A DNA stretch of 64,000 bases, taken from positions 1 to 64,000 of the forward strand of contig JALMLS010000562.1 of NCBI GenBank assembly GCA_038496445.1, given 5' to 3'. The translations under genes and the position numbers were made by a program. Each line of letters starts with the position of its first letter. Within the stretch, counting starts at the first letter, position 1. Positions 1 to 64,000 of this stretch are shown piece after piece. The stretch is from Trichosphaerium sp. ATCC 40318 (taxonomy: Eukaryota; Protista; Tubulinea). The notes under the pieces were generated by a model. The model ran no database searches. It was given only the letters and a program-made list of their open reading frames with translations, and had not been told where the DNA came from.

Positions 1-78
1 ACAAACGAAGAAAAGTTTTTCCGCTGAAGGCATTTTCTCTTTTTTTAGTCCGAAGGTAATGCATTGTGTTCTTGTGAT

Positions 79-3000
79 TCAGCGGTTAGTCTTTGTCTTC
101 CACTTCTATTATTACGTTTTATAATAGTGGCCTATTGAGTATATTAGTATGGGAAATACAACAGAGTGTTATAAATAGTACAGCTTGTGCTAGATCCCAA
201 CGTGTGATCATGCCTCTCACTCCGTTATATACATCAGTTACTACCAAATGACGCAGTCCCATTGTCCTGAAAACTCTAAATACCCTTGATAGAGAACAAC
301 TCTCTTTAACTTGAAATGGGTTCCTGTGCATATCTAAAAAGTTAAAGTAAGCTAATAGGATTCACTACCAACAGCGATGATAATCGCAGAAGCAAAAAAA
401 CAAAGTTTTTTATCCTCGTAAGGATTTGACTTCGTACAAGGCTTTAGGGTTATCCATGACTCCAGAGAGCTATCTGGAACTTCTATTTCTTTAATGGTGA
501 GGAATCTAGGATAGTCTTCGCTAAAATCAGCCAAATCGATGCTAAACAAAATATCATTACAAATAAGTCACAATTGTGAAAAATTAAATGCTCATAGCTT
601 ACGGTTGATAGTAATTTCTGCGTATGCTCCCTGTGTCAGAAACAAATGCTCCTTTTTTAAGTAGAGTAATAAGCTGAGTCCTCAGAATAATACCCAAGAA
701 TGTATTACCAGCATCAACAACAGGAAATCCATTGTGATCTGTATTTTTTAATACCTTCACAAAAAAAGTCAAACACAGAAAAAGTGGTTGTTACTGTACG
801 CACTTGAATAACATTTTTCACCTTTACAGATTCTTTGAAACAAACAACAGGTGTTGCCATTATATCCTGAGCACGATACTTACGTGTGAAGTACTCAGGT
901 TCCCATTCTAGCAACGGTATATGCTTCAACTCAATATGAATATCATAGAGACCTAGAGAAGGTTTTAGTAATGGGTTTGAAGAGAAAACATTATTTTTGT
1001 AAATGTAACAGTCAAAACCTCAGCAAAACAAAACCATTTTCGTACCTTCATTAAAATAATCACCAACCCATTTAGCAACCTAATAAAGTATTTAGTTTAA
1101 ACCTCCATCAGCAGCACAAAAACAAATTTGGGTTGTTATTGGTGAAAAATTTAGTGTTAAAGATACGCAATTTTAATCAAGTTGATTGAGTATTCATGGT
1201 TTAATAGGTATGTAAAAAAGTTTATAAGTGAATACGAATGTACCATGAGAGTAACCATTATTGGTAAACCGTATGTAATATCATTGGTTGATTCTAGTAA
1301 TATAACACAAAGCGATATAGTCATCCTTTAAAACAGAAGGAGTCAAACACGAGTTTACAACAATAGCCAATTGCACTTACCGCACAACACCTCCCAACAT
1401 TGCAGCTGCACCTATCAGAGCGAAAGTACCTGCCTCAATATCCCAAGTTTCAGGTAAATACTCCTTCAGTATGTTGCCTAAGGTACGACTAATTAGACTC
1501 GAAAAACTGTCATAATATTTCGGTAAATAATGGTAATAAGCCTTCCCATTGAAGCTCCTACTAGAATTGTAGGTACAAATAAACCAGAAGGAACAGAGAC
1601 ACCATAAGTCCACGTTGCAAGGAAAAAATAGAATGCAAAGAAAACTAGCAGAGTAGTTTTACTGTAGGCATCCTCATTGTGAAACAAGCTACGTATGGCA
1701 TCCTATGGGTATTAGTTAGTTTTTGTAGCTATTCTTGCACAACTGCACCTCTTGTGTTGTAAAGAAAATATTAGCCATATCGTTGTAAGTTCCTGGTGGA
1801 CAGTAGAATTCATGTGTATTTGTAGATACGCGACTAGAAAAATAAGTTAGTTACATGCTGGACATGGTCGGTGATTTGTAGTGGACTACAATTCAAGGAG
1901 TTAAACAAGCGTATTACCCGCAATCGTGAAAGTAGTAAGACAACATAAATGAGCACGTGCTTGTTACTGCAGCTACCAAAAGTGCCTTAAGATAATGATT
2001 AGCTAAAAATAAATTGAATGAACTTGAGCTCACCTCTGCGAATTTGAGATAACCTTTTTTAATGTATCGCATACGAAACTGTGTTAGACGTAGATTAATA
2101 ACATTAAACAAAGCTCCACCGAATCCACCGAGTACACCTATATCACAATTATTATTTGATACGTAAATAGTAGAATTGACTAAAATGGAAATCAATGTAC
2201 CGAGTAAGATAAAAAAAGGAAATTGTTGAACTTTATATCCATGATGTTTTTGTGTTGTAAAAGTGCCAAAATCGATCAATCCATTCTGTGATAATGCACC
2301 CCACTTACCAACAACACCTGTTTTTTTAGGTGTAAATATTGTACTCGCAATGACAGGTATTTACTAAATTTGGGTCGTACCGGATAGTAAAAGATTCAAG
2401 GTAAAAGTTGATACCATTGAGCAAAAAAATGTACGCCACGTAAGTGCTTGATTCCAAAAACTAGATCCTTCTTCTAGAGAAAATAACACACCACCAACGG
2501 GTGCCCCAAAAGCCGCTGCTACACCAGCCGCTGCGCCTGTTACAGAATTAGAAAAAATGTCTAAAACTGACTCAAAAACATTACCTCCAGACACAAAATC
2601 ACGTTTTTCTTGATCGATTCGGAAGGATTTGCCCAGCCTAGTATCTATAGGAAATGATGAAGCTTTTCCTTGGCTAACACCACCAGCAATAATTGCTCCT
2701 GAATGGATCATTGGCCCCTTTAAATTTTTCGTTAACAAAATACGAGACGTATTCGTATTCGTTGTGTTAGAAAAAGAGTGTACCTCTTTTCCAACAGCTA
2801 ACCCACCAGCAACTGAAAAAAGAACGCCAACTGCTTTTGCCACAAGAGTTTTAAAGCGAATGACGTTTGGTATTTTAATACCATTCAAATAGCACTAGAA
2901 ATAGCATGTGAGAATACAATACTTAGGCAGAGCGTTTCTCGCTTTTTGGGGTTTGTCCTATTTTCTTTAATTTCTGGGATACCTGAGCCACCTGCAATAG

Positions 3001-3628
3001 GCTCTATGAATGATACAAGAAACGCAGCGACAGATACAAGCGCCATATTAATACCTATTGACAACATTTAGCGAAAACGTCAAAACACGTGATAGTAATA
3101 GATGTACGAACCTACATAAGCAAAAAATGGTAGATACAGACAGTCATCACAATCTACAGCTACTAAAATGAAGTTAATTAGGTTTTGCACGTAGTTATAA
3201 CCCGTACTCTTATTAATAAGGCTAAATTTTACTTTGGCTATCTTTTGTATTATAAAATCGATAAGGAAAGCAACAATTGCTGTTAAAAGACCAACAATGA
3301 ATGCTATTACCCATCGCGCTACAGAAATGTTTCTAAAAGCCTAAGACATGTCAATGACAAATTCAACTTCGCTATTTGTACACTGCGCGTCTTAGTACCA
3401 CGCTTCTTGTCGCTCAGATCATTTTCTATTGGATCGTAGTCCAAAGACTGTAAAAACGTTAATCATTACGTATCTACGCATCACAACCTCGTATTCCTTG
3501 TTGGCGTGCGCATTAATGTGATGGGCGCTTGACTTGTGGAAAGAATGTTGCTGTAGCCTACTTGTAGGTCCAGGGCCCATGGCAAATGGCCCTTGGCCAC
3601 TAATGTCATTAGGTACAATGGTGGCCAT
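79..3628 (-). CDS. CLC-6/7-type chloride/proton antiporter with C-terminal CBS pair (multi-exon)
   Basis: Spliced motifs [48 protein letters not shown] and MGLRHLVV. Gating and proton glutamates are present. ATG at 3628, stop at 79-81. Confidence 0.95.
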
Positions 3629-3887
3629 TGAATACACTGAATAAGAAACTTGAATTTCAACTGCAAGTCAAACTCCAACAAAACCTTGCGTGCAATTTTT
3701 AAAATTACAGTCGGTTTTGCGTAAATAGAGACGTCATGTTATTCATTTACCGCCTCAATAAAACAACTTTTTTTTATACAAATGTCAATAAGAAATTATC
3801 AACTTGTGCATTCAATGGTTGTTTTTCAATACAACATAAATATTAGTACTAGCTCTTACAGCAATGGTTTGTTAATTGGGTTTTTTT

Positions 3888-4700
3888 TTAGGCGGCTGGA
3901 GTTTCATCACCCTTTTTCTCTTTTAGGTTTAATTTGATCTTATCAGCGAGTTCTTCGAGTGCTTCTCTGATACCTTTTGGGAATTAGGAGGCGAGTCGCA
4001 ATAAAAGAAATTCCACTACGCACCATCGCCAGTTTTAGCTGAGATAGCAGCGCAAATAGCAGTACGCGAGCTAGAGTAACTTTGTACGTCTAGAGCTTCG
4101 CCAATTTCTGAATCTGTTTTTGCGCCATCAATGTCCTGTTTGTTTGCAATGACAAACACAAGAACACCTATCAACGTTAGAAAATACGATTAAAACTCGC
4201 AATAATTTTTTTGCAAAGCGAAAATACGCAATTTACCAACCAAAAAGTCATTTTTTACTCACCTGCAAGGTTAGGGTCTCTCATCGCCTTTGAGAGTTCC
4301 TTTTTCGACTCTTCAAGCCTCTCTTCATCGGCAGCATCTACAACCCAAATGACTGCATCAGGTACGTTGTCCTACGCTACAATTAAGGCGCGCAAAGGAA
4401 GATCTTCACTGGTGCTTTTGTTTCACGCGTACTTGCGAATAATAGTATTTCCAAAGACTTCTGGTACTCTCCTTTCCAGATATGTCCCAAACGTTGAATT
4501 TTACGCCTTTTACTTTCAAGTTGTATATTTTATAGGCCTCTGTTGGTTCCACAGAGATATCCTGCTTCGGGTTCATGTACTTGTGTAAAAATGTGGTCTG
4601 TAAAGCTTGATCAGAAACGATCACTTATTAGGTGCTACATTACCTTTCCAGCACCATCAATGCCAAGAACAAGTATTCTGCTATGTACAGCGCCACCCAT
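3888..4700 (-). CDS. Arf-like small GTPase (divergent)
   Basis: MGG N-terminus, LGIDGAGK-TT, WDISG, VIWVVDAAD, ANKQD, ISAKTG; canonical introns. Confidence 0.9.
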
Positions 4701-4822
4701 GTTGTTAGTTTGGTAGGTTTTTGTGCAGTAAAAAAACAACGGTCACATAATTTCAAAAACAAAAAAAAACAAGTATATTTTCATCTTCTGACACCCTCTG
4801 TTTTGGTAAAAACACTCACATT

Positions 4823-7142
4823 CTAGTTTACTACATTACAACGTTCTTCGTATGCTTTCCAAGCTGCGTCTTTGTACTTTTCAGCTGCTTTGTCCGGTGC
4901 GTCAGATTGCGTCACTCCTCGCCCAACGATGATGATATCAGCGCCCTGGTTTCTGCACGAAGTTAGATTACACTTTTACGTCGTTTTGGAGTTCTTACAC
5001 TACTATCGATGGAGTCCTGTAGTTTTGACCCATTTTGTCACCCTTCTTCGCTAGGTGCACGCCAGGAGTCATGTTGAGGAAACCCAAGTCGTCCTAGGAA
5101 AGAGTTAATAACGCGACCGGTACACTTTTTATTCGTGAAACGCGATAAAATTATAACGTAAAATTAGTGTATGTCTTACTTGAGTGGAACCAACGCCACT
5201 TTGACAGATAAATCCAATCACAAAATCTTTGTTTTCGCGAGCAGTTGTAAGCGAAACCTCCGCCGTTTTTGTATTAGTATTAGCGTCTTGCGTAGACATA
5301 TGCGCTATGAGCAAACATGCACGATCTGGGAGACCTAAAACAGTGTTAAATTTTGTTTCTTCCCGAAACAGACAAACATAGTAGTATTTGTACCTGGTGT
5401 ATCCTTAAGCGCTGTAATACTCTGGGCACCACTTACTACATGAGCATTGGTTATATCTGCCCAAGAAGAAATTTTGTAAACTCCGCTAGAGTACTATGTG
5501 TCCTTGGTTATTTATCGTACTGGAAAACGGGATATTCCGTACTTGATGTTTTACGGTATTCCCAATATCGGCGAATTTGCGGTCTTCGAATATTAAAAAA
5601 TCGTGCTTAATAGCTAAAGCGCGAAGACTGAGTACAAATTCACGATCGAAATCCTCTATGATATCTACGTGAGTCTTGAGGATAACAATATGCTGTCCAA
5701 TGGATTCCGCAAGAGCCAAAATTTTGGTCTTGTCTGTCAAATCCGCAGCAACGCATAGAGTTGTTTTCTTCGTCTGTGAATGACTTGTAAGCATTACGGA
5801 TTACGTTGGGCTCTGTAAAACGCACCTCCATGAGTTGGAAGAGTCTCTTGGCGACAGCATTTTGTGCTAATGCCACGCGGTCCGAAAAACGAACGTTTCT
5901 TAATACAGACTTGTTTGCGTAAGGCGCAGGAACTTTGTTAGCGCTAAGCCATTCAGTAATTTCTTTAGCTACGACAGTGTCACTATTTTTCAGTAGGAAG
6001 GTAAGTGGTGATTGTACCTTTTTCAGGAGCTAGTTTCTTGTGTTTGATGAGAATAGCTACTACCTCAGAGATTGTACATAATGAGTACAAGTTGATATTT
6101 TTTGCTTTCAAGTGTTGTCTTCCTCCTTGTTCGCGATCAATTACAACCATTGCTTCAGACGCAAGAAGACCCTTTATAAATAAGCTTATTTAAAATGGCT
6201 CGTATTTTGCGCAACCAAATACCTCTGAGTTGAGTAAAGCGGTAGTTTCGAGTACGCTAGCACCACTGGTAACGATATCTTCAACAATAATGCACGTGTC
6301 ACCATTTTTAAAAGTTCCTTCTATTTGCTTTTTCGTTCCGTATGCTTTTTTCTCCTTACGTGTTATAAGCATAGGTAACTTGCATTCTTGGGATATGAGT
6401 GTTGCCAAAGGCAACGCAGTGTATGGAACACCAACGAGTTTAGTGTTTTTCTCTATGCGAACGCGTAAGTTGAAGTGGAAATGTCAAAAATCAATTGGCA
6501 ATAAAATGGAAATAAAAAGAGGTGATTGCGTCGTGTGTTGTCCGTATGATTACAACCAGTACATATCACAACTGCGAACAGTACTGGTGTATGAAATACG
6601 AAGTAGTTTTCTTCTATGCATGCAAATTATTCTCTAGCGATCACAACAATTGCTGACACAAGCCAATATCAGCACTGCGGTGTGTCTGACAATTGGGCAA
6701 ATGTACGCACAGACTTATTTACACTGCAGTGTAGAGCGTTTTGTTGAACAACACAGTGACTCTGGCACCGGTATTTTGAGTTTAGAAATGTTTTTTTAAA
6801 GCGTGTAAACACACTCGTAGATTAATTGTGGGCAAGTGCCAATCTCTTAGTGATTTCTTACCGTCATAGCCCGCCGATTTCTCAACAAAATTATTCCACA
6901 TCAGAGTACATATTTTATGCATCAATGCTGGGTGGCATGGCAATAGGCGTCTTAGTTTGAATAGTCAGCATTTCTCGAAAGAGTTAAAGTTTTTTAAAAC
7001 GTACAAATCTACGCGCTGGTTAGTGGGAAACATGTGCGAAACGCGTACCAATGTAAAATGGGGAAACAACACCACTTTTTAGCACAAACGAGCCAAACTT
7101 TACTGCGCCTACGTTAAACAGTTCAATTAGTGCCTCTTCCAT
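4823..7142 (-). CDS. UMPS: Bifunctional UMP synthase (orotate phosphoribosyltransferase plus OMP decarboxylase)
   Basis: [14 protein letters not shown] (across a microexon), [53 protein letters not shown]. Confidence 0.97.
6533..6841 (-). ncRNA. Intronic box H/ACA snoRNA, probable U17/snR30 homolog (5' end approximate)
   Basis: Long hairpin 6713-6613, H box AGAAAA 6612-6607, then a 3' hairpin with m1-like UAUUUCAU (6598-6591) and m2-like UAAUCAU (6552-6546) exactly 7 nt before ACA (6538-6536). G-U pairs form on the minus (transcribed) strand. It lies in a 409-nt intron. Confidence 0.65.
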
Positions 7143-7238
7143 TGTATATGATGGTTTTGAGATTACACTTAAGAAAAAGTGTTAAGTTTTCTCTACAGCG
7201 ATTGTTTGTTTCTCTGTCCCTCTGGTTTATTCGTTTCG

Positions 7239-10200
7239 ATGTTGCGATTCGTTAGAGCGAATAAAATCGCTTGCAAGCGAACACGGGCTCCAAATCGAAC
7301 TCATTGGCGTGTTTCTGCTCGTAGACGTTACTGTACTCTACAAGAGGCAAATAACGATGAACCAGTAGCCGAAATTGAGCAGACAAACGAAATAGTTGAA
7401 GAGGTCCAAGACACGTTTGAAAAGGTCTTGGCGCCCGACTTGGAAGGTGTAGAGATACTACCACCTATTGCAGACGACCCAGCTAATGAAATTATTGCCG
7501 ACGCGCCTGTACAGACACATACACCTGTCATTCCAGAACCGTCGCGTAAACCACTAGACATCAAGGCCGCACAAGGTACTTTGAACTCAGAATAAGATAA
7601 CTTCATTTTAACGCTTTTCGCTGTCAGATCAAGTACTTCTAATAGATGGTCTTGGCTTCCTGTGGCGAGCATTTTACGCCAAAACAGGTAAAATTGAGAC
7701 ACCTCAGGGAGAGGACGCAAGAGCTTTTCATGGTTTTATGCAATCATTGTTTAAGCTGCTTAAAGTGTGTCCGTCTGGTTATGTTGGTAAGTTAGTCGCT
7801 GATACTGTGAGACTGGGGTAGTGCTGATACAGATTTTTAGTTGTTTGCTTGGATGCTGGAAGAAAGAGTTTCAGGAATAGGTTGTATCCACCTTACAAGA
7901 AAAATAGGCCACCAAAGCAGCACCTCATACAGAAACAACTTGTTTTTGTCAAGGAAGCACTTCGTGAATTGAATATTGCAGTTGCGTAGTGTTCTTTTTG
8001 TGGACAAAAACTCTTTCTATGAAAATTTGACACATCATTTCATTTTTTCGTTTGACACATTGCATAGTATGTCGAAAAATCAAATTATGAAGCAGATGAT
8101 ATTATTGCTACTATTGCAAAGGAGGCTGTATTTGCCGGAAAGAAGGTAAATTTATATTTGATTTTAATGCATAGTGATCTAAACCTATACAGGTTATTAT
8201 TGCTGGTAAAGACAAGGATCTCATGCAACTTATTGATGAAAAAGTGCAACTATATGACTCTGGAAAATTTTATGGTAACAAATTTTGGTGTTAGATTCAA
8301 GGAAGCTGACTTTATTTAAAGGTCCTGAGGAAGTACGCAATAAATTCGGTGTTGAACCTCAACAGTTACCGGATTTCCATGCACTTGTAGGAGATAGTGC
8401 TGATAACAGTATGTTGTCGTCAATTCAATTAATCTTAATGCGTTTGTTAGTACCTGGAGTACCTTCTATTGGTAAAAAGGGCGCAGCTCAATTAATTTGT
8501 GAGTTTGGAGATCTTGACACCTTGCTGGGTAATCTGGCAGAAGTAAAGGATCCTAAAAAGCGAGAGAGGTAATTAGTTTTTTTAGGATAGTAGAAGAATA
8601 AATTTAATTTATACTCTAGGCTTAAAGAAAATGCTCGTATGTTAGAGCTTTATTATGAACTCGCTCGATTACGTCGTGATATTACCTTACCTGCACTTGA
8701 GAATCTTGTTGCAAATTTTAACGGAGAAGCTGGAAAAAACCATTTCGAGTTTTTCAACTTTAAACATTTTTTCAAGCCTTTGGATATGTTGAATGAAATA
8801 TACAAACAAATACGACCTGTTGAAGATCGCAAAGAAGTCATGCTTCAAGAAGAACTTGATGCTATATATGAAGCCGACGATCTCACAGACGAATCGCCGA
8901 GAGAGTTTGTTGCCATGGAAGTACGTTAATTTTTTTAGTCGCTTCAGCGCCTTGCCCTTATCTCGCTTAGAAAGCAGCTGCGACTGAAGGTCCTTCGTTA
9001 TATCCTACTCTTGATCAAGTGGATCTTTTCCAAGGTGAAAAGACGGAAGGTAAAGCAACACCGGTGTCGGATATGCCAGTACCAGAGAAAAACAAACAGG
9101 TAGCTATCACCTGTGTATATCCTTCAATTAAATATTACTAGCTACCTGATATGCCTCCTGTAAGATCAAATGGTTTCCCACAGGATCATTGGGATATCAT
9201 GCATGACAAACAGTATCAAAAGAGTCTCTTTAAGCGTATTGCTAGAGGTACTGTTTCAAGGTGTTTTTGTTATCATTCTAAAACTATTAACTAGATTGGA
9301 AGCCTGCATACAAAAAAGTGAAGGGAGTAACAATAGTCAATGATAAGAAATCCGCAGAAAGGGTGATAAAGATGCTATATGAGTACAAAGACAGGTAAAT
9401 ACTACGACTATTTACGACTCTGACAATACATAGATATCATGCTTGTGATACTGAGGCAATTGGTTTGGATTTGAAAAAAATGAACGCTGTTGGATCTGGT
9501 GTTGTTTTTGCTGCTTCAATATACCTCGGTAAGTTTACTTTAGTTTCATACATCTGATGATCCTGTTAACTAAGTTGTTAGGACCTGATTTGGACTTTGG
9601 AAATGGACCAAGAATTTTTATTGACAATCTAGACCGCGCTAATGGTACCCTTGAGCTTTTCAAGGATTACTTTGAAGATGAAGAAATCCTTAAAGTGTGG
9701 CACAACTATTCCTTTGATAGGGCAGTTTTGTATAATCATGGTATACTCTGTGAGGTAATGAGGTTCTTTATTGTCTTTTAAAATCTTACGTTTTGTTACA
9801 GGGTTTGGGCGCTGATACTATACATATGGCAAGGTTGTATGATACTTCAAGAGATTCATTTAGTTTGGAGTCTCTTTCAAAGGTTTGTAAAAAATCTTTA
9901 GTGTCAGAAATTCATTACGTTGTTAATAGGATTTACTTGGCTCAAAAGAGCATAAAAGAAGCATGAAAGACCGATTCTCCGAACCTAAGAAGGAAGGATC
10001 AAAGATGATGGTTCTTCCTGAGTTGGATGATTTACAGCGCAACCCAGAAAAAGTAGAAGAATGGATAGGTACGCATTATTTTCTGACAATACGGTCGAAT
10101 TAATATTCTTGTAGACTATTGTACTTTGGATACAGTTGCTACTTGGGAACTTCGAGAGAAACTTGAGGTACTATACGTACCTGCTTAACTCTTGTTCTTA

Positions 10201-12939
10201 CTCAGTTAAAGGGTTTCCTCAGGAAGAGACCTTGGGAAGCAAAATACTTATGGGATGAAGTGCGATCTTAAATTATAAGATTTGATGTCAAAAGTGAATT
10301 TTGACGTTTTTAGAACCCTGTGAACACAAAAACTATGTTTGATTTGTACTTTGATTTATGGAGACCATTTGGTACTTGTTTAACGAATATCGAACGTCGT
10401 GGTGTCAAGGTATGCATGTTATTAACATTGTTTCAGCCAATATTAATTATACGCAATGTAGGTTAATGTAGATTACTTAAAACTCCTTGAACCACTGGCG
10501 GAACAAGATATCAAGAAATACCATGACTTCTTCCGTAGATGGGCTATTAAACACTGTGATGATGCAAAATACATGAATGCTTGTACGAGAACAGCTATTG
10601 GTTGTCCAAACAGTTTACTAAGACTAACCTGTAGCGTCTGATGCACAACTTCAACAACTGCTGTTTGCACCTTGTAACAATAAGAAGAACACTTCATTGA
10701 AACGTGAAGCTGAGAAGACTTTTACTATCATCTTCCAGGATGAAGAATGGGCAGAAATGGAGAAACAAGCTGAGCTTGAAGCTGCTATAGCAGCAAAAGA
10801 AGAAGAAGAGGCTAAAGCTAAAGAGACTGATTTTGAAGAAGTAGAAGAAGATCTTGGTGAAGCTCATGGAGGAGCTATTTCTTCTGATGCTGTTAATGAA
10901 GAAGTAGAACAAGATCTTGAGGATGAAGAGGGTACTGATGTGGATTGGATTCAAGAAGACAAGACACCAAAGAAGAAAAAGAAGAAGAAATCTAAAAAAG
11001 CAAAAGCAAAGGAAGAGGAGTTTGGAGAAGAAGACGTATGAAAAATACTTTGTGATTTAGTACCCTTTTTTGTTCTTTTCTTTTAATGATTTATTAGTTG
11101 TTTGAAGATGAAGAGGCTCCAGAAGAACCACCAAAGAAGAAGAGGAAGAAAGTCAATAAGAAAGAGATTGTCCTCAAAGGCATGGGTTTGCCATACTTTG
11201 TACGTCTTGTTTAAAGAAGTAGCAAGCGTTTAACGTTGTGTGTTAATTTTAGGATGTAACAGCATCAGGGTGGCCAGCTGTTAGTGCAGATGCTTTGCGT
11301 AAGTTGGCAGGTGAACCACCAAACAAGTATGGTGCATTGTTCAGATACCAGAAACTTCGAAGAGGTACACTTTGGTGGCTACGACACTAGTTGTTATACA
11401 CTAACAAATATACTATAGCTGGACAAAATAATGCCATGTATGCTTGTGAAGCTATTAGCGCATTGACTAAGGCATCACAAATTGAAGTTCTCTTGAACAC
11501 TTTTATAAAGCCATTGCAAGGTAAAGCTGTTTAACTTTTTTTTTGTTTGTTAACACGTGTTTTGTATAGTTATTCCAGACGAAAATGGGCGTATTCATGC
11601 ATCATTGAATATCAATACAGAAACTGGACGACTTTCTTGTAGAAAACCTAATCTACAAAATCAACCAGCTTATGACAAAGACACTTACAGGATTCGTTCA
11701 GCATTTACCTGTGAGCCAGGAAACAGTCTTATTGGTACCACCAACATCTTTTTGTTTAATAATTCTGTATTGACCATCGTGTAGTCGCTGATTATGGGCA
11801 ACTGGAATTAAGGCTTCTTGGACACATTACACGATGTGAGAGTATGTTACAGGCATTCAAAGAAGTACGTATAGAAAGCAGCATTGCTTTTGCATCTAGA
11901 TGCTAACAGGTTTTTGTCAAGGGCGGAGATTTTCACTCAAGGACAGCTGTTGGTATGTACCCAGAGATCAAAGAGGCTCTTGATAAAGGAGAGGTACATA
12001 TATCTATGGTGTACGAGATATTCTTCTTACTAATAATAAACTAGGTTCTTTTGGAATGGGATTACGCCAATGGCAATCCTCCAGCTCCACTTGTAAAAGA
12101 AAAATATGCTACTGAAAGGCGACGAGCTAAGATGCTTAACTTTTCTTTGGCGTATGGTAAAACTGTTGTTGGTCTCTCTAAGGATTGGGGAGTCAGTGAG
12201 ACAGAAGCGCAAAAAACGCTTGACGCTTGGTACGAACAACATACGTAGTTGAGCATAAGAAGCTAACACGAGAGTTAAAAATAGGTATCGAGATAGGCCA
12301 GAAGTTAAAAAATGGCAAATGTGGTCCAAGAGGAGAGCAGAGAAGTATGGTTGGACAAGAACGTTGATGGGTCGGTATCGTCCACTTCCTGCAATGTCAG
12401 AAAGAGGAGCCATGCGAGGTCATGCAGAAAGAGCAGCGATTAATACACCTCTTCAGGTAAATCATTTCTTAAGCCATTGTTTTGTTAGTGCACTTCTGAT
12501 GCATTTTAGGGTGGCGCTGCTGATATTATGGTTAAAGCTATGCTGTTGATAGAAGCACATCCGAGACTAAAAGAACTCAAATGGTTACAAGTGATGCAGA
12601 TTCATGATGAAGTAATTCTAGAGGTAAACAAAAAACCAGCCGTAAGAGTAATTATCTAACTTTATTCAAAAAAGGGACCTGAAGAACACCAAGATGAAGC
12701 ACTTGAGGTACTAACGTTTTAAGCTTATTTGGTGTCTTATTGTATACTATAGATTGTAATGGACCTTATGCGTAACCCAGTTCATCCTGGTGATGTCAAA
12801 AAGCCATTGCTTGTTGATCTCGTTGTAGATAGTAATGTTGGTAAAAACTGGTACGAAAAATGAAGTCTTTAAGTTGTTTTTTTTGCTAAGCTACAACTTG
12901 TGTTTTCTGACTTTTTTGTAAAGGTATGAAGCCAAGTAA
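7239..12939 (+). CDS. Organellar family A DNA polymerase (POP type) with 5'-3' exonuclease, 3'-5' exonuclease and polymerase domains
   Basis: Arg-rich transit-peptide-like N-terminus; YEADD, DKDLMQL, GDSADN-IPGV (5'-3' exo); CDTE, VWHNYSFD (3'-5' exo); TETGRLS, ADYGQLELR, ERRRAKMLNFSLAYGKT, ERAAINTPLQG, QIHDE; ends NWYEAK. Confidence 0.95.
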
Positions 12940-13293
12940 GTATCTCGATTCATTTTTTATTTTGGGAATGGAGGGCATGTATAATAAAAAACTGGTTGGA
13001 AGAACAATTCGAATGAAGTCTGAGAACATATTATGTAATATTTGTTGAACCAGTTGCATTTTGTTTGAGAAATATTGACGTCAGAAATGATGATCAACCT
13101 ACGGTTTGCCGTTAAGGTAGAAACATTATCAAACATCAGCAGGATGTTTTACATTAATAGTATTAACTCGTTTCTCTGAAGAGTTCCAGCAATTCTCCTG
13201 TTTCGTACCGTTTTGTGAACTTTAAGTCACCTCAAGATAATAAAGTCATCATTCTGACGATCCAACTTGTTCAAAGACTGGTTTAGTAGTGTC

Positions 13294-14886
13294 ATGGCAA
13301 ATACTGATATTTGGGAAGCTGAAGAGATACTAAAACGGCGAAATACGAAGGTTGGGTCAACTACAAGAATAAAAGTAACTGTCTTTAGACCGGAACGGAA
13401 TACCTAGTTAAGTGGTGCGGCTATGGAGTAGAAGACGCAACTTGGGAGGTAAAAGCAATCAAGAACAGCAAGTAAACACGTTGTAACTCTCTACATAGCC
13501 TGAGGATGACGTAGACGATGTTTTAATCTATAAATTCGTTTCCAGAAAGAAAGTACATAAACAACCCTCAAAACAAGCGTCAAAAAGTAAAAAGAAGCGT
13601 AACAAAGCCAAAGAACCACAACCAGCACTTACAGTAAATCCAAAAGAACTTTTTGATCTAGAATGGGAAAAGGGAGATCCAAGCCACTTTTTCAAGAAGT
13701 ACCCTTACGCTGATGATGGATATGTTAAATCTTTCGATCCAGAGGATAGCAAGACATACCTTGAGTACTTGAAGACATATGGATTCGTTGTTGTTCGTAT
13801 CCTAACAGAGGTAGAATGTGAGGCTTCAGTGAAGGTATGATATTTATCTATTTTTAACTGCAACTTATCACGTGATTTTTTTCGGTATAGGCTTTATTTG
13901 AAGAGGCTAATGAAGCTGCTGCTGATACACAGAAAACAAAGATTTTATTGGAAGATCCAATGACATGGGAGATTGAGAATTGGCCCAGTAGAAGCAAGTT
14001 TTTATTCCGTGGTGCTGCAGTACATCCTATTGCATGGAAAAATAGAGTGAACAAAAATATGTACAAAGTTTTTAGTGAGATTCATGGAACAAAGAGATTA
14101 TGGACTTCAATAGACTTTTGGAGTCTAATGCGTGGTTCATCAAATCTACGGTTTGTTAAAGAAGATACAAAGGAAGTTTACTATACATCAAGAAAAGACT
14201 GGCGTTATCAACTTTCTCTTCATTGGGATCTAAATCCATGGGATTATGTACAAAGGATAGAAAAAGGTCTTACAGCAAGATATCAGGCTCTTGTAGCTTT
14301 AGTAGATTGTCCGCAATCTGTAGGCGGATTCTTACCTGTACCAGGATCTACACGTTATCTTCCTAGATGGTATGTGTTTTTTTTAATTTTAGAAACTTTT
14401 CTTTTATTTGTGCTGTTGACAGTACCAGTGCATTGTATTGTTGTTTGTCCTGCCATAATGTTAATATGTTAGGTGTTCAAAACATAAGAAGAAAGAAGGC
14501 GACGTATCTATTCGTGTGCCTGCTGGTGACATTATGCAAAAACACACACAAAGAGTGCGTTTTCATTTTTTAAAACTCTACTGTCATTTCTTGTTACTTT
14601 TTTGTACAACTTACATCTGTACAAGATTCCAATACGTAAGGGTGAGATGGTTATTTGGAATTCTGGCTGTGCACATGCAAACTATTCAAATAACTCTGAT
14701 AAAATGAGGTTAATACAATTTGTTAAAATGGCGCCTGCCAAAAAAGAGTGCTATGATAGAGAAAAAAGGGCAGCTCCTCGTATGTTGGATGATGTACCAT
14801 CTCTTAGAGAAGAGCTATCAAAGATACAACTTGATGATTTTGGAAAAAAACTATTTGGACTCAAAGATTGGACTGCAGATGATTAA
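13294..14886 (+). CDS. Chromodomain fused to PhyH-like 2OG-Fe(II) dioxygenase
   Basis: N-terminal IWEAEEILKRR..EYLVKWCGYGVEDATWEPE; then YGFVVV, LHWD, YQALVAL, GGFLPVPGS, GEMVIWNSGCAHAN..R. One reading frame via GT-AG introns. Confidence 0.85.
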
Positions 14887-15160
14887 AGCATATAACTCTT
14901 GTAATAACATATTGAATCGACACATACAATAGGTCTAATGGTCAAGTTTTGAACAAATGGTAAAGTCCATGACTAGTGTTAAGCAGACTTTACAGGGTAG
15001 GCAAGATAAAAACAGTTTAAATTGAAATAAACACCTTTTACTGTCCCTTAAAAGGGTTCTGGGCAAGTTGGTTTGTTTTCCTTCACTAAGAGTACTCCTG
15101 TGGATGCTTACTAAGGGTTCTCCTGTGGTATATATTATATATTTTCTTTTTTAATGTGTT

Positions 15161-17762
15161 TTACAAGTTTTCTTCTTCTTTTACATTTAGCCAACTCTTT
15201 CTTCTATCTCTTTTAGAGGAAGTTGACAATAATCCTCCATCATACATTTTCGTTACTTTCATTGTGAAAACATCAGGTTCTTTAGGTTCTTTAGGTGGTA
15301 CAGGCGGGGGCCTTTTACGCTTGGGAAACAAAGCAGCATTTGGAGGAGCTGGTGCGCCAACTGAAAAAAAAGTCATTAAGTCGAAAACATCAAAAAATAA
15401 AGAAGACGAACTTGTGTTCCTTTGGCGACCTATACTTTTTCCGTTTGCGTATGGATGTAAAAAAGGTGCTGAAGTACTTCCTACAAGAGGAGGTGGCCTA
15501 TTTGGCGGTCGAGAAGGTTTTAAATATCCTTCAGACTTTGAAGTAGAAAGTAGATTCGGATTGTTATAAATCGCATTGTCGTTTGCATAAGTGCCAATAT
15601 TTGTGTTTGATCTCTTCTGTCCAAAAGATCTTTTTTTTTGTTTCTTAGTATGATCATCGTCTTATGGTATTTTATTATGCGTACTTTATTCGTTTGGAGT
15701 GTTTACCACGCTTAGGTGCACCAAGAGATCTTTTTGAAGAAACTGTTCTAATTTGAGGTGCTTTTTTAGCTGACGGATCTTTCCTGCTCTCTGTCACACT
15801 CACAACGTATCTTGGTAGTATCTATACAATTTAGTCATTAAATATGCTGGATAGGTATGGATAGTATACCTGGTATTCGTTGAAAATCACTAACTCATCA
15901 AAACACAATCCAGATTTTGGTTGAACTGGTTCACCGTATTGATTTACTATCAAACAATAAGAACTTGTTGCAGAATGTTTATATAATGAGTACCAGTGGC
16001 GTAGTGAGCAGTACATCCTTCCATTTGTGGTTTGCCTAGTATTGAAGGCATGTAAGTTTATGTACAATGAGCACGTGCTGATCACATGCGAGAGGACAGC
16101 AGTTCAAGAAAACTGTTGGTGCTATTTTGGTGTACCTTTTAAGCTGATTTTTTTGTTAAGTGGATTCTCTGTTGCAGGATAAGCTTGCCCTGGTATTACA
16201 TAGCAAAGAGCTAGTGTCATCTCTCCTGCATCATCTGGTGAGCAGTATCTCTAGGTTGTAGAAGTTAGAGTTTAAGAAAATGTTGTGATGAGCTTGTGGT
16301 GAGGCTGCGTACTTGGACCATATAAGGAACTGAAGAAGAAAAGTATACCCCATCTCCAAAGTTACCATCTTTGTTCTTAAGACTAGTAGCACCACCTATT
16401 GTTTTTATCAAAAGTAAGAGAGACGTTCAAGCTTGAACTTTTTTTCTTCTTCGTTGTTTCTTTGTTTTTGTTTTAAATAGATACTTACCTAAATTGCATA
16501 GGTTCCATACATCTATATTACTACCTCCAAATACACAAGGGAGAATACTTATCTAAAAAGGAAAATTTAAGTAATTATAAAAGTGTTATGATGGCTTGAA
16601 TGTTTTTTCTTTTTTTTTGTGGATTGTACTTTGGGATCTGCGAGTTTACATTTCGCTATCCGTTTTTGCAAATATTCACTAACAGTATTCCTCTTTGCAC
16701 TACCTTTATCCTATACAAATACAATATTTAACATCAAAAATAAAGTCACAGATGTTGTTGATAGCGAAAAAAAAACCACAAAGACTTACTGTTGTTTTCC
16801 ATCGTTGACTTCTATGTTTTGGATTTTCTGCATTAAAAAATTAGCACATACAATAGCTCTAATATGTAGGAAAATAAAGAGAAAGTACTACCTTTTATAA
16901 CTGTCAACTCGTGATGTTGTATATTGTAGCATTGTTCAAAATTCTTTACCATAGCTTCATTATGTACAGCGTAAATATTAACTATTTTAAACGCTCTACC
17001 ACCTAATTTAAACAAAAAGTTATTGACGCAGGTCGCTATTAAAAGTTCAACAGGTAAACAAAAAGAGTTGTCAACGATGGACATGTATTAGGAAGTCTAT
17101 AATCATGACTTTTAATAAAACTGATAAACGTACTGAGCAGTTGGTTAAATATTGTGTATACTTTCTTGAGTTCTCTTGTGCTTTTTGTATAAACATACTG
17201 AGACTCTTCTTCAAGCCTAGAATCGTATATTTTCAAGGCTTTTGTAGGTTCTTGTCCATCTTCAGCAGGGAGATTTTGCCATCCACGTTGAATCATAAAA
17301 GGCTGACGTCATTCTTAGCACAGGAAGGAAATAACAAAAAACCCAGTTCGAGTACTTACCCTGTCAAATATCCATTCTCTTTTTGTTGAGCCACTATCCA
17401 CTATCCTAGTACAATGATCAACAAACTTAATAGATGACATTGGATTTTATGTAATACTTACTTCAGTTTAAAAGCTTTTGTTCTTTTTGAGACACTAACA
17501 AGTGGCTCAAACTTGTTATTATCAGTGTTCCAATAAAATAAATCTAGAATAAAAACAAAGACTGTCAGCTCCAAACGGGTTTCTCTTTTTATCTTAAAGA
17601 AAAATCACGTGCTTATATCTCCTGGAGGTTCAAATTGTTTGATCGCTGCTTCTTTAAGTTGTTGTACGCTAATGATTGGCACAAGCATAATGTTCTTCAC
17701 ACCTCTGTATTCAACAAGGATTGGTGGTAATGAGTTATCTGTTGCTGCTTTTTGCTCTCCAC
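15161..17762 (-). CDS. PARP/ADP-ribosyltransferase-like domain protein with Pro/Lys-rich tail (5' end not resolved)
   Basis: Spliced GNFGDGVYFSS, LALCYVIPGQAYP, AHYA, FDELVIFNEYQILPRYVV; upstream IVNIYAVHNEAMVKNFE. Confidence 0.7.
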
Positions 17763-18297
17763 CTGTTCATGTAAGGGCCAGGGAGAATCGTATATACTAT
17801 GTACTTGAAAAAGGATCAAACTACTCTTGGTTTTAAGCGCCAAAGAAAAGCTTCAAAAAAAAGAAAAGAATCCCTCACGAAAGAGACAAAAACATAGGAA
17901 ACAACAAAAAATCAAACAAAAGTTGGGTTCGAAAAACATTCGAGTCACGTGTCCGCATAGACAAAAATCCCCCCAAAATGGCAACTTATCTTGACTTGTA
18001 TGGAAAAACATGCTTTTAAGCGTTGTAAAAGGTCAGAGTTTTTGAAAAAAAAAGAGTAGCTTGCTTCCCCTTCTCTTTTTTTTTTTCTCGTATTTTGCTA
18101 AACACAACCTTAAACACTATGTACGTATCCTTCACAGTAAACACGTGGCCAAAATATCGCCCAAGCTTTTTGTTTTAATGGACCAAAAGTCAACGCTATG
18201 TTTAATGTGAAGGATACGCACAATAATAGTGTTTAAGATAGTGTATAGTGGCTTCTTTCTTTTTTTTAAAACAAAAACAGCATGCACTTCTTTAATT

Positions 18298-19773
18298 TTA
18301 AAAAAAAGACGTCCTACCGATAGAATGGAGAGAAGCAGCATTGCTAATTTTTCGTCTCACAACACGTTTTAACTTTGGAGTTTGACGCTGTTTCAAATCG
18401 CCAAAATTATGAGATTTCTTTAGATGACGGTGATTTGTCTTTGTCTGACCTGATTTTTGATTTTTTTTAAATATCTGCTTCTGTCTGTTCTTCTTCCTCT
18501 CATCATCTTCAGCAAGTGTTATTGCTTTAATAAGCGTATGAAAAGGCTCCTTAACATTCTCGCCATTCTTCGCTGAAGACTCAAAATATGAACCTAAGTT
18601 TGGTGTTAATTTTTGGTTCTTGGTTGTCAATGAATGTTGTCACGTTGGGTAACACGTGTTGAAATAAGTTTTCTGGTTTTGGAATTTTGTGTTTTTTTTT
18701 TTCCACGTGCAATTAAATTGTTTAGCTATCGCTTGACCAACTTTAGTATTGACTTGTCGTTCTTTTTTCAAGTCAACTTTGTTGCATACTATTGTAATCT
18801 TTTTTAAACAATCAGCGACTATGACCCTTTGTATATTGAGTACCGGCTTAGGACCATTACTATAAGCGACATGATGTATTAAATTAGGAACCCAATCAAA
18901 AGAATCCTGACTTGTTGCATCATAGCTTAAAGAACGTCAGTTTTATGCGAAATCGGGTGACATATTTACACAATAATGAAGCCATCGCATTGAGCAGCAT
19001 CCTTTATACGCTCTCCGTTATAAACCTAATACATACTATAAACACAATACCAGTAGTGCGATAGAACCTCGTCATTTCCAAAATCGTATATTTCAAGTGA
19101 ATAAATAGTAGATTCTCCAGGAACCTAAAACACTTCTTTAACGCACAGTTTCTAAATGACTAGATAATTGCTAATGTTTGCAGTTTTATCAGTCTAGATC
19201 CAAATGATTTTATTTTTACTTCCAAAAACCTTAACGTATCATCTTGTTTATATACACCTCACCTCCCGTGCAGAAAAAAAAAGCAAACACAAAGACGAAT
19301 AATAAAAAAAAAAGAAACAAAATAATCACGTGATTTTAATAAAAAATGAGAAGTAAAGTGGGTACCTTTGTTTCAGTACGAAATACATCGAATGGTATGG
19401 TAGGGTTATACAGATCCTCAAACGTCCCTGTAATAAGCTTATAGATTTTTTTAGATACAAACGAAGGTATTTCTATATACCTGCTGTGCCAAGGATGTCT
19501 TTCCTGTCCATAAAGTCAACAAACAACCGAAGAAAGACGAAATACAAAAATAATTATGATTATAGCAAACAAGCGAAGTGGACTTGGCGTTAATTTTGTA
19601 CACTGATCGCTTAAAGAGCAACCAAGGTGATAGTTTACTTATTTGGTATCGAACAGAAAAAAACCCAAAGTAACCATTAAAAACGTGGTTTTGTATTAAG
19701 TACCTGTTACTGCTGCGCCAACAAGCATTATCTTATATGATGCGCGAGGCGTAAAAGTTAATTCCATAGACAT
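18298..19773 (-). CDS. Divergent Ras/Rab-superfamily GTPase with basic C-terminal extension
   Basis: YKIMLVGAAVTGKT, YNPTI, LEIYDFG, YDATSQDSF, NKVDL, YFESSAK; no C-terminal CAAX. Confidence 0.85.
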
Positions 19774-20268
19774 TTAAATAAACGTGTTAGGTTACGCCTG
19801 ATAAGTACGGTTACACATGACTCCGATCATTTAATTGTATCGCAGGAAAACTTAACACCAAAGGCGATTGTAGAATTTCGAACTAAGAAAAAACAAACGA
19901 AAAAAAAAAAAGTCACACGTGTTTTCCGGACCTAAGGAGGATCAGGTCCTCTCTTTATCATAACATACTAATACTCACGTACTAATTAAGCTTTGATTTA
20001 CTTGAATTGGTAAACTACTATTCACGTACGTGAACTGGAAACCGAGGAAAAATAAAGAAAAGTGGAAAGAAGAAACCTTTTTTTGGCGGAATGCGAAGAG
20101 ATGGAAGAAGAAACGGAGATTTTTCTTTAGTCAAAGAACTCTTTTTTTTTTTTTTTTTTTGCTATTTGTACAAACATAAGTAACGTGCGGCCATTCATCC
20201 ACCGGGTAAAATAATTTTTCTTATCGGATAAACCAAAGAAAGAGAGGAGAAATTCAACAAAAAATAAT

Positions 20269-23200
20269 TTACCCATCATCTAAGATGAGCTTGATGCTCT
20301 TTAACGTCCTCGCAACGCCCAATATCGTATCAATAGAAGATGTCTTGTTTGCTAGAGACCTGTAGTGTTCATTGAGGTCCCGAATAACAACTGTAAAAGT
20401 AGGTCCAGCAACAGTCTTTAGCATCTCAACCTTTTTTTTCTGAACATCCGATTTAGCCGGTTTGACTGCCGAAAAGTGAGGAACACGTAATGATGAGATA
20501 TCTGTCGTCGCCAGTTTTGGGTTACAAACAAGCTAAAAATATAAAGTAAGAGCCTAGTATAAGACTAAACTATGTCTGTTATCTCCGAGTACCAGTTGAA
20601 TGTTCCGAATGACTTTACTAAAGTAAACAACTTCGTTCATATTCTGGCTGTTCATGAGCTGGTTTTGTAATCCTTGTAGCTTCAAAATACAATTCGAAAT
20701 CACACGATCAAGCTTGGAACGCAGCTTTTCAGCTTTAGGTGCTAGCACACCACCATCCTACGCAGTTAAGTCAGGAAACAACTGATAAAAGTTTAAATTA
20801 AGTTACGTTTGTTTTATGTGCTTGTGTAGCCTTTTCTTTGCTTCCAAATAGTTGTAACGATGACTCTGGTAGTGGAGACATACAACTTGGATCAGTTGGG
20901 TCCATTGATGGCATTGTAGATAAGTCAATATTGATAGGGTTTTCTTTCAAATCAGTAAAGGTAGTCATGCTGACAAGCTAAAAAAAAAGTGGTGGTTATG
21001 TGACGTAGAGACAAGTTTGTTACGATTATGCGGTGGTACTCCTTATTTACCTTGTTGATAACGCGTAGGACATACAGAATGTCTTCAACAACACTCGCTT
21101 GGCAAGATTTTGCTGCTTTTTCCAGTTCATCTTTGAGTGTGAACTCCAATTTTATTCCAATTTCAGCTAGCTGAGTCTGGCATACTTCGTGGAATATAGA
21201 TAACTTTGCTGCGCTCTCATCAGTAAATACAGAATTATCTTCAGATGGAATAGGCTGAATATCTGGTATTTCAACACCACGTGCTTCAGAAAGTGGTACT
21301 TTGAGAAGCTAAACCACAAACGATAAGTGCGAGAAGTTAATTAAAATCATCAATTTTTTGAGCTCTAAAAGAACCTTTACTTACCGTACTGATAGCTTCT
21401 AGTGTTTGTGCAAATACAATAATTTGATTCAAAGATAGCTTGGCAGTCTTTTTCTTACCAACATCCACCTGTGAAGCAAAAAAAGTCAGACTTCTCCTTT
21501 CTTTACTTCAAGACAAAACCGTTTCGATGTGCACGTGCCTTTGCTAGTATATCATCAAACATCCCATCTGCTTCAATCTGAGATACCTTAACAGCATTGC
21601 GAGTCTCTTCAGATACTTGATTGCCTAAATGAGTCAGTATAGTGTCCCCTGCTATAAAAATCCTGCCGTTCGTCTTTTCTCTAACTGGTGGAGGACTATC
21701 CTTCTTTTTTTTTGTTATAGAAGGAGCCCTCGCAAATAGTCTTTCAGACCAGGTTTTTTTCCTTTCCTTACTACGCCTATCTATCTTACCGTCTCCGTTA
21801 AGATCAGCGTTTCCAACACTGAGCGAATCTGATGAACCTCCTTTGTTCATAGTTCCAGTTTCAGCTTGTACACCTGTAGATGCTAACACGACACGTGAGT
21901 ACATTAATATGGCAGTTTTTTTCTACATTACCTTTTCGTGCGGCAGCATCAGGGCTATTCGCAGTACTTCCAGTACTTGAGTTTAACCCTGAAGATGAAT
22001 CTGCTGGAGGTGGGGTTTTTGTAAAAGTGGGTACTGTATCATCTTTAGCGTGTGAAGTATTCTTATTTGGTTTCGGTGCGACTTCAGCTGATTTCTTCTT
22101 TTTACCTTTACAAAGAGTTTAAAATACAGACCACGTGAATAGCGTATTTTGTGGATCTTAAATACCTTTCCCATCCTCCTTCTTCCCCTTCTTCTTTTTT
22201 CCACTGTGAACACGTTTTCTCTCTGATTTTATCCTCTTTTTAGCCTTGCTACCTTTTTTGCCGCTTTTCTTTTTGCCAGTCTTCAACAGAGTACGTTACG
22301 ATTTAAAAGAATATTTTCATTAAAAGATGAGATGACAATTATTACCTTTCCAGGTGTTTGTGGCGTATTCTGTGGCGAAAGTGTAGCAGGAGTAGAAGCA
22401 CCATTGCTAGACGTAGCTGCAGTAGCTTGTTGAGGATCAGGAAGAGCTCCGTCAACATCGTCATCTTCAGAAATAGCTCTAAGCAACTGCAGAACGAAGA
22501 TATATTAGCGACATCATTGAAACGAAGCCGACAAGGTAGAATTTTGTTGGGTTTATTGACCCAATATTTCAAAAAAAAAAAGCAAACCGTTTTAACGCTA
22601 GTTCAATGTATCAACACGTGATTACTATAACTTTTGAATGTTTCTTTCGACATCACAATAAATATGGATTTAATTCATAATAAAAAGTAAAAAGTGGTTG
22701 TCATGCTCCTACAGAGCTTGGGGAACGAAGAAAAAATTGTTTCACTGCTTGTTTTAAACTAAGGATAATAAAATCTGCATAAACAATTCCTTTTTATAGT
22801 ATAATGATCACGTGCCTCAGTAATATTAGCCACAGTGGTACAAACCCTCTCCATCTCTTCTTCTGTAAATTGTTCACATTGACCTAAAAAGCACTTATAA
22901 GGACCTGTATACGTACAGAAATGACAACAATGACTGTATAAACGTACCCTTTATAAAATTAATTGATTCTGTAAGCTTCATAAAAGATCGTGTAATTGAT
23001 AAATAAAGGGAGCTTAGAACTTCTGGTTGTGATGCACCAGCCAGTTTACGACCAAGGTTTAGTGGTACATTCGTGCTCAATCTGCGTCGTAGTTGTGGTG
23101 AAATTAATTGTAATTTTTGGCTGTCGAGGTGCTAAAATGTAAAAACAAAGCAGTTAGGTTAAAAAAAAAACGTGGGTGTAAACCGAAGGCCAAAGAGCAC

Positions 23201-23632
23201 GTTTTTTTGTACAATCCAATTTTAAAAATAAGTATTTATCGATTTTATAATAATTGGGCTAGTTGGTATGTACCTTTGCTAGCGTTCTGAATAGTTCATC
23301 AACGTATAGAACCTCCTCTTTGGATACAAAATTTTCAAGCTCATTGTAAACAGTACAAATAAACCTCTCAACGTCGCTTACATCAGCAACAAGTATCGTA
23401 AGTATAGTCTGACGGATGTCAGATGGCCTGAAAATAGCGTTAGATAATTACCTTCCTCTTAAACTATAGCGTGCATCTAACCACATATATTACAGTAAAA
23501 TGCACGTGTAATACGGTATAAAAAATATAAATAAAAAAAAAGAACTAGCCATTGAAATTAAATAGCGTATTGTCGCTTATATGATGCGTACTTGTCCAAT
23601 GACATGGGTGGTGCTGATTGCTGCTTAGCCAT
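20269..23632 (-). CDS. Hypothetical multi-exon protein (helical regions, Lys-rich low-complexity middle)
   Basis: Chain of in-frame exons with GT/GC-AG introns, from MAKQQSAPP to KLILDDG-stop; no family recognised. Confidence 0.6.
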
Positions 23633-23885
23633 TAGCGCTACACCAAGCCCAAACGAACCAATTCAATGTGTACGTAGGTTGTGACCTCGCTTGACATTAC
23701 TCCTATTTTTTTTTTTTGGTGCTTGCACCAATACCCATAAAAGGTTAAATAAAGTTTACCTCTCGCTTCATTCCTCTGAACAAAAACGTACCAAGTCGGA
23801 AGAAAAAAAAACGGCAAAAGACGAATTTTGTTGTGATTGCTTTGGATTGAATTACGGCGTGTGTAAGTACATAAGGGTATATTTT

Positions 23886-24604
23886 TTATTTTACATCAGT
23901 GTCAAAGGTTACGTTCTCACCAACGTACTTGCGTAAAGGCTCAATACACTGCTTAATCTCGTCGGCAGTGCTTAACATCAAGCCACAGTTTGCGTCTTCG
24001 CTTGCAATGAGACTAATCACCATAGGCATGTGACTAATATGTACCTATTTTTTGGTTTGTTAGTCTACGCTCAAGATAGTAATTGTCAAACACTTTTTTT
24101 TTTTGATTTTTTGATTTGAAACGGCCGTAACGTACCACTAAGCGATCCTTATAGAATGTTGTCATTGTTTTATTCTGTCCCATGCCACATTTACTAACCT
24201 GTATGTATCATAAGCTGAAATAGTAATCAGTTGCATTTATCCATTTTATGCATCCAAAAAATCGATCATACTTGTAGTGACGCATTAGCGAAAACAGCTC
24301 CAAGGTTTTTATCTTGATCTTCAAGTTCTTCGCCGGCTTTGAACGTTAAATTATGTATTTACGCTCTAAATACCTTTAGTGATTTCAATCCCTTCCCTAG
24401 TAAGTGAGTGAGATAGAATTAACGAAAAATAAACAAACCTGTCGCTAATTAGTATCGTTCGAAGCCCTGGTATTCTAAGGTACAGTTTAGATGCATCGGA
24501 AGAAAAATGACATTACCTTTCAAGTAGACTGCTCAAAAAGGCTTGTATGGGCTCTGCCTGCTACAAATTAACGCTAATTACGCTATGATGATTACCTTTG
24601 CCAT
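23886..24604 (-). CDS. LAMTOR3: Ragulator subunit LAMTOR3/MP1 (missed by the ORF track because the exons are tiny)
   Basis: Spliced product ...IPGLRTILISDREGIEI...LGAVFANASLQVSKCGMGQNKTMTTFYKDRLVVHISHMPMVISLIASEDANCGLML matches the MP1 pattern (VSDRDG, SKLGLSKNK, LPLVVSFIAS..ANTGL). Confidence 0.88.
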
Positions 24605-24771
24605 TGCATGCACTTCTCTGCAATACCACCAAAATTTTTTATCAGGAATGTTAAGGACCTGTGCTTTCCAACGTTTTTGCATGCAGTACCGTTCAAAGTA
24701 CCAATCGCAGATCAGAAGCGACGCTAACAGAAATAAACAGCTGATACATCAAATCCGTTGGTAGAGATGAT

Positions 24772-25007
24772 AACGAAGCGGTTTCAGCACTTGCGGGAGT
24801 ACATACAATACATCTGGCTAGTACAAATGTGACAGACTCAGGCTTCAAGTTGCTCGCTGGGAGTCATACCATCAACCTCCATAAATGCACATGTAACAGA
24901 CGATGGTGTTAAAGCACTTGTGGGAGTTAGCTGTATTGGCTTTTATAATAGCGGTATATCAAAACCGGCTGTAAGAGTGTTAAAAAGAGCCACAATGGAG
25001 TACTAGA
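24772..25007 (+). pseudogene. Frameshifted leucine-rich-repeat fragment
   Basis: ALAGVHTIHLASTNVTDSGFKLLAGSHTINLHKC, a frameshift near 24891, then VTDDGVKALVGVSCIGF; no convincing start. Confidence 0.6.
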
Positions 25008-25745
25008 ACTAATGTGAAACATGTGTTTAGTTGATATCTAATCGGCATTTTTCAGTATGTTTTGCACTAAGTCTACTCTCTTCTATCAACTAACCCAGGG
25101 AACTCAACTTTAGGCGATGTTGGGACGAAGACAAAATATCTTGTGCTAGCGCAGCGCCAAGTATTTGTTATCTATTATACAAGCAACATTTGGAAAATAA
25201 AAGAAACGTTTGCAGTATTTTGAAACAAATTGAAAAGGAAATTTTTGGGTGGGGTGGTGATTCTGCTTGCCCTGTTCTGTATAAGCGTTGTAGGTTGTTT
25301 GTAGTTAATTTATGTGAGTAGCACAAGTATGACCCTAACGTCTGTAACGGAGAAACACGTGTTACATCAAATGCAAGCATTGTATACACTTGCAAATCTG
25401 TCGCTTATATCGTATCTCAAACTGTTCTGACTATAGAGGTCGCTCAGTTTATTGGTACAAGGACCGTAATAGAGCAACCTCAGTTCTATTTCTGAAAAGA
25501 AGAAAATAGAAGTGGTAACCGAAGCAATGCAGCAACCAAAAGCCTGTCGCTTTTAGGCAATCAGAAAGGAAGCTCACAATTCGGCGCCTTTGCCTTCTAA
25601 CACAGGCATGTGATTTGAAATATCTTTTTCGTTTCTCTGTTCACTGACACTTTCTTGAGAATTAACATTAAACGGAAATTCTTCTGATTATATTTGCTGA
25701 ATCAGTGAAAAGATCTTCTACTACAGTATCATAAATTCAAGCTAC

Positions 25746-26375
25746 ATGTTCGAGCAAAAGCAACACAACACCTCAAAACACAACCGCAGACATAAACATG
25801 GGATAAAATCCAACACAACTAGGCGCTCGTATACTCTAGATCGAACATCCGCAAAAGAGGCTAGTTTACCCACAACTATCTACGACGTAAACAACCCACG
25901 CGTGGAGCTATCATTCAACAAAAAAAAACGTTGGGAGGTTGAAAAAGACGACAATACCGTCCTCATACACTACGAAGATTACGGCTGGGGTGGTTACAGA
26001 TCATGCTGCACTCACCACTACGACGTTAACACGGACTTTTTCAGAATAAATACCAACGAAACCGACGAAAACGACCAAGACAGTGATGTAGAAATAGTAA
26101 AGACCAGAAAAGGGCGTGTAGTACGCTCTAAAAACAAGCGCAAGAAGAATCAATCAAAAAAAGGCCAGCAACGTTCAACTACACTAGTTGACCTACAAAA
26201 AGACAGCGTACCAGTCTATGTAGTATCTAGAATGGCCAGCGATAAGAACAAAGCAAAGTGCTATCGCCAAGAGCGCTTTAACTTCAACCGTCCTTATGCC
26301 AAAGAAAATTGTGGCAAAGACAAAATGCTCATGAAGAAATACTTATCAAATCCTCGTGCCGCTGTAGCTCAATAG
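25746..26375 (+). CDS. Intronless hypothetical basic protein, 209 aa
   Basis: Uninterrupted ATG-TAG ORF in AT-rich DNA, followed by AATAAA; no family recognised. Confidence 0.65.
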   Translation: MFEQKQHNTSKHNRRHKHGIKSNTTRRSYTLDRTSAKEASLPTTIYDVNNPRVELSFNKKKRWEVEKDDNTVLIHYEDYGWGGYRSCCTHHYDVNTDFFRINTNETDENDQDSDVEIVKTRKGRVVRSKNKRKKNQSKKGQQRSTTLVDLQKDSVPVYVVSRMASDKNKAKCYRQERFNFNRPYAKENCGKDKMLMKKYLSNPRAAVAQ

Positions 26376-26614
26376 AAAACAGCGCAAGAATTGTGCCATA
26401 GTTGTAAATAAATCCCTTGATCTGTGTAAAATGCCTTTGTTTTTTTTTTTTTCAAGTTCCATCCGTGTGCTCCTACCTTTACCCTTAGTACCTTAGCTCG
26501 ATCTTATTGTGCTCAGATGGGCGGATAGGATTGAGCAATAGTTAGATTTAGCTGCAAACGAGATTTCGTATTTTATTAAGACTGCTATGTCTTTTTTTGC
26601 AGTTTTAGCAAGAT

Positions 26615-28073
26615 TTAAGCATAAGGATCCTTAATAATCTTTTTAAATGCTGCACATATTTTTGCGTTACCACATAGTAACTTCTTTGCACAAATATCGA
26701 AAGGTGCATCAGTATATGGATCACAAACAATACCACCAGCTTCCTAAAAATTACCAGCATTAATATTTTTACAATACAACTATACAATGACGTACGCGCA
26801 CAATAACTGTACCAGCTGCAACGTCCCTAAAAAGAAGAGATATTAAAAACCAATTTCAAGTGAAAACACGTGCAACCCAAGTACACTTGCTAATTACAGC
26901 AAGAATGGAACACTTTTTTCAATGAATTGTTACTTTACAAAAACAAAAAAACCACTGCGTACCATGAAGACAAGCCAGCTTGGTAGTATACTGTTGTTTG
27001 TCCTGCTGCCAAGTAGCACCTTAAATCATATTAGAAAAGGTAGTTGTTCACAACCAGTTTCGTACATAGAGAGTGCTGCAGAGCCGAAACGGCGTGTAGA
27101 CCTGCAGTTCTTAAGAATATTCTTAAAGTTTGCAATTTCTTTGTCTAGAATAATGTCATTCTCTCTGTTTTTGATCCAAATACCAGTGCAAGCGAGAGCG
27201 TCCTGAGAATAGAGTAAATAAACAAACATTTAAACAAAAAATTGTCGTTTTTTTAACGCACGATGAGGTTTTCTTCCTGGGAAACTTTCATGGCAACACC
27301 ATTATGGAAAGCACCATTGCCTGAAGAAACGGTTAGGATAAACTAGTGGAAGAAACCTTTTTTTGTAGTGCTTAGTGTGACTGTTTCTTACCTTTGGCTG
27401 CAGAGAACATGTCACCATTAATAGGGTTGAAAATAACGCCTACTACAAGTTCTTTCTTATCAGCAAATCCAATTGAGATGCAAGTCTGTGGTACTCGGTG
27501 AACAAAGTTAGTGGTGCCGTCGATTGCTGCCTTGTTAAGAAAAAATGGAAACAAAACGCTGAAAGTGAATTATGAGAGTAGGATACGATCAATAATCCAT
27601 GTTGGTGCGTCAGTTAGTACTTCTGCGAGTTCACCAAGGGCGGTGCTCTGTAAACTTGTCAGTTTTTAGGTTTTTGTAGAACTGCGACTACCTCCTCTCC
27701 AATGAACTTATGCGTTGGGTACTTGGCTTTGATTTTGTTGATAACAAATTTTTCGGTTTGTTGGTCTGTCTCAGTTACCAAATCTGTAGCGTCTGCGTGC
27801 TCATAAGTCAGTATAAGGAAATAGAGTGAGCGGGTTCGCAAAGATGAGTGAAACAAGCTTTAGACCTATGATTACGCACCCGCTTTCGTTTTAAGGACTT
27901 TATCTTGGGTGAATGCCTCTATGCAGATATTAATAAACAATTACGCTTAAATTTGTACTTTTGATGACGACGCCAGCCTCTTGTGCGCACTCTGTGGCAA
28001 AAGCCAAAATTTCTTTATGATAACCTAAAAAACGTCACCTAGCATAACAAACGATTGACATACTTGTTGCCAT
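26615..28073 (-). CDS. IMPA: Inositol monophosphatase
   Basis: DLVTETD, FIGEE, WIIDP-IDGTTNFVH, GSAAL, W-DVAAG, EAGG. Confidence 0.95.
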
Positions 28074-28184
28074 TGTATGCTCTCTTTTTCGGAGGGTTTA
28101 GCGGACAAACAACAGAACCTTAACTTGATTAAGTGAGTGAAGTTTGTAGCTTGCCAGAGTTTGTAATATCTCCAGTGAAACTTC

Positions 28185-29896
28185 ATGTCAACGGTGCAAA
28201 ATAATAGAAAGCGTAAGCGTTCCGTGGGTTGTGGCAAGAGCCGTAAAAAAGCCAAAAAAGTTAAAAAAGAACGAGAGCCACCACTTTGGAAAGTTTTTCC
28301 CGTTCTACCGTATAACACGCGAGTACCATACGAAACATTTAAAACTAAGGGGTAATACAATGATTCTTTATTCAATACATTTTAAACCGTGCGCGTAGGT
28401 TCATTACACCTTTTTGGGGCGGAACAGACACACTAGAGATAGTGGAGTTTATGGACAAACTCATGTTAGTGCCTTTTGGTTCTTTTCCGAACTAATACCA
28501 CCAGGTCCTTCCTTTACCTTAAATTAGGGCTGTTAGTGATGATAAAAGAGTTGCAAAGATGACTAAACTTATGCCGGATCAAACACGTGGTTTTAATGTC
28601 ACAATGAAGTACAGAAAAAAATTTACCTTATTGTTTCGCTTTATTGTATTGTCTAAGCATCTATTAGTGCCTTGTTCTTCAAGATGAAGATAGGAGATGC
28701 TGTCATTGTACAAGATCCGAAACATAAGGAATACATTATTGGTAAAGTGGCTAGTGATGTTGAATACGCATACGAATCTGCCTTCGGTAATGATTATTCA
28801 CTTGACAAAAAATGTCAAATCTTATTTTTATTTTTAAGGTGTCGAGTTGATTGGTGCTACAATAGAGATTGCTTATAGAAGAGTAAAGTGGACCAAAATT
28901 ACTAGAGGCAATAAGCTTACTGGCAATCCATGGGGCGGGTTATTCGAAGAGGTGCACAAACAACGAGACATCTTTCTTTCTGAAATCGAAGTAACGAAAC
29001 AATTGTAAGGTTACAACATATTTAGGTTGCCATTGAGACCTCCGACACTGTGAATGGTGTAAAGAGAAAGATGCTTAATAAGGGATCAACGATTCATAAT
29101 TACTTAGGAAACAAAACTACATTAAAGTACAGACCCTTTGTAACAAGACCATCAATAGTGCGTGACTTTACACCTGAGGTATGGTAATATTTAAAGTGCA
29201 GTTAACCAAATGGTGTATGTAGGATGGCAGTGAATTTGATGCGAACGTTATTACTGTTTATACTCCTGAACAAATGTTTAAGGTATGCTTGATTTATCAT
29301 TGGCTTTTATTGAATCCAATGTTAGCTTGCTTACGGATATAATGTCCCTTGGTTGGGAAGGCTCCAATACAAAGCAATTGAGATTGAAGACAGCGAAGAT
29401 GAAGACGAAGATAAAGAAGATGATACAAAATTACGCCCTTGTGTCATAAATGAAGAAGAAGGAGGTTCTTTACAGCATGGCAGCAATGATGTGAATGAAT
29501 TACCTCCTAAAAAGGAAATGAAGGAAGACATTAAAGTTGTGATTAAAAAAGATCAGTATGATACGATTAAATCCAGAAATAAAGTCTTGTCGGATACAGA
29601 TGATGGTACGTACAGTTGTACAGAGTATATAAACTAATCCGGTTTTCAACAAGAAATTGAAATAGATTTGACAGGAGAAGATGAAAGTGAACAGCTATCA
29701 AAGTTGCAGACTTCTACCAACCATAAAGAAGATATAAGTTATCAAATACGAGAGAGTGAAACAAACTTACAGCAGTTAGAGGAGAAACTGATACAAGAAC
29801 AAGAACATTACAAAGAGCTATGTAAGTTACAACATAATAAGTAACGACATAATAATTAATGCTCACATGGAGCCTTAAATTACCAAAGACTCCCAA
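28185..29896 (+). CDS. NLS plus EVE/PUA-like (Mrr/McrB N-terminal-type) domain plus acidic linker; probably the 5' part of a gene continuing into the kinase at 31196
   Basis: Spliced MSTVQNNRKRKR..KKAKKVKK..LWKVFP..YETFKTKGFITPFWG..FFKMKIGDAVIVQDPKHKEYIIGKVASDVEY..RRVKW; no clear stop before the transposon. Confidence 0.7.
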
Positions 29897-29969
29897 GTTA
29901 CGTTTCCTGATTCGTGTTACTTATTTTCACCCTTTTTTTGTTGCTGTACTCGTGTACCACATTAACCAA

Positions 29970-31151
29970 GGAGATGTACAGAATGAAATGAATTGATTCC
30001 GAAAAAACACGAAATGTTCCGAAAAAAACACGAAATATTCCGTGTTTTTACCATCTCCAAACCATATCTCATATAGTTGAAGCAAGGTCTTTTAGTAGGT
30101 AGTTTCCAAGAGCATTGCAGCGCAGTTCGTAACAAAAAAGTAAAGTTGATAACAGCTTTTTGCAATCGTGATAATCTGAGTCAGTACTGCGACTATTTTG
30201 CGAAGTTGTCTAAAGAACAGAAATGGCATTGAGATAGTAAAATCACTGGTACTCCTGATAGGTTTTGTGGAGAAGTTTTTTTCACTTAACGTTGTACACA
30301 CGACTTTCGTAGTTTCTGTGTGTTGGAAGTGCTCCTTGCTTGTGCTACAGCAACTCAAGATGGTTTTTGTGCAAAACAATCACTTTGGAAGTGTACGAAA
30401 GTGATTTGAAAGCGCTTTATTTTCGCTTCCTAATCGCTTCATAACGCCTTGGTAGAAACGCCTTAGAATCACTTGGAAAGCGGTTTGAAAGTGATTTGAA
30501 AGTGATTCCAAAGTGATTTCTAGGCGCTTTTTTTCCTCAAAGCATCAGTATTGGTTGTAATACATCTGAGGTGCACTTACGAAATAACAAAATTGCAAAA
30601 GGTGCACCTACAACATCAAGAGATAAAAAAAGCGCCTAGAAATCGCTTTGGAATCACTTTCAAATCACTTTCAAACCGCTTTCCAAGTGATTCTAAGGTG
30701 TTTCTACCAAGGCATTATGAAGCGATTAGGAAGCGAAAATAAAGCGCTTTCAAATCACTTTTGAATCACTTGGAAAGTGCTCGCTATGCACAGAAAACCA
30801 TCTTGATTTGCTGTAGCACAAGCAAGGAGCACTTCCAACACACAGAAACTACAAAAGTCGTGTATACAATGCTAAATGAAAGAAAGTCAAATCACTGTAT
30901 CAGTAACCACTGATTGTACTATCTCAGTGACACTTCTCATTCTTTCTATGTCACTTTTTGGAACAAGAACAGCTGCTCACTACAATGCTCTTGGAAAACA
31001 ACCAAAAGTTCTTGCTTCAACTGTGTTAAGATGTGGTTGTCCAGGGCAATCTACTTACCAGTAAAAACACGGAATGTTTCAGAATATTTTGTGTTTTTTC
31101 AGAACATTTCGTGTTTTTTCGGAATCAATTCATTTCATTCTGTACATCTCC
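29970..31151. mobile_element. Non-autonomous foldback/MITE-like DNA transposon, 1182 bp, GG..CC ends, 3-bp TSD CAA
   Basis: Left end GGAGATGTACAGAATGAAATGAATTGATTCCG is the reverse complement of the right end; inverted arms run about 560 bp to a spacer at about 30535-30624; CAA at 29967-29969 and 31152-31154; no transposase ORF. Confidence 0.9.
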
Positions 31152-31195
31152 CAAATGTACAGTTCCTTAAACGTAGTAAACGAAATGCATGCTAG

Positions 31196-32158
31196 AAACA
31201 ACTTTTGGATATAACCAAACGCAACTACCATGTAAATCTCTCCTAGATTCTCCATGTTTCTCCCAGTTTTTGTTAAGGCAAACTGTTAATCTGGAATTAA
31301 GTCAATTGCAAAAGTCAAGCATCACTGATCAAAGCAACACCTCCCAGAACTTCACTTCCTTCATCAACAACACGCCTAATGTACCGATCTTGGTACGTCT
31401 CATATCTTTTGCCTACAACCTTGAAGAGAAAGCAACTGTGATTTACTTGTTATCTAGCTATCTTCAGGACTTACATCTGGTGGAGAGCTATATTCTCGCA
31501 GCTCCAACAGGAGCCAATGTAAGAAGCGCTGAGAACAACCCATTCGAGTCTGCAGTTGTTGGACATAAGAGCTATGATTTCTCTTCACTGGTTGAAGCTT
31601 TGCATGCCATACACAACTGTGGCTTTGTTCACAGGTAAGCAACGCAGATTGTCAGATCGAAAATTATTTTTTCCTATTATTTTCGCGTTTTGACTTTTTG
31701 ACTCTAGAGATGTGAGCATTAACAATATTATTGTCCTTAATGGTGTATGTCAGCTCATTGACTTTGGAAGTGCTATGAAGAAAAACACTGTTCCCGATTA
31801 CTTTCAAGGGACATTCCTGTTCTGTTGCCTTGATCTTCACAAGCAAGTTTCGGAATATGATTTAAAAATATACCTACCAAAATACGATCTTATATCTCTT
31901 GTGATGATATATATTGCCCTGAACCACTGGAATCTCTTTGTAGCAGTCAACAAAGCACATAACAAAGTCAATTGGGACGAGCTACGCTTTATAACCACTG
32001 ATGAGTATAAGATATACTACAAAGCCTGGAACGACCTTATTAACAGTTTTAACCATTATTACATACCCCTCATGGATATGGCAGTAAACTGCAAGTATGA
32101 TGACATGAAAAAATGGTTCATTGAAGAGAGTAAAAGAATAATAGAATATGTAAACTAA
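31196..32158 (+). CDS. FunK1 (fungal-type)-like protein kinase domain
   Basis: LHAIHNCGFVHR-DVSINNII, LIDFGSA, GTFLF, YLPKYDLISL. Confidence 0.85.
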
Positions 32159-32491
32159 CCCACTTCATCTTTGTTTACAAATATTTGTGTAAACGTTTTA
32201 GGTTATTCAATGTTAACAGACAAAACAACCTAAAGCAGATTTCCCAGCATGCCATCAACGACTAGCTCCACTAGCACTACTTATATGTCAGGGCTGTAGT
32301 TAGTGATACATGTACTCTGGTATATGTATTAGATTGTAATCCATGCGAGACATCTCTTGTGGAAGTTTTGGCATGAGCTTAAGTAAACATGCTAAATACA
32401 CTTATTTAACACTGTAGCCGTTTTGGTTTTTGAGCAGGCTGTTTGTTAAACAGTTTTATTTTGTACAAACTACTATGTTTCTCGATCGTTG

Positions 32492-34069
32492 TCAAGGTTC
32501 AATTGAACATTGTCCCGGAGGGTGATACAAGCTCGCTTGTATCGCCCATGTACTAGAACAGTAAGAAAAAGATGCTTAGTAATACTAACAGTACCTCTCT
32601 AGTGCTTCGCATACTCCATAATGATAATTGACTTCATCTGCCAGATCTGGTAGTAGCGATGCATTGAAAGCGAAAATATCGACAATATCTTGTTTTATCC
32701 CATTTTTAGAAACACAGTCACGTGTTACTGGTAAAACAAACATCAATAAAACTAATGCATCCAGCCTTTCTTTTGAACTTGAAGGCTCAACTTGCTGTAC
32801 AATCTTGTATAACTCTGTTGTATGTATCTGCGAAGTAATCTTCGTAGCCAAGCTCCTATGTTCCTTTGTAATATCTTTGTTACAAGAGCACATACTAGGA
32901 TACGAAGGAAGAATATATGCCTTGAATATTTCCACTACTATCTTAACAAAATCAAGTTTTGTTTCAGGTTTTTCTTCACATAATTTGTTGTTTAATGTAG
33001 CTTTCATCTTTGCAATAAGAGAAGCCCAAGTCTTCGCTTCAGCTGTGTTACTTAGTAGTATTCCTGACTTTGCTTTACTACATAGACAAGTTAACTACAT
33101 CGAAAGATAAACGCTTTAGGTTACGTATTGGCTTGTAAAATCGCATATCCTCTTGATTGTCCTGTGCTCTTATCATGTGGTTTCATCGCATCAAATACAA
33201 CTGTTAATGGTACCCAATGCGGTGGATACTTAAATCTAGCGACATCTAGTATGAGAACCATATCTCTATCTGGGTGGTAGCCACCTTTGAGTAAAAAATC
33301 AGATTGGTTTTATAAAATTCAAATCACGTGCCTATTGGACTAAAGTGACCGTCTCCTGTTTGTCCCAGTAACTTTCTCGAGTAAGATATAACTAACGGCC
33401 TCTTCTCTTGTTTCGTAGACTGTATTACTTGCATTCTGAAATCTTCAACGGAGCTACAATGTCAGTAAGCAAGCGAAATTGTTTCAAAAAAAACCAAGAT
33501 GGGACACCTTTGTGACGGTCTGTGGACCTCAATGACAGCGTCGTTACACCGCGCAAGGCATGCAAACTCCCCTAACGTTATACCATCCTTTCTAACTTCC
33601 TATCAACATAAGTAAGACATGTGACGTGGAGCTTAATGTCGAACCTCTAACGGTTTACAACATGATAGTAAATCTTCGCTGAACCATCTCCATGGTCCCT
33701 TCCAGATGCGATCTGGGTCTATATTAAGGCTTGAACCAATGCGTTACGATACTTTAACAACGTTTTATCAGTTACCTGTTTAAAACCATAGAAAGTGTCC
33801 CCAAACCGCAATATGCTGGTTCATTTTGCGTATGAAACTGCGCAGCGAGCCTAGCGGAGCTCAGATGACATTATCATGTAAACGTACGCAAAATATCCTT
33901 CCATTGTACCTGTAGCGATACGAATGAGCGAGAAAGCCTTAATTCAACCACATTTGTTTGTTTTTTTTGTACCTGCTTCTAGAGCTTCTCTGAAGATTTG
34001 TTTACCTTCAGTTGATGAGAAATCAATACAAGACTCTGGTAAACTTCGTCTGTAAAATGTACGCTTCAT
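32492..34069 (-). CDS. PCS: Phytochelatin synthase
   Basis: [48 protein letters not shown] (Cys-His-Asp triad). Last exon is uncertain (stop at 32492 or 32585). Confidence 0.95.
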
Positions 34070-34318
34070 GTTAGGATGTAATGTACTTGTTTTGTTGGTT
34101 TTTTGATTGAAAACGATTAAGTCCGTAGCTGTTTACTCCGCCAAATATCCCGTGAGCTCAATTTGATGTAGGAACACCCACAGCACTCGTAGCACCTTGT
34201 CAGAGTACAAAAAACAACCCTCAAGCAAATTGTTGGAACGTGTACAGCGAAAAATATAACTCAACATTTCTTTGAACGTACACTAACCTTGCAAAAGGAA
34301 CAAATGAGTACAAATTAT

Positions 34319-35944
34319 TTATTTCTTCGGTGATAATCTCGCTACAAATGCAGTATGTCCCAATGTGCTCGCAGTGTAGCTTTTTATTTGATTAGTACGT
34401 TGTGTGAAGTGTAACTATTAGTACCTGTTTGTAAAAACACCAATATCTTTATGGGACCATAAGTCACGTACAATAAGTTTTGTACCAGGTGCATAGCCAA
34501 GTACTTTAAAATCTACAACTGTTTTGTAACGGTAGTTACTAGCTGTAGGTGTATGTCTATATTCAATTTATTAACTACCTGGTCAAAGAAGAATATTCTA
34601 CGAAAACCGAAAAGTACCTATTCAATACAATGACACAATGTTCGTCATGCATAAGAGGTCCAGCCCAAATTTGCATGGGTCCCTCTTGCCATATTAAGTC
34701 ACCCTTTTAATTTATTATTAATTACTTGTAATATAAGACGATTGTAACGTACTTGGATACCTAGACCATCTTGGTTGACTGCGATAATCTCTTTATTTGT
34801 TAAGATTTCCCATGTATCCTTATCATTATGAAGTGATCGTATATCACAACCAATCAAAAGAGGGCTCTTGATAAGAGCCCAAAGAGCAATATGAGCTTTA
34901 TACTCTTCTTTACTCATACCCTTGTTTCCTACTTCTAACATATCTGCATCATTCCAACCTCCAGGTCCAGAATACTTTAAGTACAGTCAGTTTTCAAAAA
35001 CGAATAAATAAACATGCGTGTACCTTTGACAAATGAATGTTGTTATCCAACACTCTAATTACAGAGTCCCACTACGTTTTAGCGGTTAGCATAAAAATTT
35101 CTGAGTATGGTAGTGATCTTACTGTGTCGTTTATGTCACTGGTGCTTCTCCAGCTATTACCAACTAGAGGTCCCCATCGCCAAGGATCCTCAACACCCCA
35201 CTCGCACATGCTGAACTAGTTTGTGTTAAATCTCCGTTATTGGCTCATTGCTTACAAATATTTGGCGTCCAACAGATAAGAGCGCATCTCTCATAGCTAT
35301 ATATCGTGATTTAACTGATACACCTTTTGGAGCAAAGCAGTTATCATACTTTAAGTAGTCAATGCCTTTTTAGATGTCAGTTTTTTTTGATAGCAACAAT
35401 CACGTGCCCCATTCAGCGTATGATGCTGCGTCTTGTTTCTCATAGCCGTAGCTCCCAGGTCTCTCTGCACACGTCTTATGCCCTGCATCACTATAGATGC
35501 CCAACTTGACACCCTTAGCGTGTGCTAAAAGCAGTTATTGAAAGAACACTGATGGACTTGTACTTACCATAATCGGCAAGGTGCTTCATGCCGCTTGGAA
35601 AATCCTTCGCGCTAGGGTGTATTTTACCCTTGGAGTCACGGTGAGATGCCCAACAATCATCAACTTTGTACTACCGTTAAAATACTTGTAGCAAGAATTT
35701 TACGCACTGTTTACGTATTCATAGCCGTAACTTGGTAGTTTTAGAGCGACAAAGGCATCAATTGTTTCCTTGATAAGCGTTTCGTTAATTTTACACGCAA
35801 ACTTGTTCCAGCTGGTAGATAAGTGAGAAATTACGCGAGAATAGGGCATTACCTATTCCAACCCATCTGTGGCGTTAAACCCAATCCATTTTGTAGTGTA
35901 AACACGCCTACGGACAAGCACAGAAGTCCCAGTAGCGTCCTCAT
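34319..35944 (-). CDS. Secreted alpha-galactosidase (GH27)
   Basis: Signal peptide, [58 protein letters not shown]. Confidence 0.95.
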
Positions 35945-36118
35945 AGTGGTTTGGTGTGAATGGAATCCAACTGACTTTTTTTTTAACAACGGCCCTTAAC
36001 CTTCCATCTGCTCATCACACTGACCAGTGTTTCGCTCACGAAGCTGTTTTGCGCGTTCTAACGCCCGGCAATCAAAATGCATCAATTTACATAAATCTGT
36101 AGCTGCCACGCGTCGAAA

Positions 36119-37625
36119 ATGTTATCTAGGCGACTATTCCCAGGTTTGATGCGATATTATTATAAAATCAGCTAAAATTGCCTTTAGGCACTCAACGACA
36201 CGTTGAAAACCAGCGAACAAAGCTCGAATCAATAGGAGAGGTACTTAGTATCAAAACATTTGACAACTGGCACGACATTACTTGTAAACAAGTAGTTCAA
36301 AACGGAGGCAGAGATGTAATCAGCAGGTATATTTACAAGCACGTGACACCTTTTACCAGTTTAATAACTCGTGCCTTTTAGGTATAATGATTCACTGGCT
36401 GTAGCATTAGCGTCCGTGTACAAGGAGTATGAGTGGCCGTCTCACACTAAGTAAGATTTTGGTGTTTTGTTGCAAACAACTTGTATTTATTTGATGTAGC
36501 TATACAAACGACGGATTTGTTAGCCGCGATTATCAGAGAGAAGTTATTGAGAATATTGCATTGTACCTTAGCATTAGCGTACTGGATGATTGGTGTAGTG
36601 TAAAACAAACGGATGTCATACGACATGGTGGCCTTAAGATAGTAAAGTTGTAAGAAGCGTTAATTTTAAATTAAACTTTGACAGCCTCAGGCACGGTAAC
36701 GACATTATGAATGCACTCAAATACTTGTATCCCAAACATCCATGGCAATCTGTCACGTAAGTAGCAGCTTCCGTATAAACATTTGCATATTCAAGTTTGG
36801 ATTAGTACTACAAAGCATGAAGAAGCCATAACAGCAAAGAGAGTTGCTCAATTTAACTCTATTGCTGAAGCGCTTGGCGTCAAATCACTGTACCAATGGT
36901 ATAATATACCCTTCTCTCAATTCAAGCGTGCTGGTGGCAAACAGCTTATGAAGAGATACTACAGATCACTCCCTAGCGCTCTCGAAGAAGTGTATCCAAG
37001 TTTTGATTGGAAGTTAGAGAACTTTAAGTACGCCACAAGAAGTTTGCTGAAAAACTGATTAAAACAAATAGGAGTGTGCCTTCTGGACATTGGAGAATTC
37101 TCGATAATCAAAGAGCTCGCCTAGAAACAATAGGAAGAGAAATTGGTGTGAACAAACTTGATGATTGGCATGGAGTAACTGATAAACAAGTTAGACAACG
37201 TAAAGGTGGAGGTATCCTCACAAGGTACATCTTACTATTTGGAACTAAACTCACTAATCTTTTCCTTAAGGTATAATTCGTCCTTGCAAGAAACTCTCAA
37301 GTCTCTTTACCCTAATCATGGCTGGAGATTTTACAGAAAACCAGGGCAAAGAAACACACCCCAGGGTTATTGGAATGACAGTCGAAATCAACTTGAATTT
37401 CTACAACACGTTGAACATAAACTTGGAATTATTCATGACAATGATTGGTATAGTGTTTCAGCTCTTCAATTACAACAACTTGGAGGTTCTGGCATGTTGA
37501 GATACTTTCCTGAGTCCGTAAAACTCATTAGGCCTTATTCTGGATTGGACTGGGACAAGTTTAATGCAACAAAAAGGTCAAGGCAACGATGGTTGCAACA
37601 TTGTATAACTACGCTATCACAGTGA
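36119..37625 (+). CDS. Tandem ~70-aa repeat protein, paralog A (5 repeats, no nuclease domain; start unresolved, possibly a pseudogene)
   Basis: Repeats of G(H/Y)W....NQR..LE.I...L.I...DDW..V....V...GG..L.RY..SL..AL...YP...W. MLSRRLFPG at 36119 is out of frame with repeat 1. Confidence 0.75.
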
Positions 37626-37724
37626 GTCACTGTTAATTGATAGTAAACTGTGAAATAAATGAAACATGGTAACATGCCTATGCCTTCTTTTTTCAAGTTG
37701 AGGCACTCATAATTATACGTTTTA

Positions 37725-40700
37725 TTAATTTTGTGATGGTATCTTTGAAGCAATTCTATCACGTATCGTTGTATAAGGAACATCTTTTACAAGGTTCAAT
37801 CTCAAGTAATTAAAATATGATGAGGACTTATCACAACAATCCAGTAATTTGAGTGTACCATCTTGATATTGTACAGGTGCCGGTGTTTTCTTTGTTAAAT
37901 CAATAACGGAAGGAAGTAAGCTCAATTGCGTTTTCTAATCAAAAATCAGTCCAAAAATGAAAACAATCATAAACAAAGCCATAAACAAAATCACGTGTCA
38001 ACTCTTGTTCACCCTCCTAAGCTAACAAGAAATGAAGTTTCTTATTTTGAATTTTCTTGATTGGTACACGTGATGGCAGTTTGGACGTACGTGAATCATT
38101 CCGTCGATCTCAGAAAGTCTCTTTTGACTGGAAGATATTTGTTCAAGAGTAGGAGTATCATTTCGCGGTACATTCAGTGGCTTAAGAAGCTTATTTGAAC
38201 TACTCGATGTGTACACTTGCTTTTGTGCTAAGTCCAGCCGGTTTTGCATAAACTTTATAGACGACTGAAGTGCAGTTATCTTCCACAATGTTAGCTACTT
38301 CATCTATTACGAACGTCAAGTACCTTCTTTCTAGATTCCTGTAACTTTGCTTCTAAAGCTTGATAACGCGTCATCTCTTGGCTATTAACAGTAACATCTT
38401 CATTCCTTACTTCTACAAACACTTAGAAAGAACCATAGTGTTACAAAGTTGTACCTTGTATTCGAAGTTTTCCAGCAAGTTCATCTGTTGTTTCTTGAGT
38501 TCTTACTAAGTTTGCTTTAAGCCTTGATACAGCATCATCATGTTGATTCTTCAATGCTCCGTATTCATTGTTTAGTTTCTCATACTTCGAAGAGAGTTGT
38601 TGATACTAGAGTTAATTAGCATAAACCTCAAATAGAAAGAAGTCATTAGTACTTTTTTCTCATTTTTTTCCATTTCTGTGCTCTTTTTACTCAAATCTCT
38701 CATTGCTCCAGTTAGTTTTGTCTTGTAAGATGATATGATCTTTAATTTCCCATCCAACTGTTCACGAGACTACACGAAACATTAATCACAGAACCACAAA
38801 ATATAGAAACCAGATTCATACGCTATTAACCATGCGTTCCATAACACTGGTACGCTCAATCCGCCCTCTAATTTTAAGGGCTCTTGCTTGTAACGCGTCT
38901 AAACACTTATAAATACAATATCCCTAAAGAAGGACTTGTTTCGTTACCTGGTGGATTCGGTGGTAAAGCAACACTTAAAACATCATTGTCTAATGTCTGT
39001 GCGAATTCATCCATGACTTCACTCAGCCAATCCATCCAAACTCCAAAAGAACTGAAGTTATGTCAGTACATCCAATTTCGCTGTAAAGTACGTACTCTCT
39101 AACACCTAAACCTTCACCTTTTGCAGGTGGCGCTATAGGAGGTATAGCAGTGCTGTCTACATTTTCTTCGTTCAAGACATTGTTTGCTGTTTGTATATCC
39201 AGTCTCAACTTGTCTTCATCAAAAGTAGCCAAGAAATCTACGATCCTCTTCTTTGTTGACTCAGCCTATAATTAAACATTTAACCTTTGCTGTTACTAAT
39301 CAAAAAACTATCATCGTACGCCCGTGAATTGTTTCATAAGAGAAGACACAACTGCTACCATATTGTCCAAGTTACGAAGCCAAACAGGGTCTTTACGGAG
39401 TGCTAGAGATGACACCTTTTTGCAAAAGCCTCTATGCGAATATGGGTCAGATTTCAGTTTTGTTTCATGTTGGCGTACTGTACTGTCTTTGCGAGTCCTT
39501 TTAGCTGGGCAATACCAACTACAGTTTCTTCTTCCTTTTCTTTACATGCAAGTATGAATAAAAACAGATAATCCTTAACAGTGTTAAAAGGACGATGATA
39601 AAACCTGCTCGAAGGATATCCAGTGCCACCAACAAGAGATTCATCCAAGATTTTTGACAAGAACGATTGAACTGACTATCAACAATGTCAGAAATTTTTT
39701 CTATCATTCTAATGGCGTACATCAAGTTCATCTAGTTGGTATGATTGGGATAAGTCATCAGCTTTTATGAGATCCAATAGCTTATCTATTCTTTTTTCAT
39801 TTTGCTCAATTTCACTTCCTTCTTTTTGAGCAATTTCTACAGCAACAGCTCCAGAATCACCTTTGATTATTCTAGAAGTAATCTCAAGTTCTTGTTGAAT
39901 ATTTGAAAGTCGCACGTGAAGCTTGTTTAAACAACAAGTTAGCCATTTCTACAAAGTAGAACTAAAAGTTAACTGAAGTTTATGGTGTACCTTAATTAAA
40001 AAGTGTTTGTGCTCATCGTAATCGTCTTCAATTACTTTATCAAATTCCATCTGACGATTAACAAACCTAAGAACTATAGCAGTCTTGCGTATCATCCGTT
40101 GAAATCCGAAATAAAACTCATAAACTTCCATATCACCAACAAGTAACTCATCTGGAACGACTGTCTATTTACAAGTTTTTAAGAGATAGCTTTGTAAACT
40201 TTACACCTTACCGTATATAAATCTAGTTTAGTTGCAACTTCATCCAGCCTCATTGACTCTATTTCATTATCAATCTCATCCACAACTGCCTTTCTTATTT
40301 TTTTCTTGCGAGAACAGTTAGACTTGAAGTTGCTGACGATTATTGCCGTTCAAACACGTCTAAGTACCTGTAATTCGTAGTTGACATTTGCTAGTTTCTC
40401 CAGCTTATCTTCAGTGTTTGATCCGTTCGCAGTAGTTTTACCTGAACTTACATGTACATCCTCCATTTCAACCAAAACCTGGTATTGAGATATTGTGTCT
40501 TCAAATTCATTAATCTTTCTCGTTAAAGACGCGTTCACAGCTCTCAATTGGGACACCTCTGAGTCTCTTGCCTCTTTTTTGAATTATTTTCACAACCCAA
40601 ATTGTAATAGTTCATACATACGTATCTGGTTTAATAGAGCTCCTTCGACTTCTGCTTGCTCCATCTCCATTTCTTCGGAAAGTTTATTTAATTCAGTCAA

Positions 40701-42516
40701 ATCAGAAATACGCTCCTTTAAAATTTCTGTTCTCTAGATATTGTATTAAACCGGGACTCTTTGCTAGAGATGTTCTAACAATATTACCTCCTCTAATGCC
40801 AATTTACTCTGTACTAGACCTTCTAGTTGGTCTTCAAGGTGTTTAGAGTTATCTACTTGAGATTGTAGAGTTCCAATTTCTTGCTCTTTATTGTACAATG
40901 CTACTTCAAGTGCTGTCATTTTTTCTAAACGACAAAGTTATTAGTTATCACAGTCCTCCTTACTTGAGTATTATTCAAGGATTACGTACCACGCATCTTT
41001 GGAATATCACCTGTTTCGTTCTGAAGCGCTGATATTCGTTCCTCTGCTTGGTGCTTTAGAGTATATAATGCAGAGCGAAGGAGTTGATTTTGATTCAATA
41101 CAACATCCATATCCTTGTCGGAAAGAGGTACGTCTCCTTCTCCAGAAGCAACTAGAAATTAATCAACACCTAGAACTAAATATTTCAAATTATCTCGTAC
41201 CTTTCTCTTGTCGTTCCTTGTCTCGATCTAGTACTGTTTGCCTGAACTGATGTAACAACTTGATTTCATCTACCATTTTTACCATTTCCTACAAAGACAG
41301 AACTGTCACTTTCTGCTTGTTTTAAGGAGCTTGGGCAAACACTCCAGTTACTATTTAATACCTCATTATTTTGTTGTAGTTGCTCTTCAGCAATTTCTTT
41401 ATCAAGAACAGCCATATCCAACTCTTCAGTAGCAAACTGTAGCTCATGCTTATGTTTTTCTTCAAGTTGTTTTATTTTTTCTTCAAAAGGAGCGATGATT
41501 GTTGCAGTATCCATACTACTCCTATAAACAAAAACGTTAGTGTTAGGGAGTCCACATAAATAAAGTAAATGTAGTAAACACCACGCACTTGAACTCATCA
41601 TACTCTTGTTTAAGGCTCTCTGCATTTTTTTCACTTTCTTGTAGATTGGCTTTAATTTGTATGATTTGTTGCGTAAGCAATTCTTCAAGTTTCTTTTTTT
41701 CCTCGAGCTGTACACTCTTTTCCCTAAGAGCTTCGTCATTAATACAAGCACTAGACCAACTAAATCGTGCTTTAATTCTTCTACTTGTGATTTTAACTCT
41801 TTAGTCTCAAGTCTAAGCGACACAAGTTCTGGATCTTCCTCTGGTACTTCGGGTTCTTTCGGTTTTTGTTTTGGTTTTGTTGTCCCTGGTGGTCTCTTCT
41901 TTGCTGAAACTTTCTTCTTAGCTACAGTAACCTTCTTTGGTGATTTTTTTACGCGCTTGCCCTTTACAACGCGCTTGACAACCCTTTTAACCTTTGCTGG
42001 TCCTTTTCTTGGTGCCGGTGACTTGGCAACTTTTTTAACAGTTTTTTTTACTCGCCTGACTTTTCTAGGTCCCGCAGAGGCAGGTGATAGACCTTTTGGC
42101 GTAGGTCCCTTTGTTGGGGCTCTTTTAGGCGATCGCTTCGGTGGCGCTTTTTTTCCGCGTGCAGCTGGTGAAGGTGACCTCTCTCTGTTCGCGCACGTGG
42201 TTAGTCACGTGATTTAAATAAAAAAATATATCGAAGCTATACTTACTTTCTCATGACGCGTGCTATCTCTGAAGGCTTTGCAAAGTACCCGTGCTTTGGT
42301 TTACACTGAAAATATCGCTTTCCATCAAGGCTACCATCAGAATCCGCCACTTTTTTGTTTAGGTAGATTCTTTGGATAGTAATACTTACCTGGCTTTGTA
42401 AATGATACACCGATTGTTGTTCCCGATGCTGTCTTGCCTATCCATTTAACTGTGCCTAGTCCAAACGCTGGCTTTGTTTTTATTTTTACCGTACTCCCTA
42501 CGCGCAGTTTAGACAT
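37725..42516 (-). CDS. DCTN1: Dynactin subunit 1 (p150Glued)-like
   Basis: N-terminal CAP-Gly (GTVKWIG..IGV..DGSLDGKRYFQCKPKHGYF), basic region, then EELDMAVLDKEIAEE and long coiled coils. Confidence 0.88.
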
Positions 42517-42994
42517 GACAGCCAAGAGACAATAAAAATAGAACGACCTGGACTTTTTTGCTAGCAATCTTTTTTTGTCTTAACAAAGTTAAACGCCATC
42601 ATTATTTTATTTCGTGCAAAGGTTGATTAGGATTGCGACAACAACATCACAACCCAAAAAAGATAAACAAGTTTAAATAATGGCGCAAGCATCGCACAAT
42701 ATAACGACATAGGTATCCTGGTTTTTAGCCTGCACTTCCTTTTCTCCGGAGCACAAAAGTTCTGTCCTTGTTTTAGTGTTTTCGTATTTTCTGGTAAAGT
42801 GTATTCAGATATTTCACCTTTTGCTATTCGTTCAAGTATCCCATGGCGACACGTGCGCCATCATATACATGGTTACTTTTTTACCAACAAGAGGCACATC
42901 AGGCTCTTTCAAGTCACTAAAAAAAAAACAACAAATAAAATAATTATGTGTTCTTTTCGGCATTTTCACTCGCATTTCAACAAGTAAGCAACAC

Positions 42995-45012
42995 ATGACT
43001 ATTTTTAAAATAGCTATTTTCGTAAGTACATATTTAATATCAACAAACCCGCTATTCCAAAACATGTGTTTTAGCTAATTGCCAAAACAAAAAGTCGAAT
43101 GATTTGACATTTTGTTCATACGTTTAATAGGTTATATTGTTGAGTATACAAGCCATTAAAGCCGAAATATATTGTGGCAACTTTTCTGGGGACAGCACAT
43201 CGTATCCGTACGCACACGTACCTTCGTACCCTTTGTTCTGATTAGTTCCTTTGTTTAGCTTCCGTACAGCTAACACTTGGAGAGATATCTCCGGTAACTT
43301 AGTGCTTGCTTCAAAATCACCAACAAATATAACTGGAGCAATTATTTTGATAGAGGAGAAACTAGATAACATTGAGGCTACACTGGAGTACGCTTATTAC
43401 GAGACAATTTCGTAACATTTCCATAAACATCCACTTGACGTGTACACTCAACCACTTCTGCCCTAACTATAATTCAGGCCTTTCCTTGGTCGCGGCGCTA
43501 CAGCTCTTGTTATCAAACGGGGTCTTGGAGCAGGGAAAGGTAGTTTGTAGATGAATAATCTTGTGCTTACGAATGTCTAGACTTTTTTACAACTAGTGGC
43601 TCTAGTGATCACGTGACAACACCCACCGTGGATATAGAAGGTATTACAAATACTAAAATACATCTGACACGTATAAGAATCTATATATAATACGCTACTG
43701 GCTCTATTGCAGGAAGACAATGACAACTTCACATGTATAGCAAGACTAACTTGGGGTACTAAAAATCGAAGACCTGTAGACCCTTTCCTGCCTAACCAAT
43801 TAGAGGACAACCCCTTCTACGATATTTACCGCGGCCCAGTCTTTATTATTTTGGTCAACATCATACCTGGTCTATGGGCTTTGTGTAACATTGTGCGTAA
43901 TAACGCCAATAAAATATTTGCTCATAAACCATAGGCGTATGCCTCTTATAAACTTCATATCGGTGTCAACGAACCAAAATGGAGATCTTCGCCCCTGATA
44001 GTATTGCTATGTGAGGTAGTTGCTAACTTTGGTACGTTACCATTACAACATTGATATGTTACAACTCACTAAGGTGTATTGTTTAGCTCGACTGTTGTAC
44101 TACCCCTTAGATCCTTGGGAGACAAGGCGTATACTTCCCTACAATGTTACTCTGTTTTTCCATAACTTACAGTTACCTTTTGCTTTTGGTTCTTTATTCA
44201 TTATCACATTGTATTGGCACGAAGTTATTCAAGCACAAAAGGACATGGATATCACAAAGTTCTTGCCAAAACTCAGGATTTATTTTTATGTTACTGCCTG
44301 CGTTTTCTTTGCTATTACAGTTGTGGCTGGCGCTACAGGATCACTTCGAGTACGTGCTAAGTCACTTGCGGTTCTAACTGACATTGTAATAGAACTCTTT
44401 GGTCGTCCTAGTACGCTCGATTCTGATCTACAATGAGCGCTCCGTATTTACATTCTTGTTTAGAATATAGTAGTATGGTCCATTTATATACTGGCGTTTA
44501 TTGTTGTGTGCATTTTATACAATGTGACAGCCACGAGGGTAATAATTAGATTACGATCATTGAGAAGTATAGGTGTTGAAAAAGTACGAAGGGTACGTGG
44601 CATTTTGCCAATTCACTCAAACTTCTCAACGGTTCTCGCTAAGTTAGAACAAAAGGTGATGAAACGCTCTATTGCTATTGGCGTACTACTAGCGATTTTT
44701 ATACTCTCTTCACTCGCCCTATTTGCTAGTGTAGTACAATATCCTTGGCCAAGAGTAATCATTATTATTTTACTTACATACCCTCTGCTTGGTATTAGCA
44801 CAATTCAAATATCTAACCTTTATTGTGAAACAAAACTAACGAAAGGCCAACCAAGGCAGACAATCAAGGATATGACACCATCTACAATTTCAATGGCAAG
44901 TGATCTACAAAGTAGGAGTAAGAAAGAGGAAAAAAGAAAGAATGGTGTTATTGACGAAGTACAGATTGGTACTCGTATACCAGAAAGGCGAGGTAGTGTT
45001 TCTCAAGTGTAA
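42995..45012 (+). CDS. Signal peptide plus PA-like extracellular domain plus multi-pass (about 7 TM) membrane protein
   Basis: MTIFKIAIF-VILLSIQAIKA signal; GAIILI, GATALVI, TPTVDI; then hydrophobic helices including ITLYWHE and a polar tail. Confidence 0.6.
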
Positions 45013-45136
45013 TTTAATGCTATCTGATAGTATATTAGAAAATAAATAAATACGAGATCACGTGTTTTGTTTTATTTTTTTGTACTATTTACATTTCTGT
45101 ACGCTTTGTATTTTTGAGGTAACAAGAGCACAGTAG

Positions 45137-47216
45137 TTATGTGTAATTATCTACAATAATCTGATATACACCAACAATGCCAAAAAAGGTAGCTGTTACA
45201 ACCAGTAGCATGGCTGGTACCTTTTTAGTCAAAGGTTTATAAAAAGTCCAAGGTCTTGAGAACCACGAAGTACTAAGGACAACATAAGAAAAGAGGCTGA
45301 AGATTGTCAAGAAAAACTGCACCTTTGTTGAGGTTCTTCATCTCTAGTTTTATCCAGTTCTAATTGCACATCATCACCATCATTTCCCTAACAAGTGGCT
45401 GTTATTGAAAGTCCATTTTCCATTTTGAACCTACCATTAAAAGAGAAGTTTCTTCGCCAATAGACTTCTCTTTGTACAAAATAATATAAAACAACGCTGG
45501 AAATACGAATATAATAAGTTGACCAACCTAAAATATTCTGATTAGATTGGGGTTCAACTATTCTCTAGTACCGTTGCACCAACTATACCAAAAACAACAG
45601 ATATATTAGGTATAACTATAGCAACTACAAACGACAACACAATAAGTACTGAAGCTATGATAAATATGCGATAAGCCGGAACATAGTTTTGAGCTTTTGG
45701 GAACAACAAACGATCAAGTGCACACCTACAGCGCTCATTGGCACATACTTGGATAGGAAAATATTGTCCTATTGGTGGTCAACGCACCTTGCTGGGTAGC
45801 ACAAAATTGGGTATGAAAAGAATATGATCAATGCAAAGCCACACTTAACAACTTCAAAAAGTATATCACCCTCAAAATTGGTTAACACGTTGCCTACTTT
45901 TTGTTAGTATTCCAATAAAACTACGAATATAAACCTTTGTTCACGCACTTTCCGTTGCTTCATAGAATTGAAGGTAGCCAAACACTGACGTGATGAGGTA
46001 AACTGTAGAACATAAAATTACAGCCATAACAACCTTCAAATATTTTGATTAAAAACACGTGTTAAAAGCAGTAAATAAATAGTACGTACAGATCGATTAA
46101 TTGATTTCGTTGTTGTATCGTGCATTTCAATCCATATAGGAAAGATGTTTGGGTGAAATGTAAAAGCAAAAGAAATAAGTGGTAAAGCAACAAAAATGTC
46201 TAATGACATTTTTGCTAATTTCAGTTCAGATTTTCTAACACCTTACAGACAATAATATCAGTACATAATCAATCCAACAAACAATATTTACCTTCTTTGG
46301 CAAGTGTTTGGCATCCCCTTATTGTTATGCCTACAACCATGAATAGAATACACGCAATTGCAATCTGATTGGTAACTCAATACAATTTTGCTTCTTGTAG
46401 TACTAACCATAGAAGTGTATCGTAATGAATGGATATGCCGAAGATTGCACAGTGGAAATAATACGAATACACATACCATAGCTTGGATCCATCTTTGGTA
46501 GTCAGTACGAACCAAAAACAATACAAAGCAACACAAAAAGGGAAGAGGGTACCTTGGGTCAGCATAAAACCCTACATGACCGAGAAGGTTTGGTATAAGA
46601 TCACCTGGATGCAATGTAAGCGTTGTAAATAGAATAAATAGTGAGCACCTATAATGACGATGTAGCCGACCATTGCACCAAACAAGAACACTACAAGGCA
46701 AACATCCACCTATTTTTGTTTAACGACTACTTCTCACGTGATCGAAACGAAAAGTGGTAGTATAACGTACAATTAATGGGCCAAACCGGCCAAATGCTGA
46801 TTTGCTGACGTCTTTGTACGATTTTCCTTAAAAAGGTCAAAATGCGCCAGTACAAATACCCACGCATGATCTTACGCGTTCAAAAGCAATAAGACTAGCA
46901 TTGCATGACAGCACGAAATGTCAAAAGAAACGGTACCTGCAAATATGGGATCAACAGAACAAGCAGTGAGCAGCCTTGAACTGTATGCCACCAGTACAGA
47001 ACAAACAAAGAGCAAAATAGAGCCAAGTACTATACCAGTTGATTTAAATGCAAATGGTAACGCTAATACGCCACCACCCATTATAGTGTTGCTCAAATTA
47101 AAGACAGCTGATGGAATACGCGAATAAGTTTTCTTTGTTAGTCCGTAAACCACCTCATCATGATCAAATGAGTTCTCAGACGCTGAGGAACGCCTGCGCT
47201 CCAAGCGTACTGACAT
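45137..47216 (-). CDS. SLC38/AVT-type amino acid transporter
   Basis: AVFNLSNTIMGGGVLALPFAF, SLRYTS, FAFTFHPN, FGYLQF, IVGAT. Confidence 0.93.
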
Positions 47217-47293
47217 TCCCAACAATTTTGTGAGTTTTTGTCGGTTTACAGATTTTGACTGCGATATCGTAATTTTCAAGCTCCTAAAGCGCA

Positions 47294-49417
47294 ATGAGGA
47301 CTATTTTGCTCCTGGCGATTCTTGTAGTAGCATGCAGTGCAACAGCTTCATATGAAGCACAATTTGAAGTAGGTTCCGAGTCGCAAGAAGCTACGTACGC
47401 TCATTCGTCATAACTGTGCCGATACTCACGTGGTTTTAGCTTCTATTGGCATTTTCCACCCAATATCGTTTACACTTTAATGCCTACTTCGGCAACAGGT
47501 GCTCTACGCTCAATAACATCCATCTAACTCAATTTAGCAAACTCTTCGCTAAAATATGCTCCTGATTCCGTGGCTAGTACACCAAAAACCCTCTACTCTA
47601 GCAACGATAGCAGCCAACCAGAGTATATCTACTTAGTCTCACAGGTAACGGCAAAAAAACTTAAAAAAAATTTATATGTCATTCAAAAACTAAATATTGT
47701 GATAGTTCTTGTCCGACAAAGTCGGATTCATCGTCGCCACCTTCGGTTTAATACCTGGTTACTTTGTACGTTCCATTGAAGCTCACTTGCTGTTTATCCA
47801 ACACCCTTTAACAGTAGCAAGGTTGCAAGCGGTGACCTCAACACAGGTACTTATCAGCAAATTGCAACACCGGATGATGTATCGGGGAGACAAGCGGGCG
47901 GCTCAGGTGACATTGTACGAATTTTTTTTGTTGGAAGGTTTAGAACAACAGCTTGCAATTCGAAAGTTTATGTATTTGTAGCGTGGCATCTATGTTGGTG
48001 CCAACCACGTTGCTCCAGGTTTCACCAATGTGCCCGGGAGGGTATACGAATGCTCAGGAGATCCTTGCACACAGTTATACGAGGCAAATAGTACAATTTC
48101 CAACATCTAATTGTTAAGTACTTTGTAGTTTTCTGAACCTCTTGGCGCTTCCACTGCAGTATTTGGAAAGGCAGTTAGTCCATCAGGTATTGTATTCCAC
48201 TATTTTACGCGACCATAACAACTCCAGGAAGGTATATATTGGGCGCTACAGATATCACAACAATTAGTGTTGGCAGCCCAGAATTCAAAGGATCGGTTTA
48301 TTTCATGCTTGATACACAAACTAATACAGTAGCTGAATTATTTGACAACCGTAATGCGTCAGCTGGTATCAGTGCAAAAGCTGCTGTTAAGCCTATTGGC
48401 GTATTTCTTGATGATTCGCAAGCTGTTATTGTAGACTATGAGATAAACAATACTGGATCTCAACTAAAGCCATTTTTACAGCCTGACTTGGGTAAAGTTT
48501 CATACAACTTTATTGATGGTACAAACAAAAGAGAAGTTTCTCTATTATGATCTAAGTCTTGTAGGTGTATCACTTCGTTATTGGTCTAGTGCTGATGGCG
48601 TTAGTGATCCTATTGCATCAATTGGTGCTGGTAAATTCCATGGAGATCTTGTGAGGCTTTCTTCAACTAAGAGTCCGTCTTTGCTTCAAAACGTTTAACT
48701 AAATTGTTGTAGTGGCTTGGGCTCAAATATTAAGAGTAAATGGGACTGTGACAGGTTTCACAATACGAGAGCTTACTCTGTCAGGATCTTCTATTACTAC
48801 GGACACCGAGATATACTCAAGTAGCAATACTTTAGTAAATGATAATGGAGAATATGGCTTATGGGTACCGCCTATACTTTGTTGTTTGTGGGTGTTAACA
48901 TGCGACATTTTAGGTTATTAACGGATCAATATACTGGGCTGAGAATACTGCACAAGGACACAGTATTATGAAACACACTGTGGGTGCTCTTGCAAATACA
49001 GCGACAGCTGTTCAAACTGGTAGCGGATCATTGAATGACGCAATCAAACCACAAACAGATGGTGTATTAATATACGTTGTATGCAAAATTCTTACCTAAT
49101 AGCTCTCGTTAACACGTTTTAGGCTGTCAACGGCGGTACAACTACTATCTATGCTTATGATACGTCAGACAACACTAGAGTCGATGTCACAACATCATCT
49201 AACCGTACGTCTTAATTATGTTGTTTCTGCTTACGCCATCAAAGCCCTCAAGTCTTGGTTTGTAGACGACACTCACATATTTTGGTGTGAGGAAACAGGT
49301 TCTACGTTTACAGTGAGTGGACGCCAAGTAGAACAAGCAGAACAACCTGATACCTCAGCAGCTGGAAGGAGCGTTGTTTACGCTTTTGCCTTCGTATTGT
49401 TTAGTTTGATGCTGTAG
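47294..49417 (+). CDS. Secreted or GPI-anchored beta-rich hypothetical protein
   Basis: MRTILLLAILVVACSA signal, many short exons rich in S/T/G/V, hydrophobic C-terminus (SAAGRSVVYAFAFVLFSLML). Confidence 0.7.
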
Positions 49418-49898
49418 ATGCCACAAATAAAACACATTAACTGTTATCGGCAGCAGCAACGCCTTTTTAGGTAACGCCTGCATAGATTGCAGATGCAATA
49501 AGGAACACAGTGTGTAGTTTGCTTTTAGTTCACACTTTGGCGTGGAAATGTTACTTGAAGGTTCGGGCTGTTCTTTCAAAGTAAGCTCATTGATTTTAAG
49601 AACAATATTGAGAATAGAAGCGAAAACAAGAATATCGTTGAACGCGCTGTGTATTGTTAAACGTACCCAAACACTCTCAACAGCAAGTTACATTGTGTTT
49701 TAAAGTAGTTCAGTTATCTGGCACATGGAATAGCTAAAAAATAGTTCCCTTCGGCGCGAATACTCACCAGAGACTGCCAATATTGAGATTTTAATATACC
49801 AACAGCCTATAATGCAATCCACACAGTATTTACAAGAATTCTGTCCTAAATACGCGGCAAGCGTCAGAGATAATGGTGCGTTTATAGAATGTTAATTA

Positions 49899-51199
49899 TG
49901 CATACAAGCAGCAGTACCTACCCTAGAGATACCGAAATCGTGAAGAAAATAAATCTACTATGTGTACATACTCTAAGCGTTCGTGTAGGCCACATAAATT
50001 TTAACCGCTACGAAAAACTCCATGGATCACTAAGTACCACAACAACACATAAAACCTCACTTAGGAGCCCCCAGCGAGTACGCACTACCACCCAGAACTA
50101 AATTAAACCATTTTCTTTTGCAAAAACCGTTTAAAACCACCCAAAACTTTTTTCCCTCACGGCCTTCTCTTCGCTTATTTCAGAAACCTAACACTTACTC
50201 ACAGGGTTCACCGCGCAGCAAGTTTGTAATAACACTTAAAGACGGCTCTCGCGTCGTTTCGGGGCGCAATAGGTACGATATAGGAGTTTATCGTTAAAGT
50301 ACACAAAGGTGACATCGTCTAAATTTTTTTCGCTTTTAGGCCCAGTAAACTCGACAATTGTATAAATACGCCTCGTACAGCGCTAAATAATAATGTATAC
50401 CAAAGCGCAAACGTTGGCATGTCGCTTCGCGCGTTTACCGCTATGCTAAAAAGGTAAACCCGCCCTCAATAATTTTTTCCTTGGCTTTACTTTCTATTGC
50501 TTACAAAGTGCTGTAGTATGCATGGCTATATCCGACCTGTAATTATGAATAGTCACATTAACATGTGTACCGCATTAAAGGTGCGCACCGGTTGGATTTC
50601 AAAAACTTGCTTTTTTGATGTTCATTCCATTTATGTCCTTGTAGATTCTTGGCCAAGCCAATATTCACCCTCAAGCACGATGTGATGCGTTAACAGACGC
50701 TCAAATCAAATGTATATACCACAAACTCAAACGTCATTTAACAGCTGATAAACAAAATCCGAATTCAAACCAGTCTGGAAATATTGGGAATATGGAAAAT
50801 ATTGCTCCAAAGAATCGTTATGGCGCTACACCAACACCACATAGCGATATACCTTTCCACAAATTGACACTTGGCGGTTTTAGAGCGCCAACAAGATTTA
50901 TAGTTCTCAAACAAGGTATAAAACGAAAGCGCGGGTTTGCGCTTGGCACTGGTATTTGGCTACGGCGAAAAAGGCAGAAAACATCCGCACTGCGGCTGGA
51001 CGAACGTCAGAATAATTTTCAACCACTAAATGTCATTCACAACTACTCAAGGGATCGCGTTGTAGTGCCTCAAAACAATTCACAAGGGCATCATAAGCGT
51101 AAACGATCATGGGGAAGCAGTTTTGATCAAAACAAATGTAATATGAAAAGAGTAAAATTAGACCCTCTATTGTACTATACACGCCTAATTATCTTTTAA
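49899..51199 (+). CDS. Possible hypothetical basic protein (exon structure unresolved)
   Basis: Splice-bounded open segments at about 50184-50272 and 50340-50453 and the Arg/Lys-rich ORF 50792-51199. Confidence 0.35.
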
Positions 51200-51603
51200 A
51201 ATCGTACCACCAATCGGTGATTTGTACTAAAAGCGAATTGTTACAGAATTTACCAATTCTGTAACACAGAAATTGTAAAATGGAAAGTTTGGCTTTCGTT
51301 GAAACGAAAACTTTCATTTGGAGTGGTGAGTCCGTGGAAACTTCGGCAACGTTTTCTATGTTTCTGTTTATAAACACCAATGTTGTCGTACAATTTCTCT
51401 AAAACAACTCCGGACGCTCTGATATTGGAGAATTCCTTAATTTGAATCACTTTCTTCTTCAAGTTTTACGCTACAATAGACAGTTTCTACTTTGCTATCT
51501 TGTATTTATAGTATCTTTGAAGCGGAACGCAAAAAGTGACGGACATTTCTTAAGAAAAGGTACCTTAATTTTGATCATTCTACAAAAGTACAACAAGAGT
51601 AAC

Positions 51604-53045
51604 ATGAACTCTCTACTTCTATGTGTCGCCTTATTGGTGGCCTTGGCTTCGTGCCACACAACAATCACGCTCACAAAGCAACCTTCTGATGCTGACCCTA
51701 TGACAAAGCCAGCGCGTCAAGTACGCCACTTGATGTACAAGTACCGTGAGCTCTTCCCAAAAGAGTCATTCTCAGACCACAAAGTAACTCTACAAGATGT
51801 TCAAGGTGCGTTTCTCAACTTTCCGCATACGACCTTATTTGCCACTAGATGCTTCTTATTTCGGTCCTATTGGTTTGGGAACACCACCACAATCTTTCAA
51901 CGTCATTTTCGATACTGGTAGCTCCAACCTTTGGATTCCTTCCAAAAAGTGCACCACAAGAACTTGTACTTCACACAGACAATACGATTCCTCTGCTTCT
52001 TCCACCTACAAAGCCAACGGTACCCATTGGCAAATTTTCTACGGTACTGGCGACGCCGATGGTTTCCTCAGCACGGTATGCCTATTTCGCTATTCAATTG
52101 CACTAAATGTTAGCCCAGGACACTTTCTCGCTCGCTGACCTTAAAGTAAAGAACCAAACTTTCGGAGAAGCCCTTCAAGAAGACCCAACCGCTTTCGGTA
52201 ACGCTCCTTTTGACGGTTTGATGGGCCTAGCCTTTCAATCCATCTCCCAAGATAAAGTTGTACCTCCATTCTACAACATGATGGCTCAAGGCCTCATTTC
52301 TGAAAACTTGTTTGGGTACGTGTTTTGTGTTTAATGTGACACTTGAATTTGTTGCTGCATAAAAAAAACTGTAATCCTAACTTAATACTTTAGTTTCTGG
52401 CTCTCAAACGATCCAGGTAAAAACGGTGGTGAAATGGATATTGGTGGTATTGACAATGCTAAATTCACTGGTCCAATCACATACGTTCCACTTGCTGGTG
52501 AACAATACTGGCAATTTGGCGTAGACAGCTACGGACTCGCGGGTAGCAACCTCGGATGGTGCAACGTAAGTTTTATTTAATTTTAGTTTCAAAATCTAAC
52601 TTGTTACTTAGACCCGCCCTTGCTTCTCTATTGCTGATACTGGTACATCCCTCTTCGCTGGACCTGTCCGATACATCAACGCACTTAACAGAAAACTTGG
52701 TGCTATGAACATCCAAGGAAACTGGATCTTTGAGACATGTGACATCCTCACCTCAGGACCTGCCTTCACCGTTACCATCAGTGGTGTAGACTTCGAATTA
52801 ACCCCTGAAGACTATGTCCTTCAAGTACGTTTTTACCGTACAAATACCTAATCAAGGTATTAACCTATTTTCCTTAGATTCCATACCAAGGCCAAACTGT
52901 ATGCCTAAGTGGTTTCCAAGGTATGCCAGCACAAGCTGGCTCACCGGACTTGTACATTTTGGGTGATATTTTCATCAGAAAGTATTACACTATCTTTGAT
53001 TTTGGTAACAAGAGAGTTGGTTTCGCCAAAGCTGTTCACCCATAA
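51604..53045 (+). CDS. Cathepsin D-like A1 aspartic protease
   Basis: Signal peptide, [57 protein letters not shown]. Confidence 0.97.
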
Positions 53046-53316
53046 ATAATTACTTTATTGATTGTTAGCGAAACAAAACGCGACTTGGGTCGCTAATAAA
53101 AACTGTTTCAAAACAATACCAACGTTAGTTGTATTCCTTAGTTTTGTCACCAATGCGTGAGTATGTAAAACACTTTACATGATATTTATGAGCTTCTGAG
53201 AATAATGTTGTTTCACGTCAGCAAAATGTGAAAGCGGTTTTGGAAAACTCGCAGCTTTTTTTTAAGGCAACCGAAAACCATTTTTTACAGTACTACCCAT
53301 CAGGGCCACACCAAGG

Positions 53317-56300
53317 ATGGATAAAGCTTTCCAGGTTATAGAAAAAACCAGTAAGGAGCCGTTGCGAGTTACAAAGTTACAGATTGAAGTAAACGTTACT
53401 TCGTTCCTCGCAGGCACGCTCTATCATAACTGTGAAGCTAATTTTAAGGCAGAAATATCCCTTACAATATCATTTACAAACAGCACCAATCAAAAGAGCG
53501 TAGAAGCAGAGCTCAACTTCCCTTTAGATGATGGCAGTACAGTATCAGGCTTTGCATGTGACATAGACGGCGAACTCGTTGACGGCGTCGTTACAAGTAA
53601 AGAAAAGGCTCAAGTAGCTTTCGAGAATGCTGTACGCGATTAAAAAATACCTAGAGCTTATTTCAACAAACACTGACAAAAAAACGGTTTAGGTAAGAAG
53701 CACTAAACCAGGTAAAATTGCTACCGTAGAGCATGTTCAAGGCAACCTGTTTCGTGCTCGTATTTTCCCTGTACCACGCTCTGGACGTGTAGTTAGAATA
53801 TCCTGGTGTTTGGATGTTAAGAAGGGAGTTTACACGCTGCCTTTGATGTTTCAAACTGCTCTTGAACAATTATCTGCCAAGTTTTCTGTATGGTTTTTTT
53901 GGGATCTTTTTTCCCTTTTGTAAGTTTCTTCGACATCTCACGTGTTTATAAGGTTTCTCTTCCAACCGAAATAAGTTCGTCTCCGTTCTTGTCAAACACA
54001 ACTATGTTTAGAGAACGCGCAAACTTCTTGAAAGGACAAACCAAAGATGGGAATACAACATGGACACTAAGCACTGAAAAAAAAAACTTTCGAATGACAA
54101 AAGGGTTTACACTGAACCTTCCAAAAAGCTCTTCATCAAGTCTTTCCACAATATTCGAACCTCACATACAACCTGACGCTAGTGACATACCACAGCACTA
54201 CTTTTGCGTTAACGCTTCGTTTGATGTTGACAGTGCAGCTCCGAGTACTATGGGCGATTCTATTGTTGTTCTATGGGATACATCAAGAAGCGGTGGTAAA
54301 GATAATAGACAAGTAGAACTTAGAACACTTGCTGGGATTTTAAGACATTTCTCATCAAAGATGAAACGAGTACATATTGTTGAGTTTAGTGATCACGTGG
54401 TTCGCAACGAAAAAAACGTTTTTGATATTAACAGAGTAGATGCTATTATAAACCACTTGAGTACGTGAAAAGTGTAGTGACCAAAAAACCCTTCTAGGCC
54501 TCCAAAGAGGCTCTTATTTTTGCTGATTTTGTACTTTTTCCGAATTGTTTTGACCATTTTAACGGTTTTTTGAAGGAAACAATATTCGCTATGATGGCGG
54601 TACAAATTTGGAATGTGTTGTTGAGGCTATGGACGAGATGATGGGTGTAGATGTAGCGTTTTATCTTCTGTTTTCAGATGGCATGTCAACGCTTGGTTTA
54701 GAGCCATCTACTGCCTTACGTACACCTGTTTATACATTCACAAGGTACTAAATAGTAGAATACTTTGCCGTGTTACTAAATATACTTTTTTGACAGCTCT
54801 GAAACAGCCAACTTTACCGCTTTAAAACAAATTGCACGAAACTCATCTGCTGAGTTTTTCAATCTACAAGAAAATGAAAACGTGTTTGATCGTGTAGGGA
54901 AGCCATCATTTGGATATATTGGCTCTGATTATGACACTGATATTATTTCAGAAATGTATGTTTGGATTCAGACATTTTTTTTACTTACTTTTGTTGATGT
55001 AAGATATCCATCTGTGCCTACATGGGCTCAAGGAAATTTCAAGGTATCTGGTATAATTAAAGGTAGACCAAAGTTCGAGACAAAAATCTCATTGGTAAGG
55101 CGACTCGTGCGAGTGTTTTGATTCTCACTTTGTACTTAGAAATTTGGGTTTGGCACCAAAGTAACAAAAACGCTGACCTATACTCTTACCGTTCCAGAAA
55201 ACGTAGTAGAAAAACAGAATGGACTTATACCTCGTTTCTTGGCAGCTAAGAAAATGGGAGAATTGATGCTTCAAAAGAGTGAAGCTGAGCAACTTGTTAG
55301 TCTTGGAAAACGGTATAGGTACAAAAATTGTACTTTGTGTTGTGATAAATTCTGAAATTTCTGCTAGGCTTGTGACACCTGTTACATCGATGCTTGTATT
55401 AGATAGTCTAAATCAATACCTTAAATACGAAGTAGAGCCGCCTATTTCACTACCTTTCCACGGTGAATGGGTTAAGAAAATGGCACGGCTTAATAGAGAG
55501 AAAAAGGATGAAATGGGCAAAAAAATGGACTTTGCAAAGCAGTTGTGGGCAAGGCGTTTAACATGGTGGAACTCAACTGCAATAACTTTTAACTTCCCAC
55601 CAAATATGCTTCATCACACTAATTTCTTTGAGAAACGTGTACACGACCAGCAACGGTAAGGCAACTACGCACAAACCACGTTGGACATTTGATACTTTTT
55701 TTTTGACATTGTTTTCTTTCTTGCTCGAGTTAGTTACATCTGCCTAATTTATTTACAGTGACTTGGAGATAATTATGTCCAGTTATACAGCAATCAGTAA
55801 GAGGAAACAATTACCAGAAACGGAAAATATGCCTCGAAAAAAGGCACAAAAGATAACTTTGGATGATATGGAATTTGTTCGTGCTGCAGAGAGAAAACTA
55901 GAATTGCTTGCTGCGGAGATGAATAAAAAATCAAGAACAAAAAATGATGAATCAAGGCTCTTTAAAGAGAAGAAAGCAGAAAAACAAATAACAACGTGGG
56001 ATGATGACGATGAAGACGATGAAGAACAAGAGGAACACGAAGTACGATTCAATATTTTTTATTCAAATTCATTACTCATTTACACTAACTTCATTGTAAA
56101 GCAGCTTGACGCTTTATCAATTTCATATGCCGTTCTTTGTAACAGATTTCTTCCATCCGAGGATAATGAGAAAGAAAACCAATTCGACGCTTTCACATTC
56201 TGTGCCGAAGAGAGATCTCCTCAATACTCTCCTACGTCGCCTCAATACTCTCCTACATCCATTGCATACTCTGCTACATCACCTCAGTATTCTCCTAGAT

Positions 56301-58618
56301 CGCCTGCATACTCTGATAATTCAATTGCATCCCCTTCCTACTCTCCTAAGTCTACTAAATATGAACCTGTGTCTCCTTCATACTCTCCTAAATCTTTAGT
56401 ACGACCCTTTCTGTTTCTGAAACAGAAACTCATTATTTCTTTCTTAGGCACGCTCTCGTTCTAGATCTCCTAGATCAACAAAAGTGCGAAAAAGAAGAAT
56501 GAGATCATCCTCAATATCAAGATGTACCACATCTTTGAACATCGAGAAGCTGCCTCCAGTTCCTCCGAGAGAGAGTAAACCACTACCACCAGCGCCACAA
56601 CAGCAACAGCAACAACAGCAACGTCCACAGCAAGAAGCGGAAAGCAAACAGAGGCGATATGATCGCTCTTCAGCCTACCGTGTGCCATCACCACAACAGC
56701 AACAGCAACAGCAACAACAGCAACAGCAACAGCCACAGCAAGAAGCGGAAAGCAAACAGAGGCGATACGATCGCTCTTCAGCCTACCGTGTGCCATCACC
56801 ACAACAAGAAGCGGAAAGCAAACAGAGGCGATACGATCGCTCTTCAGCCTACCGTGTGCCATCACCAATTAACCAAGACGTACAGTGATTCTATGTTTAC
56901 ATACTCTAACATGAATGAAATTTTTAGGCTTTCTCTATGTCATGCTCATCAGCTTCGTCATATAATTCTTCAGTATCATCATGTTATGATGAGTCAACGC
57001 CTTCTCCGCCACTAAGACAGAAATTGAAGAATATTCAATTCGATTCAGCAGATGATATCGAGATGATACCGGACGACGATATGTGGGTGCCAGATACCAT
57101 GATATATTCACTTGACAAGAAACTACCGGCTAGTAGCTCAAAAAACCTGGCGAGAATGGCCGATCTTGAGATCTGTACGGCAAAGTCTGTAATCAACGGA
57201 GACAAGGTAAAACTAGAAACGTACATGGATTCTATGAGACGTAACGTTGCAGACAAAAATCACAGATACTCAAGACTTTCAACTGAAATCAAAAAGAAAA
57301 TACTTGGACATATTGAAGAAACTCAAGATTGGCTTGTCGGTAACCAACAAGTCTCACATACCGAATACCACAAGCAATTGGTCAATTTACAAAGCAAGTT
57401 GAGCTTACTACTATTCAATGTGAGGATGCCTGAATTGACTCATCAACGTGCAAATGCAACCATTTCTTTAAAGAGTTGGCAACCTCTTAAAGCACATTAT
57501 ATGACATCACTTCAATCTTGTCCTAAGACTGCTTATGCTAGTTTATACTCAAAGCTTTCAAAAGAGTTTGGATATAAAACGCCATCTTTCTATTGGGATG
57601 TTGGTATGTTCTTACTTGAAAAAGGCGAGGTGTCCTTTGCTCTTCGGTATGTTCTTCTTTTTTTTCTTTTCGAAAAAATCTTAACCACTGTTTTTTTTTA
57701 GAGTTTTGTCAAACCTTGTCGAGTGGGATATTGGTAATCCTCAGTTCATGCGCATACTTGGTTATACTTACCTCAAACTTGGCCTTTACGATCTAGCTGT
57801 CAGTATTTTTAAACGTGTCAAGGATAAACGGTACATGCTGCTCCAAAAAACCTTCATTTGTCAACTTTCTCTAAGTGGTTGTTTAGTACTGAAGAGCCTC
57901 AATCTTACCGTGATTTGGCTCTCGCTTTGCTTCATAGAAATAGAAATGAAGACGCAATACAAGCTGCCACTTTACTCACACGCGTAGTACAAGGAGAGTG
58001 GGATATTAGGTTTTCTCAAATTGAGGTTGTTGCTCTCACTGAACTTGCTTACTTAATGTCCAAATTTGACAAGACTTTGCTTGCTTCAAGTGATACATTC
58101 TATTCAATGCTCCGAGACTATAATGTAAAGCTCGATGTACCAGTTACAGTTGCTTTGCGCGTAGTATTAACTTGGGATGTTGATGATACAGACATGGAGT
58201 TACACGTTTATGAGGCACGTGACTGAGTTTTGTTTGTACTGTTGCAGCTTTCGCTTACTTTCTTGTAGCCGGATGGCAGTCATTGTCACTCCTTCAAAAA
58301 TACAACCACTTATGGCGGCCTTCTATCAAGAGATATGGGTAGAGGTTACGGACCTGAAGTTTATTTGTCAAGGTACTTCAACAGCCTAATATGAAACTCT
58401 TGATGTTGACATTTGTTAGGAATGCGCAGGTTGGCACTTACAAGATTTGTGCCAAATTGTTCGCCACACGAGGTCGTACTGTCAATCAGCCTATTACTGC
58501 TACTGTAGCTATTTATACACATTATGGGGACAAAGAGAGAGAGCAAGAGGCCATTCATATTGTGAGATTATCTGAAGAAAAAGAGCAAGTTCAAATAGCA
58601 AATGTTGTTTTTTCTTAA
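53317..58618 (+). CDS. VIT - vWA - TPR - DUF2135/YfaP-like protein with large low-complexity insertions
   Basis: [24 protein letters not shown] (VIT); LWDTSRS, YDGGT, LFSDG (vWA); [12 protein letters not shown]; [10 protein letters not shown]; [23 protein letters not shown]; GYGPEVY. Confidence 0.85.
56225..56396 (+). repeat. RNA polymerase II CTD-like heptads (YSPTSPQ and variants), about 8 units
   Basis: [57 protein letters not shown]. Confidence 0.85.
56598..56868 (+). repeat. Three near-identical ~66-bp coding repeats ([22 protein letters not shown]) with CAA/CAG polyQ spacers
   Basis: Direct repeats visible at the DNA and protein levels. Confidence 0.95.
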
Positions 58619-59090
58619 TTGCAATAAACCAATCCTGTAATATTACGTCTTGAGGGTAGCAATTTAATAGTAGACAGTGATACCATTATTATGATCAGTG
58701 GTACTATCGGTGTTCATTGATATCTATAAAGAATAGCTCTTGAATTATAAGAATATTTTATGCGCCCTGCACGTGCAGCCATTGGTAATCTTCATCTGAA
58801 TACAATTGCACAAGTAAGATTGATAGTATGTCTCACTGGTAGGCTACAGTATCACATGTTTCCCGTGTCCTCATTTTGCAACATCGAATTGTTAATGCCA
58901 CAATCTAAATACGACAGCTAAACTTAGTTCATTGAAATCTTGCGACTGCGCTTTGACCATGCAGACTGTAATTTGACTCTAGGTAGTTATAGACGACGGT
59001 AGAGCCATATTAATGTGAGTTACTCATGGTGACGCACTAATGCGCGGTACTCTCTTCAAATAGCGTAAGCACTGGTGTCACTTTTGCGTA

Positions 59091-61009
59091 GGCGCTCGAG
59101 TATATCCCATAGGCCACTGGGAAAGCATACAAAACCAACGGACGTTTTTTGAAACAGTCCTAGCACCAAAAGCGGTTGTACATACTTTTGATGGCTGTTA
59201 TGCAGTAACAACACGCGATGTGATCAAACACGGCGGTAGAGGACTACTGAAAAGGCAAACACACCTTATTGGCTAGAATACCAACAAATTCATCTTAGAT
59301 ACGTGAGTTCTATCTCGCAAGCGGTGTTGACGATATTTCCTGAAAGAAAATGGCACATGTGGAAATTCAAGTACTACAATCAATTAAGAGGCTTCTAATG
59401 TAGTACAGCGCAACTCCTGGACACCACTGGGATAGTATACATGGCCAAAATAAAAGATTCAAAGCATTAGAAGAGCAGCTGAAAGTAAAACATGTGGATG
59501 ACTTTTCCAATATCACTTTTAGTGATGTGAAAAAACAAGGTGGCAGACTAAGGAGAAATCAAATTGCAACAATAGAGGATATAGCACAGAAGCTGAATAT
59601 TAGGAATCTAGAGGCTTGGTACAATGTCACTAGAACTGATGTAGTAGATAAAGGAGGCGAGACTTTGTTGCACAGGTATGTACAAGACTGTTCTAGCATT
59701 ACTTGTAAGATTCACAACTATGTTAACCCCTTGTTGACAGGTATGGCGGTTCCTTGTCAAAAACACTCTTTGATTTGTTTCCTTCATTCAAATGGGATAT
59801 CACAAGATTCGAGCACGTGCTTTTAAGAAAACTCTGTTTGTCTTTAGCTAAACTTCTATGCTTTTTTTAGAGTCGTACCTTGGGATTATTTGCAATCTGA
59901 GAGCCACCAAAGAACGTTATTAGACAGGTTTGCAGAGCATGTTCGCGTAATGAGCCTAGATAATTGGCATAATGTAAATATAAACAACTTTGATATGTCA
60001 AAGTTCAACCTTGATGCAATTCTTAAACAGTACGTTTTTGTAAACATGCATCTCTTTTTGAGGTTGAAAGCTAACTACCTCATTAGGTATTACTCTAGAT
60101 CTCTTGCTAGAGCATTAAAACAGTTGTATCCACACTTTAAATGGAACTTCATAAAGGATAAAGGTCATTGGCAAAGGAGACAGATCCAGAAACAGTTCCT
60201 GCAAAAAGTTGCAAAGAAATTTAATGTTTCATCAAATGATGATTGGTATCGAGTTTCAAAACCTCAGATTGCATCTATGGGTGGTATAGGGATATTGAAA
60301 TACTATCCACAAATACTCAAAACGCTTGACCCTCATTTTTCTTGGGATTGGAAGCGGTTCCCGCTATTATCGAAGCGAAGTCAACAACGGTTCGATATTC
60401 TTATTCAAACTAGATTCTTTTTATTAATTTTATCAAGGTGCCTTGTTGAGAGTATACAAAAGTTATTTCCCTATGACATTGTACAAGAAGAACACTGTAT
60501 TGGTGTAAGAAAGATAACAGGGACACAGCTCACAGTTGATGCATTTGTGGTAACAAAAAACTTGGCCTTTGAGTACCAAGGTAAAGAAATGTAACGATTA
60601 GTTTATGAACCCTAAGCCTCCATTAGGCGAATACCACTACCATGATAGGGTATTTCCTAGCAATATACCTGTAGTTTCACATGAAGCTAGAGACAATGAA
60701 AAACTACAACAGTGCACAAGTGCAGGTAAGATAACAACTTCAAAAAAAGGTAAACAAATTCGTCTATCTCATTTTTCCGCGATAGGTATTGATTTAGTTA
60801 TTGTACCATACTGGTGGACTTTACATGATACAGACACTTTGGCTGCTACCACAAAATATTATGCACCTCACGTGACTTTTCACGTGAAAGTTGATAAATC
60901 CGTCAAACCGCTGCTACCTTCTGAGTTGTATAGTAAATCACGTGACACTGTGTCAAGCAGCAAAAAGGTATTAATGGGTCCTTCGCCATTTCAAGTTCAG
61001 GTGACATAA
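59091..61009 (+). CDS. Tandem ~70-aa repeat protein, paralog B, with C-terminal Vsr/PD-(D/E)xK-like nuclease domain (start unresolved, upstream of 59091)
   Basis: About 4.5 repeats as in paralog A, then QQRCLVESIQKLFP..VQEE..LTVDAFVVTKNLAFEYQG-EYHY..RDNEKLQQCTSAG-IDLVIVPYWW. Confidence 0.8.
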
Positions 61010-61145
61010 AAATGTACAAGAAAAAAAAAACGGAACAAAAAAAAGTCCTGCTGTACTGTCACGTGCGATATATTGCGTTACCTCTTTATTAAAAGTTAGG
61101 GTAACCAAATTAAAATTGTGTTAAACTATTTACAAGTATAGCAGC

Positions 61146-63796
61146 TTAGTAGACACGCTGTGTTGTGACAGAGTCATCACGAGATACGACCATACCTAAA
61201 GATACAATTACAAAACTGTTGTGTTATGTTTTCGGCTTACTATCGTCCATATCAGTCATCCCTTTGGAAGACACGTATATATCAGTGTCGTCATCATCTT
61301 CATCATCCTCATCGTCATTTTTCTTGTGATTACTGGCATTCTCGTCATCTTCCATGTCGAGAAATTCAAGGTCATTTTTAGACCAAAAGCAAGGTAGAAT
61401 AAAAGTTCTTATTGGCGCCAGAACTGGAAAAAGTATAAGTATATTGATTTGCGGTAAATGTAATAGTAGTTTGCACTTACTGACAATAAATACTGGGAAA
61501 CTAATGGCGAGTATAGTCGTCTTTACAGCCCACAAAAGACCGAAACAGCAAAGTTGAAAAATCGTAAAAGCATGAACTTTCCATAGTGATACATAACGGA
61601 TGTAAGGCGTATCAGGGTATCCATCTTGCTATGCAAGTATTTAAAAACCAGAGTCGAAATAACAACACCAAAACGAAGAAAACTAAAGTCCTGATGTGAC
61701 GTACCGACCAAACAAAGAGGAGTTTCATTCTATCAAAAAATTGATTTCCTTCAATTGAAGAGAACCCCATGAAAAGGAAAATGCCGTATAATACAGGCAT
61801 TGGTATAAGTTTCATAACCATTGTAAGTAGAAGAGATGCGCCAATAAAAATATGGATAACTACTTCTGACACTCGATTCTCATGTATGTACTCTAAAGAG
61901 AAAAAAATGAATACATGCTAGTTGAGAAAACAGTTGTTGATATCTAACGTACTAATTTCTCTTTGCCTTCCTGGTTTCTCTTCCTTGTATACCGCCAGAG
62001 CATATACATTTGATAGAGCTCTCACAGTAGCGGCCACAAGCCAAGGGAGACCGAAAATTGACACAACACCTTTAAAAAATGAGTAAGGAAAAACAAGAAG
62101 CATGAGTATAGCTACGTACCAATCGCAATACCAACAAGGACCAAGTCCCAATGGAATCCAGGCCGCTTTCTTAGTTTATGTTTTCCAGCATTAACGATCC
62201 TAGCAGTGATATTTTGATCCTGAAACGACCAAGTCAGAACAGATAATAGTACAAAAAACAAGGAACCTACCAAATAGACCAGCAATGTTGCAAGGAGCGC
62301 AGGAAGTATTGTGGCGAAAATGACCCATTTTTCAATTTTAAAGATGTCAATAAGCCATGGCCTTCCTACAAAAGGGTTTAATATTCATTAAATGAGAAAA
62401 TAAAAGGAAAAGTACAGTACCACTAGTTGTTTCAAATGTTTCAGGAATCTGTAGTTTGTTTGTTTCAATATCCCTGAATACGTAGTCCGCTACTGTCAAT
62501 AGTATTAACGCAATAACAGGCGCAAAATCTGATATCACAGAGCGGAATAAAGGCATGAGATAACTAAGAAAATCGTAAGCATTTGTGTTGCTACCAAAAA
62601 GTAAAAACGTACGGTGACTTTTTGAACTCCTTCAAGAAAACAATCAAGAAATAAGTAACAACAGCCAATATCAGACTCAAAAACGCCTTTGCATTAATAT
62701 CTACACCTCCTTCAACAGGCTTCTCCTTAAATCCCTTATAGAGGGCAGAACAAGCTTCATATATGAAAATAATGGATATAAGCGCAGCGAATATCTCATC
62801 TGTAAATCGAGTAAAGTACTTGATTAGGTTGCTAGAAAATCACATGTCAATCTTTTTTTTTTGAAATGAAAAAAAAGTAATGACGCCTCACCTCGCATTC
62901 GTTACGCCGAGAATAACGCAAAATATACCCGTCCATAATCCCGTCCATGCATAAGCTGGTAAGAAATCGACGTCTAGGGTTTCACAAAGTTGATATAATA
63001 CTTGAGTAAAGAGCAATAGAGGCCCAGTACCTAATTTTAAAAGTTAAAAAAAAACCAACATAGTCTTTGGATTTTTGCGGAGAATTTCTTACCGCCGTAT
63101 ATCGTCAAGGGTTGGGTTGAGAATAAAGCCATAAATACGCCTACTACTGTAGTAGCTAATAACATCTCTATTGTACCGATAGCTTTATGTGTAACCTCTC
63201 CCATTAGACCGCCTAGCGCACGCGTGAGTTAAAAAAAAACTAATGAATACCAAAAAGGATAGTAAAGTTCAACTACGTACCAAAAGCGATAGCAGGCGTA
63301 ATACAAGCGAAGAAAATGTAGAAAATAGAGGCAATCTGCTGCCTTCCCAAACCATCTGTAATGTCAGTCCAATAAACATGAAAACGGCTCTAATCAAGTT
63401 TAGTCACGTGAGCCCACGAATAAAGCAGTTTGGTACACAAAACGCTCCGTAAAGGATAAAATGGTTTGACACGCACGAAATCCTCAAATATGCCTTTAAG
63501 CGGCATCCACGTTGTTCCAAGTACATCACTATTCGTGTAAAGCTTCTGACCAATCACTATAGCGAATGTAAGCTGAGGAAGAACATAAAAGTAACTGTAA
63601 ATTTCAGGCTACATTTGTAGTCGGCATAAAAGATACATTTTAGCGTGGTAGTGCGCTACGTGCCTACTATGTTCATATCATCGTCTATGTCGCTATTGTC
63701 GTCAAGTTTAACTACAGTGCTATCGGCAAGTAAAGCCTTTCGTTCACCGGACGAATCAGAGCTACTGGTGGACTCCTTAGCGTCAGTTGTTGCCAT
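61146..63796 (-). CDS. SLC4/BOR-type bicarbonate or borate transporter (no large N-terminal cytosolic domain)
   Basis: PAIAFGGL, QPLTIYGGTGP, YFTRFTDEIF, ISDFA, DQNITA, GFHWDL, GLPWLVAATV, ENRVS, IPMPVLYGIFLFMG. Confidence 0.95.
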
Positions 63797-64000
63797 GTTT
63801 GTTAATAACGCCTTTCAAATCAGAAGTGAGGATGTATGAGAGCCGCAGCGTGAGGTGTACTAAATTCTGCAAACAGACGAATAAATTAAATTGTTTTCAC
63901 GCAATCCTAAAGGTCCACGCTTAGTCAAGAACCATAAATTGTATTCTTATAACCTCTAACATGGATCCCAGTGGCTGTTACCCAAATCCGTACTCGGTAT

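What the first reader, a model, noticed from the sequence alone, without database searches (positions are those of the whole stretch)
13294..14886. Chromodomain fused to a PhyH-like dioxygenase: candidate non-JmjC chromatin modifier
Seen: a chromodomain with its aromatic cage residues (W, W, Y) intact, a Lys-rich NLS-like linker (SKKKRNK), and a 2OG-Fe(II) domain with HWD...H and a distal Arg. Known chromatin oxygenases belong to the JmjC, TET/JBP or AlkB families, while PhyH-like enzymes usually act on small molecules. Inference: a methyl-lysine reader targeting an unusual hydroxylase or demethylase to histones or modified DNA/RNA bases.
Basis: partly seen in the sequence, partly recalled or inferred. 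Interest (0 to 1): 0.7.

Follow-up and report, generated by a model that had tools for sequence, protein, structure and literature searches.

The report
Chromodomain fused to PhyH-type oxygenase
An amoeba gene joins a methyl-lysine-reading chromodomain to a seemingly active iron/2-oxoglutarate oxygenase of the PhyH/Gig2 class, a pairing found in none of 175 relatives, but the only RNA assembly available has lost 50 bases in a way that breaks the oxygenase frame, so the full protein is not yet shown to be made.

Summary
Window 13294-14886 (+) is a six-exon, 424-codon open frame with GT..AG introns throughout. It encodes an HP1/CDY-type chromodomain with cage residues W7, W28 and Y31. A Lys-rich linker follows, then a PhyH/Gig2-class Fe(II)/2OG oxygenase that keeps the family-invariant R203, H262-x-D264, H355 and R366.

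RNA contigs tile one transcript, 13239-15012, and confirm four of the five introns as joints. Exon 3 alone encodes both the end of the chromodomain and the start of the oxygenase, so this is one gene, not two.

The catalytic part belongs to a small protist family. Its nearest member is from Trichosphaerium, at 51% identity. None of 175 relatives carries a chromodomain, and I found no paper describing the fusion.

New here: the only RNA contig across exon 3 is exactly 50 nt short. It lacks 13765-13814 (GT..AG), which leaves a 129-codon chromodomain-only frame. Expression of the full fusion from this copy is therefore not shown.

The substrate is unknown. A chromatin-tethered oxygenase is the best reading, but it is inferred. 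This scan had already noted the same fusion on other DNA of this genome, as paralogues. Verdict: a new variant of a known kind (reader-oxygenase fusions), of moderate interest.

The parts
13239..15012 (+). Transcript as tiled by RNA contigs: 5' UTR of 55 nt with no ATG, and a 3' UTR of 126 nt
   Evidence: records 2, 3 and 4, with zero depth at 13020-13227 and none at 15013-15166. One search shows no upstream ATG.
13294..13350 (+). Exon 1 (aa 1-19): start codon and first chromodomain strand, with cage residue W7 at 13312-13314
   Evidence: The joint at intron 1 (13351-13388, 38 nt, GT..AG) is seen in RNA.
13389..13448 (+). Exon 2 (aa 20-39): chromodomain core, with cage residues W28 (13413-13415) and Y31 (13422-13424)
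   Evidence: Pfam Chromo, E 3.3e-7. Aligns to CDYL, CDY and CBX1. Intron 2 (13449-13498, 50 nt) is seen in RNA.
13499..13834 (+). Exon 3 (aa 40-151): chromodomain C-terminal helix (to about 13546), Lys-rich linker (13547-13651) and the start of the oxygenase domain from about 13664
   Evidence: One exon carries both domains.
13765..13814 (+). 50-nt GT..AG segment inside exon 3 that is missing from the RNA contig. It encodes the family-conserved YGFVVV strand. Its loss gives a stop at 13819-13821 and a 129-aa product.
   Evidence: record 4: 1101 nt with only 18 letters between 13764 and 13889; 1151 nt expected; translation; the segment is conserved in relatives.
13891..14369 (+). Exon 4 (aa 152-311): oxygenase core with R203 (14044-14046), H262 (14221-14223) and D264 (14227-14229)
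   Evidence: Intron 3 (13835-13890) is inferred from the contig pieces. Intron 4 (14370-14472, 103 nt) is seen as a joint.
14473..14554 (+). Exon 5 (aa 311-338)
   Evidence: The joints on both sides are seen in RNA.
14626..14886 (+). Exon 6 (aa 339-424 plus stop): second iron-binding His, H355 (14674-14676), and 2OG-binding R366 (14707-14709)
   Evidence: Weak Pfam PhyH hit to profile positions 185-211. Intron 5 (14555-14625, 71 nt) is seen in RNA.
13566..13631 (.). 66-nt stretch encoding the NLS-like part of the linker, skipped in frame in a low-depth RNA contig. Its ends are CT..AC, which reads as GT..AG on the minus strand.
   Evidence: joint 13565>13632 at depth 3.6, against 5.4 for the unskipped contig; the skip is in frame.

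Best explanation
This is a native, transcribed amoebozoan gene. Its intact 424-codon frame encodes a reader-enzyme fusion of three parts: an HP1/CDY-type chromodomain, a basic NLS-like linker, and a PhyH/Gig2-class Fe(II)/2-oxoglutarate oxygenase with a full catalytic set. Shown: the architecture, the single transcript, the conserved catalytic residues, and the absence of the fusion from all retrieved relatives. Inferred: the chromodomain docks on a methylated lysine, most likely a histone H3 tail of the ARKS type. That would hold the oxygenase on marked chromatin. There it would use Fe(II), 2OG and O2 to hydroxylate a nearby C-H bond of a chromatin-bound substrate. The target would more likely be a protein side chain or an N-methyl group than a base. 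The chromodomain was added in this lineage to an older protist enzyme family whose substrate is unknown.
For: The gene model is open over six exons. Chromo scores above Pfam's cut-off on exon 2 alone, with a CDYL/CBX-like core. Contigs tile 13239-15012 and confirm introns 1, 2, 4 and 5. Exon 3 encodes both domains. The family-invariant R, HxD, H and R residues are all present in the window protein. A family profile hits SnoK, SnoN, TlxI and EctD in the PDB. The AF2 model of the nearest relative has pLDDT 92.9. Its best structural matches are Gig2 (Z 22.3) and YbiU (Z 22.0), then PhyH-type enzymes. No chromodomain appears in 150 representatives by Pfam, nor in 175 relatives by local phmmer. Other members carry macromolecule-binding modules: MJ1316 in Reticulomyxa, Ank, TPR and Tma16. 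This hints at macromolecular partners. Chromodomain fusions to JmjC oxygenases are on record (PMC2938197), so the design principle has precedent.
Against: No substrate is known for this family or for its closest solved folds. Every characterised structural relative acts on a small molecule. The single RNA contig across exon 3 lacks 13765-13814, which ends the frame at codon 129, and no contig shows the retained form. The first cage residue is Trp rather than the usual Tyr or Phe, and its placement rests on spacing only. The full spliced protein could not be sent to Pfam or AF2, because it has no reference. Nuclear localisation is only suggested by a basic stretch.
Confidence: 0.45

Rival explanations
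1. At this copy the fusion is mostly not translated. Splicing of a 50-nt cryptic intron inside exon 3 gives an mRNA whose frame ends after the chromodomain and linker, at 129 aa. The locus would then yield a reader-only protein or a decay-targeted RNA. The oxygenase part would be either a regulated alternative isoform or a copy that has only recently started to decay.
For: Contig record 4 is 1101 nt against 1151 nt expected. Its pieces stop at 13764 and resume with 18 letters before 13889. The depth of bin 13748-13851 (4.45) is fully explained by that contig alone. The missing segment has GT..AG ends and a length typical of this gene's introns.
Against: The downstream 295 codons are open and keep every family-invariant residue. 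The removed segment encodes a strongly conserved strand of the family. The data are one small run held as contigs only, which drop minor isoforms and cannot measure ratios.
Confidence: 0.25
2. A CDYL-like logic applies: the oxygenase acts on a small metabolite, such as an acyl-CoA-type compound, and the chromodomain merely concentrates that chemistry at marked chromatin.
For: All characterised relatives in sequence and fold act on small molecules: SnoK, TlxI, EctD, KanJ, PhyH. The chromodomain core is most similar to CDYL/CDY. In CDYL a chromodomain is fused to a crotonyl-CoA hydratase that lowers histone crotonylation (PMC7069697).
Against: No substrate clue exists for this family. Relatives carry RNA- or protein-binding modules rather than metabolic partners.
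Confidence: 0.12
3. The chromodomain targets a non-histone partner, such as a methylated ribosomal, translation or RNA-processing protein. The family would then work on the RNA/translation machinery rather than on chromatin.
For: Relatives are fused to MJ1316, an RNA 2',3'-cyclic-end recognition domain, in P0048 (35.5 bits) and to Tma16. MJ1316 fusions are linked to RNA repair (PMC6514570). Many 2OG oxygenases modify translation components (my own knowledge).
Against: These fusions occur in distant members, in a different clade of the tree. The chromodomain is of the classical HP1/CDY/CBX type.
Confidence: 0.12
4. The fusion is a gene-model artefact: two adjacent genes wrongly joined.
For: Nothing beyond the fact that relatives lack the chromodomain.
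Against: Exon 3 encodes the chromodomain helix, the linker and the oxygenase N-terminus in one frame. RNA contigs overlap across it, and coverage is zero on both flanks of 13239-15012.
Confidence: 0.03

Closest known systems
Protist PhyH/Gig2-like oxygenase family (e.g. Trichosphaerium MMETSP0405 transcript P0001, Thecamonas AMSG_01785, Balamuthia KAL6078392.1)
   Same: The catalytic domain is homologous over about 330 aa, at 51% identity to P0001. The invariant R, HxD, H and R residues are shared, as is the conserved N-terminal YP...DGY..SF...YG.VVV motif. Many members also have a basic stretch before the domain.
   Different: None of the 175 members retrieved has a chromodomain. All are uncharacterised.
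Gig2 (DUF1479, Candida albicans, 6akz) and YbiU (Yersinia pestis, 4rgk)
   Same: These are the best structural matches to the AF2 model of the nearest relative (Z 22.3 and 22.0, about 280 residues aligned). Pfam Gig2-like is hit by 7 of 150 family members.
   Different: Sequence identity is only 13-14%. They have no reader domain, and their substrates are unknown. The window protein itself was not modelled.
Phytanoyl-CoA 2-hydroxylase and PhyH-type small-molecule oxygenases (SnoK, TlxI, EctD, KanJ, SyrB2)
   Same: They share the double-stranded beta-helix fold, the HxD...H iron triad and an Arg about 11 residues after the second His. They are found by both profile and fold searches.
   Different: These are stand-alone enzymes of about 270 aa that act on small molecules or carrier-tethered substrates. 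None is known to act on chromatin.
CDY/CDYL (chromodomain + crotonase-fold enzyme)
   Same: This is the closest match to the chromodomain core. It follows the same design: a metabolic-enzyme fold tethered to a methyl-lysine reader (PMC7069697).
   Different: The catalytic fold and chemistry are unrelated: a hydratase, not an oxygenase.
Chromodomain-JmjC oxygenases (sporadic JMJD6 and KDM4 fusions listed by Iyer et al. 2010)
   Same: A chromodomain joined to a 2OG/Fe(II) oxygenase for action on chromatin (PMC2938197).
   Different: The catalytic domain is JmjC/JOR, a different superfamily branch. That survey lists no PhyH-type fusion.

Membership tests
Chromo domain (Pfam PF00385) | Profile score above Pfam's gathering cut-off | tested here: met
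   Exon 2 alone scores 30.6 bits against a cut-off of 25.1, E 3.3e-7.
Chromo domain (Pfam PF00385) | Three-residue aromatic cage | tested here: inconclusive
   W28 and Y31 align to the W and Y of the CDYL/CBX cores. W7 is placed only by its 21-residue spacing. Exon 1 alone gave no hit.
Chromo domain (Pfam PF00385) | Binds methylated lysine peptides | not testable with these tools
   Needs peptide arrays or ITC.
PhyH superfamily (Pfam PF05721, classical 2OG/Fe(II) dioxygenases) | Profile score above the gathering cut-off for this protein | tested here: inconclusive
   Only exon pieces could be sent. The best was exon 6, at 14.1 bits against a cut-off of 22. 100 of 150 homologues pass. The spliced protein has no reference, so it was not scanned whole.
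PhyH superfamily (Pfam PF05721, classical 2OG/Fe(II) dioxygenases) | HxD...H iron triad and a distal Arg for the 2OG C5 carboxylate | tested here: met
   H262, D264, H355 and R366 sit on the invariant family columns.
PhyH superfamily (Pfam PF05721, classical 2OG/Fe(II) dioxygenases) | Double-stranded beta-helix fold closest to PhyH-type structures | tested here: met
   Tested by proxy. The AF2 model of the 51%-identical relative P0001 (pLDDT 92.9) matches Gig2, YbiU, TlxI, AsqJ, PHYHD1 and PHYH at Z 15-22.
Gig2-like / DUF1479 (PF07350) | Profile match | tested here: inconclusive
   7 of 150 relatives match, best 4.3e-7. No window exon piece matched. Gig2 is the top structural match.
JmjC, TET/JBP, AlkB chromatin oxygenases | Profile or fold closest to one of these families | tested here: not met
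   No such Pfam hit in the window pieces or in 150 relatives. ALKBH3 reaches only Z 9.8, against 22 for Gig2, and no JmjC entry appears in the top 50.
CDY family | Chromodomain plus a crotonase-fold C-terminal domain | tested here: not met
   The C-terminal domain is a PhyH-type oxygenase.

The most novel reading that the evidence does not exclude
A fourth class of chromatin oxygenase. In this reading, a PhyH/Gig2-type enzyme recruited by its own chromodomain hydroxylates or demethylates histones, or chromatin-bound acyl marks, in an amoebozoan lineage.
Probability: 0.15. Interest if true: 0.8.

Novelty: new variant of a known kind. Interest (0 to 1): 0.5.

Why it matters
Known oxygenases that act on chromatin come from the JmjC, TET/JBP and AlkB branches. 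If a PhyH/Gig2-type enzyme carrying its own methyl-lysine reader is active on chromatin, it would add an independent origin of such an enzyme. It would also give the first functional handle on an uncharacterised protist family, and indirectly on the DUF1479/Gig2/YbiU fold, whose substrates are unknown. The fusion names a testable place of action for an orphan enzyme. The splice variant found here offers a simple test of whether reader-only and reader-enzyme forms coexist.

Tried and rejected
- Exon 4 alone against the PDB by phmmer gave only chance hits (FOXP3, E 0.31).
- Exon 3 gave a weak Cnd1_N hit at 16 bits, taken as chance.
- Exon 1 with one intron codon, and the chromodomain helix piece, gave nothing in the PDB or Pfam because they are too short.
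- tblastn of the model against the window found no second copy within these 64 kb.
- A by-sequence look-up in the scan's notes was blank.
- Literature searches for chromodomain with phytanoyl-CoA dioxygenase, PhyH or 2-oxoglutarate found no paper on such a fusion.
- The DUF1479/YbiU/Gig2 literature held here gives no substrate.
- A tree of the catalytic domain did not resolve the window's sister beyond an unresolved, amoebozoan-rich group.
- I considered whether removing the 50 nt could belong to a productive alternative frame. It cannot: every nearby acceptor gives a stop within four codons (read).
It has no reference, so Pfam, AF2 and word searches on the whole protein were left out. The nearest relative, P0001, served as proxy.
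- The paralogues noted elsewhere in this genome could not be fetched.

Full report
**Gene model.** The region is eukaryotic, at about 37% G+C. Read from the sequence and assembled by script, 13294-14886 on the + strand is a six-exon gene. The exons are 13294-13350, 13389-13448, 13499-13834, 13891-14369, 14473-14554 and 14626-14886. All five introns (38, 50, 56, 103 and 71 nt) have GT..AG ends. The frame is open for 424 codons. The ATG at 13294 is the first one in the transcript, and an in-frame stop lies 11 codons upstream.

**Chromodomain.**
- Exon 2 alone is 20 residues, yet it scores 30.6 bits (E 3.3e-7) on Pfam Chromo, above the curated cut-off.
- It aligns without gaps to the cores of the CDYL, CDY1, CHD6 and CBX1 chromodomains.
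- That alignment places W28 and Y31 on the second and third cage positions.
- W7 sits 21 residues before W28, in a "W-E-A-E-E-I-L" context. The spacing matches Drosophila HP1 Y24/W45/Y48 as I recall it.
- Exon 1 alone is too short to score, so the first cage residue is inferred.
- A Lys-rich stretch containing SKKKRNK follows, at aa 56-90.

**Oxygenase.** Exon 4 alone was searched by phmmer against 1.84 billion representatives. It found only 230 proteins at E<=1e-3, the best at 4e-49 and 54% identity.
- The named members are protists: Trichosphaerium (taxid 498012), Phalansterium, Nematostelium, Protostelium, Cavostelium, Arcella, Balamuthia, Thecamonas, Reticulomyxa, Ploeotia and Protocruzia.
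- A 53-member alignment has invariant R148, H207, H302 and nearly invariant D209, R313, in P0001 numbering.
- Aligned locally with the spliced model, the window protein has R203, H262-W-D264, H355 and R366 on those columns. It also has the conserved N-terminal motif of the family.
- 100 of 150 representatives match Pfam PhyH, and 7 match Gig2-like.
- The family profile finds SnoK (5.6e-10), SnoN, TlxI, EctD and SyrB2 in the PDB.
- The nearest relative, P0001, folds with pLDDT 92.9.
- By Foldseek, that model resembles PhyH-type small-molecule enzymes.
- By the exhaustive aligner, it resembles Gig2/DUF1479 of Candida (Z 22.3) and YbiU (Z 22.0) ahead of TlxI, AsqJ, PHYHD1 and PHYH. ALKBH3 reaches only Z 9.8, and no JmjC entry is in the top 50.
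- The catalytic module is therefore PhyH/Gig2-class, and by its residues it is apparently active.

**One gene or two.** A small public run (X1, kind not on record) holds 55% of the sampled words, and its contigs skip GT..AG introns. It is therefore RNA-derived.
- Laid on 12500-15600, overlapping contigs run from 13239 to 15012.
- There is no coverage at 13020-13227 or at 15013-15166.
- Introns 1, 2, 4 and 5 appear as joints at my coordinates.
- Exon 3 encodes the end of the chromodomain, the linker and the start of the oxygenase. The two-gene reading fails.

**A complication not seen before.** Contig record 4 is 1101 nt long, whereas the six-exon model predicts 1151 nt for 13632-15012.
- Its pieces end at 13764 and resume at 13889, with only 18 letters in between.
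- The depth of bin 13748-13851 (4.45) equals this contig's contribution alone. No assembled RNA covers 13765-13814.
- That segment is 50 nt long with GT..AG ends.
- Its removal gives "...DSKTYLEM" followed by a stop: a 129-residue chromodomain-plus-linker product.
- The same 50 nt encode the YGFVVV strand, which is conserved across the family. It is ancestral coding sequence that is being spliced as an intron in this sample.
- Contigs drop minor forms and come from a single run. This shows that the unproductive form is present. It does not show that the productive form is absent.
- A second, low-depth contig skips 13566-13631 in frame, which removes the basic stretch. Its ends are CT..AC, an intron signature for the opposite strand. 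I leave this unexplained.

**Distribution of the fusion.**
- Pfam finds Chromo in none of the 150 representatives.
- The precomputed domains of 22 word-search hits show none.
- Local phmmer with the window's chromodomain finds none among 175 relatives.
- The close relatives begin with Met and have short basic N-termini, so the absence is real and not due to truncation.
- Other members carry MJ1316 (Reticulomyxa P0048, 35.5 bits), ankyrin, TPR, Tma16 or a HAD/NIF phosphatase domain. This hints weakly at macromolecular partners.
- The tree places the window's domain in an unresolved group rich in amoebozoans.

**Earlier notes of this scan.** They report the same fusion at five other places in this genome. 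One is described as an intact seven-exon gene and one as frameshifted. I could not fetch those copies. The notes' claim that no relative and no paper shows the combination agrees with my independent searches.

**Literature.** No paper joins a chromodomain with a PhyH-type enzyme. Iyer et al. 2010 list chromodomain fusions to the JMJD6 and KDM4 JmjC families, and they predict protein substrates for some bacterial PhyH-type enzymes (PMC2938197). CDYL, the best match to this chromodomain core, couples a chromodomain to a crotonyl-CoA hydratase (PMC7069697).

**Verdict.** The best-supported mechanism is a reader-tethered oxygenase acting on marked chromatin, but the substrate, the localisation and even translation of the full-length form from this copy remain untested. 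I rate it a new variant of a known kind, with interest 0.5.

Noticed in passing
window 13566-13631: A low-depth RNA contig (depth 3.6, against 5.4 for the unskipped path) skips 66 nt in frame, removing the NLS-like basic stretch. The ends are CT..AC, the signature of a GT..AG intron on the opposite strand. It could be an antisense transcript, an allelic indel or an isoform.
   Followed up: partly
window 8285-13019 (+): The upstream neighbour is a family-A DNA polymerase gene with a 5'-3' exonuclease domain (Pfam 5_3_exonuc and DNA_pol_A on exon ORFs). Three of its last introns (12622-12672, 12706-12750, 12850-12922) are confirmed by RNA joints.
   Followed up: partly
P0048 (Reticulomyxa filosa RFI_04399), P0155: Relatives of the oxygenase carry an N-terminal MJ1316 domain, which recognises RNA 2',3'-cyclic ends. 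The hit is above Pfam's cut-off in P0048 and weak in P0155. Other members carry ankyrin (P0099), TPR (P0128), Tma16, or a C-terminal HAD/NIF phosphatase domain (P0124).
   Followed up: partly
P0016, P0151, P0152 (Balamuthia mandrillaris KAL6078392.1 and variants): These members of the oxygenase family are named 'Sodium channel protein type 8 subunit alpha' in the source record. This looks like a mis-annotation.
   Followed up: no
window 15167-15600: A separate transcribed region lies downstream (two RNA contigs). It is separated from this gene by an uncovered gap at 15013-15166. ORFs there have no Pfam match.
   Followed up: no

What the first reader, a model, noticed from the sequence alone, without database searches (positions are those of the whole stretch)
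28185..32158. Nuclear EVE/PUA-like restriction-system domain apparently fused to a FunK1 kinase
Seen: after a bipartite NLS the spliced protein has W.V.P...F...G.I...W and F..MKIGD.VIV......YIIG.V.SD.EY...RRVKW. From recall, this is the pattern of the PUA/EVE-like N-terminal domains of bacterial Mrr and McrB modification-dependent restriction proteins. The gene has several spliceosomal introns, so it is domesticated. A phase-compatible intron (29897-31195) links it to a FunK1 kinase domain. Inference: a modified-DNA sensor wired to a kinase output rather than a nuclease, possibly for antiviral or anti-transposon defence.
Basis: partly seen in the sequence, partly recalled or inferred. Interest (0 to 1): 0.78.

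Follow-up and report, generated by a model that had tools for sequence, protein, structure and literature searches.

The report
Restriction-enzyme reader domain beside protist kinase
An intron-rich gene of a microbial eukaryote carries a domain otherwise found on bacterial restriction enzymes, whose bacterial relatives are predicted to fold like readers of chemically modified DNA or RNA bases, and it likely, but not provably, splices across a transposon to a kinase-like tail, which would make a modified-nucleic-acid sensor with a signalling output instead of a nuclease.

Summary
The reader domain is real; the kinase fusion is open. Nine GT-AG exons (28185-29844, introns 35-63 nt, called by eye) give a 422-aa frame with a basic NLS-like start. 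Exon 4 matches the N-terminal domain of bacterial Mrr-nuclease and McrB proteins (tblastn E 2e-5; hhalign 96-97%), Pfam DUF8426, PADLOC PDC-S02. A model of one bacterial relative folds like EVE/YTH (Z 11.6 to PH1033, 10.4 to VcaM4I). Exons 1-3 fit only by eye. Downstream, a 1182-nt foldback element with a 3-bp target duplication separates it from a FunK1-like kinase piece (ESM Atlas 0.92; no Pfam hit; no relatives found). No RNA run or genome was available. I put one present-day fused gene at about 40%, separate genes 30%, a fusion broken by the element 15%. The kinase N-lobe lacks a clear glycine loop and lysine. This scan noted DUF8426 fused to a RING domain in another protist (unchecked).

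The parts
28185..28351 (+). Exon 1: start codon, basic bipartite-NLS-like stretch (28206-28268), first strand and helix of the reader domain
   Evidence: Sequence; W, F, G align with bacterial relatives in MAFFT only; no significant profile match. NLS pattern is recalled.
28399..28464 (+). Exon 2: begins FITPFWG, the W that by spacing corresponds to the family's G-x5-W
   Evidence: By eye; no profile match; 3' boundary least certain
28528..28608 (+). Exon 3: helical insert of the reader domain (uncertain; alternative acceptor CAG at 28504)
   Evidence: Frame arithmetic only; no profile match
28668..28786 (+). Exon 4: core of the DUF8426-type domain
   Evidence: tblastn E 2e-5; PDC-S02 E 1.7e-4; hhalign 95.8-96.8%; Atlas lead PF28530 at 0.77
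28839..28990 (+). Exon 5: RRVKW strand and end of the domain
   Evidence: Weak colinear match, alignment
29026..29282 (+). Exons 6 (29026-29178) and 7 (29223-29282): unassigned region, no Mrr nuclease match
   Evidence: No Pfam/PADLOC/NCBIfam hit for exon 6, no match to the Mrr_cat-containing profile A4; exon 7 not scanned
29326..29844 (+). Exons 8 (29326-29605) and 9 (29654 to donor 29822, 29826 or 29841, or to stop 29844): acidic linker and coiled-coil-like segment
   Evidence: Sequence; weak sub-threshold coiled-coil family hits
29873..29896 (+).
   Evidence: Inference from phases; GAG acceptor atypical; no RNA support
29970..31151 (.). 1182-nt non-coding foldback element with 58-nt outer arms, nested arms and 11/20/21-nt repeats, flanked by CAA/CAA (29967-69, 31152-54)
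   Evidence: Inverted repeats, ends, tandem repeats, one long hairpin of -687 kcal/mol for 29890-31200
31196..31634 (+). Kinase N-lobe-like and catalytic-loop exon(s); probable in-frame intron 31393-31467; 5' boundary uncertain (acceptors 31195, 31246, 31266)
   Evidence: Open frame 31180-31638; motifs by eye; no Pfam or PDB hit
31708..32158 (+). Kinase C-lobe exon (DVS, N, DFG, GT..F) and stop
   Evidence: ESM Atlas look-alikes in PF17667/PF00069 clusters, 0.91-0.92, recognition 2570; no Pfam hit; 0 hits among 1.84 billion representatives

Best explanation
The locus is a domesticated copy of the DUF8426-type reader domain of bacterial Mrr and McrB restriction proteins, broken by short introns, which likely forms one gene with the downstream FunK1-like kinase exons by splicing across a foldback transposon, and whose product would bind modified bases in nuclear DNA and pass the signal on through a kinase or pseudokinase domain in place of a nuclease. 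Shown: the exon 4 homology, the short GT-AG introns in one frame, the element and its target duplication, the kinase motifs. Predicted: the EVE/YTH fold (from a bacterial relative). Inferred: nuclear location (basic motif), the splice across the element (its 1.18-kb hairpin would bring the flanks within about 125 unpaired bases), modification-dependent binding, dimerisation through the coiled-coil-like linker, and a role against foreign or mobile DNA.
For: Domain; McrB and Mrr contexts; fold: AF2 pLDDT 89, Foldseek top 39 listed rows all EVE or YTH, Z 11.6 PH1033, 10.4 VcaM4I, 10.1 YTHDC1. Fusion (all circumstantial): same strand, only 159 non-element bases between stop 29844 and the first in-frame kinase ATG 31189; that ATG is preceded by out-of-frame ATGs at 31155 and 31185; three possible donors sit just before the stop (29822, 29826, 29841) and a stop-rich 15-nt tandem repeat starts at 29823; a 22-nt internal exon is used by the neighbouring phytochelatin synthase gene (33909-33888), so small exons are tolerated; the element folds on itself.
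Against: No transcript evidence. The direct splice 29822 to 31195 creates a stop (T + AA). I found several other in-frame paths by hand, so phase compatibility is expected by chance. GTAAGT is not enriched in this window (45 vs 45.7 by chance) and branch-like motifs are not either (71 vs 89.8 and 50 vs 50.0), so neither marks a real splice site. The genome is compact (112 nt between this ATG and the divergent IMPase ATG), so a separate kinase gene fits. No glycine loop and no clear beta-3 lysine in any path I could build. Exons 1-3, which would carry part of the base pocket, have no significant match. No relative with both domains was found.
Confidence: 0.4

Rival explanations
1. Two genes. 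A 422-aa nuclear reader protein ends at TAA 29844, and the kinase-like exons form a separate small gene (about 270 aa) with the element in the intergenic gap. The reader would then act as an adaptor through its acidic and coiled-coil tail.
For: Exon 9 reads to a stop without any further splice. Intergenic gaps are as short as about 110 nt here. Bacterial stand-alone forms of the domain exist (211-aa proteins L016, L017). The direct splice is a stop.
Against: The first in-frame kinase ATG (31189) has two out-of-frame ATGs just upstream; donors and a stop-rich repeat lie at the end of exon 9.
Confidence: 0.3
2. A once fused gene now broken. The element landed in an intron or small exon of the linker, and transcripts now stop, mis-splice into the element (its left end supplies an AG at 29981) or end at 29844; the kinase exons are decaying.
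For: The element is young (outer arms 98% complementary) and 20-30 times longer than the introns around it; the kinase N-lobe looks degenerate; a new acceptor-like site appears at 29962-29981.
Confidence: 0.15
3. Whatever the exon path, the domain reads modified RNA (YTH-like, m6A or m5C) or binds nucleic acid without regard to modification, and serves nuclear RNA processing or chromatin, not defence.
For: YTH domains tie with EVE domains in the fold search (Z 10.1-10.0 vs 11.6-10.4). Bell et al. report that eukaryotes recruited EVE-like DCD and YTH domains to mRNA processing (PMC7641849, passages) and predict RNA targets for YTH-like domains of some McrB systems (PMC11090510, passages).
Against: The nearest relatives found are fused to Mrr_cat or McrB, which by established knowledge act on DNA; the best-scoring restriction-enzyme match, VcaM4I, reads 5mC/5hmC DNA (PMC6765204, passages).
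Confidence: 0.15

Closest known systems
DUF8426 (Pfam 38.1 PF28530) N-terminal domain of Mrr_cat proteins; PADLOC candidate PDC-S02; the label COG4127 comes from earlier scan notes and was not tested
   Same: Exon 4 and 5 motifs in the same order and spacing; domain at the N-terminus
   Different: Eukaryotic, split by introns, preceded by a basic NLS-like stretch; no Mrr_cat or McrB GTPase domain follows
EVE-domain restriction readers (VcaM4I/TspA15I group; EVE-McrB) and human THYN1
   Same: Predicted fold of the bacterial relative (Z 11.6 PH1033, 10.4 VcaM4I, 7.2 THYN1)
   Different: No Pfam EVE match; one McrB (L015) carries a Pfam EVE domain and, separately, this domain; binding never tested for this family in the papers I saw
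YTH and DCD domains of eukaryotes
   Same: Same fold group; earlier cases of restriction-type readers taken up by eukaryotes (PMC7641849, passages)
   Different: Different sequence family; no kinase fusion is mentioned in that paper's main text (1 unrelated use of 'kinase')
FunK1 / Pkinase_fungal (PF17667) and Crinkler-type kinases
   Same: Atlas look-alikes; HR-D-x-S catalytic loop and GT..F motif (signature recalled); Crinkler proteins also join variable N-terminal modules, including DNA-binding ones, to nuclease or kinase domains (PMC5289972, passages)
   Different: No Pfam hit on the separate exons; no clear glycine loop or beta-3 lysine; no restriction-nuclease or ubiquitin-like header detected
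Non-autonomous foldback/MITE-like DNA transposons, PIF/Harbinger-like by GG ends and 3-bp duplication (classification recalled)
   Same: Terminal inverted repeats, 3-bp target duplication, no long ORF
   Different: Duplication is CAA, not the usual TWA; nearly the whole 1182 nt is palindromic; single copy in the window

Membership tests
DUF8426 (PF28530) | Sequence match to the C-terminal half (F..mk.GD.v...Y.iG.v.sdY...R.V.W) | tested here: met
   exon 4; exon 5, weak; relatives carry PF28530 in 120 of 120 listed rows
DUF8426 (PF28530) | Sequence match to the N-terminal half (W...F...G..iGW) | tested here: inconclusive
   No significant match for exons 1-3 alone; W, F, G align by MAFFT
DUF8426 (PF28530) | Spliced protein passes the Pfam model's threshold | not testable with these tools
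   The scan tools take no spliced sequence, and the local Pfam copy gave no PF28530 hit even on a bacterial relative
PUA superfamily, EVE/YTH group | EVE/YTH beta-barrel fold (tested on bacterial relative L006) | tested here: met
   transferred to the window's protein by homology only
EVE domain in the strict sense (PF01878) | Match to the Pfam EVE model | tested here: not met
   No hit on the exons or on the homologous domain of relatives
EVE/YTH readers | Selective binding of a modified base | not testable with these tools
   Needs a binding assay
Mrr-type / PDC-S02 or McrB restriction enzymes | Fused nuclease or AAA+ GTPase domain | tested here: not met
   No such hit in the exons scanned; exon 7 (20 aa) not scanned
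FunK1 (PF17667) | Match to the family model | tested here: inconclusive
   No Pfam hit on the two halves, which split the catalytic loop; Atlas ranks 2 and 3 are PF17667 clusters at 0.92 and 0.91 but share 166 and 164 features, under the 170 typical of true members
Active protein kinase | Catalytic D, N and DFG | tested here: met
   Read from the sequence across intron 31635-31707
Active protein kinase | Glycine-rich loop and beta-3 lysine | tested here: inconclusive
   None clear in the frames read by eye; 5' exon boundary uncertain; single-sequence model of the C-lobe exon unusable (pLDDT 43)
Single fused gene | Transcript joining exon 9 to the kinase exons | not testable with these tools
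   No run could be listed
Crinkler-type proteins | Header plus restriction-nuclease domain before the kinase | tested here: inconclusive
   None detected in exons 6, 8, 9; exons too short for a firm negative
PIF/Harbinger transposons | Cognate transposase and TWA target | not tested
   No genome held; duplication is CAA

The most novel reading that the evidence does not exclude
A microbial eukaryote has rewired a bacterial restriction-enzyme reader into a nuclear receptor kinase: one spliced 690-720-aa protein that recognises modified bases in invading viral or transposon DNA and answers by phosphorylation, with DUF8426 being recruited repeatedly to eukaryotic signalling outputs (kinase here, RING ligase in another protist noted by this scan).
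Probability: 0.25. Interest if true: 0.78.

Novelty: new variant of a known kind. Interest (0 to 1): 0.5.

Why it matters
DUF8426 is a widespread, biochemically untested domain of candidate anti-phage proteins. An intron-bearing eukaryotic copy adds a further restriction-type reader to those known to have entered eukaryotes (SRA, EVE/THYN1, YTH, DCD). If the kinase fusion is real, it would be a modified-nucleic-acid sensor with a signalling output, for which I found no description in the searches run, and it would give a simple test of whether protists sense modified foreign DNA. If the fusion is not real, what remains is a modest but genuine case of gene transfer and domestication.

Tried and rejected
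No whole genome is held, so no paralogue or empty-allele survey. No RNA holder was listed; this is no evidence on expression, and no reads could be laid. The script machine was lost, so exon models after that are by hand and no profile score for the spliced protein exists. Homologue searches with single exons found nothing: exon 4 frame, 0 of 30 candidates; kinase C-lobe exon, 0 of 102, 0 among 1.84 billion representatives, 0 of 102 and 0 of 592 metagenome candidates, one plasmid hit at E 6. The one viral locus (L009) is a 22-residue match on the strand opposite a long phage gene and was dropped as chance. Profile A3 found no viral locus (0 of 23). The phage hit H4 (E 0.09) is an unrelated-looking 79-aa gene and was not pursued. 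PDB sequence searches gave no useful match. The single-sequence model of the kinase exon was too poor to search with. I first took the strong donor at 29822 and a branch-like motif at the insertion site as good evidence for an intron; both motifs proved unenriched in this window, so I downgraded them. 'DUF8426' occurs in 0 papers of the library. The PADLOC preprint does not mention S02 in its main text; its supplements, which I could not see, may describe it. Zhang et al. 2016 on Crinkler proteins is not held; one paper fetched by a guessed id was irrelevant.
Full report
Setting. The window is 64 kb, about 38% G+C, with short GT-AG introns and tightly packed genes: it is a microbial eukaryote. 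I did not identify it; some repeat-rich proteins in the window look amoebozoan to me, which is recall and untested. No genome is held and no sequencing run could be listed. After no scripts could be run, so all exon arithmetic below is by hand.

Gene model. From ATG 28185 I call nine exons: 28185-28351, 28399-28464, 28528-28608, 28668-28786, 28839-28990, 29026-29178, 29223-29282, 29326-29605 and 29654-29844. The eight introns are 47, 63, 59, 52, 35, 44, 43 and 48 nt, all GT-AG, and the phases chain (2, 2, 2, 1, 0, 0, 0, 1) to 1269 nt, 422 residues and a stop. Exons 2 and 3 are the least certain. Residues 8-28 are two basic clusters eight residues apart, a bipartite-NLS pattern by recall.

The N-terminal domain. 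Exon 4 alone (39 aa) found a Proteus plasmid 'restriction endonuclease' at E 2e-5, 54.5% over 33 residues (3 records), and four PADLOC PDC-S02 models, the best at E 1.7e-4. That protein is an N-terminal domain plus Mrr_cat. A profile of six relatives and two window exons retrieved 333 proteins among 7994 scored candidates; all 120 listed carry PF28530 and PF04471; the Atlas names PF28530 DUF8426 and gave it as a weak lead for exon 4 itself (0.77). A plasmid search with the domain gave 42 records, among them AAA ATPases next to McrC genes and 211-aa stand-alone forms. Exon 4 matches three different bacterial profiles at hhalign probability 95.8, 95.8 and 96.8; exon 5 matches the next part of each profile, weakly (12.4, 7.7, 4.6). 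Exons 1, 2 and 3 gave no significant match in 8 of 8 tests. By eye the spacing holds: W, then F, G four later (aligned), and a W six residues after that G once intron 1 is removed, as in the family's G-x5-W. That half is therefore plausible, not shown.

The fold. I could not fold the spliced protein. An AlphaFold2 model of the bacterial relative L006 (152 aa, 6 sequences, pLDDT 89) gave EVE proteins and YTH domains in all 39 rows that Foldseek listed (best E 9.8e-6, TM about 0.5). The wide structural search gave PH1033 Z 11.6 (rmsd 2.7, 113 aligned), VcaM4I 10.4 (3.2, 119), YTHDC1 10.1 (2.6, 116), THYN1 7.2 and archaeal McrB N-termini 6.9 and 6.1. The family is thus PUA-superfamily, EVE/YTH group. 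It is not Pfam EVE itself: one McrB has a Pfam EVE domain at 197-332 and this domain after it. Kosinski et al. 2005 (PMC1189080, passages) left the N-terminal domain of COG4127 unassigned; that COG label reached me from earlier scan notes and I did not test it. VcaM4I-group enzymes cut 5mC/5hmC DNA (PMC6765204, passages; PMC12707154, passages); EVE-McrB fusions are common and fast-evolving (PMC7641849, section 9 and passages); PUA-like domains are listed as readers in PMC4738411 (passages). None of these passages tests DUF8426.

The element. 29970-31151 is a nest of inverted repeats: outer arms 58 nt at 98%, inner arms 92 nt at 92% and 137 nt at 98%, with CAA on both flanks and no second copy of its end in the window. 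As RNA, 29890-31200 folds into one hairpin of -687 kcal/mol (no shuffle control at this length). It is a young, non-coding foldback transposon. Without it, 159 nt separate the stop at 29844 from the first in-frame ATG of the kinase frame (31189).

The kinase piece. Two open frames, 31180-31638 and 31694-32158, are joined by a 73-nt intron that splits the catalytic loop after HR; DVS, the following N and DFG are intact. A further in-frame 75-nt intron (31393-31467) is probable. Pfam gave no hit on any piece. The Atlas placed the C-lobe exon next to PF17667 Pkinase_fungal clusters (0.92 and 0.91, ranks 2 and 3; rank 1 is an unnamed bacterial cluster). FunK1 is described as sharing mainly the C-lobe with typical kinases (PMC3203195, passages). 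No relative was found in any collection. I see no glycine-rich loop and no clear beta-3 lysine, so a pseudokinase or a decaying gene is possible. 'FunK1-like' is fair; membership is not shown.

The fusion. The path needs the donor at 29822, a GAG acceptor at 29872 and a 24-nt exon; it gives 719 residues (694 with the extra intron). Splicing 29822 straight to 31195 gives a stop. Other in-frame routes exist, for example 29822 to 31246, or 29841 to 29888 followed by an 8- or 13-nt exon; with this organism's loose donors such routes arise easily. For the fusion: closeness and strand, two out-of-frame ATGs (31155, 31185) ahead of ATG 31189, three donors and a stop-rich 15-nt repeat at the end of exon 9, and a 22-nt internal exon in the neighbouring phytochelatin synthase gene. 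Against: GAG in 0 of 10 other acceptors, no enrichment of GTAAGT (45 vs 45.7) or of branch-like motifs (71 vs 89.8; 50 vs 50.0), an intergenic gap of only 112 nt at the 5' end of this very gene, and no relative with both domains. Sequence alone cannot decide. I give the present-day fusion with a DNA-reading role 0.40, separate genes 0.30, a broken fusion 0.15 and an RNA-reading or modification-blind role 0.15.

Mechanism, as inferred. The NLS-like stretch takes the protein to the nucleus; the EVE/YTH-type domain flips a modified base into a pocket; clustering on densely modified DNA brings the coiled-coil-like linkers and kinase domains together, giving phosphorylation or, if the kinase is dead, a scaffold. 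This mirrors the bacterial layout with the nuclease swapped for a signalling domain, and recalls the modular Crinkler proteins (PMC5289972, passages). None of these steps is tested.

Novelty. Library searches found no paper naming DUF8426, none with FunK1, kinase and amoebozoa together, and only general reviews for EVE/PUA with kinase (listings); most subscription papers are not in the library. This scan has 16 earlier notes on DUF8426 in at least 15 genomes (8 shown), including a protist gene joining it to a RING domain and bacterial Hsp70 fusions; I checked none. A eukaryotic DUF8426 is therefore not unique to this window, and the kinase pairing, the new part, is the unproven part. Verdict: new variant of a known kind, interest 0.5.

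Noticed in passing
window 28073-26600 (-): Inositol monophosphatase gene (PF00459), divergent from the finding with only 112 nt between the two start codons; probably a shared promoter.
   Followed up: partly
window 34069-32200 (-): Phytochelatin synthase gene (PF05023) with a 22-nt internal exon at 33909-33888; its 3' end nearly meets the kinase stop.
   Followed up: partly
window 36000-34400 (-): Alpha-galactosidase (GH27, PF16499) in many short exons.
   Followed up: partly
window 29970-31151: The foldback element is almost wholly palindromic with nested arms and 11-, 20- and 21-nt repeats; the 8 bases after its right target duplication repeat a motif inside its own terminal repeat, and its left end offers a new acceptor-like AG at 29981.
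   Followed up: partly
window 29823-29859: 2.5 copies of a stop-rich 15-nt unit overlapping the end of exon 9.
   Followed up: partly
window 25701-26375 (+): Intronless-looking 224-codon frame, basic and acidic, no Pfam hit.
   Followed up: partly
window 37179-37625 and 59404-61009 (+): Two genes with tandem W-rich repeats and a C-terminal nuclease-like motif; resemblance to amoebozoan repeat proteins is recalled, not tested.
   Followed up: no
window 53866-58226 (+): Large gene with a vWA-like motif, a heptad repeat resembling the RNA polymerase II tail (about 56270-56400) and 108/66-nt Q-rich repeats.
   Followed up: no
L015:1436-3181: A plasmid McrB with three readers in a row: McrB_N, Pfam EVE and a DUF8426-type domain.
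   Followed up: partly
L016:2444-3079 and L017:1438-2073: Stand-alone 211-aa DUF8426-type proteins without nuclease on Priestia and Lactococcus plasmids (17 of 42 records were Lactococcus); their first strand and helix look most like exon 1.
   Followed up: partly
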